NCBI RefSeq assembly: GCF_001194135.2
Contig: NC_068990.1
Coordinates: 37,525,417 to 37,589,416 of the forward strand
Length of the DNA stretch: 64,000 nt
From: Octopus bimaculoides
Lineage: Eukaryota
Direction: 5' to 3'
Shown in pieces: positions 1 through 64,000 of this stretch (positions are counted from its first letter, which is position 1; every line of letters begins with the position of its first letter). The notes under the pieces are model-generated. The model saw nothing but the letters and a program-made list of their open reading frames with translations, made no database searches and was not told the DNA's origin. The translations under genes were made by a program, and so were the position numbers.

Positions 1-90
1 ATATATATATATTTGTGTGTGTGTGTATATACATATGCATATGTGTGTGTATATATAAATATATGTATATATCTGTATACATACACACAC
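1..90. repeat. (TA)n/(TG)n compound microsatellite, representative of dozens of such tracts across the window
   Basis: Directly visible dinucleotide runs. Similar tracts recur every 1-2 kb and flank most N gaps. Confidence 0.95.
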
Positions 91-675
91 ATTTATTTGC
101 ATGCACTTCTACTTTGCTCATTAAGTAATGCACTCATGCATATTAGAAGAATGACAGTAAAATTGAAATCTGTATTCTATCAATATGTATGATACTATAA
201 ACTACAATTTTATGCGCACTTCATCCACATTAACAGGTAACTATTTTAACACCTGATTAATTGAGAGCAGAAATATAAACCAGTGGTCTGTATCTAAGTG
301 TTTTAATGTGACCTGTCATTCTGTCATGATTAATAAAGGATTATTATACAGATTATATTCTCTTGAGAGTACTTTTAAACATGACTTTGTACCACCCATC
401 ACATGATGATCGAAATACTGCGCTCTATGACCCACTTCTTATGTCCCATTCTAAGTGCATTCTATGTCCCACATCACCTTGTTATGATAGTTCAAATTGA
501 TGAGGCTTTTGCATGAATGAGAAGGAATCTTTGAATGAGAGGAAGAAATGTTTCAGCTTGCTCTTTTGTTCTTCCATCTGTCGTTTGTTTCTAACCATCA
601 TAGTTCATGCTTTGCTGGAGCACTGATATTAAGGCATTGAATAAATTATCATAATAATATACAGCATGTGGTATA

Positions 676-895
676 TGAGGAGGTGCTAAAAAGTTCCTGG
701 CTTTGGGTAAAAAGAAAACATAGGAGGATCAGATACTTATGATTCTATTCAACATATTCTCCTCTCGGATTCACACATTTATTGCAGCAGTCCTTCAGTT
801 TTTCTAAGCCCTGAAAAAGAAACTCAAAAAGTTGGGCATCCTACCAAGCCTTTTGCAATACCCTTCAAACCAGCAACTTTTCAGTACCCCTGCTG
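676..895. mobile_element. Mariner-type MITE (about 220 bp)
   Basis: Imperfect TIRs (TGAGGAGGTGCTAAAAAGTTCCTGG / CCAGCAACTTTTCAGTACCCCTGCTG) are flanked by TA on both sides. No ORF. Confidence 0.75.
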
Positions 896-1480
896 TAACA
901 TTCTAATTTATATGATGTCAGTATGGAAAGGGGATCACAATGATGATGATAATGGGTAATGACAATGATAATGATGATATTGATAATATCAATAATGATG
1001 ATGAAGATGACGATAATGTTGATAATGATGATGGAAATAACCATACTGATGATAACAATGTTGATGATATAATGGTGGTGGTGATGCTGATGAGGATATT
1101 GGTTGTGTGATTACATTTTATAATTTACTATAAATATTGATCTGTAATACTGAACCAAGAACCTAAGACCTAAAAGAACTATATTGCAAGACAATTTTTG
1201 CAGATGCTCTAACAATTCTGCCAAACAATTGCCTATAATAATAATGATGATGATGATGATGATGATTTCTTTATTAACCACAAATTTTTACATTAACAAA
1301 AACATTATGGGCAGCACAGGACATAACAAAGAATGTGTGTTTGTATGTGTGTGTATTGTGAGGGATTTGCGTGTAAACTAGACTAACAAAATATAATAAA
1401 AAACAAAATCAACAATGTGCAATCTTCAATAAGAAGGAGATGTTCAAGGGCTGCTCATGAAAAAAACCTCCTGTACTTAC

Positions 1481-1543
1481 ACCTTAGAACCATCATGGCG
1501 TCTCATGTGGCTTTTTAAATCAGACAAGTTTTTGAAAAGACAC
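1481..1543 (-). CDS. Internal exon of a C2H2 zinc-finger protein (x-CLFKNLSDLKSHMRRHDGSK-V)
   Basis: The minus strand reads tatgtAG|G TGT CTT TTC AAA AAC TTG TCT GAT TTA AAA AGC CAC ATG AGA CGC CAT GAT GGT TCT AAG GT|GTAAGT. It has exact F-x5-L-x2-H-x3-H spacing, a TGEK-like linker (HDGSK), a consensus donor and a frame-preserving 63-nt length. In-frame C-N-L-C codons lie just upstream (1546-1557). Confidence 0.6.
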
Positions 1544-1577
1544 CTACATAGATTGCATATATTTTAAAATCACATGC

Positions 1578-1920
1578 ATCATCATCATCATCATCATCGT
1601 TTAACGTCCGCTTTCAATGCTAGCATGGGTTGGACGATTTGACTGAGGACTGGCAAGCCAGAAGGCTGCACCAGGCTCCAATCTGATCTGGTAGAGTTTC
1701 TACAGATGGATGCCCTTCCTAACACCAACCACTCCGAGAGTGTAGTGGGTGCTTTTATGTGCCACCGGCATGAGGGCCAGTCACATGGTACTGACAACGG
1801 CCATGCTCAAATGGTGTTTTTTAAGTGCCACCTGCACAGGAGCCAGTCCAGCGGCACTGGCAACGACCTCGCTTGAATGATTTTCTAGCATGCCACCAGC
1901 ACAAGTGCTAGAAGGCAACG

Positions 1921-1922
<2 letters not shown>
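1578..1922 (-). mobile_element. RTE-type LINE 3' end / non-autonomous derivative with (GAT)n tail
   Basis: Terminus ...CCCATGCTAGCATTGAAAGCGGACGTTAAACGATGATG matches the 3' end of the RT-coding RTE copy at 48862-49818. It has internal ~65-nt repeats. Confidence 0.85.
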
Positions 1923-1951
<29 letters not shown>

Positions 1952-1955
<4 letters not shown>

Positions 1956-2113
1956 CAGGCTTCCACAGTTTTGTCCTCCAAATTCATCAACAAGCCATTT
2001 GTTGGCTAAAGGCCATATTAGAATAGTAGAGTGTACCCATCTGAGGTGCTATGTTGTGCAACTGGACCTGACACCACATGGTTGCAATGTGAGCTTTTTA
2101 AATACGCACGGCC
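1952..2113 (-). mobile_element. 5' half of tRNA-derived SINE family A (diverged)
   Basis: Homologous to the head of the full copy at 24148-24563; ends at a (TA)n tract. Confidence 0.65.
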
Positions 2114-2528
2114 ATTCCACACACAACTGGAGAAAACAATACCAGATATCATCAATTACCATCACTACTACTACCACCACCAACAGCACCAGCACTACCA
2201 TCTCTAAGGACAATGCCCCTACCAACAACATAAACAACAACAACAATAACAACAACTACAGCAATGAAATACCAATCAACTCTCCATCAAGTTAATTAAT
2301 ACTGTCTTAAATAAGAAACGAACACAATAGAAAATGTTTCCCACATACTGTAAAAAAGACATAGTCATGAACAGAATATCTTTCATCACAGGTGTCTGCA
2401 CAATGAGAACAGATCTACGGTTGAACAACAGCATCAAACATACTTTGAAACAATAGGAAGACACAGAGATATCAGTCAGACATGTACGCATGTGTATATG
2501 TGCTTGTGTGAGTGTATATATGAGTGTG

Positions 2529-2559
<31 letters not shown>

Positions 2560-2619
2560 ATGTATGCATGTATGTATGTATGTATATATATGTGTATATG
2601 TATATGTGTGTGTGCATTA

Positions 2620-2724
2620 TGTCATCATCATCATCATCATCATCATCATCGTTTAACGTCCGCTTTCCATGCTAGCATGGCTTGGACGATTTGGCTCAGG
2701 ACTGGTGGACCAGGAGGCGACACC
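2620..2724 (-). mobile_element. RTE 3' terminus, truncated by an assembly gap
   Basis: (CAT)n-CGTTTAACGTCCGCTTTCCATGCTAGCATGG, the same terminus as 1578 and 49818. Confidence 0.8.
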
Positions 2725-3181
2725 ANNNNNNNNNNNNNNNNNNNNNNNNNNNNNNNNNNNNNNNNNNNNNNNNNNNNNNNNNNNNNNNNNNNNNNNNNNN
2801 NNNNNNNNNNNNNNNNNNNNNNNNNNNNNNNNNNNNNNNNNNNNNNNNNNNNNNNNNNNNNNNNNNNNNNNNNNNNNNNNNNNNNNNNNNNNNNNNNNNN
2901 NNNNNNNNNNNNNNNNNNNNNNNNNNNNNNNNNNNNNNNNNNNNNNNNNNNNNNNNNNNNNNNNNNNNNNNNNNNNNNNNNNNNNNNNNNNNNNNNNNNN
3001 NNNNNNNNNNNNNNNNNNNNNNNNNNNNNNNNNNNNNNNNNNNNNNNNNNNNNNNNNNNNNNNNNNNNNNNNNNNNNNNNNNNNNNNNNNNNNNNNNNNN
3101 NNNNNNNNNNNNNNNNNNNNNNNNNNNNNNNNNNNNNNNNNNNNNNNNNNNNNNNNNNNNNNNNNNNNNNNNNNNNNNNNN

Positions 3182-3222
<41 letters not shown>

Positions 3223-3244
3223 TACATTTGTGTGTGTGTTTGGA

Positions 3245-3740
3245 AATCCAAAGTCAGTGTTTTCTGCCTTTTGGATGGGTGTTGATCAGGAAAACCAACC
3301 ATCCTCAAAAATGATGCAGTGATAATAGCAACTGAAGAGAATCCATGACAGACTATCAGGGATTTATACCAGAGACTTAACAAATCTTGGTCCACTATGC
3401 AAGATAATCTCAGGCACATTGGGAAAGTGTATAGAGAAAGGAAGTGGGTCCCACATCCTGAATTCGATAATGCAAGGCCACATTCACAATAGTTAAACAA
3501 AGGAAAGATAAATTCATTAGGCTCAGAAGCTCTAGTTCACCTGTACTACTCACACATCTATCACTATCAGCTTTCACTTATTCAACTCACTAGAACCCTT
3601 TATGATTGGTAAAACCTTCAGGTAAAACCTATGGTGATGTCAAAACAACTTTCCAACCATTTTTCCCTTCTAAAGAACCTGATTTGTTGGCCGAAGATTT
3701 CAGAAAACAGGGAAAACGTTATTGATAATAATAGCAATAC
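3245..3740 (+). pseudogene. Internally deleted mariner (DD34D) transposase remnant
   Basis: Translates with stops and frameshifts to ...HIGKVYRERKWVPH joined directly to DNARPH... and a decayed SPDLAPSDFHLF-like segment. These are canonical mariner motifs. Confidence 0.75.
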
Positions 3741-3929
3741 ACACCATATCCTAACACATATATAAAAACTCTCATGTATAAGGAACCCCTAACTTTTTTG
3801 GTTTAAAATTTGGAATAAAAGTTTTCTAAGAGATTATAATACTATACGTGTATAAGAAACTCCAATATTTTTTAACCTAATTTTTGACAAAATACATGTT
3901 AAAATACGATGTATATGTGTACGTGTGTG

Positions 3930-4390
3930 TGCGTGTCCATGTCTTTGTCTCCCAACACCTCTTGACAACCAATGCTGTTGTGTTTACATCCACAAAACTT
4001 AACGGTTCAGCAAAAGAGACCGATAGAATACATACTAGGCTTCAAAACAAAAGATAAATAAATGAGTGGTAGGATTGATTAGTTCAACTGAAGTTCTTCA
4101 AGGCAATGTTCCAGTATGACTGCGGTCTAATGACTCAAATGAGTGAAAAATGAATGTGTGGTAAGAACCTTGCTTCCCAACCACATGTTTCCAGGTTCAG
4201 TCCTACTGCCTGGCACCTTGGGCAAGTGTCTTCTGCTATAGCCTCAAGCCAACCAAAACTTTGTGAATGAATTTGGCAGATGGAAACTGAAAGAAGCCCA
4301 TCATATATATTCTCTTATTCTCTTATTTGTTTCAGTCATTTGACTGTGGCCATGCTGGAGCATCGCATTTAGTCAAATAACTGAAACCTT
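3930..4390. mobile_element. Cluster of SINE family A fragments (3' half +, 5' half +, 3' end -)
   Basis: Segments align by eye to the full-length copy at 24148-24563. Confidence 0.8.
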
Positions 4391-4521
4391 TAAAAGAATA
4401 AAAGAATACAAGAATATACATGCATGTGTACCTACATGCATATAAATGCATTAATATATTATATATACATATATATATATATATGTGTGTGTGTATATAT
4501 ATGTCTATATATGTGTATGCG

Positions 4522-4552
<31 letters not shown>

Positions 4553-4712
4553 GTATATATATTAATATAATATATTAATACTGTAATATATACCCTGCTT
4601 GCATACAGATAGTATGTGTATCTATTGCTAGTTATCTACATAGCTATCTTTCTGCATATATGATATCCATGTATATCTATATATGCATATATGTGTGTGA
4701 CTGTATAGACAA

Positions 4713-4743
<31 letters not shown>

Positions 4744-4895
4744 CGATGATACATGCATGTATAGATATATATTTAGGTGGGTGTATATATACATATCCAA
4801 ATGAATTAACATGTTTCCATTTATACTGTTTATGGTAAAATAAAGAAATCATGATCAAGTCCAAGATATGAAGATACCAGAAGGAAAGCAAGGAG

Positions 4896-4926
<31 letters not shown>

Positions 4927-4936
4927 NNNNNNNNNN

Positions 4937-4977
<41 letters not shown>

Positions 4978-5747
4978 AAAGAGAAAGAGAAAGAGAAAGA
5001 GAGAGCAATACAGAGGGAAGTTGGTTTCGGTGAAGCTTTGCGCAAGGTGTTGTATGTCTAATGTGGTCTCTGATTTCAGCATTCAATCTATTGAGTCAAT
5101 AATTGAATAAAACATGAGAGAGAACCAACCCATCAAGGTTTCATATTTCACATTATTACAATGGTTTGGAATATATTAATGTCGTATGATCAATTTTTAG
5201 TTTTCATCTTCTCACCCTTATCATTGTTGTTGTTGTTATTGTAGTATGTTGTTTATTTTCTTTACTTTTTTTTGTGTTTTTCTTTTTTATTATTTCAGTG
5301 GACTTGCAGGGTATTTTGGGGGTGGAATATGGAGTGGGGGGTTTTTGATTCGGTTTTTAGATTTATTATAAATTTATGATTTTTTTTTTGTGCGTGTGTT
5401 TGGGTTATATTTAGTTTTTTTGTTGTTTCTCATTTTTAGATGGATTATCTGTTGCTCAATTTCATTTATTCATGTTGATGATGGTGGTGGTGGTGGTGAG
5501 GATGATGATGACAGCAAGTGTAGTAAAGATGACACTGCTGTTGCTGCTGCTGTCGATGATGATGATGATGATATTGGTTATAAGTTTTACACAGCACTGC
5601 AGTATCTTAGAGACAGGACAGTGAAAACTAATGTCTGTTACATATGTTTGTTTATTTGTATGTGCACGTATATATGAGTAATTTGCACTCACACACATCC
5701 ATATATATATGTAAGTGCATGTATGTATATATATATATACACATGTA

Positions 5748-5802
<55 letters not shown>

Positions 5803-5992
5803 NNNNNNNNNNNNNNNNNNNNNNNNNNNNNNNNNNNNNNNNNNNNNNNNNNNNNNNNNNNNNNNNNNNNNNNNNNNNNNNNNNNNNNNNNNNNNNNNNN
5901 NNNNNNNNNNNNNNNNNNNNNNNNNNNNNNNNNNNNNNNNNNNNNNNNNNNNNNNNNNNNNNNNNNNNNNNNNNNNNNNNNNNNNNNNNNNN

Positions 5993-6035
<43 letters not shown>

Positions 6036-6734
6036 GCATACATACATGTATACATACAAACAGTCATACAATTATATGCATACATATACTTATTTTTCTC
6101 TCTCTCTTTCTCTCTCCCCCCTCTCTCTCTATATATACACATATATATATTTGTATATAACTTTAATGTGACAGAAATCCATGATAAATATCTCCATGTC
6201 AGTGATACTTCCAGTGATGACAATGATGATGTTGGTGATGTGTACAATGATGATGTATGCAACGATGATGCTCGGACACCATGCAAGAGACAAATAAATG
6301 TTGGCAGCAGACACTTGTCATATGTCTTGTCTACTTCTTCATACAATTTGTGGCATTTAATACAGTCATATGATTAGGATCAACTCCAGTTTTTGCCAGT
6401 GAAAACTATCTGTGATGGAGAGATTTCTAATCAAAACAGAATTTAGATGAGTCAGTCATGCACTTATTGTTGTTGTTATTTAGTACTAGATCAATCCTTA
6501 TCCAGTAAACCTATGGTAGAAAATCTTCTCATTGTGACAATCTCATCTTTTATTCTGACATGGTAGATCTCTCTTAATAAAAATGTTGTTGGTATAAAAA
6601 TATTTTTAATCAAAGCACAGTCCTGCTGAGCCAAACATGCAGTTGTTTATCTTGATGTTGTAATTGTTTTTGTTTATACGTAGATCAGTCCTGATGTTGC
6701 AGTCCTATGACAAATGATGTATCAGCTACAACAA

Positions 6735-7060
6735 ACCCATCTTTATTTCCGACATGGTATATCTATGTCCTTATCAACTAAACTGCCTTCAAATCACTCA
6801 GCTTCTTCCCCACAAGCACAATGTCTCCTTCATCCATTTCTATTTCTACTATAATGGCTCCTGTTCCTCAGATGTTGCTGGTCAGGAACTCTTCACCCAC
6901 TTGTCTCTCCACTTCTTATCAACCTTGTTGAGTACACCCCCACTAGATTGTGCACTAACCATGGTTCTCAATTTTTCCTCCCCAGAACATCCCTAAAGCT
7001 TACAGGCATGCTACTCAAATCAAGCCTGTGTGCTCCATTCCCAACTATTCACAATTCTTG
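6735..7060 (+). pseudogene. CR1-clade LINE ORF2 C-terminal remnant
   Basis: NVSFIHFYFYYNGSCSSDVAG resembles the RRxVASLSLFYRYYxGxCSxEL motif that follows the RT domain in CR1-like elements. Family assignment is from recall. Confidence 0.5.
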
Positions 7061-7829
7061 TATTATTGGTTTTATGAAATACTCCACCTTTACTGCTGAG
7101 ATGTATGACTGATCATCAAAGTAGACAGAAAAAAGTCCACCAACTCTGGACCCTCTATTCCCAAACAGTTAAAGCAAAGTGCTACTGAAATTGCATATGT
7201 CTGCATGGAATCAAATGCTAAACATCTACGATGGTCGATCAAATACTTACCATGCTTTTAATGTGATACTACACCTAAGCCAACTGAGATCTTTAAACAA
7301 TTATCATGTCTCAGGTCCAATACAATATATTTTAGTTCTGACAACACTATGTTTGTGTTTTGTATTGAAGAAATGGTCACCATTTCTCAGCTAACTCATA
7401 ACACTTCTTCTAACAAGTTGACTAGTTCAATTTTCTCATTTTTTTTTATCATTTATTTTCCATATCTTATTGTTTTTTATGTAATAGCTCAATTCAAAGG
7501 AGCTCATTGGTGTTGATACAAATTATCACCATCGGCTCCTACTTAACTAATTTGCTAATTGTTACTATAAGTTTCTCATGCTGAAAATGATGTTTCTAGC
7601 AAACTGCCCCCATCTATGAATTCCAAGTGCATTGGCCATACATATAATCGATTTGTGATCAGTATATAAATGGGCTGGTTATGCAACAATGGCATAGGCC
7701 ATAGCTACTATCTCACTTAGCTTGCCATGTCGTCTCAAGCACAGCATATCTCCAAAGGTCTCGGTCACTTGGCATTGCCTCAGTGAGGCCCAACATTCAA
7801 AGGTCATGCTTTGTATGTGTCTAGCATTA

Positions 7830-9480
7830 CTTTGAGCATTTTGATGAGTATTGGTATGCTACTCAGTACTATGATGATATTGTTTTGAATAATGTTTGTG
7901 TGTTGATGTATGTGTTCTTAACTAATTTTTGTTGCTTGTATTTATGGTGGTGTTGGTTATAATATTTCTTTTTGGTGTTGTTCTTGCTGGTTTGGGTGCA
8001 GATTTTGTTGTGCTAGTGTTTGAGATGTTGGTTGTGTGTCTGTTGTTGTTGTTGTTGTTGTTGTTGTTGGCAGTATTGGTGTTAGTCTTGTTCTTGTAAA
8101 TGGTGTTAGTGTATTGTTACTCGGAAGTATTTCTCTTTGAATTTCCCAGCTTCTTTTTTTTTCTTTGGTTTGTTTAGTTTTCCATTTTCCCTTTCCTCTT
8201 GTTTTTATGTTTATTACTTTTAGCTATTTACTTCCTTCACTTTCACCACACAACAAGAATGAGTAGTCCCAAGTTGTGTTGGGCATGTCTTGGAGATCTT
8301 GTCTTTTTGTCCTGTTATGTTTGAGTCTTTCGTTTTCTATTGTTATTTGTAATGCGAAGGGCCATGCAAGTGGAGTTTCTTTTGTTGCTAGTGTTGCTGT
8401 TGTTTCCAAAGTTGGTGTTGATCCTAGGGCTTTTACTATTGCTTTTGTGGATGCTAGTTTTTCTATTGCAGTTGTTATCTTTGTTGTTGTTGTGACTACA
8501 CATTGCCATTGATGTTGCTGCTATTTTTGCTCTAGGTATCATTACTGCTGTGCTGATGGCATCAGCAGAATTATGAGCTCCTCCACTTCTCTGTTGCTGT
8601 GGATAGAAAGCTCTGAGATGACTTGAGTCACCACAAAGTGACACCTTGGCTTTCTACTTTCAATGGCCATGTGCACACTTGTAAGCCACTTGATAGATTG
8701 ATCAGGTCTGCGGTGGTTTCATTCCTCTTGAACTGTTTGGATTAATAGCTCCATCACTTTACCCAATCACATTTTCTTCAGCCTCTTGGCCTACAATATA
8801 TTGGTTCAAACATCTATGTGAAAAAGAACAGCCATCACCAACCAGTGGATGTTTACCTCTAGTGATGCATCAACCTTCCTTCTTTTCACTACTCCTTGGT
8901 CAGCGAATCTTGGCATAGGACCAATTCGTTACCCTGTAGGGTTGTTGTAGAGTATTTCCTGGCTTCATTCTCAATTACAATACAGAAGTTTTCTTCTTAG
9001 CATTGAATGTTTCAGTGTCACAAATTGGACTAAAACACGTTCCTATTTGTTTCTGTGTTGCTTGCTTTATTTCCTGACTTTACACTCCTATACAGTTGTG
9101 TTTGTTTCATATTTTTTTTTTTACAGGATAGATTCAGGTATATTTAATGATGCATTTTGGTCGGACAGCATGAAGAAGTTTGTAGCATATTTTAAATTTG
9201 GGGTAGATAAAAAAATTTTTTCCTCTTGCCACATAGCATAAGCAAAACAGCAAACAGTTGATCTCTTAATAGCAGTGGTTTGGTTTATTTTAATGTGTTG
9301 GTATTAATGTTGATGGGGCTGTTAGAGTTAGTAGTTATTGTTGTTGTTGTTATTGTGTTGCTAGAATTTGCAGGTGTGTAGAAGTGGTAATTTGATTTTT
9401 CACCTTTCTGTTTCTCGTTCTCTTTGTTGTTGTTTCAGTCAGCGCTAATGGTAGTGCATTGGTTTATTATAAGTAATTTC
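7830..9480 (-). pseudogene. Decayed L1/Tx1-like LINE ORF1 with a CCHC zinc knuckle and a long Thr/Gln/Lys-rich tail
   Basis: 8643-8600 reads DLINLSSG...RKPR-C-H-F-[1-nt frameshift]-C-G-D-S-S-H-L-R-A-F-Y-P, i.e. CX2CX4HX4C with the last Cys changed to Tyr. It is followed by a long A/C-skewed low-complexity stretch. Boundaries are approximate. Confidence 0.5.
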
Positions 9481-9867
9481 ACTCCCTTGATTTTTAAATG
9501 ATTAATTTGACAAAATGCTTTTTGTAAATTTTCAAAAGAAATGAGTAAATTTCACAAAAATAATTTAAAATTTTGCTTTGATGAGTAAAAAAAAGAAAGA
9601 AAATAGAACACAGATTCTCAGAAGCTTTGGGAGAGTACAAAACACACAAGGCAAAATTTTTTGACAAAGACCTTGAAACACAATTAAATAAAACTAAACT
9701 TACAAGCAACTTGAAGAAACATGTTGCCAACACCACTACAGCAAAACCACCACCACCACTACTCTTTTGGTTGTATATGGAGACTTCATGTAATGGATGA
9801 AATCCTGTACATGCTTTCTCCCTTCATAAGTTGGACACTTATAAGATAAATTTCTCATATCACTTAC

Positions 9868-9917
9868 AAGATCTCCAGTTGAAATATTTATTTTGATGTT
9901 GTTGACATGACATAGCT
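9868..9917 (-). other. Candidate 50-nt exon, product unknown
   Basis: The minus strand reads ccctgccttcCAG|AGCTATG...GGAGATCTT|GTAAGT, and two of three frames are open. No recognisable homology. Confidence 0.25.
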
Positions 9918-10525
9918 CTGGAAGGCAGGGTGCTCATTGGCCACAAGTTTATGCAATATGAATAGTGGATTTATTTGTTGCCACATGTAATTTTTAGCCA
10001 TATTTCCATAACTACTAGCATATTGCTGGCATGTTAAGAAGAGTAATCAATGCTAATAATAATGCTTATATAGATGGAGACAGCAATGTGCTGGATCTTG
10101 CCCATACTAAGTTTTTATATTTCCTGTGTCATCTCAAAAAAGCTACAGGTTGATGTAATGAAAAATATTTTGGGCAAGATAAAGGAACAATGGCTTTGGA
10201 AAAAAAAAGAAGAAAGATACAAACAACAACTGGTGAATATTTGTAGGACTTATATTAGCTATAATGAAATACAACTCTTCCAAACCAAACAATAATGGGA
10301 AAGGATTTACATAAGTCAAAAAATGAATAGTTGATACAGATGTACAGAGAAGCATTTGTTTTGATATAATCCTGATATAGCTTAGGACATAGTTATTCAG
10401 AGTTTCATATCAGAAATTTTCTTGGCAATCAATGGATTGGTTTAACATTGTCCATCAATTGTTTGGCATAATCCATATAGGAAACTCCAAGTAACAATAT
10501 TCTCAGTTATACTAGAACCATATCA

Positions 10526-10603
<78 letters not shown>

Positions 10604-10942
10604 ACACACACATGCTTATATTTATATGTATGTATGCTTGTATCCATAAAGGTAGATATGTGCTAGTCTACTGATATATATTGTTATAGAATTGTTAATG
10701 ATATTTCTAGCTGCAGGCAAAAACACCAATGCATGGTGTTCAATTTGATTTTGAAATGTTTATCCTAGCTTCTTAAGCATACAGAAATACATATATCTAG
10801 AACAGGCTTTGTAGAGATGTGTATACTTATGCATACATACACTCAACACATATATACACATAGACAATACATACACATATATACACATGAGACATAAGTA
10901 CTACATATACATTTATTTTTTTAATCTGAATATGTGTGTGTG

Positions 10943-10977
<35 letters not shown>

Positions 10978-10987
10978 NNNNNNNNNN

Positions 10988-11025
<38 letters not shown>

Positions 11026-11481
11026 AATTTATACATATGATGAAATATATGGAAAGTGAGTGAGACATGATATAATGAACAAGACTGAGAAAAAGAGGAA
11101 AAGCAGCAAGATATCAATCAGAAAGAGAGAGTGAGAGAGAGAAAGAAAGAAAGAGAGAGATAGACAAAGAAATGTAGTTCAAAGGAAATATTACACCATC
11201 ACATAAATGGTAAGAACCATGCTGAAGGGAAGAATTTCAAATCGAAAATATAGTAAATTGATAGAGTAAAAAATTAATGTAAAATATAACTTTTGGAGAA
11301 AATGGTGGCAAAACACTGTTAAAATGGTGGCAAATATTTTCCTTATATCTTTATATCTCAAATTATAAACCTAACAGACTATCAGATACAGTAGTTTGGC
11401 ACTACATTAAATATGTATGTTTTGTTTTGTGTCTATATGCATGTATGTATAAATGTGTATATGAATAAACATACTCACACA

Positions 11482-11520
<39 letters not shown>

Positions 11521-11944
11521 TAACATGTATATATACTAACTTACATATACATACATATATATATATTAATATAGCTGTTTTATTGAAAATTCAAACAAGA
11601 GATGTTAGCAAAACAATGAACTCAATATGCGAAGTATAGTTAAATTTCATTTTAAAAGGATGACAATGACAGTGAACAAACTAGCAGACCAAGCCAAAGA
11701 ACAATAGAACAATAGAAACATGAATGCAACACAACAAACACATCAGATGCTATAACTATTAAAAATATGAAACAAGCATAATGTGTATTATATGAATCCA
11801 ATACTGATAAAAGCCAAAGACCTGGAAACAAAACAAAAAAAGACATCACTAAATGCATTGCACTCAACTATGAACTAACTCTAATAATTTACTACAAAAC
11901 ATACTAAAATTAAAATACTTTTATCTATAACAAATGAGTTATTA

Positions 11945-12440
11945 CTGGCTGCTAATGACCAATGTGTTTTGGGAACTGTCATGGCTAATGAGATTATTGC
12001 ATAACCAGCCCATTTAAAAGTACCCTTGAATTGTTGGGCGATATGCTGTGCTTGAGAAGACCTGTTGAGTCAAATGAAATCGTAGTCATGGTAACTGACT
12101 GGCACCCATGCTGGTGGCATGTAATAAGCATCATTCAAGTGTGGGTTGATGCCAGTGCCACCTGACTGGCTCCTGTGCTGGTGGCACATAAAAAGCACCA
12201 TCCAAAGGTGGTCAGCGCCAATGCCGCCTGACTGGTTCCCATGCTGGTGGCACATAAAAAGCATCCACTATACTCTCAGAGTTGTTGGCATTAGGAAGGG
12301 CATCTAGATGAAGAAACCTTGCCAGATCAGATTGGAGCCTGGTACTGCCTACTAGCTTGCCAGTCATTAGTCAAACTGTCCAACCCATGCCAGCATAGAA
12401 GACGGATGATAAATGATGAGGATGATGATAATGATGATGA
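11945..12440 (+). mobile_element. RTE 3' UTR copy with three internal ~65-70-nt repeat units and a (GAT)n tail
   Basis: The unit ...CTGACTGG...TGCTGGTGGCACATAAAAAGCA... is repeated, followed by the shared RTE terminus. Confidence 0.8.
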
Positions 12441-12483
12441 TATTGGTTGTTATGGTGGTTAGTCCACACTACATTATAATGAA

Positions 12484-12698
12484 CATAGAGCTGGTTTCCT
12501 CATTTTTCTCTGGCATATATATTCCATCTTGGACAGAACACCAGTCAGTCGAAGGGTTACCATTTTTGCCAGCTGAGTGGACTGGAGCAACGTGAAATAA
12601 AGTGTTTAGCTCAAAAATACGATGCATCACATAGTCCAGGAATCGAAACCACAATCATACGATCATGAGTCCAACACCCTAACTATTAAGCTATGCAC
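12484..12698 (-). mobile_element. tRNA-derived SINE family C
   Basis: The head GCATAGCTTAATAGTTAGGGTGTTGGACTCATGATC...GGTTTCGATTCCTGG has A/B-box-like motifs. The body is TGCTCCAGTCCACTCAGCTGGCAAAAATG...ACTGACTGGTGTTCTGTCCAAG. A related diverged head lies at about 24600-24680. Confidence 0.7.
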
Positions 12699-13109
12699 AC
12701 CACGTATTGAATACTTAGTCATATTTGCAAAACATTCTTCTTATGCTTCATATGCTTCATATGGACATAAAACAACTAGGAGTTACATATGCACTACATT
12801 GCAAATCAAGACAAAAAAACTGAAAGAAAAACCATAGGCAGACATTAGTGGATAATATGTACATACTGTATAGAATATGACACAAACATAGAAGATAACT
12901 GCGGATAGTAATAGTTGTAACACAGCATACTGTTAGTATAATGACACAGAAAACTTTCACCAGGCAAAAATCAAAAAAATAACCACATGACTATTGATGT
13001 ATAAATTTACTAATCAAATCCAAGATTCATGTACTCAGAAGTACATCTCTAAATAAAAAGTTGCTTATATAAATGGGTATATGTTTGTGTGTGTGTATAT
13101 ATATTCTAT

Positions 13110-13335
13110 CCTTTCTTTCTTTTTCTTTTATTTGTTTCAGTCATTTGACTTCGGCCATGCTTGAGCACTGCTTTTAGTCAAACAAATTGACTCCGGGACT
13201 TTTTCTTTGTAAGCCTAGTACTTATTCTACTGGTCTCTTTTGCCGAACCACTTAGTTACGGGCACATAAACAAACCATCATTGGTTGTCAACTGATGGTG
13301 GGGAAGACAAACACAGACACATACATATATACATA
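13110..13335 (-). mobile_element. 3' half of SINE family A
   Basis: Reverse complement of the ...GCATGGCCG-AGTCAAATGACTGAAACAA terminus seen at 24500-24540. Confidence 0.8.
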
Positions 13336-13805
13336 TACGAGGGGTGTCTGATGTTGATTATGATGATGATGAGAATGAGGAGGATGGGGGGGTGAGGGGA
13401 GGAAGAGATGAGGAAGAGGTGAGGAGGTGGTGGTGGTGGAGGAAGAGGAGCATCACAACAATTATGATGACAAAGATAATGACAACATGATGATGACAAC
13501 ATGATGATGATGATGATAATGGTGGAGACAAGGATGATCATAATGAAGATTTTGATGGTGACACTGATGAAAATCTATAGCTAATACTTACAATTGCAGC
13601 AAATAGCAAAATAAAAAGATTTTCTAATTTATAAGGACTTAAAAAAGAACATTAGAAATTTCATGAATCAAACAATCCTAAAGGGCATAGGTGATTAGTT
13701 TTATCATATTTCATGTATTCTTTATCATTTACTTGTTTCAGTCATTGGACAGCAGCCTGATACTTTCTATATTTACATTTGACGGATATTTGTCCTCATC
13801 ATGTT

Positions 13806-13852
13806 TGTTAACACATTTCGGCTGATATGCCCTCTAGCCTTCATCAGGTGTC
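13806..13852 (-). ncRNA. Degenerate second copy of the hammerhead motif
   Basis: The reverse complement reads GACAC CTGATGA A GGCTA gagggcatat CAGCC GAAA T GTGTT. The GTT triplet is deleted. Confidence 0.6.
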
Positions 13853-14077
13853 TTAGGGAAATTTTGAACCTGGGTTCTCATTCCTTAGGTATATTTCGAT
13901 GTTATTGTTATTATTATTATTATCATTATTATTATTCAGGTCACTGCTTGGAATTGAACTCGGAATCTTGGGGTTAGTAGCCCGTGCTCATAACCACTAC
14001 ACCCACGGGCATATGGTGTAGTGGTTAAGAGTGCGGGCTACTAACCCCAAGATTCCGAGTTAGATTCCAGGCAGTGA

Positions 14078-14108
<31 letters not shown>

Positions 14109-14198
14109 CATGATGATGACGATGATGATAATAATAGTAATAATAACAATAATAATGATGATCATGATCATGATAACGACAACAACAACAACAACAAC

Positions 14199-14248
<50 letters not shown>

Positions 14249-14318
14249 TAATAATAATAATGACAACAACATCGAAAAATACCTTAGGAATGAGAACCCA
14301 GGTTCGAAATTTCCCCAA

Positions 14319-14364
14319 GACACCTGATGAAGACTGGAGGGTATATCAGCCGAAATGTTGTGTT
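14319..14364 (+). ncRNA. Minimal type I hammerhead ribozyme motif (Penelope-type), probably impaired in this copy
   Basis: GACAC CTGATGA A GACTG gagggtatat CAGCC GAAA T GTT GTGTT. It has both catalytic boxes, stem I GACAC/GTGTT, stem II with one mismatch, a loopless stem III and a GUU triplet. Confidence 0.7.
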
Positions 14365-14421
14365 AACAACAAACAAGATGAGGACAAATATCTGTCAAAT
14401 GTGAAAAAATGTAAATAATGT

Positions 14422-14720
14422 AGCCTGATACTTATTCTCTTGATTTCTTTTGCTAAATCACTAAGTTCTGGGATGTAGACGAAGCACAACTTGTTCTAAA
14501 GTAAGGGTTGAGGACAAGCACGAACACAAAGACATACACAGAGATATATACATATGCACACACATGCACCTACACACTTATATATATGCAGCAGGCTTCT
14601 TATAGTTTTCATCTGCCAAATCCATTAAGAGAACTTTGGCTGGTGTAAAGTGTCACAAAGTGGGATTGAACCTGGCACCATGTGGCTGGGAAGCAAACTT
14701 CTTAACATACAGCCATATCT
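14422..14720 (-). mobile_element. Old SINE family A copy that hosts the palindromic insertion (its 3' end is at about 13720-13765)
   Basis: SINE A sequence continues on both sides of the insertion; the head is at about 14650-14715. Confidence 0.7.
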
Positions 14721-15587
14721 ATAGGGAGCATTTATGAAGACAAAAAAATAGAAAAATTTCATTTTCAATAAACAAACATTTAGTCAATTCTCTATTAAAG
14801 GATAAAAAAATATATATATAATAAATAAGTAAAAAAAAAAAAACTCTGATCAGTTCAAGTGATTTAAATTTAGAGCAATAAAATATCAGACTGTCAGAGA
14901 TATCCAGTGCAACTATCAAGTCATTCCTCATTCCACACCCCTGAAAAGAATTTCTTTCCAAGTTTCTAACAATATTGTGCAGTACTAAGATGAACTCCAC
15001 TCTAAATTGCCAAAGAAACTGATCTCTCCTTCAATAGTTACAGCCCTCAGTGACACATAAGTGTTACAAAATGTTTGTGAGAATTTTCCGAACAACAGCA
15101 TATTTATATATAAGTATATTTAATATACACACACACATGCATACATACACACACACACACACACATATCTATGTGCGGCAGTGTGGGTGGGTGTGCATTT
15201 ATGCACAACATATTATGAAAGCAGAACATTCTGAGCAATATACAGATTTTTCTTCCCCTCCCAAACACATCCATAGCAAATTCATCAGATAGTTTTCAAT
15301 ATAGCTATTTGTGTACTGTATTATAATTGGTAGAAAATTATTGTGTTTTCCTTATCTTGCATTTCTGATATCAGACTAACGTCTGCATTATCATCATCGT
15401 CGTCATCATTGTCATCATCATCATCATCATTAAACATCCACTTTTCTATATTTACATGGAGTCATGGAATCATACGAAATTTGTTGAGGAAAATTTTCTA
15501 TGGCCAGATGCACTTCCAGTTACCAACCCTCAGCCACTCAAAAGATTAAAAAAATATATAATAAATATCTAAAAAATATCTATGTAA

Positions 15588-15621
<34 letters not shown>

Positions 15622-15764
15622 ATTGAAATATTAACTTACTTGGGAACAAAAGAAATATATATGTATATAATGTCATTGAAGAATTACAAAAAGCTTAAAA
15701 CAGTTCAGCTACACCTAAAACTGTATCTTTAATTACAACACACAATCCAAGAAATTTAGAAACT

Positions 15765-16150
15765 ATTGAGCATTATCCATCATAACATACTGTTATTGAG
15801 GCAAGCCCCTAGGAAGGCACTTGAATCCTATGAAATAATCAAATGCAAAAGGCAACCAAAGTCCTTAAAAAACTGCTTACCAAGAAAATACAACTACAGA
15901 CTCAACTCCAAAAGTTTAAGTGTGGTTGACCAAATAGTGGAACTTGTGAGAATCTTATTGAGAGCACAACTTATAAATTTGAATCAGGATGAGTCTTTAC
16001 TGTGAAAAACCATTTTACTTGTTCTTCACAAAATTTAATGTAAGCCAACAAATGCAATAGAGGCAGGGACTAAATATTTATCATCAACAAATACCTGATC
16101 CCAAAACTAGACAAATTCCAGTTTTGAACATCTGTGTTCAAGTAGATGTT
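15765..16150 (+). pseudogene. Penelope-like element remnant (RT-endonuclease linker and GIY-YIG region)
   Basis: With frameshifts and stops it reads IIKCKRQPKSLKKLLTK...KCG*PNSGTCENLIESTTYKFESG*VFTVKNHFTCSSQNLM*...HQQIPDPKTRQIP. This matches the KRQPxNLK / CxxxxCxxC / CxSxNLIY / HRQQIRDP pattern of PLE proteins. Confidence 0.75.
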
Positions 16151-16234
16151 TATTGATATACATACAATCCTAAGAAGTTAAATTAAATTCAGGAAAATAA
16201 ATTGTTGTAGAAATGATTATTCATTGTCATTTAG

Positions 16235-16627
16235 AATTATTTAATGTTCTCTCTCATTCTTGTGTGTTTGCAAATGTTCAAACTGCCTTCCTTCATTTTC
16301 CAAACAAAGCTGATAATGTTCAACAATGGATTCGCTAACATTGCCAAACATTTCATTTGGAATTGCAAGACATTGTATTCGAATTTCATCTTTCAAATCC
16401 TCAATTGTCACTGGTTTTGCAGTGTAAACCTTCCCTTTGAGATGTCCCTACAAAAAAAAAAAAAAAAAAAATCCACTGGCCTGAGGTCTGGGGAACTTGC
16501 AGGAAATTCAACGCTACCTCTCCTCCCAATCCATTTGTTTGGATTTGTTGCATAGAGGTAAGCCCGTACAAAAAACAATACATTAGTAATCGTCTGTCAA
16601 AGAGTGAGTACATCTTTTTGGGACACC

Positions 16628-16630
<3 letters not shown>
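16235..16630 (-). mobile_element. Internally deleted Tc1/mariner-superfamily element (maT/rosa-like): 5' TIR plus transposase C-terminus
   Basis: Starts with CAGGGTGTCCCAAAAAG, then encodes NKWIGRRGSVEFPASSPDLRPVDFF..GHLKGKVYTAKPVTIEDLKDEI...CLENEGRQFEHL. Confidence 0.85.
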
Positions 16631-16663
<33 letters not shown>

Positions 16664-16664
16664 T

Positions 16665-16850
16665 GGCTTCAAATTTTGGCATAAGGCCAACAAGTTCAGG
16701 GAAGCGGGTAAGTCATTTACACTGACCCCAGTGGTCAACTGGTACACTTTTCATCAAACTTGAAAGGATGAAAGGCAAAGGCAATTCAGAACATAAAAAC
16801 CGACGAAATGCTACAAAGCATTTAGCCCTGATTGTTAACAATTCTGCCAG
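16665..16850 (-). mobile_element. SINE family B copy
   Basis: Reverse complement of the family whose plus-strand copy is at 28245-28480. Further copies lie near 27720, 36080, 37040 and 60490. Confidence 0.75.
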
Positions 16851-17982
16851 CTCATGTGTATATATGTTGGCAACAGGAAAGGTATCCAACTGTAGAAAGT
16901 CTTCTTCAAAAACGTCTGATATATGGAGAAGTGGATGTGAAATTATGATGATAAGGATTGTTTCATTTTAAATTTAATAGATATACACCACTGACATTCT
17001 AGGTTTCTATTTAATGTGACTCCTTCCTTTCCTAGAAACTTACGTTCATCTGTCTATGTTAGAAATCAAGAGTATTGAATGATGTTTTCACAATGCCAGA
17101 ATAATGGATGGGAAATTCATGGTTTTACTGAATCACTGTTGATCATTGGATTGCCACTCAAACAAATTTAATCTGGATTGATTCATCAAAAACATCGTTA
17201 TTATTGTTATCCAGCTTACTATTTTTCTATTTCACGTAAATAATAAGAGATGAGGTTGGGATGGATGTCTCAAGAAGCTGGTAGTTGGGAAGCAGACAGA
17301 CAAAAGTATTCAAAGGTGCAAGATGCAGAGCAAACAGTGAGGCTGTGTTTATGTTTATCCAGTGAGAGATAATAGAAAATGGACATGTTTACGACATTTT
17401 CTTCTGATCACTCCACCAAAAGACCTGCTAGAACTCAATTTTGAAAAATGGTTATTTATGTTTTGATTATATATTTTCAACATTGTTTTGCCTTAATTTT
17501 ATATTTTTTTTTTCCTGTTCACTTTTTCATTATCATCCTCTATGCAACTAATTTTCCAACAATTTCCAACCACAAATACTGACTACTTAATGTTTTTGAT
17601 TAAAATTATATTTATATAATTTTTTAAAATCTTTTTAATATACATACTTTCTATATATTGTATTATATATATTGTCTTTGGAATACTTTCTTTAATTTCT
17701 TTTTCTTTTTGTGCAGTGATATGAATATTTATTTGTCTTCTGACATTTTTCTCCATTATAGTTTTTATATTGATAAATTGAACTCAAATGATCCTGTTTT
17801 TCTGTTATTGTAAAAATGACAAACAAAAAATCAGATAATAAAGCCACTGGTTCATTGTTAAAAAAGAACGAAAAATGTGTACCATATATGTTTTCAACAT
17901 GTGTGACAATATCTATATGCATATATGCGTGTGTATGAGTGTGTGCATTTATATAGGTGAGTATGAGTGTACATGCATGCAT

Positions 17983-18083
17983 CCATTTTTGTTTCTTTCT
18001 TGAATTTTTATCAATAGAGAAAGGAACCAGTTCTAACCCTGAAGCAAGACTCCTTCATTATAATTTAGACATTAAATGGATTG
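17983..18083 (-). mobile_element. Older isolated 3' UTR of the same RLE-LINE family
   Basis: Aligns to 18154-18270 (AATGAAGGA..CTTG...GGTTAGAA..GG..CTTTCTCTATTG). Confidence 0.65.
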
Positions 18084-18153
18084 CTATGTATGTACGTATG
18101 TATGTATATGTGTGTGTGCATATATCAATATATGTATGTGTGTGCATATATAT

Positions 18154-19800
18154 GTCATTGTTCAGTTTCATTTGATGATTTCTTGCCAATATAGAAAGAG
18201 TTGGTTTTTAACCAACATCCAAGGTCCCTTCATTGGAATTTCAACATCAATAACAGGGTATTTTTGTTTGTATGTATATATGCTGTTTGTTTGTATATAT
18301 GTATGTATGTATATATTTATGTGAGTATATGTGCAAATTTGAATGTTTTGTTTTATGTATGTATTCTCATGTATATATTTGCATATCTAGAATTGCTCAT
18401 ATATATTTAAATGATAAACTTCTGGAAAGTTTTACAGATTTTTATTGTTCCAGTGATGGACTGGATCAATAGTCTTCAAATTAGCTTTCTCCTTTCTAGT
18501 TTTGAGAAGCCTAGTTTATCAAGATTGGTATTTGGTCAGTGTGTTACATAGCCCAGGGGCCCAATAATTACAGGTTTAAAACTGAACTTGTAATCTGGAT
18601 TGAGCAACTGCAGGTTTCTCAATAGTTCAGCGTATGTATTCTCTTTTTCACTGACCTTCAGCTTTATAGCTGGGCAGCTAATTTCCACCACTGTATGCAA
18701 TTTCTCTTCTCTATCCTAAATCATTATATCAGGTCTATTGTGCTTACATTTTATTGAGGTCTTCACTGGGACATTCCACCAGTACTCCTTTTTATTATGA
18801 ATGGCTGTCTTCTACGATACTGAGAGTTCTTATTTTTTTGTTTTCGGGGTTATCCTTCTGATGGATTTCATTTTAGAATGTCTTAGTCACAATATCATGT
18901 CTCATCAGTAGATAATACCATGATGACATTTTTGGACAACTGCTTATGATGTGGGTGATATCTTTGGTGTTAACTCCACAAAATCTGCATCGGCTGTTAC
19001 ATTTTACTGATTTTCCTGCATTTCTATCCCTTTTGTGCATCAGGTATTTGGTTGATATTTCCTGTTCCTGGATTGCAAATAGAAATTAGAAGGCAGTTCC
19101 TTTAGCAACATTCCTTGTTTGATAACCTAGAGTACATGCCCCAAAAGTTGCAGAACTCTACCACAATGTATCATTAGATGAAAGGTTGGAGGTAGTAATC
19201 TGATTGCTTTGAGGATCAATGTTACTATCATCTCAGAACTTTCTACTAACATATCCATGCATAGTCTTCTGCCCATATAGGCTCTAGGCTCATCCTTTCA
19301 TCTAATGATACATTGTGGTAGAGTTCTGCAACTTTTGGGGCATGTACTCTAGGTTATCAAACAAGGAATGTTGCTAAAGGAACTGCCTTCTAATTTCTAT
19401 GATGCTATCAGCCTCATGTATGCAAACTTGATCAAGGGATGCACTTCGACAATTGGGGATTAAAAGATGTTGCTGAAGGGATATGATATAACATTCAAAG
19501 GCATTTTGGATTGATGTTAAGCCTCTGCTGCCTTGTTTTCATTTTAGAGTCTATGTCACGGTTTATGTGGAAATTATGTGTGCTTGTTAGTATTTTTCAA
19601 GTTTTAATATCAATAGCTTGGATCTTTTCAAGCATCCAATCAAATGTTTGTATAAGCACTGGCAGTGCAAACATATTGTGAGCCACTGTTTTATTGAATG
19701 CAGAGAGTTCTGAAGACCAAATCTTTTTTTTTCAGCTGTAATATTCTTTAGTGACACATGTTTTGTTACAGGTGCCATTGTAAGATATGTTTTCATGTTT
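18154..19800 (-). pseudogene. 3' part of an R4/Dong-like non-LTR retrotransposon (post-RT region, CCHC finger, restriction-like endonuclease, 3' UTR)
   Basis: Reads KEYYS*KKKIWSSELSAFNKTVAHNMFALPVL...KTMHGYVSRK...FAIQEQEISTKYL...CRFCGVNTKDITHIISSCPKM...RHD...KHNRPDIMI...VVEISCP...PVIIGPLGYV. The CCHC, RHD and PD-(D/E) motifs are those of RLE-clade LINEs. It contains many stops. Confidence 0.85.
19079..19400. repeat. Perfect 107-bp inverted repeat with a 108-bp spacer
   Basis: 19079-19185 is the exact reverse complement of 19294-19400 (checked base by base). Confidence 0.95.
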
Positions 19801-20519
19801 TCATGTATGTATTATCTATCTATTTATTGTCCTGAGTATAACTTTAAATGCATCCATTGAAGGGGCCCTGGTATGGGACTTCCATGGTTTCAAAGGCCAT
19901 TATTGTTCCCAGGTCTGCTCTGACCCTGAGTAGTAGCACATGTTATGGTTCCATCAATAGATTAAGTAACATGTGAATGATTGGAAGTGAGGGATCCCTA
20001 ATTCTTGTAAGAATGTTGACGTGAAACTGTTTTCAAAACATGCTTCTTATTTTAAACATTACTTAAAACAAAGCATTTTCATGGGGACATTTCTTAGAGT
20101 GTCTGCTCCTGTTTGATATTTAAAACCTTTGGCATATTTCCATAAGAGCCAAAAATTAAATGTAAAATGTAAGATTGAAACAGTCATATTTGCAGGCATC
20201 TGAAAACACGAAAGAATAATTAAATCTAAGTGTTTACTTATAATTTTTGTATAATATTTCATTTAAATCCAATTCACACACTCATCATGGTAGCTCACAT
20301 GGTACAATGGTTTTCAACTTATGTAGGTATTAACAAGACACAATTAATCAACCTTTTCTCCAACAAATCACTCACTACTGTGTCATAAAATGAGAGTACT
20401 AAACAATGTAGTATTGGATATAAAAAATATACAGGATAGTAATGGATGGAATGTCTTTAAGTATATGCCTCCTGGATACAAGAATAACTACATCAACAAC
20501 AGTAAGGTCTTATTAATAT

Positions 20520-20988
20520 TGGTTTCAAATTTTGGCACAAGGCCAGCAGTTTTGTGGGGAGGAGTAAGTTAATTACATTGATGCCGGTGTTTGGCTGATA
20601 CTTATTTTATTGATCCTGAAAGGAAGAAAGGCAAAGTCGACCTTGGCAGAATTTGAACTCAGAATAGAATGTAAAGACAGACTGCTAAGCATTTTGCCCA
20701 GTGTGCTAATGTTTCTAATTTCTTTACTGCCCACAAGGGGCTACACGCAGAGGGGACAAACAAGGACAGACAAACGGATTAAGTCAATTATATCGATCCC
20801 CAGTGCATAAGTGGTACTTATTTAACAGACCCCCGAAAGGATGAGAAGCAAAGTTGACCTCAGCGGAATTTGAACTCAGAACGTAGCGGCAGACAAAATA
20901 CTACTAAGCATTTCACCTGGCATGCTAACATTTCTGCCAGCTTGCTGCCTTCAGTGTGCTAATGTTTCTGCCAGCTCATGGCCTTAGC
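20520..20988 (-). mobile_element. SINE B nested inside another SINE B, with an 18-bp TSD
   Basis: CAGTGTGCTAATGTTTCT at 20699-20716 and 20952-20969 flanks a 235-bp inner copy. Confidence 0.85.
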
Positions 20989-21039
20989 TCCTATTGATAT
21001 TGACAGAGCACAACACATGCCCAAACAAATTTTACACAA

Positions 21040-21490
21040 CCCACAGAGCACTAAAAGAAGACTATACAGACTGGCAATAGAACCCCTACAACCACAAAGT
21101 AAACAAGAACTGACCCAAACGCAAAAATAAAAACATCAGATTCACTCGCACACAGACCCCCACAAAAATACATGACAAACACTGTATATTCACATTCACA
21201 CAAGGACCCTACAAAACCACACAACAATAACAAACAATAAAAGTTTCCCTCATACAGTGACCACAAGCAAATATACAACTGCAAAAAGCAACATAACAGA
21301 ATCACTCATCCTGAGACCCTAAAAAAAGTATATCAACTACAAGAAACACACAAGGATTATAAACAAGCATACAACAATAACAAACAAAACTACTGCTTCA
21401 CTCACAGAGGTCCTACATAAAATATACAACAAGAACTAGTAAAGCAACAGATAGAAATCAAACAAAGACCCTAAACAAACACACAAAACA
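21040..21490. repeat. Diverged ~150-bp tandem repeat with strong A/C skew, unclassified
   Basis: CACACAAGGA...ACAACAATAACAAACAA...AAATATACAAC...AAAGCAACA...GACCCTAAA occurs at about 21197 and about 21348. Confidence 0.5.
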
Positions 21491-21798
21491 ACAAACCTCA
21501 CACAATCTTTGCCACTAATCAACCAGCATTAAGAAACATTAATCTTCCTTCACTCAATCACATGTGAAGGACAGACTTTTTTGTTTTTGTTTTCTTTTTC
21601 TTTCAAAGCATCTAAATACTTTATTTTGTCTACATATATAACTGAATGTAATAAACCCCTGCACACATATACATACATACACACATACATACACATATAT
21701 ACACACACACACATATGTGCATGTATATGTATAAACATATATGCATATGTCTGTATATATATCTACATCATACTTATATATGTGTGTATATTTATATC

Positions 21799-21834
<36 letters not shown>

Positions 21835-21854
21835 AGAGAGAGAGAGAGACATAT

Positions 21855-21916
<62 letters not shown>

Positions 21917-22887
21917 ATGTGTGTATTTGTGTATGTATATGCATATAGATATCACTTGTTTATTTTGGGAAAAAAAAAAAAAAAATTACAAATGAAAGTA
22001 CACCATACAGTTTTGTTAATAAAGTGTAGAGACATGTTTATTCATATAGAAGTTATGATATGCAATCCTGTTTGATTTACATACACACTAACCTTAATAC
22101 CAATGTCCACGTGTATGTGTGTTTGTGTGTATATAAATATATATATATATATGTACACACACACACACATATTAGTAATATATACATTTGTATGCGCCGT
22201 ATATATACATATTTTTTCCACCATGGTCTTAGATCATTATCTAAAAGAAAGTTTATCGTCAATAGTTAAATAAAACTTACCAAAACTAATTAGAAAACTT
22301 TAGGAATATTGCTTGTTTATTCTTCTTTTAAGTACTTGATTATTTTCATTATTGTTGTAGTTGTTGTTTCTATCTGGGGATAAGGTGGGGGTAGGTATTA
22401 CTTCGTGTTTCGTTTTCCTTTTCTTTTGTTGACTCATCTAGGTTTCCTTTCAAAATGTCGGTTCATTCTCCTCTCCTAATACCTTTTTCATCTTTTTCCT
22501 AATATATCACATAACATAACATAATAATGATAGAGAAATCTGTATATTCACGTAGCACGTGTGTTTGTGTACTGGTGGTATATATATATATATATATATA
22601 GATATATAATATACTGATGTGTTTAGGGGTTTTCTGTGTATATGCACGTGTGTGTGTGTGTGTATTTGTACATGTTTATCTTTATTGGTGTGCTTGTTTG
22701 ATTTTGTATGTACTAATATATATACATACANNNNNNNNNNNNNNNNNNNNNNNNNNNNNNNNNNNNNNNNNNNNNNNNNNNNNNNNNNNNNNNNNNNNNN
22801 NNNNNNNNNNNNNNNNNNNNNNNNNNNNNNNNNNNNNNNNNNNNNNNNNNNNNNNNNNNNNNNNNNNNNNNNNNNNNNNNNNNNNNN

Positions 22888-22918
<31 letters not shown>

Positions 22919-23449
22919 AATATATAGACCACTCATGTATATTTGACAGTTACTTACATGTAATAATATGTGTTGAAACTCACTAAAACAACACAAGTGG
23001 TTGCAGTACCATCAAGGTCTACCACTAATTAAGAAGTTTTCTATGATCTTCCCTCCCTCCCCCTTCCCACTTTGATAAAAGAACTTTTCTCCGTTAATTC
23101 ACACATCTCTAATCTCAGCTTAATCTCAAACACCGCTAATGTAAAACTCTAATACGTTGCATGAAAAAACATGAAAAGAAAAAACAACATCTCGTCATGC
23201 TGAAATAAGTGTAAACAATATGTATGTGTATGTTTGTGTGTGTGTATAGGGATATATAGTGATATATATATATATATGTGTATATATATATATATATATA
23301 TTCTTATATACATATATGTATAAATACTCTTATATACATATATATGTATATATATATATATTCATATATATATATTTGTATATATATATGTGTGTGTGTG
23401 TATGTATATATGTTTGTATATATATATATGTGTGTGCGTNNNNNNNNNN

Positions 23450-23484
<35 letters not shown>

Positions 23485-24147
23485 TATGTATGTATATAAA
23501 ACAGAAAAAACTACTTAACGGTGGTTTATTTTTTTTCATTATATACTGTATTCATTATCATCGATATTATCAACATCATCATCATTAACATCATTATCAC
23601 CAAACACACACACACACACATCCTACCATTGCTGCCATTCTTGTCATCGTCATCTTAATTGTTGTCATGTTCATCAACATCTCATGATCAGCATCACCAT
23701 CACCATCATAACTGTTGTCCCCTTCATCTTCACTACCACAACCATTATCATCATCCCCATCATCATAACACCCATTATAATCACGATTTTTTTTTTTTTT
23801 TTTTACCTGTTACCTTACTTGTACCTGATTTATCTGCCATTAGTTCCTACAGTCTCTATTTTACTACATCTGTCACAATGACCAACTGGAAATAATCAAA
23901 GACCTTCCATGGATGTATCCATTTATTTTTTTATATATATTTATTCATTTGTTTGTTTTTGACTATTTCTTTCATTTTTTTTTCTTTTTATTTGCTTTTA
24001 CTGAATAGACAATAAATACTGATTACCTTAAATATGTTTCCCTAATTTCATGTTGAATTATCCACTGTTTTCTTGTGTTTTTATGTAATGTGTCTCCTAC
24101 CACTCTATCTCTCTCTCTCTGTATTTGTGTGTTTGTGTATATTGAGT

Positions 24148-24563
24148 GGAGGAGTGGCTGTGTGGTCAGTAGCTTGCTTACCAACCACATTCTTCTGGGT
24201 TCAGTCCCACTGAATGGCACCTTGGGCAAGTGTCTTCTACTATAGCCTCAGGTCGACCAAAGCCTTGTGAGTAGATTTGGTAGATGGAAATGGAAAGAAG
24301 CCCGTTGTATATATGTATATATATATGTATGCGTGTGTATATGTTTGTGTGTCTGTGTTTGTCCCCCCAACATCACTTGACAACCGATGGTGGAGTGTTT
24401 ACGTCCCTGTAACCTAGCGGTTCGGCAAAATAGACCGATAGAATAAGTACTAGGCTTACAAAGAATAAGTCCTGGAGTCAATTTGCTCGACTAAAGGCAG
24501 TGCTCCAGCATGGCCACAGTCAAATGACTGAAACAAGTAAAAGAGTAAAAAGAGTAAAGAGTA
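24148..24563 (+). mobile_element. Full-length tRNA-derived SINE family A
   Basis: A-box-like TGGCTGTGTGG, B-box-like GGTTCAGTCCC, an internal (TA/TG)n tract and an (AAGAGTA)n tail. Homologous to many partial copies in the window. Confidence 0.9.
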
Positions 24564-25472
24564 TACATATATATATATATTGAAATCACAATCTAACAAT
24601 CATGGTTTCAATCCCAAGCCCAGTTGGTGCATTCTGTTCTTGAGCAAAACACTTCACCTCCCTTTGCTCTGCAATCACTTCGACACCTGATGTATGGTAC
24701 TCCATGCACCTGTTCAGACAATGTGAATTTGATGGAGAGAGTGAGTTAATATGTGGCACAAACATTTAATCACTACAAACAAATCATTTGTCCTGGTCAT
24801 TCAGCAAAAGCTAAATGCTCATACACTGTCTTTGAAAGGAAAGTTCATCATATATAGGCTATTCTCCTAACTTGTGCTTCTTTCTTTCTTCTTGTTTCAG
24901 CTGGACAGGGAAGACGTATTGTTCTCTGTCTCCTGTCCAGACTTGTTTCTTTGTATTCACCACCACAACCTTGTTTAGGCTTAGCAGCCCTTCCTGTCTG
25001 TTTTCACTGTCCTGTTTGTGTCACCAATCTTGACCCTCCGCAAGATCGCAAATTTCATTTAATTTGCTTTGCGAGAGCAACCGTTTTATCGAAGGCATAT
25101 CTTGTCGTGAATTGCTCGAAATACGGATTAGAAAAACAACCGACAACTGATGAAGGGTCGTTCCTTGTGTTGCTTGTCTTGTTTTCCATTTGTTTCTTTT
25201 GTTGCTTGCAAAAAATTCCCTTATTTCATGTCCTCGTACATTGTATTTTTTGTTGTTTATGTTTTGTAACATCCTGTGCCCATATATGCATATGTATATA
25301 TGTATACATATAAGTATGTACGTATACGTATGTATATATGTATATATATATATTATTTATATTATTAAACATATATATATATATTGGTAGACAGACAGAC
25401 ATATAAATAGAGCGATTGAAAGAGATATATATAGATAGAGCGATTGAAAGAGATATATATAGATAGAAAGAT

Positions 25473-25506
<34 letters not shown>

Positions 25507-25520
25507 GTATGTATATATAA

Positions 25521-25572
<52 letters not shown>

Positions 25573-26770
25573 ATGTATATATAAAGCCTTCACAGTATCT
25601 AAGTGTAAGGATAACAGCTGTAGAATGTGTCAATACATGCATACTGGTAGATCCATTAGACATTGGTCTAGTAACATCTACTAATTCACTGGTGTAGTTC
25701 ATAGGTGCCCGCATGGTTGTGTGGTAGGAGGCTATTTTCCAATCACATGGTTCTGGGTTCAGTTCTAGCATCTAGAACCTTAGGCAAGTGCCATAAACTA
25801 TATACCCACTGGCCAACCAAAGCCTTGTGAGTGGATTTGGTCTATGGGAACTGAAAGAAATCTCCCATCACTGCCTGACAACCAGTGTTGGTGTCTTTAC
25901 ATCCCCGTAACTTAACTGTTCAATAGAAGTGACTGATTTCATAAGTACCAGGCTTAAGAGAAAAAAAAAAGAAAAAAGGAAAAACAATGACTGAAACAAG
26001 TAAAAGAAAGGGAAAAAATCTTTATCTATAGAACCTGTAAAGTATATTTTTCTTCATTTTACAATCCATACAAATGGCATGCAGTCATTCCTCCATGGCT
26101 GATATATTATCAGTTCTAAGCATAAAATATTATTAACCAAATCTAGAAATCTTACCTATTCAACTATATAGTTAGCTTATAGTTCAGGATATCTTGCTGA
26201 ACTGATCCTTAAAAAAAATACTTACTTACAGGGGAGATGGGGTTCACTCATAATGATCTTAATTCTAACCATGCATTTTCATTTTATATTGTATGCCTCA
26301 ATTTTTGTAGTTATTTGTAGTTAGACGTGTTTTATGCATTTACAACTATTTAATTTGACTGTATCATATGATAAGTATTCATGTTACCAAAGAAAAATAT
26401 TCTATTTGCAGCTTCTATCCAGTAAAATAAATCAACACTATCACATTTCAGTTTTACTTTTCCTTTGCTTCTCAGATATAAATTTTGAACAAATGAAGGA
26501 AAACATTATATCTTTATCTATTTTCTAATAAGCATCACCCTCAACCATATTCATTGCTGTTCTAATCTATATTTGTTCAAGAATCCTCACATTTTATGAA
26601 ATAAAGCACAATTTTTTACATGGATATAAATTTCTGTTGCTTTTTATATGTTCTCTTAATTGAACCAAATAAAGTTTAAATCAAATTTTTATTAAAATAT
26701 TGAACATCATTCCTTAAAAACAATTCATTTTCTGAGTAGATAATACACAAATTCATGTGTGTATGTGTGC

Positions 26771-26818
<48 letters not shown>

Positions 26819-27302
26819 TCATCATTTAATGACCATTGTCCATGCTGGTGTGGGTTGGACGGTTTGACCATGGCTGGCAAGCTGGAAGGCTGCAGCAGAT
26901 GATGATGATTATATATATATGTATATATATGTTTACATACACAAACAAAGAAAAGCAGTGGAAAAGTGGATATATATATATATGTAATACTGACCACCAT
27001 GACAACACTTCAGCTAGTGATTCATAAGAGAAGGGAACAGCTCTTTGCTTATCATATGCTTTCAGCTGTGTCCATATATGGCATATACTTCTCATATATG
27101 TGTTATGTAGAGCTGACAGAGGTTATCAACTGCTGTGCTTCTTCATGTGTATCTAAGTTGCACTGAACCATGGATTATCCTATTGGATATCTGTTTTATA
27201 AGCAAGTGTCAGATGTGTCAATTGTTCTCAGTTTCAGTTAATAAAATGAGAAAAATACAGAGCATACAAAAAAGACTAGATATCATATGTTCACACACAC
27301 AC

Positions 27303-27365
<63 letters not shown>

Positions 27366-27832
27366 ATTTACACATCTACACACATGCGATACACACATTT
27401 ATACACACACAGGCACCCATACAGGGTGATGCAGAAAGACATTGATTTTTACATTCCTAATAAGCAAAATCTACTTCGAAACAGATGTGCACATATAAAT
27501 TTTTATATGTCAATGTGGTTAAGAAGCTTGCTCTGTAACCAAGTTGCTTGGGGTTCAGTTCCACTTCATGGCACCTTGGACAAGTTTTCTACTATAGCCC
27601 AGGGCTAGTCTATGTTTTCTGAATGAATTTGCTAGACAGGAATTGTGTGGAAGCCTGCTATATACACAGCCACTCCTATATATATATATATATATTCTTT
27701 TCTTTTCTGCTCTTGGCAGAAGGCCTGAAATGTTTGAGGAGGGGCCAGTAAATTAGACCAACCCCAGTGTGCAACTGGTACTTAATTTTTCGACCTCAAA
27801 GGGTTGAAAGGCAAAGTCAACCTTGGTGACTT

Positions 27833-28014
27833 TCACAAGAAAACAAATATGTGAATTAATGTACACTTACTTTGTATTCAATATTTCGGTGTTATGACCC
27901 CATTTTCCAGAAATTGACTGTAACAGTCGTCAATTTCTTGAAAATGGGGTCATAACCCCGAAACATTGAATATAAGGTAAGTCTACATTAATTCACATAT
28001 TTGTTTTCTTGTGA
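27833..28014. mobile_element. 182-bp fold-back (hairpin) element / MITE
   Basis: The arms TCACAAGAAAACAAATATGTGAATTAATGTA...GAAATTGAC and GTCAATTTC...TACATTAATTCACATATTTGTTTTCTTGTGA pair along almost the whole length with few mismatches. Confidence 0.85.
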
Positions 28015-28103
28015 TTTGCCTTGCATTTAGTTCACATTGTTTTGGCCTTACCCATAATCCTTTATACAATATACTCCACACACTGCTTCATAGTAATTAT
28101 TCC

Positions 28104-28152
<49 letters not shown>

Positions 28153-28169
28153 AGAGAGANNNNNNNNNN

Positions 28170-28209
<40 letters not shown>

Positions 28210-28244
28210 AGAGAGAGAGACATAGATAGATAGATAGGATAGAA

Positions 28245-28475
28245 ATGTGGTGAGCTGGCAGAAACGTTAGCATGCTGGGCAAAATGCTTAGCAGTATTTC
28301 GTCTGCCATTAAATTCTGAGTTCAAATTCTGCCGAGGTCAACTTTGCCTTTCATCCTTTTGGGGTCGATAAATTAAGTACCAGTTACACACTGGGGTCGA
28401 TGTAATCAACTTAATTCCTTCGTCTGTCCTTGTTTGTCCCCTCTATGTTTAGCTCCTTGTGAGCAATAAAGAAAT

Positions 28476-28480
<5 letters not shown>
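28245..28480 (+). mobile_element. Full-length SINE family B
   Basis: Head GGTGAGCTGGCAGAAACGTTAGC...GAGTTCAAATTC and core GCCTTTCATCCTTTTGGGGTCGATAAATTAAGTACCAG; followed by (GATA)n. Confidence 0.85.
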
Positions 28481-28520
<40 letters not shown>

Positions 28521-31057
28521 TAGATAGGTATTTCATATGTTAAGCCACACGGAGGAAATGACAATATGCTGAGATGCCTGGTGATATGAAGCTCTTGAGA
28601 AAACCTGCCCACATCAGTGAAACTGGATTCTGGAAGCACTGTGTATTTCACTCACATTTAACATAAGCTCATACACCTTACCTCAATTAAACCAACTACA
28701 TCTCTTCATCCTCTCTTCTTCTCGCACTATGCTTATCTTCTCCTCCACACTCCTGTACCCCAATCCTGTCCTCCCCACTGCCAACTGTACCAGTGCTATC
28801 CTGTCACCACCTCCTATATACCTGTTTCACCACTCACATTGTTTCACCTTTCCCTCCACTCCCCTCTTTTTCCAATTTTTGAAACTCCTCACTCACTCAC
28901 TCACCCTAGGTAATCCATTACCATTTCTATTATATTCGCATCCTTACACCTCGAGAGTATGCCTTGGCACACCACCACCTTGTCTCTCTCTTTCTCCAAC
29001 TGAGATAACTATGTACCTCCTCTACAGTAGGACACTTGTTTCTGTCCCTCAATCATTTTCTGACCTTTCATCACCTTGTACAAATCCACTTCCTTCAATA
29101 ACCACCCCCTCTTGAAGGATATTTGTCTTGCAGAGTTACTTGGCAACCGTGTTGGAGCTGGTGTCATGTAAAACACTCTCGGTCCACACTGTAAAGTGGG
29201 TGGCATCCAGCTGTGAAAACCATGCCAAAGTAGAGAATAGAGCTTGGTGCAGTCCTCTAGCTTACTAGCTCTTATCAACCCATCAAATTCAAGGCACCTA
29301 GACTCACACCTTCGTTGTGAACAGGAATTAATCTTCTTTCTCCGTTCTTTTGCACCATATGGGCTCAACTCACTTCCTCTCTTCATCTGACACCAATCCC
29401 ACATGTATTCCCACTCACCTCCCACACATACTATTCAACTTATCACTCACTTCACACACCATTACACATACACCCACAACACCTTCCTATTCCACACACA
29501 CTTTGCAGCACCCACACAACACACCATCATTCACACATACAATCTTCAATAGTATCACCACACATACCACTATATGAGCAGCCACATACACACAGTTTAA
29601 CACAGTACACACACCACATACCACCATGCACACTCCCACACCCACACGTCAAACTCACTCAGCCCCATTCACACATACATGCTCACACACATATACCATA
29701 CTCACATACACACATATGCTTGTGCCCTTCTTGTTGGGATCACCATAAATTATCTCCCCTTCATTCAACTTCTCTTTATTATTATCACCCTGTCATTCAA
29801 CCACTTTTTCCCAATCATTTACCATGTTTGACCACTGAACTCAACACATTTTTTATCATTCTCACTGTTTATTTCCTCTTATTTCTTTCTATCAAAGAGC
29901 ATAGGCTCAAAACGTAAAAGATTTTTTACATATTTCTCCAGCATCAAACTAATACACTTGCTTGTTGTTCCTACACCTGTCTTTGTGTTTATTATTTTTA
30001 TAAATTTGAACTCTCTCTCTCTATATATATATATATCTATCTCTCTCTCTCTAATATATATATATATATATATAAAGTTATTTTAACATTATTGTCCTGA
30101 CTGCCACCGTAATCACCATAATCGACACCAACTGCTTAGATCCATTTTTTTTCTCTATTCTGGCAGCTCTTGAATATGTGTGTATGTTTATCTGTGCATG
30201 TGTGTGTGCTTATATTCAGTTCATTTCTGCTTGAAAATGCATTACACATCCCAGCTAATGTATTTTTTACTGTTTATTGACAAGAATATCAGTTTATTCT
30301 GGTCTATGACTAAACGGAGTGAACCCTCTCTCTGACGAAGTGTCACTATGACAAAACGTGTGTTTGGTAGTAGAAAGACATTGTTCAGAGACTTGCTTGA
30401 TGAGTTTTGATGCAAATATCAGATATTTCTCCAAATAATAAGATATTTCTCCGACAGTATCGCTGCAATATATGTCTCTTCAATTTGAGTGAACTCAAGC
30501 ATTTTAAATATAAATACAGACAATTTAATTGTTATCGTTACTTCTAACGTGCTTGTAATTAATTCATAAACCTTTATCACATTCCAGCAAATGTACGTTT
30601 TGCTGCTTACATACAGGAAATGCAATTTCCACTGTGTTTAAAAGGACTGAAGTAATGTCTGTCATGATGAAACATAACCAGCAGAGATGTTTGTCTGACA
30701 GAGCAGTGGCATCACTCTGAGCCCACCTTGATATGTTTCTACATACATAAACCATGAGAAGAATATAGTCTCCAAAACAACTATAGCAAATGTCTTTCGG
30801 TATTTGAGTGTATATAAGTGAGTCAAATATAAACATACCACACTTTATTATACATAACATATATATAAATATATATATATATATACATACACACACATAC
30901 ACACATATATACATACATAGATATACATGCATATATATGTATGTATATACATATGGATCTATCTCTCTATCTACACACACATATCTATGCATATGTATAT
31001 ATATATACATACATATATGTATGTATACATATATGTATGTATACATGTATGCATATA

Positions 31058-31111
<54 letters not shown>

Positions 31112-31522
31112 NNNNNNNNNNTATATATTTATATATATATGTACATATATATATTTATATATATATGTACATATATATATTTATATATATACTTATTTAT
31201 AGACACCCACACATATAAACATGACACATTTACATATATGTGTATGTGTGTATGTGTGTGTGTGTGCAGTTATATAGATATGTCATCTTGATCAGCATCA
31301 TCAATGAAAATATGTCACATTTTATTTCAGTATATCCTGGTGATGTGGTGTAGAATCTTCGATTTTCACTTATTTTTCATTCTATTCTCTTATTGATTTC
31401 TACATTTATTTGATAATTCTTATTTTTTAGTCATACATCAAACTTGATTTCTTTCTTGTTGCTTTTTTTTTTTGTATTGTAAATTTGCTGTTTTGCAGAT
31501 AAAAAAATCACATTATATACAA

Positions 31523-31567
<45 letters not shown>

Positions 31568-31876
31568 TACACACACACTAACACACAGATATATTTATTT
31601 TATATACACATATATGTGAAATGTCTATGTGGTTATGTGCATAACTGCTCCTAATTCTTCTTTGTATGTCTCTGTGTAGTCATATATATATGTCTGTATA
31701 CACACACATATATATATATAAATGTATGTATGTGTACATATATGTATGTGTATATATATATATGTGTATGTATATATGTATGTATATATATGTGTATGTA
31801 TATATATATATATATATATGTGTATGTATATATATATATATATATATATGTGTATGTATATATATGTATGTATATA

Positions 31877-31922
<46 letters not shown>

Positions 31923-33174
31923 TGTGTGTATGGATGTATATATATTTAATTGTTTGTTTGTTTGTGTCTGTGTGTCTGTGTATATATACAGAAAATGAAA
32001 ATGCACATATAAGGCACTGTAATTACTGGAATAAAAAACAAGAAATACTTTATTGTAAATATATAAATACATCTAACAGACTGCCTATCATCATCTTCAT
32101 CTTTATCCTCCCCTCCTCGTCCTCCCCATCCTACTTTCCTCCTACTACTCTTCATCATCATCATCTTCATCATCATCATCACCACCACCACCAATACAAA
32201 ATAGGTTGGATAGGGCTAGAATAGTTTTCCTCATAATGCTGCTTAGCCAAGGTTTACCTTGGTGCTTAAGCATCCATAATAACAACAAAAATATCCGTGT
32301 TCACCACACTAACTGCAGGTCAACAAATTTTTTTTTTAATGTGTAGATAAAAACTGAACATTCTCCTGAAAATTTCTTGGAAACAGATTTGTGATGGCTA
32401 TATACATATGCATATACATCTATGGTAACTTGTATAGATGTGTGTTTAAGAAGTTCGTTTCTCATCCACACAGTTCCAGATCAAGTACCAGTGTGGAGAT
32501 CTTTGAGCAATGAACTTCTGACACATCCTTAGTTTTACCAAATCAATTTGGGTGGAATTTGGTGAAAAGAAACTGTGTGGAAACCTACTCACACACATAC
32601 ACAATATATATAATATTCTTTTACTTGTTTCAGTCATTTGACTGCATCCATGCTGAACCACTGCCTATATATATATATATATATNNNNNNNNNNNNNNNN
32701 NNNNNNNNNNNNNNNNNNNNNNNNNNNNNNNNNNNNNNNNNNNNNNNNNNNNNNNNNNNNNNNNNNNNNNNNNNNNNNNNNNNNNNNNNNNNNNNNNNNN
32801 NNNNNNNNNNNNNNNNNNNNNNNNNNNNNNNNNNNNNNNNNNNNNNNNNNNNNNNNNNNNNNNNNNNNNNNNNNNNNNNNNNNNNNNNNNNNNNNNNNNN
32901 NNNNNNNNNNNNNNNNNNNNNNNNNNNNNNNNNNNNNNNNNNNNNNNNNNNNNNNNNNNNNNNNNNNNNNNNNNNNNNNNNNNNNNNNNNNNNNNNNNNN
33001 NNNNNNNNNNNNNNNNNNNNNNNNNNNNNNNNNNNNNNNNNNNNNNNNNNNNNNNNNNNNNNNNNNNNNNNNNNTGCATATGTTTGTGTGCCTGTGTTTG
33101 TACCCCCCCACCACCATTGCTTTTTACATCTCCGTAACTTCGCAGTTTGGCAAAAGAGACTGATAGAATAAGTA

Positions 33175-34566
33175 CTGTATATCAATTTAGATAAAATTTT
33201 TCCAAGCTGGTTTGCACACTATAGCAACACCATTGTTGTTTTCATTATTCTGTGTAATATCCTTTCTTTTTTATTTCAGATTCTTCAGTTTTTGGGTGAA
33301 CCACGCTAACAGCTTTTGAATGAAAATAGCCCATCTAGACTTTATTTTCAGAAAATGATGGTTAATAATACATATTAAGCATACATGGAGTATATCTTTA
33401 ACAGAAAACCATAATAATAATATAACATTCATTGAAATAATGAATTATTTAGCCACATTTGTGTCATTTCAATGGATAATTTCAAAAACCGAATTAGTCA
33501 TGGAATCTGTCAATTTCTTAATAGTAGCAGGTTGGACTGCTTCTGTTGCAGCTTTGATGGTCACCCATAAGATATCTTTCAATGTAAATTGACATCCATT
33601 GACATAAACATTTTGTTTAATGATGGACCAAAGATTTTCAATAGGGTTGAGATCTGAAGATGCTGGTGGCCATGCCATCAACCTTTCACCTTGTATGCCA
33701 TAAGACCCTAGTTATGGTTGGGTGACCTTAGCAAAGTGGGAGGGAGAATTGTTGTGCATGAATAAAAGATTCCTTAGAAATGACAGCAGTATGTCATCTA
33801 GCTAAGGATCCAAGACCTCTTGCAAGAGATTGCAGTAGGTGCCCTTCAGGAACCCTGACTGGACCAACAAATCTGTCCCCAAAGATACCAGCCCACAGTA
33901 TGACTCTTGTTCCCATTAATGTTGGTGACACTCATCTCCAAACTAGATTCAACCATTTGCCCAACCACCAGATTTCATCACCCTGGTTTCGTCATTGAAG
34001 AGAACACAACTCATGTCTAACGCCATGTACTTTTGGGCCAATTGAAGGCTCAAACTCCTGTGACAGGGCGTTAAAGGAGGTAGTTTCAGGGGTTCTTACA
34101 TGGAAGCCATGGTCCCAAGTATGCAATTTCTGGTGGTTTTCAGTATATGAGGAATTCTAGAGGTGGTGAAAACAGCTTCGTTTATTTGCCCAGTTTACCA
34201 TATAACTTGTATCCAATATTCCTTAAATCCCTAGCTGACACGGTCGTTGAAGTCCCACAATCAGATCATTTCTTCCTTGGCAAAGTATCCTTCAGGAATC
34301 ATCTAACTGTGCCCACATGATGGCCTAACTTCTCCGCAGTGACATGAAGAGAGGTGCCTTGATGATAAACTTTTCTTCATCGTTAAGGCCTTTTTCATAT
34401 CCCATTGTTCTTAAAGAGGAGAGATGTTATTTGCATGGTTCACCCAAAAGCTGAAGAATCTGAAATAAAAAAGAAAGGATGTAACACAAAATAATGAAAA
34501 TATAACATTGGTGTTGCCTTAATAAGCAAACCAGCCGGGAAAACTTTTATCAAAATCAATTCACAG
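33175..34566 (-). mobile_element. Full-length but decayed Tc1 (DD34E) transposon with ~130-bp TIRs
   Basis: 33175-33308 is an inverted repeat of 34432-34566. The transposase from ATG about 34405 reads MGYEKGLNDEEK...VLFNDETR...VILWAGIFGD...LFMHNNSPSH...WPPASSDLNPIENLWSIIK, with frameshifts and stops. Confidence 0.9.
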
Positions 34567-34597
34567 AAAACTGAGAAATCCTAAATTTCAGTCATAA

Positions 34598-34630
<33 letters not shown>

Positions 34631-36259
34631 TACAGGTGAGTATCCATGAAGTCTGATGGGCTTTATTTCTCTCTCTCTCGCTCTCTCTCTCTCTCTTTTT
34701 AGTAATTCTTAACTTCCTCAGTCTTTTTGTATTCCTTTTATGTGGAGCCTTGTTCATGTTTCCAGTTTTTTTTCTTGCATTCCTCCTCATGTTGTCCGTT
34801 TTTGTCTTCTTGTCAATTCATGTCAAGCATTGCCCTCTTCATGTTCTCGCAGCAGTTCAATGTTAAGCAATTCTCTACGACTCAGAATTTTTTCCATCTG
34901 TTTGACTTTCAGTTACCTGTAGAGGTCTATGAAAAGTTGGCTGTTCACTTCTTGAATCTTATTCTCTCTTTCTCTTACTCTGATACGTCTTTCTTATTAA
35001 CCCACTTCATTATTTTCCTTTTCTCTTTTATCAGTATATAATTTCCTTTGTTCTCTGAATCAACATCTGCCTCAACTACTTCTCATCATTTCTTAAGTTC
35101 CCCACATCACCACACATTCTGATATATCATACACAAATTTGTCTCTTTCTTTTTTCGGTCTCTATTGTTCATTTTCTAGATTGCTATTGTTTTTCTCTTA
35201 TGTTACAGCTCTATTGTAGATTTTTCTTCTTTCCACCTTTCCTATCCCTAATTCTTCCTCTTTCACCTTTTGCTCCCTCCCTCTATTTCACTATATGCAT
35301 ATCTAATTTGTCAATGACTCTCTCTCACTCTCCCTCTCTCTCACATTTTGTCGATCAACCATCTTTTTTTTAAGCTAACTAAACTACCTCTCTTTATAAA
35401 ACTTTCTTTCTCTCTCATTTATTTCTTTCAGCACAGCTGCTACTTCTCCTTTTATGTTCCTGTAGTGACAAAGAATTTTTGCAGCCAGTAAATCAAAAAT
35501 GATGGCATGTGACTTAGCATTCATCGATATACTGGTATGCATAGGAGAATGTTAGTGTATAAATGCATATATGTGTAAATTTGTGTGCATCATTTAAAGC
35601 TATTAACATAAGCATGAAGACACAAAAAGGGGCCTTATCAGTAAAGTCCCTTGAAATAACTCTGTGCTTTTTGATGGTTTATTTCTTGTATTTCATCTTA
35701 TGTTATCACTTTTTATCTTCTCTTCAATTCATGTCAAGTATTACCCTCTTCATGTTTTCTCTGCAGTTCAATGCAGAGCCTCCGGTTACTCTTGTATCAC
35801 TTCCACCATAAAAAATGCAAGGAACTAGTGAGTGACCTATTGGAAGCCTGTAGCCAGCATTGTTATCGCTTACTAATTTTGATATAAATTAATCACAAAA
35901 TAAATAAGTCAAATGGATGACTAGATGCGATGTTAGTTTATTTCACCATGGATATTTTATGGTTTATTTAAGAAGTGTGCAATTTTTGATATTTTTTAAT
36001 TTACATAGATGTCCAGAATATGTATCTGACAATTCTATATTGTTATTATCTCCATTCATTTCAAAGTTTTGTACATGACCAGTAATTTCAAGGGAGGGGG
36101 TGAGTTGATAACATCGACCCCCACCCCCACCCCGTTCAACTGGTACAAAAGAATAAAAGGCAAAATTGACCTTGGCAGCATTTGAATTCAGAACATAAAG
36201 ACAGGCTAAATACCAATACTCTGTTCGACAAATTGTAGTTTACATAGGTGTTTAAAATA

Positions 36260-36468
36260 TCATCATCATCATCATTGTTTAACGTCTGCTTTCCATGCTA
36301 GCATGGGTTGGACGATTTGACTGAGGACTGGTGAGACCAGATGGCTACACTAGGCTCTAATCTGATCTGGCAGAGTTTCTACAGCTGGATGCCCTTCCTA
36401 ATGCCAACCACTCCGAGAGTGTAGTGGGTGTTTTTACGTGCCACCGGCATGAAGGCCAGTCAGGCGGA
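36260..36468 (-). mobile_element. RTE 3' end copy
   Basis: Shared terminus and (CAT)n tail. Confidence 0.85.
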
Positions 36469-37902
36469 TATATATATCATTATTTTAAAAATGGGCAAAC
36501 TAAAACTAAGCACATGCTCTTAAAGCTACTTTAAACTAAAGTACCAACAAACAGATAGAGTCATTGAATAAGTATTTAACTAACTCTGCCCACTATATTG
36601 AGGTGCTGGCATGTTTGGTTAAGTACATTGATTTGTAATGACATGGTCCGTAGTAGTTCTTTCTCATTGCATGACACCTTGTGCATTTGTCTCCTACTTA
36701 AGCTTCAAATTAACCCATATCTTATAAACAAAACTGAATCAATAGAAAACGTTCATGAAAACTAGGACCTTATTCTTGAGCGAGAGTTCCTCTTTGCAGT
36801 TAGATGACATGCTAGAAATAATAGCCAAAACTGAGAAATGATTCATGGCTGTTGGGATTCACAGAGGGTATAATAGGGGACTGAGGCTCCTGGCAGTTTG
36901 CTGTGCTTGAAAAGGCACATCTAGCTAAGTAAAAGCGTGGTTGTCATTACATACAGGCTGTTCCCTGCATCCCACCCCAGTGAGCATTCCTAACCTTGCA
37001 GGCTAATGGGTGCTGGTGTCACATAAAAAGCACCTGTTGGATCTAAGGCAAAATGCTTCATCCACCTTTGCGTTCTGAGTTCAAATTTCACTGAGGTCAA
37101 CTATACCTTTCATCCTTTTGGAGCTGATAAAATAAGTACCAGTTGATCACTCAGGTCAATGTAACCAACTCCACTGAAATTGCCGGCCTTGTGCCAAAAT
37201 ATGAAACTGTTATTAATATTGAATCTCCTCAATACTTGAAGTCACATCCTTATAACTCAGTCATAGAGCTTACCCAATTTCTCTTAACATTAGACAAATT
37301 TAAGTAGAATATTTATCTTTGAAACCATGCTTCCTTCCCTTTATCTTTAGATGCAAAACTGTGATTTAAGAGAGATTTGACTACTATTTCTCACTGATTG
37401 ATTCACCCTATTGGTGGAAACACCCCACAGGAAACATGTAGTTAAATGAAAGAAATGAACTCAGCCAGAAACTGAACTCAAAATTGAGACCAAACTTGCA
37501 GAACAAGAATTTCTTTTAACCATTTCCAAGTGTTTACATGAGATTTACAAATATGAATAAAATCCATTAATTATGCGACAAAAAAAAAAATTGAAACCAA
37601 ACATAGTTTCACATTTAATGCAGCATTGATAAATAGAGTTAGTTTCATACTGTATGCAACTCTTTAGTTCTGAACACTCAACTGAAGTTAATTTACTGAT
37701 CTTCTTGTTTCGAATATAAATAATATTGAAAAAAATATTAAAATATTAAATAGTTAATGAAATGTCAGCCAAAATAAACAGAAATAGTGTCATTCGTTTG
37801 GTGTATACATACTGGAAATAAAACCGATAATTGAAATGCATACATACATAGACATATATATATATATATATGTGTGTGTTTATATATACATATGGACATA
37901 CA

Positions 37903-37947
<45 letters not shown>

Positions 37948-38255
37948 ATATATTAGTCTATAACATGCATAAATGTATACATAAACATGCACACATGAAA
38001 TATACATATATATACACACATGAATACATGTGTTTGTGTTTGTATAACTTATATTACATAGATAGATATACATAAATATATTTATATTCTGATATATATT
38101 TCTAGACATTTACATAAATGATGAAATAACTTTATATATAAATACGTGTGTATGTATAATTAATAATTATCTTTATGACTGTGAGTATATATGTCCACAC
38201 ACGCACATATCAAAATATACATATATACATACACAAATACATACATACATACATA

Positions 38256-38915
38256 TTGGGTCATCCCATAAATAATGCAGATTTTTCAATTGCACGAACT
38301 AAAAGTCAAGTCAGAGGGGTATATGATAAACTATGTGCATCAACTTGCTATAAAAGCAAGTACTAATTTTACCTTGTCCTTTTTCATAGTGCAAGTTTTG
38401 AAGAGTGCAGTTCGATTTGAAGTTACTTTAACAAAGCTATAATGAAAGTGACAAAGGAGCATATTCGGCATATTTTGCTTTATGAGTTAAATAAAGGCAA
38501 CAACGCAATGGCCAGTGCAAGAAAAATTCATGTAGTATATAGGAATCAGACAATAAGTGTAAGCCAGTGTCGACAGTGGTTTCAGAAATTCTGAACTGGA
38601 AGCTACTGCCTGGAAGATGAGCTTTGTCCTGGGAGATCTGTAGAGCTCGGCGTGAATGTCCTACAAACCCTGGTGGAACAAAATCCCATTGTAACTATTG
38701 AGGATCTAGCAGAGAAGCCTGGATTTGCTCATTCAACCATTCATGGATACCTGCATGCCATCAGAAAAGTCAGCAAATTGGGTCAATGGGTTCCTCACAA
38801 ACTTTCCTAGTCTAATCATGTACAGATAGTGAATGTGTGCTCTTCTTTGTTGTCATGTCTCACAAATGAACCAATTTTGAACCAAATAGTGATGGGTGAT
38901 GAGAAATGGGTTCTT
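38256..38915 (+). pseudogene. 5' half of a mariner (DD34D) element
   Basis: TA-TTGGGTCATCCC end. The ORF from 38442 reads MKVTKEHIRHILLYELNKGNNA...LGQWVPHKLS*...QIVMGDEKWVL (HTH, WVPHEL and first catalytic Asp), with in-frame stops. Confidence 0.9.
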
Positions 38916-40472
38916 CTTGTCGTTCCTCTACTATTTTCTGTTAACCTTCAATCCCACACATCATCAGCCAGCACATCATCAGCCAACATTGATTTTATTC
39001 ACCCAATAGGTGTCACTTAATCTTCTTTATGCATTACTTATCATCCACTGAACATGTTCTTCATTATTTCTACACTCTCAGCCCTTCATCATCACTAAAC
39101 CATCTCTCCCTTCCAACAAACACACTTGTAGCTTCTCATCATTCACACTCCTGGTTCTTCTGCCCCTACTCACTTATACTCACCTCATACCTTGAAGGTC
39201 CGCACAAATGCCTCATCATCTCTATTTTATCTCATCCCTGCTGCATCCCAAACACAGCTACCCTCTCTTCTGAACTACAAGTAGACTTGTGGCACCTGTA
39301 TAGTAAGGACCCTCTTCTGTTGTGGCCCCTTTCATACTTTAACCCTTTATCTCCTAGTATAACTTACTTCTCTAGTATAGGTGGTCATGAAAAAAGCACT
39401 CTGTACATGACGTGAAGTATCTGGCATTTAGGAGGGGCATCAAGCTGTAGAAGCCATACCAAAGTAAACAGTGGAGCATGATGCCTTCCTTGGACTCCTT
39501 GGCTCCCATTAGACTATCCAACACATGCCAACATGGAGAAAAGGCATTAAATAATGATGCTATTCCATATATCATTCTATAGTTTTTATATGCTTAGATA
39601 TTATTGCTCAGAAATTTGAATTTCTTTAGTTTATTTAGCCTTTTGCAAAACACTTGCATATAGCAATATTTTCATTATATTTATGATATATAAATATATA
39701 CATATGCAAAATACATACCCACATGCACACACATATGCACACATTTATGCAAAACTAAGTTGACCGATACAGTTTTTTCATAAACTAGAGAAATATATTA
39801 ACATTAGGAAGAAAAACAAAACAAAAAAAAAAAACAGAAAAACCTAATGTATTGAAATGAAGTAAAAATCTGTTTGACTGATTAAACAAATTTTGATGTG
39901 ATGTGGCAGACATAATATATAGAAGAAAATGAGAGGCAAAATTTTGCTTTCAGATATTTTGAGTTGAAAAAAAAAGAATGTAAAAAAGAGAGAGAGAAAG
40001 AAAAAAATGAAAAGAGAGAAAGAAAAAAAATGAAAAAAAGGAAACAAATACATAAGAAAGAAATAAGGAAAAGAAGGAGAATAAAATAAATGAATTGAGA
40101 ATGAAATATCAACAGAGAAAAAGATATTTAGTAAACAACATTGTGCAAAGTGTATTAATTTCATTTTGTATTTGTGCAGTCAGTTGAAAACATTTGTGCA
40201 ATATTTGTGCACAGATATTTACACAAACAAGTACAAATATACATACATATAAAAATACAACAAATACACACACACATATATATAATGTTCATGACAGTGT
40301 ATAAGCATCCTACTGAATAACACAATAATATGAGATTCAAAATAGATATTTACATTTGAAAGAATACAAAATGTATATTTTTATATATAATATATGTAAA
40401 CATTACATATATGAAACTGTGTTTAGACAATTTGTCTGTGCATATATATAAATATATATATACTTCTATTTA

Positions 40473-40513
<41 letters not shown>

Positions 40514-40762
40514 NNNNNNNNNNNNNNNNNNNNNNNNNNNNNNNNNNNNNNNNNNNNNNNNNNNNNNNNNNNNNNNNNNNNNNNNNNNNNNNNNNNNNNN
40601 NNNNNNNNNNNNNNNNNNNNNNNNNNNNNNNNNNNNNNNNNNNNNNNNNNNNNNNNNNNNNNNNNNNNNNNNNNNNNNNNNNNNNNNNNNNNNNNNNNNN
40701 NNNNNNNNNNNNNNNNNNNNNNNNNNNNNNNNNNNNNNNNNNNNNNNNNNNNNNNNNNNNNN

Positions 40763-40795
<33 letters not shown>

Positions 40796-41389
40796 TATAT
40801 ATATGTGTGTGTGTATATGTGTAAATGAATAAGTATATGTATTATATATATATTTAAATGTATACATATATATATATATATACATATACATAATACATAA
40901 TATACATACACACACACACACATATACATATATACACATGCATAATTATACATACACATATATACATATATCTATTTATTCACACACACACACACACCTA
41001 TATATATTCATAAGATGCCCACACTCTGAATACAGTATTTTCCCTAATTAATTTGTATACTTTCATTAGATAAATTAAAGTTCATTCTTATTTATCATTG
41101 TAGGTATATGTGATGGATTTCATTGCTTGCATGAATGTATACACACACACACACACACATACATACACAAACAAACAGGAATACATATGTATTATATATT
41201 TATACTCATTTATAAACACATGTACATGTATGTATGTAGTTATCTAGATGTATATATATATGTTTGCAAACTATGTGTGTGTTCTTTTTGTATATGTCTA
41301 TCTCTGTGTTTACGTATCTTTCTGTGAATGTAACTCTAAAATTTAATTCATCACTTCTAGTGTCTCTATAGGCAGACTTGCATACATAC

Positions 41390-41429
<40 letters not shown>

Positions 41430-41509
41430 TATATATGTGTGTGTGTGTGTGTGTGCATGCACATGTATATATATCTAATATATCTATTTTTGTCTAGCTA
41501 TCAATATAG

Positions 41510-41544
<35 letters not shown>

Positions 41545-41545
<1 letters not shown>

Positions 41546-42060
41546 TACCATCATTGTTTAATGTCTACTTTCCATGCTGGCATGGGCTGGACAGTTTGAC
41601 ACGGAGTTGGCCGGCTTGGAGCTGGCCAGACTCCAATTGTCTGTTGTGGCATGGTTTTCATGGCTGGATGCCCTTCCTAATGCCAACCACTAAACAGAGC
41701 ATGCTGGGTGCCTCTTATGTGTCATTGGCTCAAGTGTGTTTACACAGCACTAGTCTGGGTACATTTATGCAGCACTGGCCTGCATGTGCTTATGCAGCAC
41801 CAGCACAGATGCATTTATGCATCACCACAAATAGAGTCCTTACATAGCACCAGCATGAGTGTTTTTTAAGTAAGTTGCACCAACATCTGAAAGGATAAGC
41901 CTGTATGTGTGGAAGACAATGCTTTTACTTAGCTTGTCGTGTCTTATCAAGTACAGCAAATTGCCATATCTCCTTGTCGCTTGTCATTTCCTCAGTGAGG
42001 CCCAGCATTCAAAGATCCTTTCTCACCACTTCATCTCATGTCTTCCTGTGTCTACCCCTT
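41545..42060 (-). mobile_element. Diverged RTE 3' UTR copy
   Basis: Shared terminus at 41550-41700 and the upstream UTR segment also seen at about 7700-7810 and about 12020-12080. Confidence 0.7.
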
Positions 42061-42199
42061 TCACTGGTACCCTCCACAATTCAGCAATTTTGTAGTACTC
42101 TTTTTACTTATGACTATGTTGATGTATAACAATAAAATATTTGTTTAAACTTTTCTTCTGTCACACATATGGAACTTTATGAAATGCTTCTAGATTTAA

Positions 42200-42890
42200 T
42201 ATTGCATTGCAGAATTTGTCTAGTGGATTTGTATTTTTGTTCCTTCATGAATATAAATCCTGCAACTTCAGGCTTTATCTCTTAAAATATTTTCTGTCTA
42301 AGGTCAGGAGAGAAGTATGTATTTATTAAAGTTAAGAAATCTCAAGCCAATTAAATGCTAAATTGAGTGAAATGGGGCTGTGATCAACAAGCTATCATGT
42401 CTCCTCCTTTTATTTGTGGAGAGAGGAATGAAGTGTATAACATGTTTTGCTATTAAATCTAGTTTGGACTTCATTGTAGTGTTGGTCTGCCTTATTTGCT
42501 AATTCGAGGAAAGATTGCAGATCCTTTTGCTGGTGTTGTAGAGAAGGTTCTTTGTTGATGGTGACATGAGCCTACATAAATCTAAAGGGACATTTCACTT
42601 GGATTCTTAAAAAGGCTGATGTAGACTAGTTGGAAAATCTAATTTAACATCAAAAGTGTCAACAATAGTTAGGTTGGTCATTTTAGTTATTTCAAGACCA
42701 AAAGAACCAGTAGTGTGGATAATGTCCTTCCTTAATTTGAATAATATGTGTCCATTAGTTATTTTAATTCTAATTAACTAACCCATTGTCTTTACAGACC
42801 AAAGCTTATGGTAGTAAATTTCCTAATACAGTCGGAATGTTTTTGATGATGTAGCCTGAGTGGTACAAATCTGTACTCCATGAACTTATT
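42200..42890 (-). pseudogene. Penelope-like element reverse-transcriptase remnant
   Basis: Decayed (D)GVQIC, then G-L-(Y)-(R)-D-N-G-L, then KLRKDII...GLEITKMTNLTIVDTFDVKLD...KRICNLSS...KRRRH...APF...IGLRFLNF. This is the order of motifs in PLE RTs of the DGAEICE/GLYRDDGL type. Confidence 0.7.
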
Positions 42891-43470
42891 ATTATAGACC
42901 TCTGTCCATTGGAGTGCTAATTTATAATGCAATATATGTTATATCCATAAATTTGCTGTATTATTTAATTATATACACCCACAACCAAACACATACATAA
43001 ATCAGTAAATTATTATGAAGATGTGCTCCATTGTGGATGGTTTATGGCTAAACAACAACATTACCATATTGGAGAGAAAACTGCGTTAGAATTACAATAT
43101 CTTTTTCTACAAACACATTCTCATAAAGTCTAACTTAAGATATTTCATTTCCAAACAATTTTACTGGTATGGATCTGAATAGTAATGGTCTTGCTTGAAA
43201 AATTGGGGTTTTGTCAAAGGTGTCAAAAGGAGAGAATTATATTCTATGGTAATGCCATATCAAGAAATGGAAAAGTGAGGAACTGTATTGTTTTAGCAGA
43301 GAACTACTTTGAAAAGGAAAAACTACTGCATATTAACAGCTAACATTATCTTTATAATTATAACTTACACACACACACACATATGTATGTGTGTATATGC
43401 ATTCATGCATGTGTATATATGTACACAAACACATACATATATTTGTAAATATGCATGTATATATATATAT

Positions 43471-43521
<51 letters not shown>

Positions 43522-43525
<4 letters not shown>

Positions 43526-44539
43526 GTTGAGTTAAAAGTTTCTCAGATCTTCACTGATGATATTTTTGCAAATTTTATCTTCATGTTATATCGTCAATTT
43601 GCTAAATTGCTTATTCTTCATTTTCACATATGACATATAAACATTCTTTATTCTTCATTTTACAGTTTTGATAATGAGTAGTGGAAAATTGTAATAAGAG
43701 CTATTTTACACTACCTGTGGAACAAAGGAATGAGTTCAAGGACAGTGGGAAATGTAATTGATGATATGGAAGTCCCAGGAATGGTCAACAAATGTATGGT
43801 GCCAAATTGGATACGATAATTCAAGGAAGATGACACCAGCTCGAGCACAAATCAAGGTCAGGGAGGCCTTCATTTGTGGAAAATGAGGCCATGCTTGGAA
43901 TAGTTGAGCAACAACCATGCACAAGCTCACATAAATTGTCATCAGAACTTGGTATTTCACAGAGCACTATCAATTGACACCTCTATAATCTAGGTCTTGT
44001 GAACAGATGCTGTCCAGAAGTTCATGAACTCACTAATGACTAGGAACAACGACGTATGAACATTTGCAGACAACTTCTAGTAAATTCTCAAGATGCCAGT
44101 TTTCTTGATGGGGATGGAAAATGGATCTATTTTGATAATTGTAATAAGACAATCAGTGATTTTTGCTCAGAACAGGCTTTGGAATTGGTTGCCAAACAAG
44201 GGTAGTCTTAACAGAAGGTTTTGTTGTGTATAGTAGAATTTTGAGTGCGTGCTGCAGCATGGTGCCTAACACCCAGACCTTACACCATCAGATTATCACC
44301 TTTTCTGAGACATTGCTCATTTCCTGCATGGATGGAGGATCAACAATATGGGTGAAGTTAAATATGGGTGCAGAGAGTTTTTTACCTCTAAACCACCTAA
44401 ATGGTATAAGCATGGAATTGAGCTTCCGGCACAATGATGGCAACAGACAATAGAATATGATGGAACATATTTTCATAGGTAATTTGTTTGAAAAATTAAT
44501 TAAAGCTTGAACTAGGAAAACACTTTTGACTGTGCCTGG
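43522..44539 (+). mobile_element. Internally deleted mariner element with both TIRs
   Basis: TA-TCAGGTTGAGTTAAAAGT ... ACTTTTGACTGTGCCTGG-TA. It encodes IRAILHYLWNKG...RSGRPS...GDGKWIYFDN and PDLTPSDYHLF*...FFTSKPPKWYKHGI...EYDGTYF; the second catalytic region is missing. Confidence 0.85.
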
Positions 44540-44754
44540 TATAGAGTAAAGAACCACTTTGGTTATGAATGAAAGTTCCCCTCCTAGGCACAAATCTGGG
44601 CAAAAATATTTGTGGAAGTCCAGCAGTTGCATAGCAGTATCCTGTCTCATTGCCACTTTGTATATATATAATGATAATGATAATAATAATAATATTGTAT
44701 ATATATAATGAGTTCTGTATGTGTGAGTAAATACATACCTACATACATAGACAT

Positions 44755-44985
44755 CATCATGTGTTTCTTTTACTATGGTAAGAAGTTGTTCATAGGGCCC
44801 TATTGCAGCCTTATTCTTCTTTGCACTTCCTCATTTGTGACACAATCTCTGTATGATATTTCCAAAAGTCTCCTAAAACATTGCATCTCTGTAGCCTGGA
44901 TTCTTCTTTCGATTCCTGCTGTCAATATCCATGTCTCACAGCACACAGTAGTATTGAGATCACTAGTGATCTCATTAGCCTAATT
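44755..44985 (-). pseudogene. RTE (BovB-like) ORF C-terminal fragment, a second RTE family
   Basis: RLMRSLVISILL..CETWILTAGIERRIQATEMQCFRRLLEISYRDCVTNEEVQRRI..AIGPYEQLLTIVK. Confidence 0.8.
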
Positions 44986-45510
44986 TTGGAGCTCAGTGAG
45001 ATATAAACAGCAGGGTGCAATGTGATACCATAAAGGAAAAATTCAGTCATTACTGTGACTAAGAGCACTGAAGCACCTGCATTGCTAGAAATAAGAGTTA
45101 AAATGCTCTTAATGCTTAAGAAGAGCACAAATATACACATATGCCGACAGGTGAGATAACCACCCCATGAGTGTCTCAAGGACCAGCCAAACTAGGTGTA
45201 GTTTTGCCAATGCTGTAGGCATTATCAGTGGTGACTGCTCAAATGGCTCATGGACAGCTAATTCCATCTACCAGCATATATATATATATATATANNNNNN
45301 NNNNNNNNNNNNNNNNNNNNNNNNNNNNNNNNNNNNNNNNNNNNNNNNNNNNNNNNNNNNNNNNNNNNNNNNNNNNNNNNNNNNNNNNNNNNNNNNNNNN
45401 NNNNNNNNNNNNNNNNNNNNNNNNNNNNNNNNNNNNNNNNNNNNNNNNNNNNNNNNNNNNNNNNNNNNNNNNNNNNNNNNNNNNNNNNNNNNNNNNNNNN
45501 NNNNNNNNNN

Positions 45511-45814
45511 TGGTGTTTATTGAGCAAAAACACCTAAAGCTCCACGTGGCTCCAGCAGGGGATGGTGGCAAACCCTGCTGTATTCTTTCACCACAACTTT
45601 CTCTCACTTTTTCTTCCTGTTTCTGTTGTGCCAATAATTCACAGGGTCAGCCTTGTCACACTGTGTCACGCTGAATATCCCCGAGAACTACATTAAAGGT
45701 ACACGTGTCTGTGGAGTGCTCAGCCATTTGCACGTTAATTTCACGAGCAGGCTGTTCAATTGATCGGATCAACTAGAACCCTCGACGTCATAAGCAACGG
45801 AGTGCCAACAACAA
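45511..45814 (+). mobile_element. SINE family D body and tail (head lost in the gap)
   Basis: A GC-richer block ending ...CGGAGTGCCAACAACAA, a repeat I recall as abundant in octopus. No ORF. Assignment is from recall. Confidence 0.55.
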
Positions 45815-46800
45815 TATCTATATGTATGAATGTATGTATGTATGTATAAATGTATATATCAAACAAGGGGATCTCTATCACTTGAGGAGGATTTGGTTAT
45901 TGAATCAGCTATGTAAATAACCTGTTTCTGAACTAATGGGTGCCTATGCATTCCACTGGCATGAGTATCCTTAACTTAATTTGCAGGCAGAATAAATGTG
46001 AAAAAGAATGTCAGGACTGTACTTTTGAATTTCAAGTACAATCACACCAATAGATTTCTGGTGTCAACCCAGTAGCATTCACAAACTATGGGGCGACCCA
46101 AATTTATAGAAAATGAAAATTGCTTACAATTTCATTTAGTAGAACCAAACCTGGAACCTTGTGATCACGACACAAAGTTTTAACCATTTGGACATCCTGT
46201 GCCTACATGCACACTCTCACACATGTGCACACATATATGTAAGCACAAATATATATGTATGTACGTACGTATGTATTTATGTATGTATGTATGTATTAAT
46301 ATATATTTATATGTGTGCGCATATGTATGTATTTGTATATGTGTGTATTTCTGTATTAGCTATTGACATGCGTAATGACAACACTAGAGCAGTAGAAATT
46401 GAATTGAAAGTCAGAATTATGAATTTTTGGAATCCCCCATTATCAAACAGACTATCAGAAATGATTTGCTAAGGGACTGAAAAATAATAACATATATCTT
46501 GGTTAGTCAATCTTTCAGGTTTGAAATGGAAATAGAAACACAAAGCAAGGAGAAAATGATAGAGCTCTTTAAATGAAACATAAATGTTCCATAGATTATA
46601 GTTTTGTAAGAAAGTGAGAAATTTCGAGATTGCATTGCTTTTGTTCTCTTTGTCTCCTTATCTAAAAAAAATTTATGGTATATGCTTCACAGAATATTAT
46701 TTTGGTTATGAAAAAAAATCTATATTTTCTTTTGCTAATTTTTTGGTATGGGCTTTTTTTTTTATAGATTTGTTTGCTTGCTTGTTATCTTTTTCCTGAC

Positions 46801-46833
<33 letters not shown>

Positions 46834-48169
46834 GATTATTATTATTATTATTAAGTATGCCATCCCTATTTTCAGATTAGGTTTTTGGCATTGAAATAAT
46901 AGCTTAGATCTAAGAAATAAATTTTTAGGGTTTGTCTTTATTTTATTTTATTACACCATATTTTATAAATTTTTTTTTTATTCTTATATTCATGTCCAAA
47001 AGATTGTGCACATGTGTGTGTGTGTGTATGTGTGTTTGTGCATGCATGTGTGAGTGTGAGTCTGTTTGTGTTACTTTTTAGTTTGAATGTTAGAAATCTG
47101 AAATTGTTCGATTTCCTAAAAGCTACTTTGCCATGCTTACTGCCATATCAATGATACGCCTTCAATTTGAGCTGCTTCACTACAAATTGACCTGCTGTAA
47201 TGTATTCCAAACAGAACAGTTCCTTTATAATGGATCCACAAATTTTTCAATGTTCTTTTTTTCTTCTTCTACTAAATTATATTCACTTTTATGAGATCCA
47301 ACACTGAACAGAATGTGTGAAATTAGCTGCTGTGGCATTTATGCTTTTCTATAAATTATTTTATCACAAAAGAAATAATCTGAAGGCTCCAGTCTCTTGT
47401 AAAACAAAGAAAGATGCATTCCTTTCTTACACCTGTTAGCCAGTTTAATGCTCAGTTTTATTTTAAAGTGTCCATCACCTTAGAAACATGGAGGTCGTAG
47501 CTTGATGATTTCACTTGGACATGGTCGAAAAAATATAAAACAATGAGATTTTATAATGAGTATATGTCCAAAATATCATGGTATTTTTCTCAAAAAACAG
47601 ATATGTCTCCAAATCAGTAAATATTCTCCACATATTATAAAAACATTCTTGTGGGTCACTTTGCAAAAATGCATTTTAAGGTGTGGCAAGGGTTCAAAAT
47701 GAAATAAAGAAATTCATCAGCTCAAAACAGTTAACCATCCTGAGTTCACAGCTTTCCACAAGTCACATATAATTAATTAATTTGCCATGATTCATCATTG
47801 TCATCCTTACCCTCATCTGCATTCTCCTCATCCTCCTCCTCCGCATCATCATCATCATCATAATCACTGTTATCATCATGATTTTATGACTGCTTTCCAT
47901 GCTGGCATGAGCTGAATGGTTTGTCATGCTTGGAGTTGTATCTTATTCAGAGTTACAGCATCCAACATGGGTTGAAGGAACACGTCTGACACAGATCTCA
48001 ATTTGGCAGAGTTTCTATGGCAAGATGTCCTATTAAATACCAACTATTTTACAGAGTATCCAGAATGTATTTTATACTGGCTTTGTTGCTTTTGAGGTCC
48101 TTTTATAAACTACAAGATTAAAGTGCCTCCACCTTTTCAGAATGAAGCATAGAAAGGAATATGATGATA

Positions 48170-48420
48170 TCATCATCATCATCATCATCATCATCATTAA
48201 TGTCCGTGTTACATCCTGGCATGGGTTGGATGGTTTGGCTGGGGACAGGCAAGCCAGGTGGCTGCACCAGGCTCCAATCTGACCTGGCAGTGTTTCTACA
48301 GCTGGAAACCCTTCCTAATGCCAACCACTCAGAGTGTAGAGGGTGCTTTTTAAGTGCCACCAGCATGGGAGGCAGTCAGGTGGCACTGGTATCGGCCACA
48401 TTTGGATAGTGCTTATGTAG
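48170..48420 (-). mobile_element. RTE 3' end copy (a more diverged one lies at about 47870-48060)
   Basis: (CAT)n tail and shared terminus. Confidence 0.8.
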
Positions 48421-48861
48421 AGTTGGTGGCTATTTTTAACAGCATGAATGGACATAACCTTGATGACAAAGTGCAAGTTCTAGATAGCAGCTTTTAAGAA
48501 CCTGGAGTGAATGCCACAGTAATATAATGACAATTAACTTCCTAAACATTGCCTTAGACCTCAACTAATGTAAACTTATGGCCTACAGAAAAGAAAATGA
48601 AAATCTTTCTTATATCAGCACTGAATCCATTTCTACATCAGCTCATCATTTTTAGGAATCACATATCAGCAATATTGGTAGAATGACAAGGAACCAATTA
48701 ATAAATTTGCAAATCACTGCAAGAATGTACTGGAAGCTAGTGGAAATTAATAATTAAAATTAAATTTTCCCCTAATCTAAACCCTGCTAATGAAGCCAAC
48801 TTTCATAGAAATTGTAACTAATGTAATTTGGTTGAACCCTCCATAAAAAAAATTAAACAAA

Positions 48862-49818
48862 AGCTTCCGCTATCTGGGTGACCAAGTTAGTAGTGGGGGT
48901 GGGTGCGCTGAAAGTGTAACTGCTAGAATAAGAATAGCCTGGGCCAAGTTTAGAGAGCTCTTACCTCTGCTGGCGACAAAGGGACTCTCACTCAGAGTAA
49001 AAGGTAGACTGTATGACGCATGTGTACGAACAGCCATGCTACATGGCAGTGAAACATGGGCTGTGACTGCTGAGGACATGCGTAAGCTCGCAAGGAATGA
49101 AGCCAGTATGCTCCGCTGGATGTGTAATGTAAATGTGCATACCCGTCAGAGTGTAAGTATCTTGAGAGAAAAGCTGAACATAAGAAGCATCAGTAGTGGT
49201 GTGCAAGAGAGACGATTGCGCTGGTTTGGACATATGGTGAGAATGAATGAGGATAGCTGCATGAAAANNNNNNNNNNNNNNNNNNNNNNNNNNNNNNNNN
49301 NNNNNNNNNNNNNNNNNNNNNNNNNNNNNNNNNNNNNNNNNNNNNNNNNNNNNNNNNNNNNNNNNNNNNNNNNNNNNNNNNNNNNNNNNNNNNNNNNNNN
49401 NNNNNNNNNNNNNNNNNNNNNNNNNNNNNNNNNNNNNNNNNNNNNNNNNNNNNNNNNNNNNNNNNNNNNNNNNNNNNNNNNNNNNNNNNNNNNNNNNNNN
49501 NNNNNNNNNNNNNNNNNNNNNNNNNNGGCACATAAGATGTACCATCCTGAGCGTGACCGTTGCCATGGCTCTTGTGCGGGTGGCACATAAAAGACACCAT
49601 TTCGAGCGTGGCCGTTTTCGTGCGGGTGACACGTAAAAGCACCCACTACACTCTCTGAGTGGTTGGCGTTAGGAAGGGCATCCAGCTGTAGAAACTCTGC
49701 CAAATTAGATTGGAGCCTGGTGTAGCCATCTGGTTGCACCAGTCCTCAGTCAAATCATCTAACCCATGCTAGCATGGAAAGCGGACGTTAAACGATGATG
49801 ATGATGATGATGATGATG
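48862..49818 (+). mobile_element. 5'-truncated, apparently young RTE LINE: end of ORF, 3' UTR and (GAT)n tail
   Basis: The uninterrupted frame FRYLGDQVSSGGGCAESVTARIRIAWAKFRELLPLLATKGLSLRVKGRLYDACVRTAMLHGSETW...RRLRWFGHMVRM runs to the gap at 49268. These are RTE post-RT motifs (YLG, YGSETW, LRWFGH). Confidence 0.92.
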
Positions 49819-50948
49819 TTGCTAAGAATTTCCTAAGTCTTGTATGGAAACATTTCTCCACAGGTCACCAATATTGCAACAATTTACTGAAGGACACTTA
49901 AAGATTAGCTGTATTTGTATGAATGATCTTCATTGTAGATAGTATGTGTCATGCACAGCCTAATAACCCTCCACCCCACCTAAAAAAAAGACCCAGTTAT
50001 GTGAACAATTATTCAAATAAGCCTCTTGACCTGGTAGCAGCAAATTAATGCTAATAGCCAAACGAAAAAATTATACTAGCTGGACGGTCTATGCAAAGCT
50101 GAATCCCTGATTTAACGAATAAGAGTCTTAAGAAGAATACAGACCTGAAGTTCATATATCAGAATGTGCAAAGGCATCTTCAAGAGCAGATACTTAAATC
50201 ACAATTCGTGCATTTGACTCACTGACAAAATGACAACATTATCAATCCACACCTGGTATTTGAAATACCACAATCTAGTCAATACCTCTGTTCATCAGCA
50301 CACAATTCTTTAGTGCAAATTCCTGTAGCTAGAGCAGTAATAATAGCATTTCATTTTCACCAAAGCTAAAAACTCCTTAAATAGAAAATCTGTGTTTGTT
50401 TTTAAGTGTTGCCATAAGAATGAGTTCAACCATTCCAACATCAGCACAGCTACTGGGTCAGATTAAAGATAAGCAACTGGCAAACAGGCAGTTGAACACA
50501 GTGAGGAAACATGCTACTATATACTGACTGACAATTATCTATTCTACTAGCCAAACCCACTTAAGTACAGTGTAAAGACAGAGACTGAAGCTCTGAGTAA
50601 TAAATGCTGCATGCTACAAATATTATCTTTTATGTGGAATATTTTCTCTACCAAAGTTATTTAGTACTTTCTGCTTTGGTTGTAGAGCTATCATGTACGC
50701 AATAGCACAAATGTATTATTACCTATCTGTGTATGTGTGTGTATATATATATATATATATNNNNNNNNNNNNNNNNNNNNNNNNNNNNNNNNNNNNNNNN
50801 NNNNNNNNNNNNNNNNNNNNNNNNNNNNNNNNNNNNNNNNNNNNNNNNNNNNNNNNNNNNNNNNNNNNNNNNNNNNNNNNNNNNNNNNNNNNNNNNNNNN
50901 NNNNNNNNNNNNNNNNNNNNNNNNNNNNNNNNNNNNNNNNNNNNNNNN

Positions 50949-50998
<50 letters not shown>

Positions 50999-52176
50999 AT
51001 AAGTGTGCATGATGCTTGTGTATATAGGCTTATTTAGATTCAATAAAAAAAACATTCTATTAATAAAAATGAAAATGAAAAGTAGTCTGCCAAAATAAAA
51101 TAACAGAATATTCCAGTTTCTCATTTTGCAAATATGCCAAAATATTATCCCTGTATCAGTTACTATCATTCTTACAACTGATAAATTTCCTCATTGACCT
51201 CATGCATATATTTCTTTTGCAAGTGGTCAATGATCATTGGAAGATATGAAGAACATATGTTCATAACATATTCAATGATATATTCAGTAACAAACACACT
51301 ACAATCTAGAACTTATATGGAAAAAATGCTGAAAATCCTCTCTTTAGATAATGTAAGAGTACATTCAATCTACTTTATATATTTCTGTAAAATATATTTC
51401 ATTAAATATATTATTTCACAGTCATCAACTTTCTCCTCCAACTAAATTCTCCTAAAGATTTTCTACCAACATGCAAGCCATGTATCATATTCCTTCCTGA
51501 AATAGAAATATCTTATCCCCTATTACTAATCTATATGTATTATCCAGGTAATATTTTATATTCAATATGATAGGGTCATATGTATGTAATATAGCGAATT
51601 GAAAAACTTTAACAGTTAAAAGATCTTTAACTCAATATAGTATATATGTGAGATCCTATTGTATTTTTATTTAGTAGGCAGAACACTTTTCTCAGATATT
51701 TTCCCCTGTTGGTGTTTGCTCTTATTCAAAATCCACTATCTCTATCCACAACCTACCTCTTTCAAATAGCAACAACAATGATTTCCAGTTATTGCAGCAC
51801 AAAGTCTCTCCTCCTTATTCTTCTAACATCACCTACTTCTTCTACAGCTTTTCAAATACATTCAAACACCAGTAGTCACTTGACTACCTGTTTCCAGCTT
51901 CAAAAGCATTTACCTTTCCGTTCTCTTTCACTGAAGTCCTTATCCTTGGTTTCTTCAGAGCACACAGGTACATAAGCCCTCTTACTCTCACAGCTGTGAG
52001 AAATTTTGCCAAGTTACTTCAGGGTGAAGCTGGAAATAAATCAGGCAGTAAACCCTGTATTGCTATTGAATGAATTAGTTGCAATGCTAAACTACAATAA
52101 CAATTAATATCCTCATCCACCTGTATCCCTCAAAACATTCTTGACCTCTTTATTACTTCCAAACCCAGCCTTTAAA

Positions 52177-52395
52177 CCTTTCGTTACCAGCCCGGCTGAA
52201 ACCGGCTCTGGCTCTGAGTACAAATGTCTTGTTTTTATAAGTTTTGAATTAAAATCTTCTACCAAACCTTAGTCACAATTTATGTTCCTAACACTAGCTG
52301 AATGATAACTAAGTTATTTTATTAGATTCTTTGTTATATTTAAAGTAATTCAAAGAAACACAGAGCATCTCAAAATAAATACGGTAATGAAAGGG
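52177..52395. mobile_element. piggyBac-type MITE
   Basis: TTAA-ACCTTTCGTTACC ... GGTAATGAAAGGG-TTAA: TTAA TSD with CCC/GGG-type termini. Confidence 0.8.
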
Positions 52396-53183
52396 TTAAA
52401 AAGCTTTGTCTGCTCACACTGGATCATCTATCCTGTTTGGCAACACAACTCAGACAATTCTGTTACCTGATCTTTTGAGTTCAAGTCATCTGATTCACTA
52501 CAGTTCTATTAGTTCAACATATATATTTCATTGATCAGCAAATATGTTAATCTTTGACCCAGATATAACAGTCAGGTAAGTGACTGAAACCATCACCCTA
52601 GGTATGCCCTTTCATGTCTACCAATCTAAGAAGTGATGAGTCAACTAATGGATCTGTAAAGTAGTTGTTTGGCATGCTAGAAATAAGAACTAATCTTTCT
52701 CTCTGAAATTGCACCATGCTGTCTTTGACAGGGATTCATTAAATTACGGAATGCACAATGTCTTTTTTAAGTGGGGTAATCATTGCAACAATTACGTAAG
52801 TCTGTTCAATCAAGTATGATGTGTGTCTAAATAAACACCAAGAACAATCTAGCATCTATTCACAAATCCAGAAAGAGGAGCTTAGCCACTGATAGTTAAA
52901 TGTCTTGACCGAGGATAGAATACGACAGTGATCACAGTAAGGGAACCAGAAAGCCAGGTATTTTGTCATCTGTTACTTTGAATGACATGAATGTGAGTAA
53001 CCTTACTTTACATAACATTAAATCAAACTGCGTAGTTGATGTTACTGTTGTTGTTGTTGTGTAACCTCAAGATAACATTGAGTATTATTGCATATAATTA
53101 TAGCACATTATGGCCAGTTACTGTTTTCTGTAATGCTAGTGATCTTTTAGATCAGTTCTGATCCATCAAAATTATGGCATATA

Positions 53184-54062
53184 CGTATTCTAATCAATAA
53201 GTATCCGGACTGTTGTCATGGCAACGAAACTAAGGCATACAGAGTGAAGTTTCTTGACATAAATTGACCTTGAACTGTTGTGCGTGCACATTAAATTTTA
53301 ACATTCTAGTACACTTCCGCTGTTTACAGCAGTTTTTGGAAGGAAGGTGTGTAGCATGTGTTTGTTGCATTGACCATGACAGAGAAAGTTGAGCAGAGAA
53401 TTTGCATCAAATTTTGCCAAAAGCTTGGTGATACCTGCTCAGAAGCCTACACAAAATTTTCATTGTTCTCAACACAATCAAGATTTTGTGCAACTTAATC
53501 CTGAGTGTCATTTTGGTCAGCTCAAAGCAGTTTTGGAACAAACTTGGCAGACATGGGTCTCATACCCAAATCTTTAGTGATAATAGATTGAACTGGACTG
53601 TAACTAATCTGCACATCCTCTAATAACTCACGGATGGTGATTCAACGATTTTCCTTCACAGTTGCACACACATCTGTGATATTTTTCTCAGTTCTGCTGG
53701 TTGCAGGTCTCCCAGAATGTTTGTCAATATCGACACATTTTCAGCCATCTTGGAAACGTCTAAAACACTCATACACTTATGTGCAAATCATACACACGTT
53801 TCCGTATACTTTCTGCAACTTTGCGTAGGCCTCTGAGCAGGTATCGCCATGACAACTTTCTCTGTCATGGTCAATGCAACGATCACACGTTGCACACATT
53901 AATTCAAAGCACTGCTATAAACAGCCAAAGTGAGCTAAAATGTTAAAACTTAGAGCACATGCACAACAGAGGTCAAGGTCAATTTGTGCCAAGTGGCTTT
54001 ACTCTGCATGCTTTGGGTTTGTTACAATAGCAACAGTCTGGATACTTACTGATCAAACCTCG
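53184..54062. mobile_element. Fold-back mariner derivative made of two left ends in inverted orientation
   Basis: A plus-strand 5' end (TIR, ATG, MTEKVEQRICIKFCQKLGDTCSEAY) spans 53184 to about 53457. A minus-strand 5' end of the same family runs from 54062 down to about 53460 and reaches the SAKFVPKLL motif. TA flanks both outer ends. Confidence 0.85.
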
Positions 54063-54786
54063 TAGGTGTCAGTAAATATTAACCTCATAGGTTATTATAA
54101 CTGTATTGCCTCAGGCCAGCTCTGGTCCAGTAGAATTTTTTCTTTTCTTTTATCCTATATAATATATCCTTGATACAGGCATAGCTTTGCAGTTATGAAC
54201 TTTACTTCTTGATTACATGGGCACAAATTCAGTTGCACTCTGTACACTATAGACATATGACTTGTACTGAAATCCTAGGTCAACCAGAGGTTTGTGAGTG
54301 AATTCAGATGCTGGAACTAAATATATATATATATATATATATANNNNNNNNNNNNNNNNNNNNNNNNNNNNNNNNNNNNNNNNNNNNNNNNNNNNNNNNN
54401 NNNNNNNNNNNNNNNNNNNNNNNNNNNNNNNNNNNNNNNNNNNNNNNNNNNNNNNNNNNNNNNNNNNNNNNNNNNNNNNNNNNNNNNNNNNNNNNNNNNN
54501 NNNNNNNNNNNNNNNNNNNNNNNNNNNNNNNNNNNNNNNNNNNNNNNNNNNNNNNNNNNNNNNNNNNNNNNNNNNNNNNNNNNNNNNNNNNNNNNNNNNN
54601 NNNNNNNNNNNNNNNNNNNNNNNNNNNNNNNNNNNNNNNNNNNNNNNNNNNNNNNNNNNNNNNNNNNNNNNNNNNNNNNNNNNNNNNNNNNNNNNNNNNN
54701 NNNNNNNNNNNNNNNNNNNNNNNNNNNNNNNNNNNNNNNNNNNNNNNNNNNNNNNNNNNNNNNNNNNNNNNNNNNNNNNNNNNNNN

Positions 54787-55078
54787 NTATACCGCTAAGT
54801 TATGGGTAGGTAAATGCTCCAACGTCAGTTGTCAAGCAACGGTGATGAGACAAACATAGACACAAAGACACACAAACGTAAATATATATATATATATATA
54901 TAATGATAGATAGATATATATACAATGGGCTTCTTTCAGTTTCCATCTACCAAATCCACTCACAAAGCTTTGTTCAGTTTGAGGCTATAGTAGAAGACAC
55001 TTGCCCAATGTGCTATGCAGTGGGCTTGAACCTGGAACAATGTGATTGTGAAGTAATCTTTCTTACCACACAGCACCT
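54787..55078 (-). mobile_element. SINE family A copy (3' part in the gap)
   Basis: Reverse complement of 24148-24420. Confidence 0.8.
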
Positions 55079-56063
55079 AAATACATATATATATATAACC
55101 TACCCGGGAGGGTCAGCTTGCAAATATGGCAAAATATTACCTTGCTTGGTAACAGGTGTGAGAAGAGGGCCATAGAAAATTCCTTCTGGTTCATGCAAAC
55201 ACAGAAAAGTAGACATTAAAATGATGTTGATATCAAGGAGGGGGGAGAAGGTTAGGTGGAAGAGGGGGGAGGAGAAGGGAAGGGAGAGGATGGCCAATAG
55301 GATATTTTCAGTAAAGTGTTCTAGTAAAGTGTTCTCTTAAGGGAGAACACTTTACTTGGAACTGAGGAAGAATCAGCTGTTATGTCAAGAGTGTCACATA
55401 CCATGTTGAAGCAACACACTTAAGCCTGACATGGTGAAATACTGCAATGAACTCAAAAGAAATACTATGTAAATGAAGCACAGTAAACAATTGAAACTTA
55501 GGTGATATCTATAAAAACAGACTATATTATTATCCTGTATAATAGACGGGTGGGTATATATTTACAGTATATAGAGGTATTAGGTAATCTGGGGTAAGAT
55601 TAAGGGTAATGTGGAGTGTTGCTTTCATAGATCACATCAGGGTAAATTTGAGGCGGGGTGAGTCTCATGGAATTGAATGGAAACAAAGATAGGGTAGCCT
55701 CATTTGAGTTTAACATGCAATTTATCAATTTCTTAAAGAGGTCTTTTTTACCCGCATCATAATACACATCTACATTGTAATACTAGAAAAAACACACACA
55801 TACATACTATTACAAACATAATTATAGACATATATATAAAAGGCTTTTCTTTATCTCCTTTTTTTTAAAAAAAATCCAATAATAGGATTTCACCCTGTTA
55901 TTTCACTAATAACATTTACAATTATCTATCTATCTATCAAATCTCCACATACCTATATACATACATTCATAAAATCATAAAATGTGTGTGTGTGCATAGT
56001 TGATATAAATATACATGCGTGTGTGTGTGTGTGTATATATATATATATGTAGAGAGAGAGATG

Positions 56064-56148
<85 letters not shown>

Positions 56149-56409
56149 ACAAATATTTATGCATGTATGTATGTATATATAAATGTATATGTATGTGTAT
56201 GTATGTGTGTGTGTGTTCATTTATCAGTCTATTTATCTAAATATCTATTTATTCATTTATTTTATCATGTTATTATGTCCTTCAGCCCTTCAACTGCAAA
56301 ATGTACACTACTGTTAAAAATATACCTACATACACTCTCATATACACACACAAAAATGAACACACTCATATTCATACATACATACAAACACACACACACA
56401 CACACACAC

Positions 56410-56454
<45 letters not shown>

Positions 56455-56817
56455 TAAATACATATATAGTTTTTTTTCTTGCTTTTGCTTTGTGTTCTGG
56501 AAATTTTTTTAAGTGTTTGGGAGGGGACATTTTATAATATTAGTGTACAGTCAGACATAAATACCTTTATATAGATAAATAAAATCGATTGTATTGATAT
56601 GATTAAACTCTTCAAAAACGGAACATAAAATAAAACTTTAACATTAATAAAAAAAAGAAAATTTCAACAACAAAAATAACAAAAAGAACAAATGATAGCA
56701 TCTCAAATTCCAACATTTTTTATGCATATATTCATGTACATACATGTATGTTTATACATGTGTGTATATACATACACATACATATATATAAATATATATA
56801 TATGTGAATGTATGTGC

Positions 56818-56883
<66 letters not shown>

Positions 56884-57350
56884 CAATAACTGATTCTTTG
56901 ACACTGTATGCTGACACCCCCGCCCCAGAACATACAGACATCATAACTCCAGAGCCTTAAAGCTAAGCTAATCGCTANNNNNNNNNNNNNNNNNNNNNNN
57001 NNNNNNNNNNNNNNNNNNNNNNNNNNNNNNNNNNNNNNNNNNNNNNNNNNNNNNNNNNNNNNNNNNNNNNNNNNNNNNNNNNNNNNNNNNNNNNNNNNNN
57101 NNNNNNNNNNNNNNNNNNNNNNNNNNNNNNNNNNNNNNNNNNNNNNNNNNNNNNNNNNNNNNNNNNNNNNNNNNNNNNNNNNNNNNNNNNNNNNNNNNNN
57201 NNNNNNNNNNNNNNNNNNNNNNNNNNNNNNNNNNNNNNNNNNNNNNNNNNNNNNNNNNNNNNNNNNNNNNNNNNNNNNNNNNNNNNNNNNNNNNNNNNNN
57301 NNNNNNNNNNNNNNNNNNNNNNNNNNNNNNNNNNNNNNNNNNNNNNNNNN

Positions 57351-57402
<52 letters not shown>

Positions 57403-57432
57403 CATATATATGTATATATATCATGTATATGT

Positions 57433-57469
<37 letters not shown>

Positions 57470-58270
57470 CTTATAAGTATATGTGCTTTTTGTATACACA
57501 CACATACATATATATCTTGTATACTAGCTCTAGCAGAAACATTCACATATATATTCACACGCATGCATACACACAGGCTTGCCCTACCCACCCTGCCACA
57601 CAACACTATTGATCTTTTTAAAATGTAATAAATCAAACCAATGAAATTTCCCATCATTCAAATTTCCTAAAGATCGATGATAAGAATAAAAAAATATAGC
57701 CTAAAAATAAAAATATGTATGCACATACACGCACACATATATATATATACATATATATAAACATGGATATATACATTTATTTATTCATCTGTACCCACAC
57801 ATATCTATATACACATCTAAATTCACAAAATATATATATACAAAATATATATTAAAAACTGAAGAAATGAATAGAAAACTAAATATATAAAAATGTATGA
57901 ATATATAAATTTCAATATGATAAAATTTTATTTGCCAGCCAATAAAAATTACTTTGTATTTGCAAATTTATCTATTTTCTTCTTAATTTCCCTTTACCGG
58001 GTGGGTTAGGGGAAATATTTTATTTTATTATACTTTATTATTTTCTTTCAATTTATATACTTATATATAATGATATTTTATTTTTATTTCACTCTCCCTT
58101 CTCTGTCTTTTCATTTTTTTTTTATTGAAAACGACACTGTATGAAAAAGTAAAAGAAGAAAAAAAATGTGTAGAAAAAATTAAATTACAATAGACAAATA
58201 TAGAGATGAGGCCATTTATCCTACATGTACGTGTATGTCTTTAAATACACATATAATTATGTGTATATAC

Positions 58271-59162
58271 NNNNNNNNNNNNNNNNNNNNNNNNNNNNNN
58301 NNNNNNNNNNNNNNNNNNNNNNNNNNNNNNNNNNNNNNNNNNNNNNNNNNNNNNNNNNNNNNNNNNNNNNNNNNNNNNNNNNNNNNNNNNNNNNNNNNNN
58401 NNNNNNNNNNNNNNNNNNNNNNNNNNNNNNNNNNNNNNNNNNNNNNNNNNNNNNNNNNNNNNNNNNNNNNNNNNNNNNNNNNNNNNNNNNNNNNNNNNNN
58501 NNNNNNNNNNNNNNNNNNNNNNNNNNNNNNNNNNNNNNNNNNNNNNNNNNNNNNNNNNNNNNNNNNNNNNNNNNNNNNNNNNNNNNNNNNNNNNNNNNNN
58601 NNNNNNNNNNNNNNNNNNNNNNNNNNNNNNNNNNNNNNNNNNNNNNNNNNNNNNNNNNNNNNNNNNNNNNNNNNNNNNNNNNNNNNNNNNNNNNNNNNNN
58701 NNNNNNNNNNNNNNNNNNNNNNNNNNNNNNNNNNNNNNNNNNNNNNNNNNNNNNNNNNNNNNNNNNNNNNNNNNNNNNNNNNNNNNNNNNNNNNNNNNNN
58801 NNNNNNNNNNNNNNNNNNNNNNNNNNNNNNNNNNNNNNNNNNNNNNNNNNNNNNNNNNNNNNNNNNNNNNNNNNNNNNNNNNNNNNNNNNNNNNNNNNNN
58901 NNNNNNNNNNNNNNNNNNNNNNNNNNNNNNNNNNNNNNNNNNNNNNNNNNNNNNNNNNNNNNNNNNNNNNNNNNNNNNNNNNNNNNNNNNNNNNNNNNNN
59001 NNNNNNNNNNNNNNNNNNNNNNNNNNNNNNNNNNNNNNNNNNNNNNNNNNNNNNNNNNNNNNNNNNNNNNNNNNNNNNNNNNNNNNNNNNNNNNNNNNNN
59101 NNNNNNNNNNNNNNNNNNNNNNNNNNNNNNNNNNNNNNNNNNNNNNNNNNNNNNNNNNNNNN
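58271..59162. other. Largest assembly gap (892 N); many smaller gaps occur throughout
   Basis: Run of N, flanked by TA-rich repeats. Confidence 1.
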
Positions 59163-59198
<36 letters not shown>

Positions 59199-61464
59199 CA
59201 TGCCCACACATGCATACATACACATATATACATATTTATATATGAATGTATGTGTATGCATTTGTATGTACCTATTGTATCTATCTATTTGTGCATATAT
59301 ATATATATTTATATATACTTATTTACATAAATATAGACCCTCTTTTAAAATACATTTACATGCACATGCATGCACGTATTATGTAAGTGTGCATGCATGC
59401 ATAAATAGTAACACATTTGAAGATACGGATTAATACATTGCATATATTTGAACTCACTGAAAAATATAAATCTATATAAGGTGCACACACATACACACGC
59501 ATGCCTATATATTTGTGGATATATGCTTGTATTTGTATGTGTGTATAAATATGCATGCAAGCATACACACATATATCAAATTATGTATGAATTATTTAAT
59601 GTTGAAATTTTGCTGGTATTCTTTAATATTGTTATATGTGATAACTTCATTTTATACAATACATTATTATTGTCAATGCAAGAACACAGCTAGACACTAA
59701 TTGGGGAAGTTTATTCCTTTTACTTTAATTACCCCCACCCCACCCAAGTATCTTAGTGTAGTACTATCTCAAAGATATTCATTCTGTTTTCTTTAGAAAT
59801 ATAAGTTCACCATTGTTCAGGCTTGGCCATATATCTAGAGAATTGTCCATAGTACAGACCAAGCCAAGTTATTTGTTTGTAACTGAAGTCCAGTCATTGC
59901 CATTGCAACAAATCTTTAGTCTCCATGCCACAGGTGTAATCCAAATGAAAGGTGAAAGCTAACACAATTTGGCACTAGTGTTGTTGCATATAAACTCAGA
60001 ATGTAAGGGGTTGAGACACAAGATGTAAAACACTTTATCAAACACTTCGAAAAAAAATTCCACCAAATTGCTACTTTCAGTTTGTACTTTATTTCATCAA
60101 CCAATCCCAAGTCTGCACAGGCAATGATTACGGTTCCTACTCTAAATTAATACAATAAAATTAATTTAAATTATTTTTAAAAATCAAGTCAGGGTTGAGT
60201 TAGGGCTAAGCAAAAAGATCAACTACAATGACCACAACTTTTCTTCATATTGGAACATATGTTGGTCAAAGTTGTCTATGCCTCTGCACAAATATGTGCC
60301 GGCTTGGATAAAATATTTTGAGGATGGCTAGCAATTACCCATTGCATGTAAATTTCCCCTCTCTCTACTACTGATTTATATAGAGTGGGAAAGGCTGCTT
60401 ACGTGGCTTACGGCTTGACACCAGAATCATTGCAGTTGTCACCAGAACATATACCACATATCTTGCCCAACACACTACCTATTTGTCAACCCACTGTCCT
60501 GGTTTGATACTTTTTTTATCAATCCTAAAAGGAAAGGCGAAGTTAACCTTGGTGGGATTTGAGTAAAGATTGCAGACTGTAAGAATGAATATTGTGAGGT
60601 ATTCTATTTCATGCTCTAATGACTCTACAAGTTCTCCACATTTTCTTCATAAGACATATAACACTGTAACTTTTATAGACCATTGTTTAATGGTCAATAT
60701 CTCTTCAAAGATGAAAGATAGACAAACTGCCTTGAAATATTAACTTTCTGAGTTCAAATCCTTCCTGAGTTGACTTAACCTTCCATCTTTTCAAGAATTC
60801 ATACAATCTGGGTCAGTCAAATACTGTGACAGAATTTACCAACAGCATCTCCTCTCCTAGAACATATGTCTAGATAAGAAATAACTTTTTATACATACAC
60901 TGCTTTTCAATTGTTCCTTTTTTGTTTTTAACTTTTGTTTTCTTTATTTTGGGGTTTGGTCAGAAAAAAGGAGCTGTGACCATTTCATCAAAACAGGTCA
61001 GATTGGTGTGGATTATGCTCTTCAGACATAGCTACTATTTGATGGCTGTAATATAGATATGAGCATAGAGTGAATTCCTGGTGGATGACATTCTAGGATG
61101 GAAAGTCTGAGTAAAATGGTTAGAGCAGGCCTTATAAAAGAAGGAAGGAGTCACTATGTTAACATATATTTTCAAAAATAAATTTATTTAAAATTGTCAT
61201 AAATTCTTTCACAGTGTAATTCTGATGAATATGAAATTGAAGTTATACAAATTCATAATTGTTCAAGGTTATTATAATAACTCTATATAGCAAAAATATG
61301 TGAAGGAGATGAGTTAAAATGCATGCATTATAGAAAATAAAACCTATTCTAATCAAAATTTAAGAAAAATTCAAGTGGTGTTTGCTATGATTATTGACTG
61401 TTCCTATAGTATTATAGTATGGATGATTGTCTGTATATCACCACAAATTGTAAAGGGTTAGTAT

Positions 61465-61960
61465 ATGTTGAAATGTAAGTATCATTATGTCAATTATTGT
61501 ATATTTCTGGTTGACTTGAAGCTCTCTGCAAAGAAAATATCGAATAGGAATTTTAATATAAACTATACAAGGAGGTTTGCTGAAAATATTGGAAAGGAAT
61601 TTGGAATTAAGATGTGTGGAGTCTTGAAAGTAAAAGGGAAAAAAAAAATGTTAGAAAGTAATGGGTTATATTTATGTTATGAGGAAGACATAAAACTATC
61701 AGGCATTGAGTGCTATAAATACTTCAGCATGAGAGAATTAGATAAGATAAAGGAAACCTGTATGAAACAATATTTAGGAAGGATTACTTCCGGCTAAGCT
61801 AAATGTGAGAAATATGATTTTGGTTTTTAACACGTATTTCATATTTCTTTTTTAGTTATAGTGGGGGAATCTTAAAATGGAGAAATAAAAAGAAAATTGT
61901 TAGTTTTGATAGGAAGACTAAAAAGGCTGCAACTAAATATGGAGTATTGAAAGACATATA
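61465..61960 (+). pseudogene. R4/Dong-like LINE RT C-terminal remnant
   Basis: IFLVDLKLSAK...FAENIGKEFGIKMCGVL...YKYFSMRELD and FSYSGGILKW...FDRKTKK match the LFMDDLKLYAK / DIGMEFGxxKC / YKYLG / LDRKTRK pattern. Confidence 0.7.
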
Positions 61961-63229
61961 CAGTGGTGTTAATATGATGTAGGTATCTTGTATAAAAGGA
62001 GAAGAGAGAATACTAATTATTTTTGAAGCATTTAAATGTTGAGTAAAGAAATTAGCACCACAGGATTTGTAAGAAAGGTGTCAGTAACAATGTCAGAAAG
62101 ACGTGATGAATCATTGAAGTATTAAGGTAAAAGCTGTATGGTGCCAGAAGAATTCAGTATAAGATCAAAAGTGAATTTGGAAACAAAACACACTGTATGA
62201 CAAGTTATTGTTTAACTGCATATCACTACTGATTGAATAGACTCAGTGTTAAAAATGTTACAATATATGCCATCCTGCATTTGATAACCAATGTGCTCCT
62301 CTTTTTTTGTTGAGATGCTGGAGTATATTTTGAGTGTGATGTCATAATAGCTATTTCTAACAGGTTAGATGACCATGTAGAAGTTCCTTTTATTTGTTCA
62401 GAGAGATGGCTGGAAATGTTAAGATTTTAAAATTACAATCAGTCTTAACAGAATCCTTTTAGAGGCTAAATCAGAGAACAAATGCTATTAGCTATGATTT
62501 TTCGCAGAAAATCTGAAATTAATGGGAAGCAGGAAGTCATAATCAAACTGCAGGCCTGACCTGAACACCTGTAATGGTGGGAACGTCACTAAAGTACCCA
62601 AGGACAAATTAGTGGGGTTGAACTAATGGCAGATTAATTCTACTCAAACTATGTGATTCCAGGCAGTTTTTTTTCTCTACCCACTCTCACAAGTAAAATT
62701 TGGTTTTGTCTAGGACTGTAGTGTAAGGAACTTATTCAGTGTGTCACAGAACAGAAGGAAGATTGAGATTACTACCAAGTGATTGTAAATCAAATTTCTT
62801 AACAACACAGCCATACCTCATTTTGGCACATATATTTCAAACACAGAAAGATGAACCAACAAGAGCACCTCTATATCGTTGATCATTCAGTTTGCAATCC
62901 TACTATCTTAAAAAAGTAAGTTAGAAGGTACCATACAAGTTCTCTCCACACAAGGAAAAGACAGAATGGTAACAGCTAGAAAATCTTTGACCATAAATTT
63001 GCCCTCATCAGAGCTGACCTGGGGTTAGGCAATAACAAACAACGACAATACTTGAAGAGTTTAAAAAGAAAATTACTGCAGAATTCTGAAGTTTCAGAAA
63101 TACATATTGTAGCTGACTAACTTTCAATTATACTCTGAATCACTTAAGGTGTCTAGGCAGCAAGTTGCCTATAAGGATAAATTCAGCTACCTATGCTTCT
63201 ATGTTATCAGATGTTTTAGAACCATCAAT

Positions 63230-63685
63230 TGCTAAATTGCATCCAGGAGTGTCAAAAAAACAGTGTTATCTTTCAACAGGACAACATTCCATGTCATAGG
63301 CAAAGAATACTCATCAATGTTCGAGACACAAGGTATTGTTCCCACGGACTGTCCAGCTCAAAGTCCCAATATAAATCTAATTGAACACCTATGGGGAACT
63401 CTTGGTGAAGCTATCAGGAACACAACAATTGAAAATAAAGAACGTTTGTACCAAATGTTAAGAGAGGAATGGAGTAAAATTGCACCTAGCACCCGCAAGA
63501 AACTAGTTGATTCAATGCCTAACCGTATAAAAGCTGTATTTGATGCTAAAGGAGGGTCAGCCACATATTAAAACTAATCTATATTGCGACATATACCATA
63601 ATCTACCATGTGCACAAGTTTCATTAACATTGAAATAGCAGAACCCCAAAATATTGGGGTGGCCTAATACTTTTGGCCAAGGCTG
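63230..63685 (+). mobile_element. Tc1 (DD34E) 3' fragment with right TIR
   Basis: IFQQDNIPCH...CPAQSPNINLIEHLWGTL...LVDSMPNRIKAVFDAKGGSATY*, ending in CCTAATACTTTTGGCCAAGGCTG-TA. Confidence 0.9.
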
Positions 63686-64000
63686 TACACCTATCATTTT
63701 TAAGCATTCTTTGAACTAGCAATGACAAATTTTATAGTAAGACTTTTTTTCTCATAAAATTCTGCTATTGCCAGATTTTTAACCAAACTTCTTAGAATAC
63801 TGTAGAAGTAATTCATCCGTATTTGATTGGTACCTTGTTTTGCCACGTTTTCTGTTATAAACCTTCTGCATTAATGATTACATATTTTTAGTTATATATG
63901 TATGTATTTGATCCCTCCTGCAAAGTACTTTCGCAACCAATACAAACATATATTATACAGCCTTTAGGTTCTTCAAATGGAATTTCTTATATCTCCTCTC

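What the first reader, a model, noticed from the sequence alone, without database searches (positions are those of the whole stretch)
14006..14421. tRNA-headed SINE carrying a Penelope-type hammerhead ribozyme (candidate Pol III 'retrozyme')
Seen: each arm joins a tRNA-like head (A box TGGTGTAGTGG, B box GTTCAATTCC on the left arm), an (AAT)n spacer, and a tail containing GACAC-CTGATGA-A-stemII-GAAA-T-GTT-GTGTT. The two arms carry different stem II substitutions (GACTG and GGCTA against CAGCC), so together they reconstruct a perfect GGCTG/CAGCC stem. Established: Penelope-like elements carry minimal type I hammerheads whose loopless stem III needs dimerisation, and Schistosoma Sm-alpha is a precedent for a SINE with a hammerhead. 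Inference: the ancestral stem III was GAAAC-GTT (palindromic AACGTT, here CpG-decayed to AATGTT). This would be a non-autonomous, Pol III-driven, self-cleaving retroelement mobilised by PLE RT/GIY-YIG rather than by a LINE. I do not know of a description in cephalopods, but cannot exclude one.
Basis: partly seen in the sequence, partly recalled or inferred. Interest (0 to 1): 0.85.

Follow-up and report, generated by a model that had tools for sequence, protein, structure and literature searches.

The report
Inverted retroelement pair with hammerhead motif
One old insertion in an octopus genome placed two head-to-head copies of a short non-coding retroelement whose tail carries a decayed minimal hammerhead ribozyme motif of the kind found in Penelope-like retrotransposons; it is a credible lead to a Penelope-dependent SINE, but only this single locus could be examined.

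Summary
Window 13766-14421 holds two head-to-head inverted copies of one short element: promoter-like head, AAT-type microsatellite, and a ~150-nt tail.

The right tail (14319-14364) contains a complete minimal type I hammerhead. It has a 5-bp helix I, CUGAUGA, an extra A, a 6-bp helix II with one A•C mismatch, GAAA, UG and UU^. It is the only such motif in the window, and 0 of 300 shuffled windows held one as good.

The left copy lacks 3 nt, so it has no cleavage triplet in register.

New here: a 12-nt direct repeat (AGCCTGATACTT) abuts both outer ends, so the pair is one insertion event, nested in an older abundant octopus SINE. A single duplication around an inverted pair, with the hammerhead ~60 nt from the 3' end, matches published Penelope-like element (PLE) insertion architecture.

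Weak points:
- Rfam finds no hammerhead and no tRNA.
- ARAGORN finds no cloverleaf.
- There is no covariation.
- No further copy could be retrieved, so "SINE family", "Pol III" and "PLE partner" stay inferences.
- The locus is inverted, not tandem, so it is not a retrozyme by architecture.

Verdict: partly supported, moderate interest.

The parts
13754..13765 (.). Left copy of the target-site duplication AGCCTGATACTT
   Evidence: Longest exact direct repeat between the two flanks. It directly abuts the outer end of the left arm. At least the last 8 nt (TGATACTT) have no counterpart at this position in paralogous host-SINE copies.
13766..13900 (-). Left arm, unique tail (3' part of the element, minus strand)
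   Evidence: Aligns to the right tail at about 88-91% identity with two 3-nt gaps and one 10-nt gap. It ends ...AAATGTAAATATAGA against the duplicated target.
13810..13852 (-). Left-arm hammerhead remnant: GACAC CUGAUGA A GGCUAG..UCAGCC GAAA UG UGUU. The core boxes are intact, but 3 nt are missing, so there is no U-H site in register with helix I.
   Evidence: Not found by the descriptor scan.
13901..13936 (-). Left arm (AAT)n spacer, about 36 nt
13937..14003 (-). Left arm head, with B-box-like GAGTTCAATTCC (13950-13961) and A-box-like GGGTGTAGTGG (13994-14004)
   Evidence: 64/70 identical to the right head
14004..14014 (.). 11-nt non-palindromic centre (CACGGGCATAT) between the arms. It is probably the extreme 5' end of one copy, 10-11 nt upstream of the A box.
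   Evidence: 11 nt between arms I2; reading. The assignment to one arm is inference.
14015..14082 (+). Right arm head, with A-box-like TGGTGTAGTGG (14014-14024) and B-box-like AGTTAGATTCC (14058-14068), 44 nt apart
   Evidence: this is the element's only A+B pair found in the scan; 0.1 expected per shuffled window. No tRNA by ARAGORN or Rfam.
14083..14270 (+). Right arm microsatellite spacer (AAT, GAT, AAC units, about 190 nt), expanded relative to the left arm
14271..14421 (+). Right arm unique tail, ending ...AAATGTAAATAATGT at the target duplication
14319..14364 (+). Complete minimal type I hammerhead motif. Helix I is GACAC/GUGUU. Core is CUGAUGA (14324-14330) plus an extra A (14331). Helix II is GACUGG/UCAGCC with an A.C mismatch at 10.2-11.2. 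Then GAAA (14352-14355), U15.2 G16.2, U16.1 U17, with the predicted cut after 14359.
   Evidence: No Rfam hammerhead hit.
14422..14433 (.). Right copy of the target-site duplication AGCCTGATACTT, contiguous with the host SINE sequence

Best explanation
Window 13766-14421 is the product of one old retrotransposition event. The event inserted a head-to-head inverted pair of a short non-coding retroelement into a pre-existing copy of the abundant octopus SINE and duplicated 12 nt of target.

The unit has three parts:
1. About 80 nt with tRNA-gene-type A and B promoter boxes.
2. An (AAT)n microsatellite.
3. A ~150-nt tail that carries a Penelope-like-element (PLE) type minimal type I hammerhead about 60 nt from the 3' end.

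Most likely mechanism (inferred):
- The unit RNA was made by Pol III from the internal boxes, starting about 10 nt upstream of box A and running through the T-run-free body.
- Its tail mimics the 3' end of an octopus PLE, so the PLE reverse transcriptase/GIY-YIG endonuclease copied it by target-primed reverse transcription.
- That copying produced the PLE-typical inverted second copy, either by priming from both nicked strands or by snap-back.
- The hammerhead came along with the PLE 3' module. It did not set the 3' end of this insertion, because the copies extend 62 nt past the cut site.
- At this locus it is decayed: an A.C mismatch in helix II of the right copy, a 3-nt deletion in the left copy, and helix III reduced to A-U plus two G.U pairs that could form only in a dimer.

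Shown: the anatomy, the target duplication, the nesting, the motif and its improbability by chance.
Inferred: Pol III transcription, the PLE partner, the existence of a family, and any catalysis.
For: - Two arms are 88-93% alike, each with the same three parts in the same order.
- A 12-nt direct repeat abuts both outer ends. Paralogous host-SINE copies at 13117-13340 and 24306-24549 run straight through the right repeat copy.
- The hammerhead descriptor hits only 14324 in 64 kb. 0/300 shuffled windows held a motif as good.
- The motif shows the features listed for PLE min-HHRs, including the extra nucleotide after A9 and G10.1-C11.1. Dual motifs 100-700 bp apart on opposite strands were reported for PLE-derived copies (PMC4209133).
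- PLE insertions often carry an adjacent inverted 5'-truncated copy and have the HHR near the 3' end (PMC8557442).
- PLEs are present and recently active in Octopus (PMC13282606).
- A and B boxes are 44 nt apart.
- The unit starts 10-11 nt upstream of box A.
- There is no TTTT on the sense strand of either arm. The first TTTT lies 27 nt downstream of the right arm.
- The tail has no match to the RTE fragment or anything else in the window.
Against: - Only one locus, and the two arms stem from one event, so the head-spacer-tail unit has a single independent observation.
- No Rfam hammerhead family matches, even at E<=10 on 81 nt.
- No tRNA is found by Rfam or ARAGORN, even on a CpG-restored head down to 80% thresholds.
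- A+B boxes alone are expected 0.1 times per window by chance.
- There is no compensatory change in helices I or II. Both stem II differences break a pair.
- The left copy lacks the cleavage triplet, and the polarity of that 3-nt indel cannot be set without an outgroup.
- The hammerhead fold is not the predicted minimum-energy fold in the context of the tail.
- No octopus PLE sequence could be compared with the tail.
- No other copy was found in any accessible collection.
Confidence: 0.5

Rival explanations
1. The arms are simply the 3' ends of a PLE (severely 5'-truncated copies), or a PLE-derived non-autonomous element with no promoter of its own. On this reading the A/B-box resemblance in the 'head' is fortuitous, and transcription depends on read-through or on a PLE-type promoter, not Pol III.
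For: - PLE insertions are highly 5'-truncated and often carry an adjacent inverted truncated copy (PMC8557442).
- Most genomic min-HHRs are dispersed single or dual opposite-strand motifs 'probably related to truncated PLEs' (PMC4209133).
- No tRNA structure is detectable in the head.
- A+B boxes occur by chance 0.1 times per window.
Against: - The unit's 5' end lies 10-11 nt upstream of the A-box-like motif, which is where a Pol III transcript would begin.
- The sense strand has no TTTT over 250-420 nt of AT-rich sequence, while the antisense strand has such runs.
- The T-loop-like GTTCAATTCC/GTTCGATTCC and the GTAGTGGTTA D-loop-like strings sit at tRNA-like spacing.
Confidence: 0.22
2. A one-off chimeric retrocopy. 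A Pol III transcript from an ordinary tRNA-type SINE with an (AAT)n tail read through into a neighbouring PLE fragment. That hybrid RNA was retrotransposed once, so no head-spacer-tail family exists.
For: - Only one insertion event is observed.
- A microsatellite in the middle of a SINE is what a former 3' tail followed by transduced sequence would look like.
- No copy was retrieved from any collection.
Against: - Both arms end at the same element position, within about 4 nt of the duplicated target. That points to a defined 3' end recognised by the reverse transcriptase rather than a random read-through end.
- The collections searched contain almost no octopus DNA, so their silence says little about copy number.
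Confidence: 0.12
3. An ordinary LINE-mobilised tRNA-type SINE whose tail resembles a hammerhead core only by chance. The inverted pair arose by an unusual LINE-mediated event.
For: - Octopus genomes are rich in LINE-dependent SINEs (PMC13282606).
- Rfam does not recognise the motif.
- There is no covariation.
- The relaxed descriptor hits 0.13 times per random window. A genome of about 40,000 such windows will therefore hold many chance hits.
Against: - A motif with all the extra PLE-specific features was seen in 0/300 shuffles.
- The core boxes, helix II and the helix I complement are shared by both arms.
- There is no poly(A) or simple-repeat 3' terminus.
- An inverted dimer inside one target duplication is characteristic of PLEs rather than of LINE-driven SINEs.
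- The tail is unlike the RTE fragment in the window.
Confidence: 0.1
4. A foldback or MITE-type DNA transposon with ~240-nt terminal inverted repeats.
For: Long inverted arms flanked by a direct repeat. The whole element folds into one hairpin.
Against: - By my own recollection, a 12-nt duplication is longer than those of known cut-and-paste superfamilies.
- The outermost nucleotides of the two arms are the least conserved part (TCTATATT... versus ...AATAATGT), the opposite of transposase-bound termini.
- The arms contain promoter-like and ribozyme-like modules oriented outward, as in retroelements.
Confidence: 0.04

Closest known systems
Minimal type I hammerheads (min-HHRs) of Penelope-like elements, including dispersed solo and dual opposite-strand copies (Cervera & de la Pena 2014, PMC4209133; Lunse et al. 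2017, cited there but not readable here)
   Same: - Open 5-bp helix I.
- CUGAUGA and GAAA boxes.
- An extra nucleotide between A9 and G10.1.
- The G10.1-C11.1 pair.
- A 6-bp helix II.
- No loop 3, with only two nucleotides between A15.1 and U16.1 that can self-pair in a dimer.
- Two motifs about 480 bp apart on opposite strands.
- Location near the 3' end of the unit.
   Different: - No PLE open reading frame or pseudo-LTR is nearby.
- The motif sits behind a tRNA-promoter-like head and a microsatellite.
- The 15.2/16.2 self-pairing is only G.U.
- One copy has lost 3 nt.
- Homology of the tail to an octopus PLE was not testable.
Schistosoma Sm-alpha / Sj-alpha SINE-like elements with a hammerhead (Ferbeyre 1998 and Laha 2000, as summarised in PMC6765202)
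   Same: A short non-coding retroelement that combines a Pol III-type promoter with a type I hammerhead.
   Different: - Sm-alpha carries a canonical hammerhead with loop-loop contacts.
- It occurs in tandem arrays whose multimeric transcripts are cut to monomers.
- Here the motif is the minimal PLE form, the copies are inverted, there is a microsatellite between promoter and ribozyme, and the organism is a cephalopod.
Metazoan non-LTR retrozymes (Cervera & de la Pena 2020, PMC7229834; Li et al. 2026 preprint, 10.64898/2026.07.22.740005)
   Same: Non-autonomous, hammerhead-bearing, and thought to depend on PLE enzymes. The 2026 preprint relates retrozymes to PLE pseudo-LTRs.
   Different: - Retrozymes are direct tandem repeats of about 170-400 nt that yield circular RNAs by cleavage at two sense-strand ribozymes.
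- This locus has one sense ribozyme per strand and no tandem repeat.
- It has a Pol III-like head that retrozymes are not described as having.
Classical tRNA-derived SINEs with LINE-derived tails, such as the octopus SINEs of Ohshima & Okada 1994 (own knowledge; cited in PMC10886601)
   Same: Head with A and B boxes, target-site duplication, no coding capacity, no internal Pol III terminator.
   Different: - The tail ends in neither poly(A) nor a simple repeat.
- The tail shows a PLE-type ribozyme motif.
- The insertion is an inverted dimer inside one duplication.
- The head has lost any detectable cloverleaf.

Membership tests
Hammerhead ribozyme, type I, PLE minimal variant | Conserved core: C3 U4 G5 A6 N7 G8 A9 ... 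G12 A13 A14 A15.1 ... U16.1 H17, followed directly by helix I | tested here: met
   Right arm 14319-14364 has every core position, with H17 = U. The left arm fails: 3 nt are missing, giving GAAAUGUGUU.
Hammerhead ribozyme, type I, PLE minimal variant | Short open helix I (4-5 bp), long helix II closed by the G10.1-C11.1 pair, and an extra nucleotide between A9 and G10.1 | tested here: met
   - Helix I is GACAC/GUGUU, 5 bp including one G.U.
- Helix II is 6 bp with one A.C mismatch in each arm, at different positions.
- The extra A and the G10.1-C11.1 pair are present in both arms.
- The feature list comes from PMC4209133.
Hammerhead ribozyme, type I, PLE minimal variant | Self-complementary (palindromic) 15.2/16.2, so that two copies can build helix III | tested here: inconclusive
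   A15.1-U-G-U16.1 can self-pair only as A-U, U.G, G.U, U-A. An ancestral ACGU is possible, but both arms carry T. Cofolding did not single out this dimer.
Hammerhead ribozyme, type I, PLE minimal variant | Recognition by curated covariance models (Rfam Hammerhead_1, Hammerhead_3, HH9, HH10, Hammerhead_II) | tested here: not met
   No hit at gathering score on the window. No hit at E<=10 on 1001 nt or on 81 nt. Models built on hammerheads with a closed helix III may not cover the minimal form.
Hammerhead ribozyme, type I, PLE minimal variant | Covariation in helices across family members | tested here: inconclusive
   Only two copies, and they are not independent. There are 0 pairs with changes on both sides, and the differences break pairs.
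Hammerhead ribozyme, type I, PLE minimal variant | Self-cleavage (as a dimer) after H17 | not testable with these tools
   Needs in vitro transcription of monomer and dimer constructs.
tRNA-derived SINE (Pol III) | Internal A and B boxes at tRNA-like spacing near the 5' end | tested here: met
   - Right arm: TGGTGTAGTGG and AGTTAGATTCC, 44 nt apart.
- Left arm: GGGTGTAGTGG and AGTTCAATTCC.
- 0.1 such pairs are expected per shuffled window.
- The unit begins 10-11 nt upstream of box A.
tRNA-derived SINE (Pol III) | Detectable homology of the head to a tRNA (cloverleaf) | tested here: not met
   ARAGORN finds none on the window, and none on either arm or on CpG-restored heads down to 80% thresholds. 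There is no Rfam tRNA hit at E<=10 on 91 nt.
tRNA-derived SINE (Pol III) | Many dispersed copies, each with its own target duplication | tested here: inconclusive
   The window holds only this locus. The accessible collections hold almost no octopus DNA and gave nothing.
tRNA-derived SINE (Pol III) | Flanking target-site duplication and no internal TTTT terminator on the sense strand | tested here: met
   The 12-nt AGCCTGATACTT lies at 13754-13765 and 14422-14433. Neither arm has TTTT on its sense strand.
tRNA-derived SINE (Pol III) | 3' tail shared with an autonomous partner element | not testable with these tools
   No octopus PLE or LINE 3' ends were available, apart from an RTE fragment in the window, which does not match.
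PLE-type insertion (non-autonomous) | An inverted copy joined at the 5' end of the unit, and the HHR near the 3' end | tested here: met
   Head-to-head arms with an 11-nt centre inside one target duplication. The HHR cut site is 62 nt from the 3' end. The feature comes from PMC8557442.
PLE-type insertion (non-autonomous) | Sequence similarity of the unit's 3' part to an RT/GIY-YIG-encoding PLE of the same genome | not testable with these tools
   No PLE open reading frame is visible among window ORFs of 90 aa or more, and no octopus PLE DNA was obtainable.
Metazoan non-LTR retrozyme | Direct tandem repeats, each with a sense-strand hammerhead, giving unit-length circular RNA | tested here: not met
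   The copies are inverted, with one sense motif per strand. A read-through RNA folds into one long hairpin (-381 kcal/mol, z = -36). Circular RNA cannot be tested here.

The most novel reading that the evidence does not exclude
The locus is a member of a genuine dispersed family of Pol III-transcribed SINEs whose 3' module, including a minimal hammerhead, is borrowed from a Penelope-like element, and which is copied by the PLE reverse transcriptase/GIY-YIG endonuclease rather than by a LINE. That would be a SINE class with a PLE partner. It is not in the usual SINE classifications as far as I know, and I found no paper describing it. It would be found here in a cephalopod.
Probability: 0.35. 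Interest if true: 0.7.

Novelty: new variant of a known kind. Interest (0 to 1): 0.45.

Why it matters
All well-characterised SINEs borrow their 3' ends from LINEs. PLEs are a separate retrotransposon class related to telomerase, and their known dependants are tandem retrozymes and truncated copies.

A Pol III-driven SINE with a PLE tail would matter in three ways:
- It would show that PLE enzymes can be hijacked in the same modular way as LINE enzymes.
- It would supply a small natural template for studying what the PLE reverse transcriptase recognises. The conserved but poorly active minimal hammerhead is the obvious candidate.
- It would add a source of dispersed hammerhead motifs and inverted-repeat (dsRNA-forming) loci to cephalopod genomes, where SINEs make up about a tenth of the DNA.

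If the locus proves to be a one-off or a truncated PLE, it is an ordinary decayed repeat.

Tried and rejected
1. Rfam scans. Whole window at gathering score, 13600-14600 at E<=10, 14300-14380 and 14000-14090. No hammerhead and no tRNA. The only hits (MIR5380, mir-885 and others) merely reflect the palindrome centre and are rejected as artefacts.

2. ARAGORN on the window, on both heads and on CpG-restored heads at lowered thresholds. Nothing down to 80%. The 'genes' reported at 60-70% are not credible.

3. More copies in the window. blastn and an nhmmer profile of the two tails found only the two arms.

4. More copies elsewhere.
- Two six-frame chimeric protein queries against 5.8 billion proteins: none.
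- Exact-pattern scans of viral contigs, metagenome contigs and prokaryotic genomes: only 17-19-nt chance matches, with no extension by blastn.
- Exact-protein look-ups of two window ORFs: not on record.
- An RTE-fragment query showed that the protein collection holds only a few Octopus bimaculoides UniRef entries and sub-2-kb ENA contigs. The plan to sample octopus genomic DNA that way was dropped.

5. Literature. No paper found on a cephalopod SINE with a hammerhead or on a PLE-mobilised SINE. Supplements with consensus libraries are not held. Lunse 2017 and Ferbeyre 1998 are not held.

6. Thermodynamics. The hammerhead fold is about iso-energetic with alternatives for the 46-mer and is not the minimum-energy fold in the 151-nt tail. 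This is not informative for a motif expected to act as a dimer.

7. Considered and rejected:
- Assembly artefact or recent palindromic duplication. The arms differ by about 9-12% and by microsatellite length.
- Two independent SINE insertions. There is a single duplication around both.
Full report
**What is there.**

The window is a gapped, AT-rich eukaryotic assembly (16 N runs). An RTE-type reverse-transcriptase fragment at about 48.99-49.27 kb is 93-96% identical to Octopus bimaculoides UniRef proteins. The source is therefore that species or a close relative.

The finding's coordinates (14006-14421) are the right half of a larger structure. Repeat finding shows inverted arms 13910-14003/14015-14108 (93%), 13813-13936/14235-14358 (93%) and 13772-13809/14368-14405 (92%), with an 11-nt non-palindromic centre at 14004-14014.

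Each arm, read outward from the centre, has three parts:
- a ~70-80-nt head
- an AAT-type microsatellite, about 36 nt on the left and about 190 nt of AAT/GAT/AAC on the right
- a ~135-150-nt unique tail

No other copy of head or tail exists in the 64 kb (blastn; nhmmer profile).

**One insertion event, nested in an older SINE.**

It directly abuts the outer ends of both arms and is the longest direct repeat between the flanks.

Both arms end at the same element position (...AAATGTAAATA + 4 nt). The flanks belong to a copy of the abundant octopus tRNA-type SINE lying on the minus strand. Paralogous copies at 13117-13340 and 24306-24549 run without interruption through the sequence that corresponds to the right repeat copy and the right flank.

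Those paralogs carry about 62 nt that the host copy lacks just left of the insertion. The duplication is therefore certain for at least 8 nt (TGATACTT). It is 12 nt if the host copy already had that deletion.

The element is thus 13766-14421. The two arms are products of a single integration, so they are not two independent witnesses of a family.

The arms differ at about 9-12% of aligned sites, partly at CpG-type sites. If they were identical at insertion, the published octopus calibration (JC 0.09 ≈ 25 My to consensus; PMC13282606) puts the event very roughly 10-20 My ago. This date is an inference.

**The hammerhead motif.**

The right arm reads, from 14319:

GACAC | CUGAUGA | A | GACUGG-AGGGUAUA-UCAGCC | GAAA | UG | UU^ | GUGUU

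In standard numbering:
- All core positions are present: C3-A9, G12-A14, A15.1, U16.1, H17 = U.
- Helix I has 5 pairs, one of them G.U.
- Helix II has 6 pairs, closed by G10.1-C11.1, with one A.C mismatch at 10.2-11.2.
- One extra A follows A9.
- There is no loop 3, only U15.2 and G16.2.

[quoted passage not shown] They also note dual motifs 100-700 bp apart on opposite strands. Here the two motifs are about 480 bp apart on opposite strands.

A relaxed descriptor that I wrote finds this site and no other on either strand of the window. In 300 first-order Markov shuffles the relaxed descriptor hit 0.13 times per window. A motif as good as the observed one never occurred. "As good" means helix I of at least 5 bp, helix II of at least 5 bp with at most one mismatch, the extra nucleotide, and a two-nucleotide helix III.

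The left arm is not equivalent. It reads GACAC CUGAUGA A GGCUAG...UCAGCC GAAA UG UGUU. Three nucleotides are missing relative to the right arm, and a second 3-nt indel lies a few bases on. There is therefore no U-H triplet in register with helix I.

Both indels lie in short repeats, so their polarity cannot be decided without an outgroup. The rest of the motif is shared by both arms, including the helix I complement. I therefore consider loss in the left arm more likely than a chance gain in the right.

The two helix II differences are each one-sided G-to-A changes that create A.C mismatches. Pair counting gives no compensatory change. "Reconstructing" GGCUG/CAGCC is reasonable as an ancestral state of one inserted sequence, but it is not covariation evidence.

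The proposed ancestral ACGU at helix III is untestable here, because both arms have T. As it stands, AUGU can self-pair only through two G.U pairs.

No Rfam hammerhead model matches at gathering score, or at E<=10 on 1001 nt or on 81 nt. It may simply reflect that the models expect a closed helix III.

The hammerhead fold is not favoured thermodynamically in the context of the tail.

**The head.**

The A-box-like TGGTGTAGTGG (14014-14024) and the B-box-like AGTTAGATTCC (14058-14068) are 44 nt apart, as in tRNA genes. The left arm has GGGTGTAGTGG and AGTTCAATTCC.

Such a pair is expected 0.1 times per shuffled window, so on its own it is weak.

ARAGORN and Rfam find no tRNA, even on CpG-restored heads.

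Three circumstantial points favour a Pol III unit:
- The unit's 5' end (the 11-nt centre plus arm) lies 10-11 nt upstream of box A, where type 2 Pol III promoters start.
- Neither arm has a TTTT run on its sense strand over 250-420 nt of AT-rich DNA, while the antisense strands do.
- The first TTTT follows 27 nt after the right arm.

**Most likely mechanism.**

The anatomy is an inverted second copy joined at the 5' end, one target duplication around both, a ribozyme motif near the 3' end, and no poly(A) or simple-repeat terminus. [quoted passage not shown] It does not match what LINE-driven SINEs usually leave.

PLEs are present and recently active in Octopus (PMC13282606).

I therefore think the unit was a short non-autonomous RNA, probably Pol III-made. 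Its tail mimics a PLE 3' end, and it was copied by PLE enzymes through target-primed reverse transcription. The inverted copy arose either by priming from both nicked strands or by snap-back of the first cDNA.

The hammerhead most likely travelled as part of the PLE 3' module. It cannot have defined the 3' end of this insertion, because both copies continue 62 nt beyond the cut site.

At this locus a read-through transcript would fold into a ~240-bp hairpin (-381 kcal/mol, z = -36) that buries the motif. The copies are inverted, not tandem, so the retrozyme route (two sense ribozymes, circular RNA) is not available here.

**Rivals.**
- (a) The arms are truncated PLE 3' ends, or a promoter-less PLE derivative with fortuitous A/B boxes.
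- (b) A one-off chimeric retrocopy of a SINE read-through transcript.
- (c) A LINE-dependent SINE with a chance hammerhead-like string.
- (d) A foldback DNA transposon. This is disfavoured by the 12-nt duplication and by the poorly conserved terminal nucleotides.

None of these can be excluded without the genome.

**Comparison with what is known, and novelty.**

Three things are already known:
- SINE-like elements with Pol III promoters and hammerheads in schistosomes (PMC6765202).
- PLE minimal hammerheads and their dispersed solo or dual copies (PMC4209133).
- PLE-dependent retrozymes (PMC7229834; 10.64898/2026.07.22.740005).

I found no description of a cephalopod element of this kind, or of any SINE with a PLE-derived tail.

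If a family exists, this is a new variant of a known kind. If not, it is an ordinary decayed PLE-related insertion.

**What could not be done.**

Every route to further copies failed, because the accessible collections contain almost no octopus DNA. Copy number, family consensus, covariation and the PLE partner all remain open. The search of the source genome listed under next steps would settle them quickly.

Noticed in passing
window 13700-13765 and 14422-14720 (minus strand); paralogs at 13117-13340, 24306-24549, 3982-4310 and 54828-55074: The element is nested in a copy of a much more abundant octopus tRNA-type SINE that has several other copies in the window. These paralogs served as an approximate 'empty site'.
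   Followed up: partly
window about 13750-13757: Compared with its paralogs, the host SINE copy lacks about 62 nt immediately left of the insertion. It is unclear whether this is an older deletion variant or a target deletion linked to the insertion.
   Followed up: partly
window 13959-14059: Rfam reports sub-threshold miRNA-precursor hits (MIR5380 at 61.5 bits, mir-885 at 37 and 32 bits) over the palindrome centre. They reflect the hairpin, not homology. The ~240-bp inverted repeat would nevertheless give dsRNA if transcribed, a possible siRNA or ADAR substrate.
   Followed up: partly
window 14083-14270 versus 13901-13936: The internal microsatellite has grown about five-fold in the right arm and diversified into AAT, GAT, GAC and AAC blocks. 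The left arm kept about 36 nt. This is a strongly asymmetric fate for two copies of equal age.
   Followed up: no
window about 48990-49266 (+), cut by the N run at 49268: An RTE-type LINE reverse-transcriptase C-terminal fragment, 93-96% identical to O. bimaculoides UniRef proteins. It has no Pfam hit on its own and is unrelated to the element's tail.
   Followed up: partly
window 63263-63571 (+): An ORF with a weak DDE_3 (Tc1/mariner-type transposase) match, E = 1e-4, below Pfam's cut-off.
   Followed up: partly
window 13501-13575: An (ATG)n-rich stretch upstream of the host SINE contains the string CACTGATGAAAA, a reminder that CTGATGA alone is common. It has no hammerhead context.
   Followed up: yes
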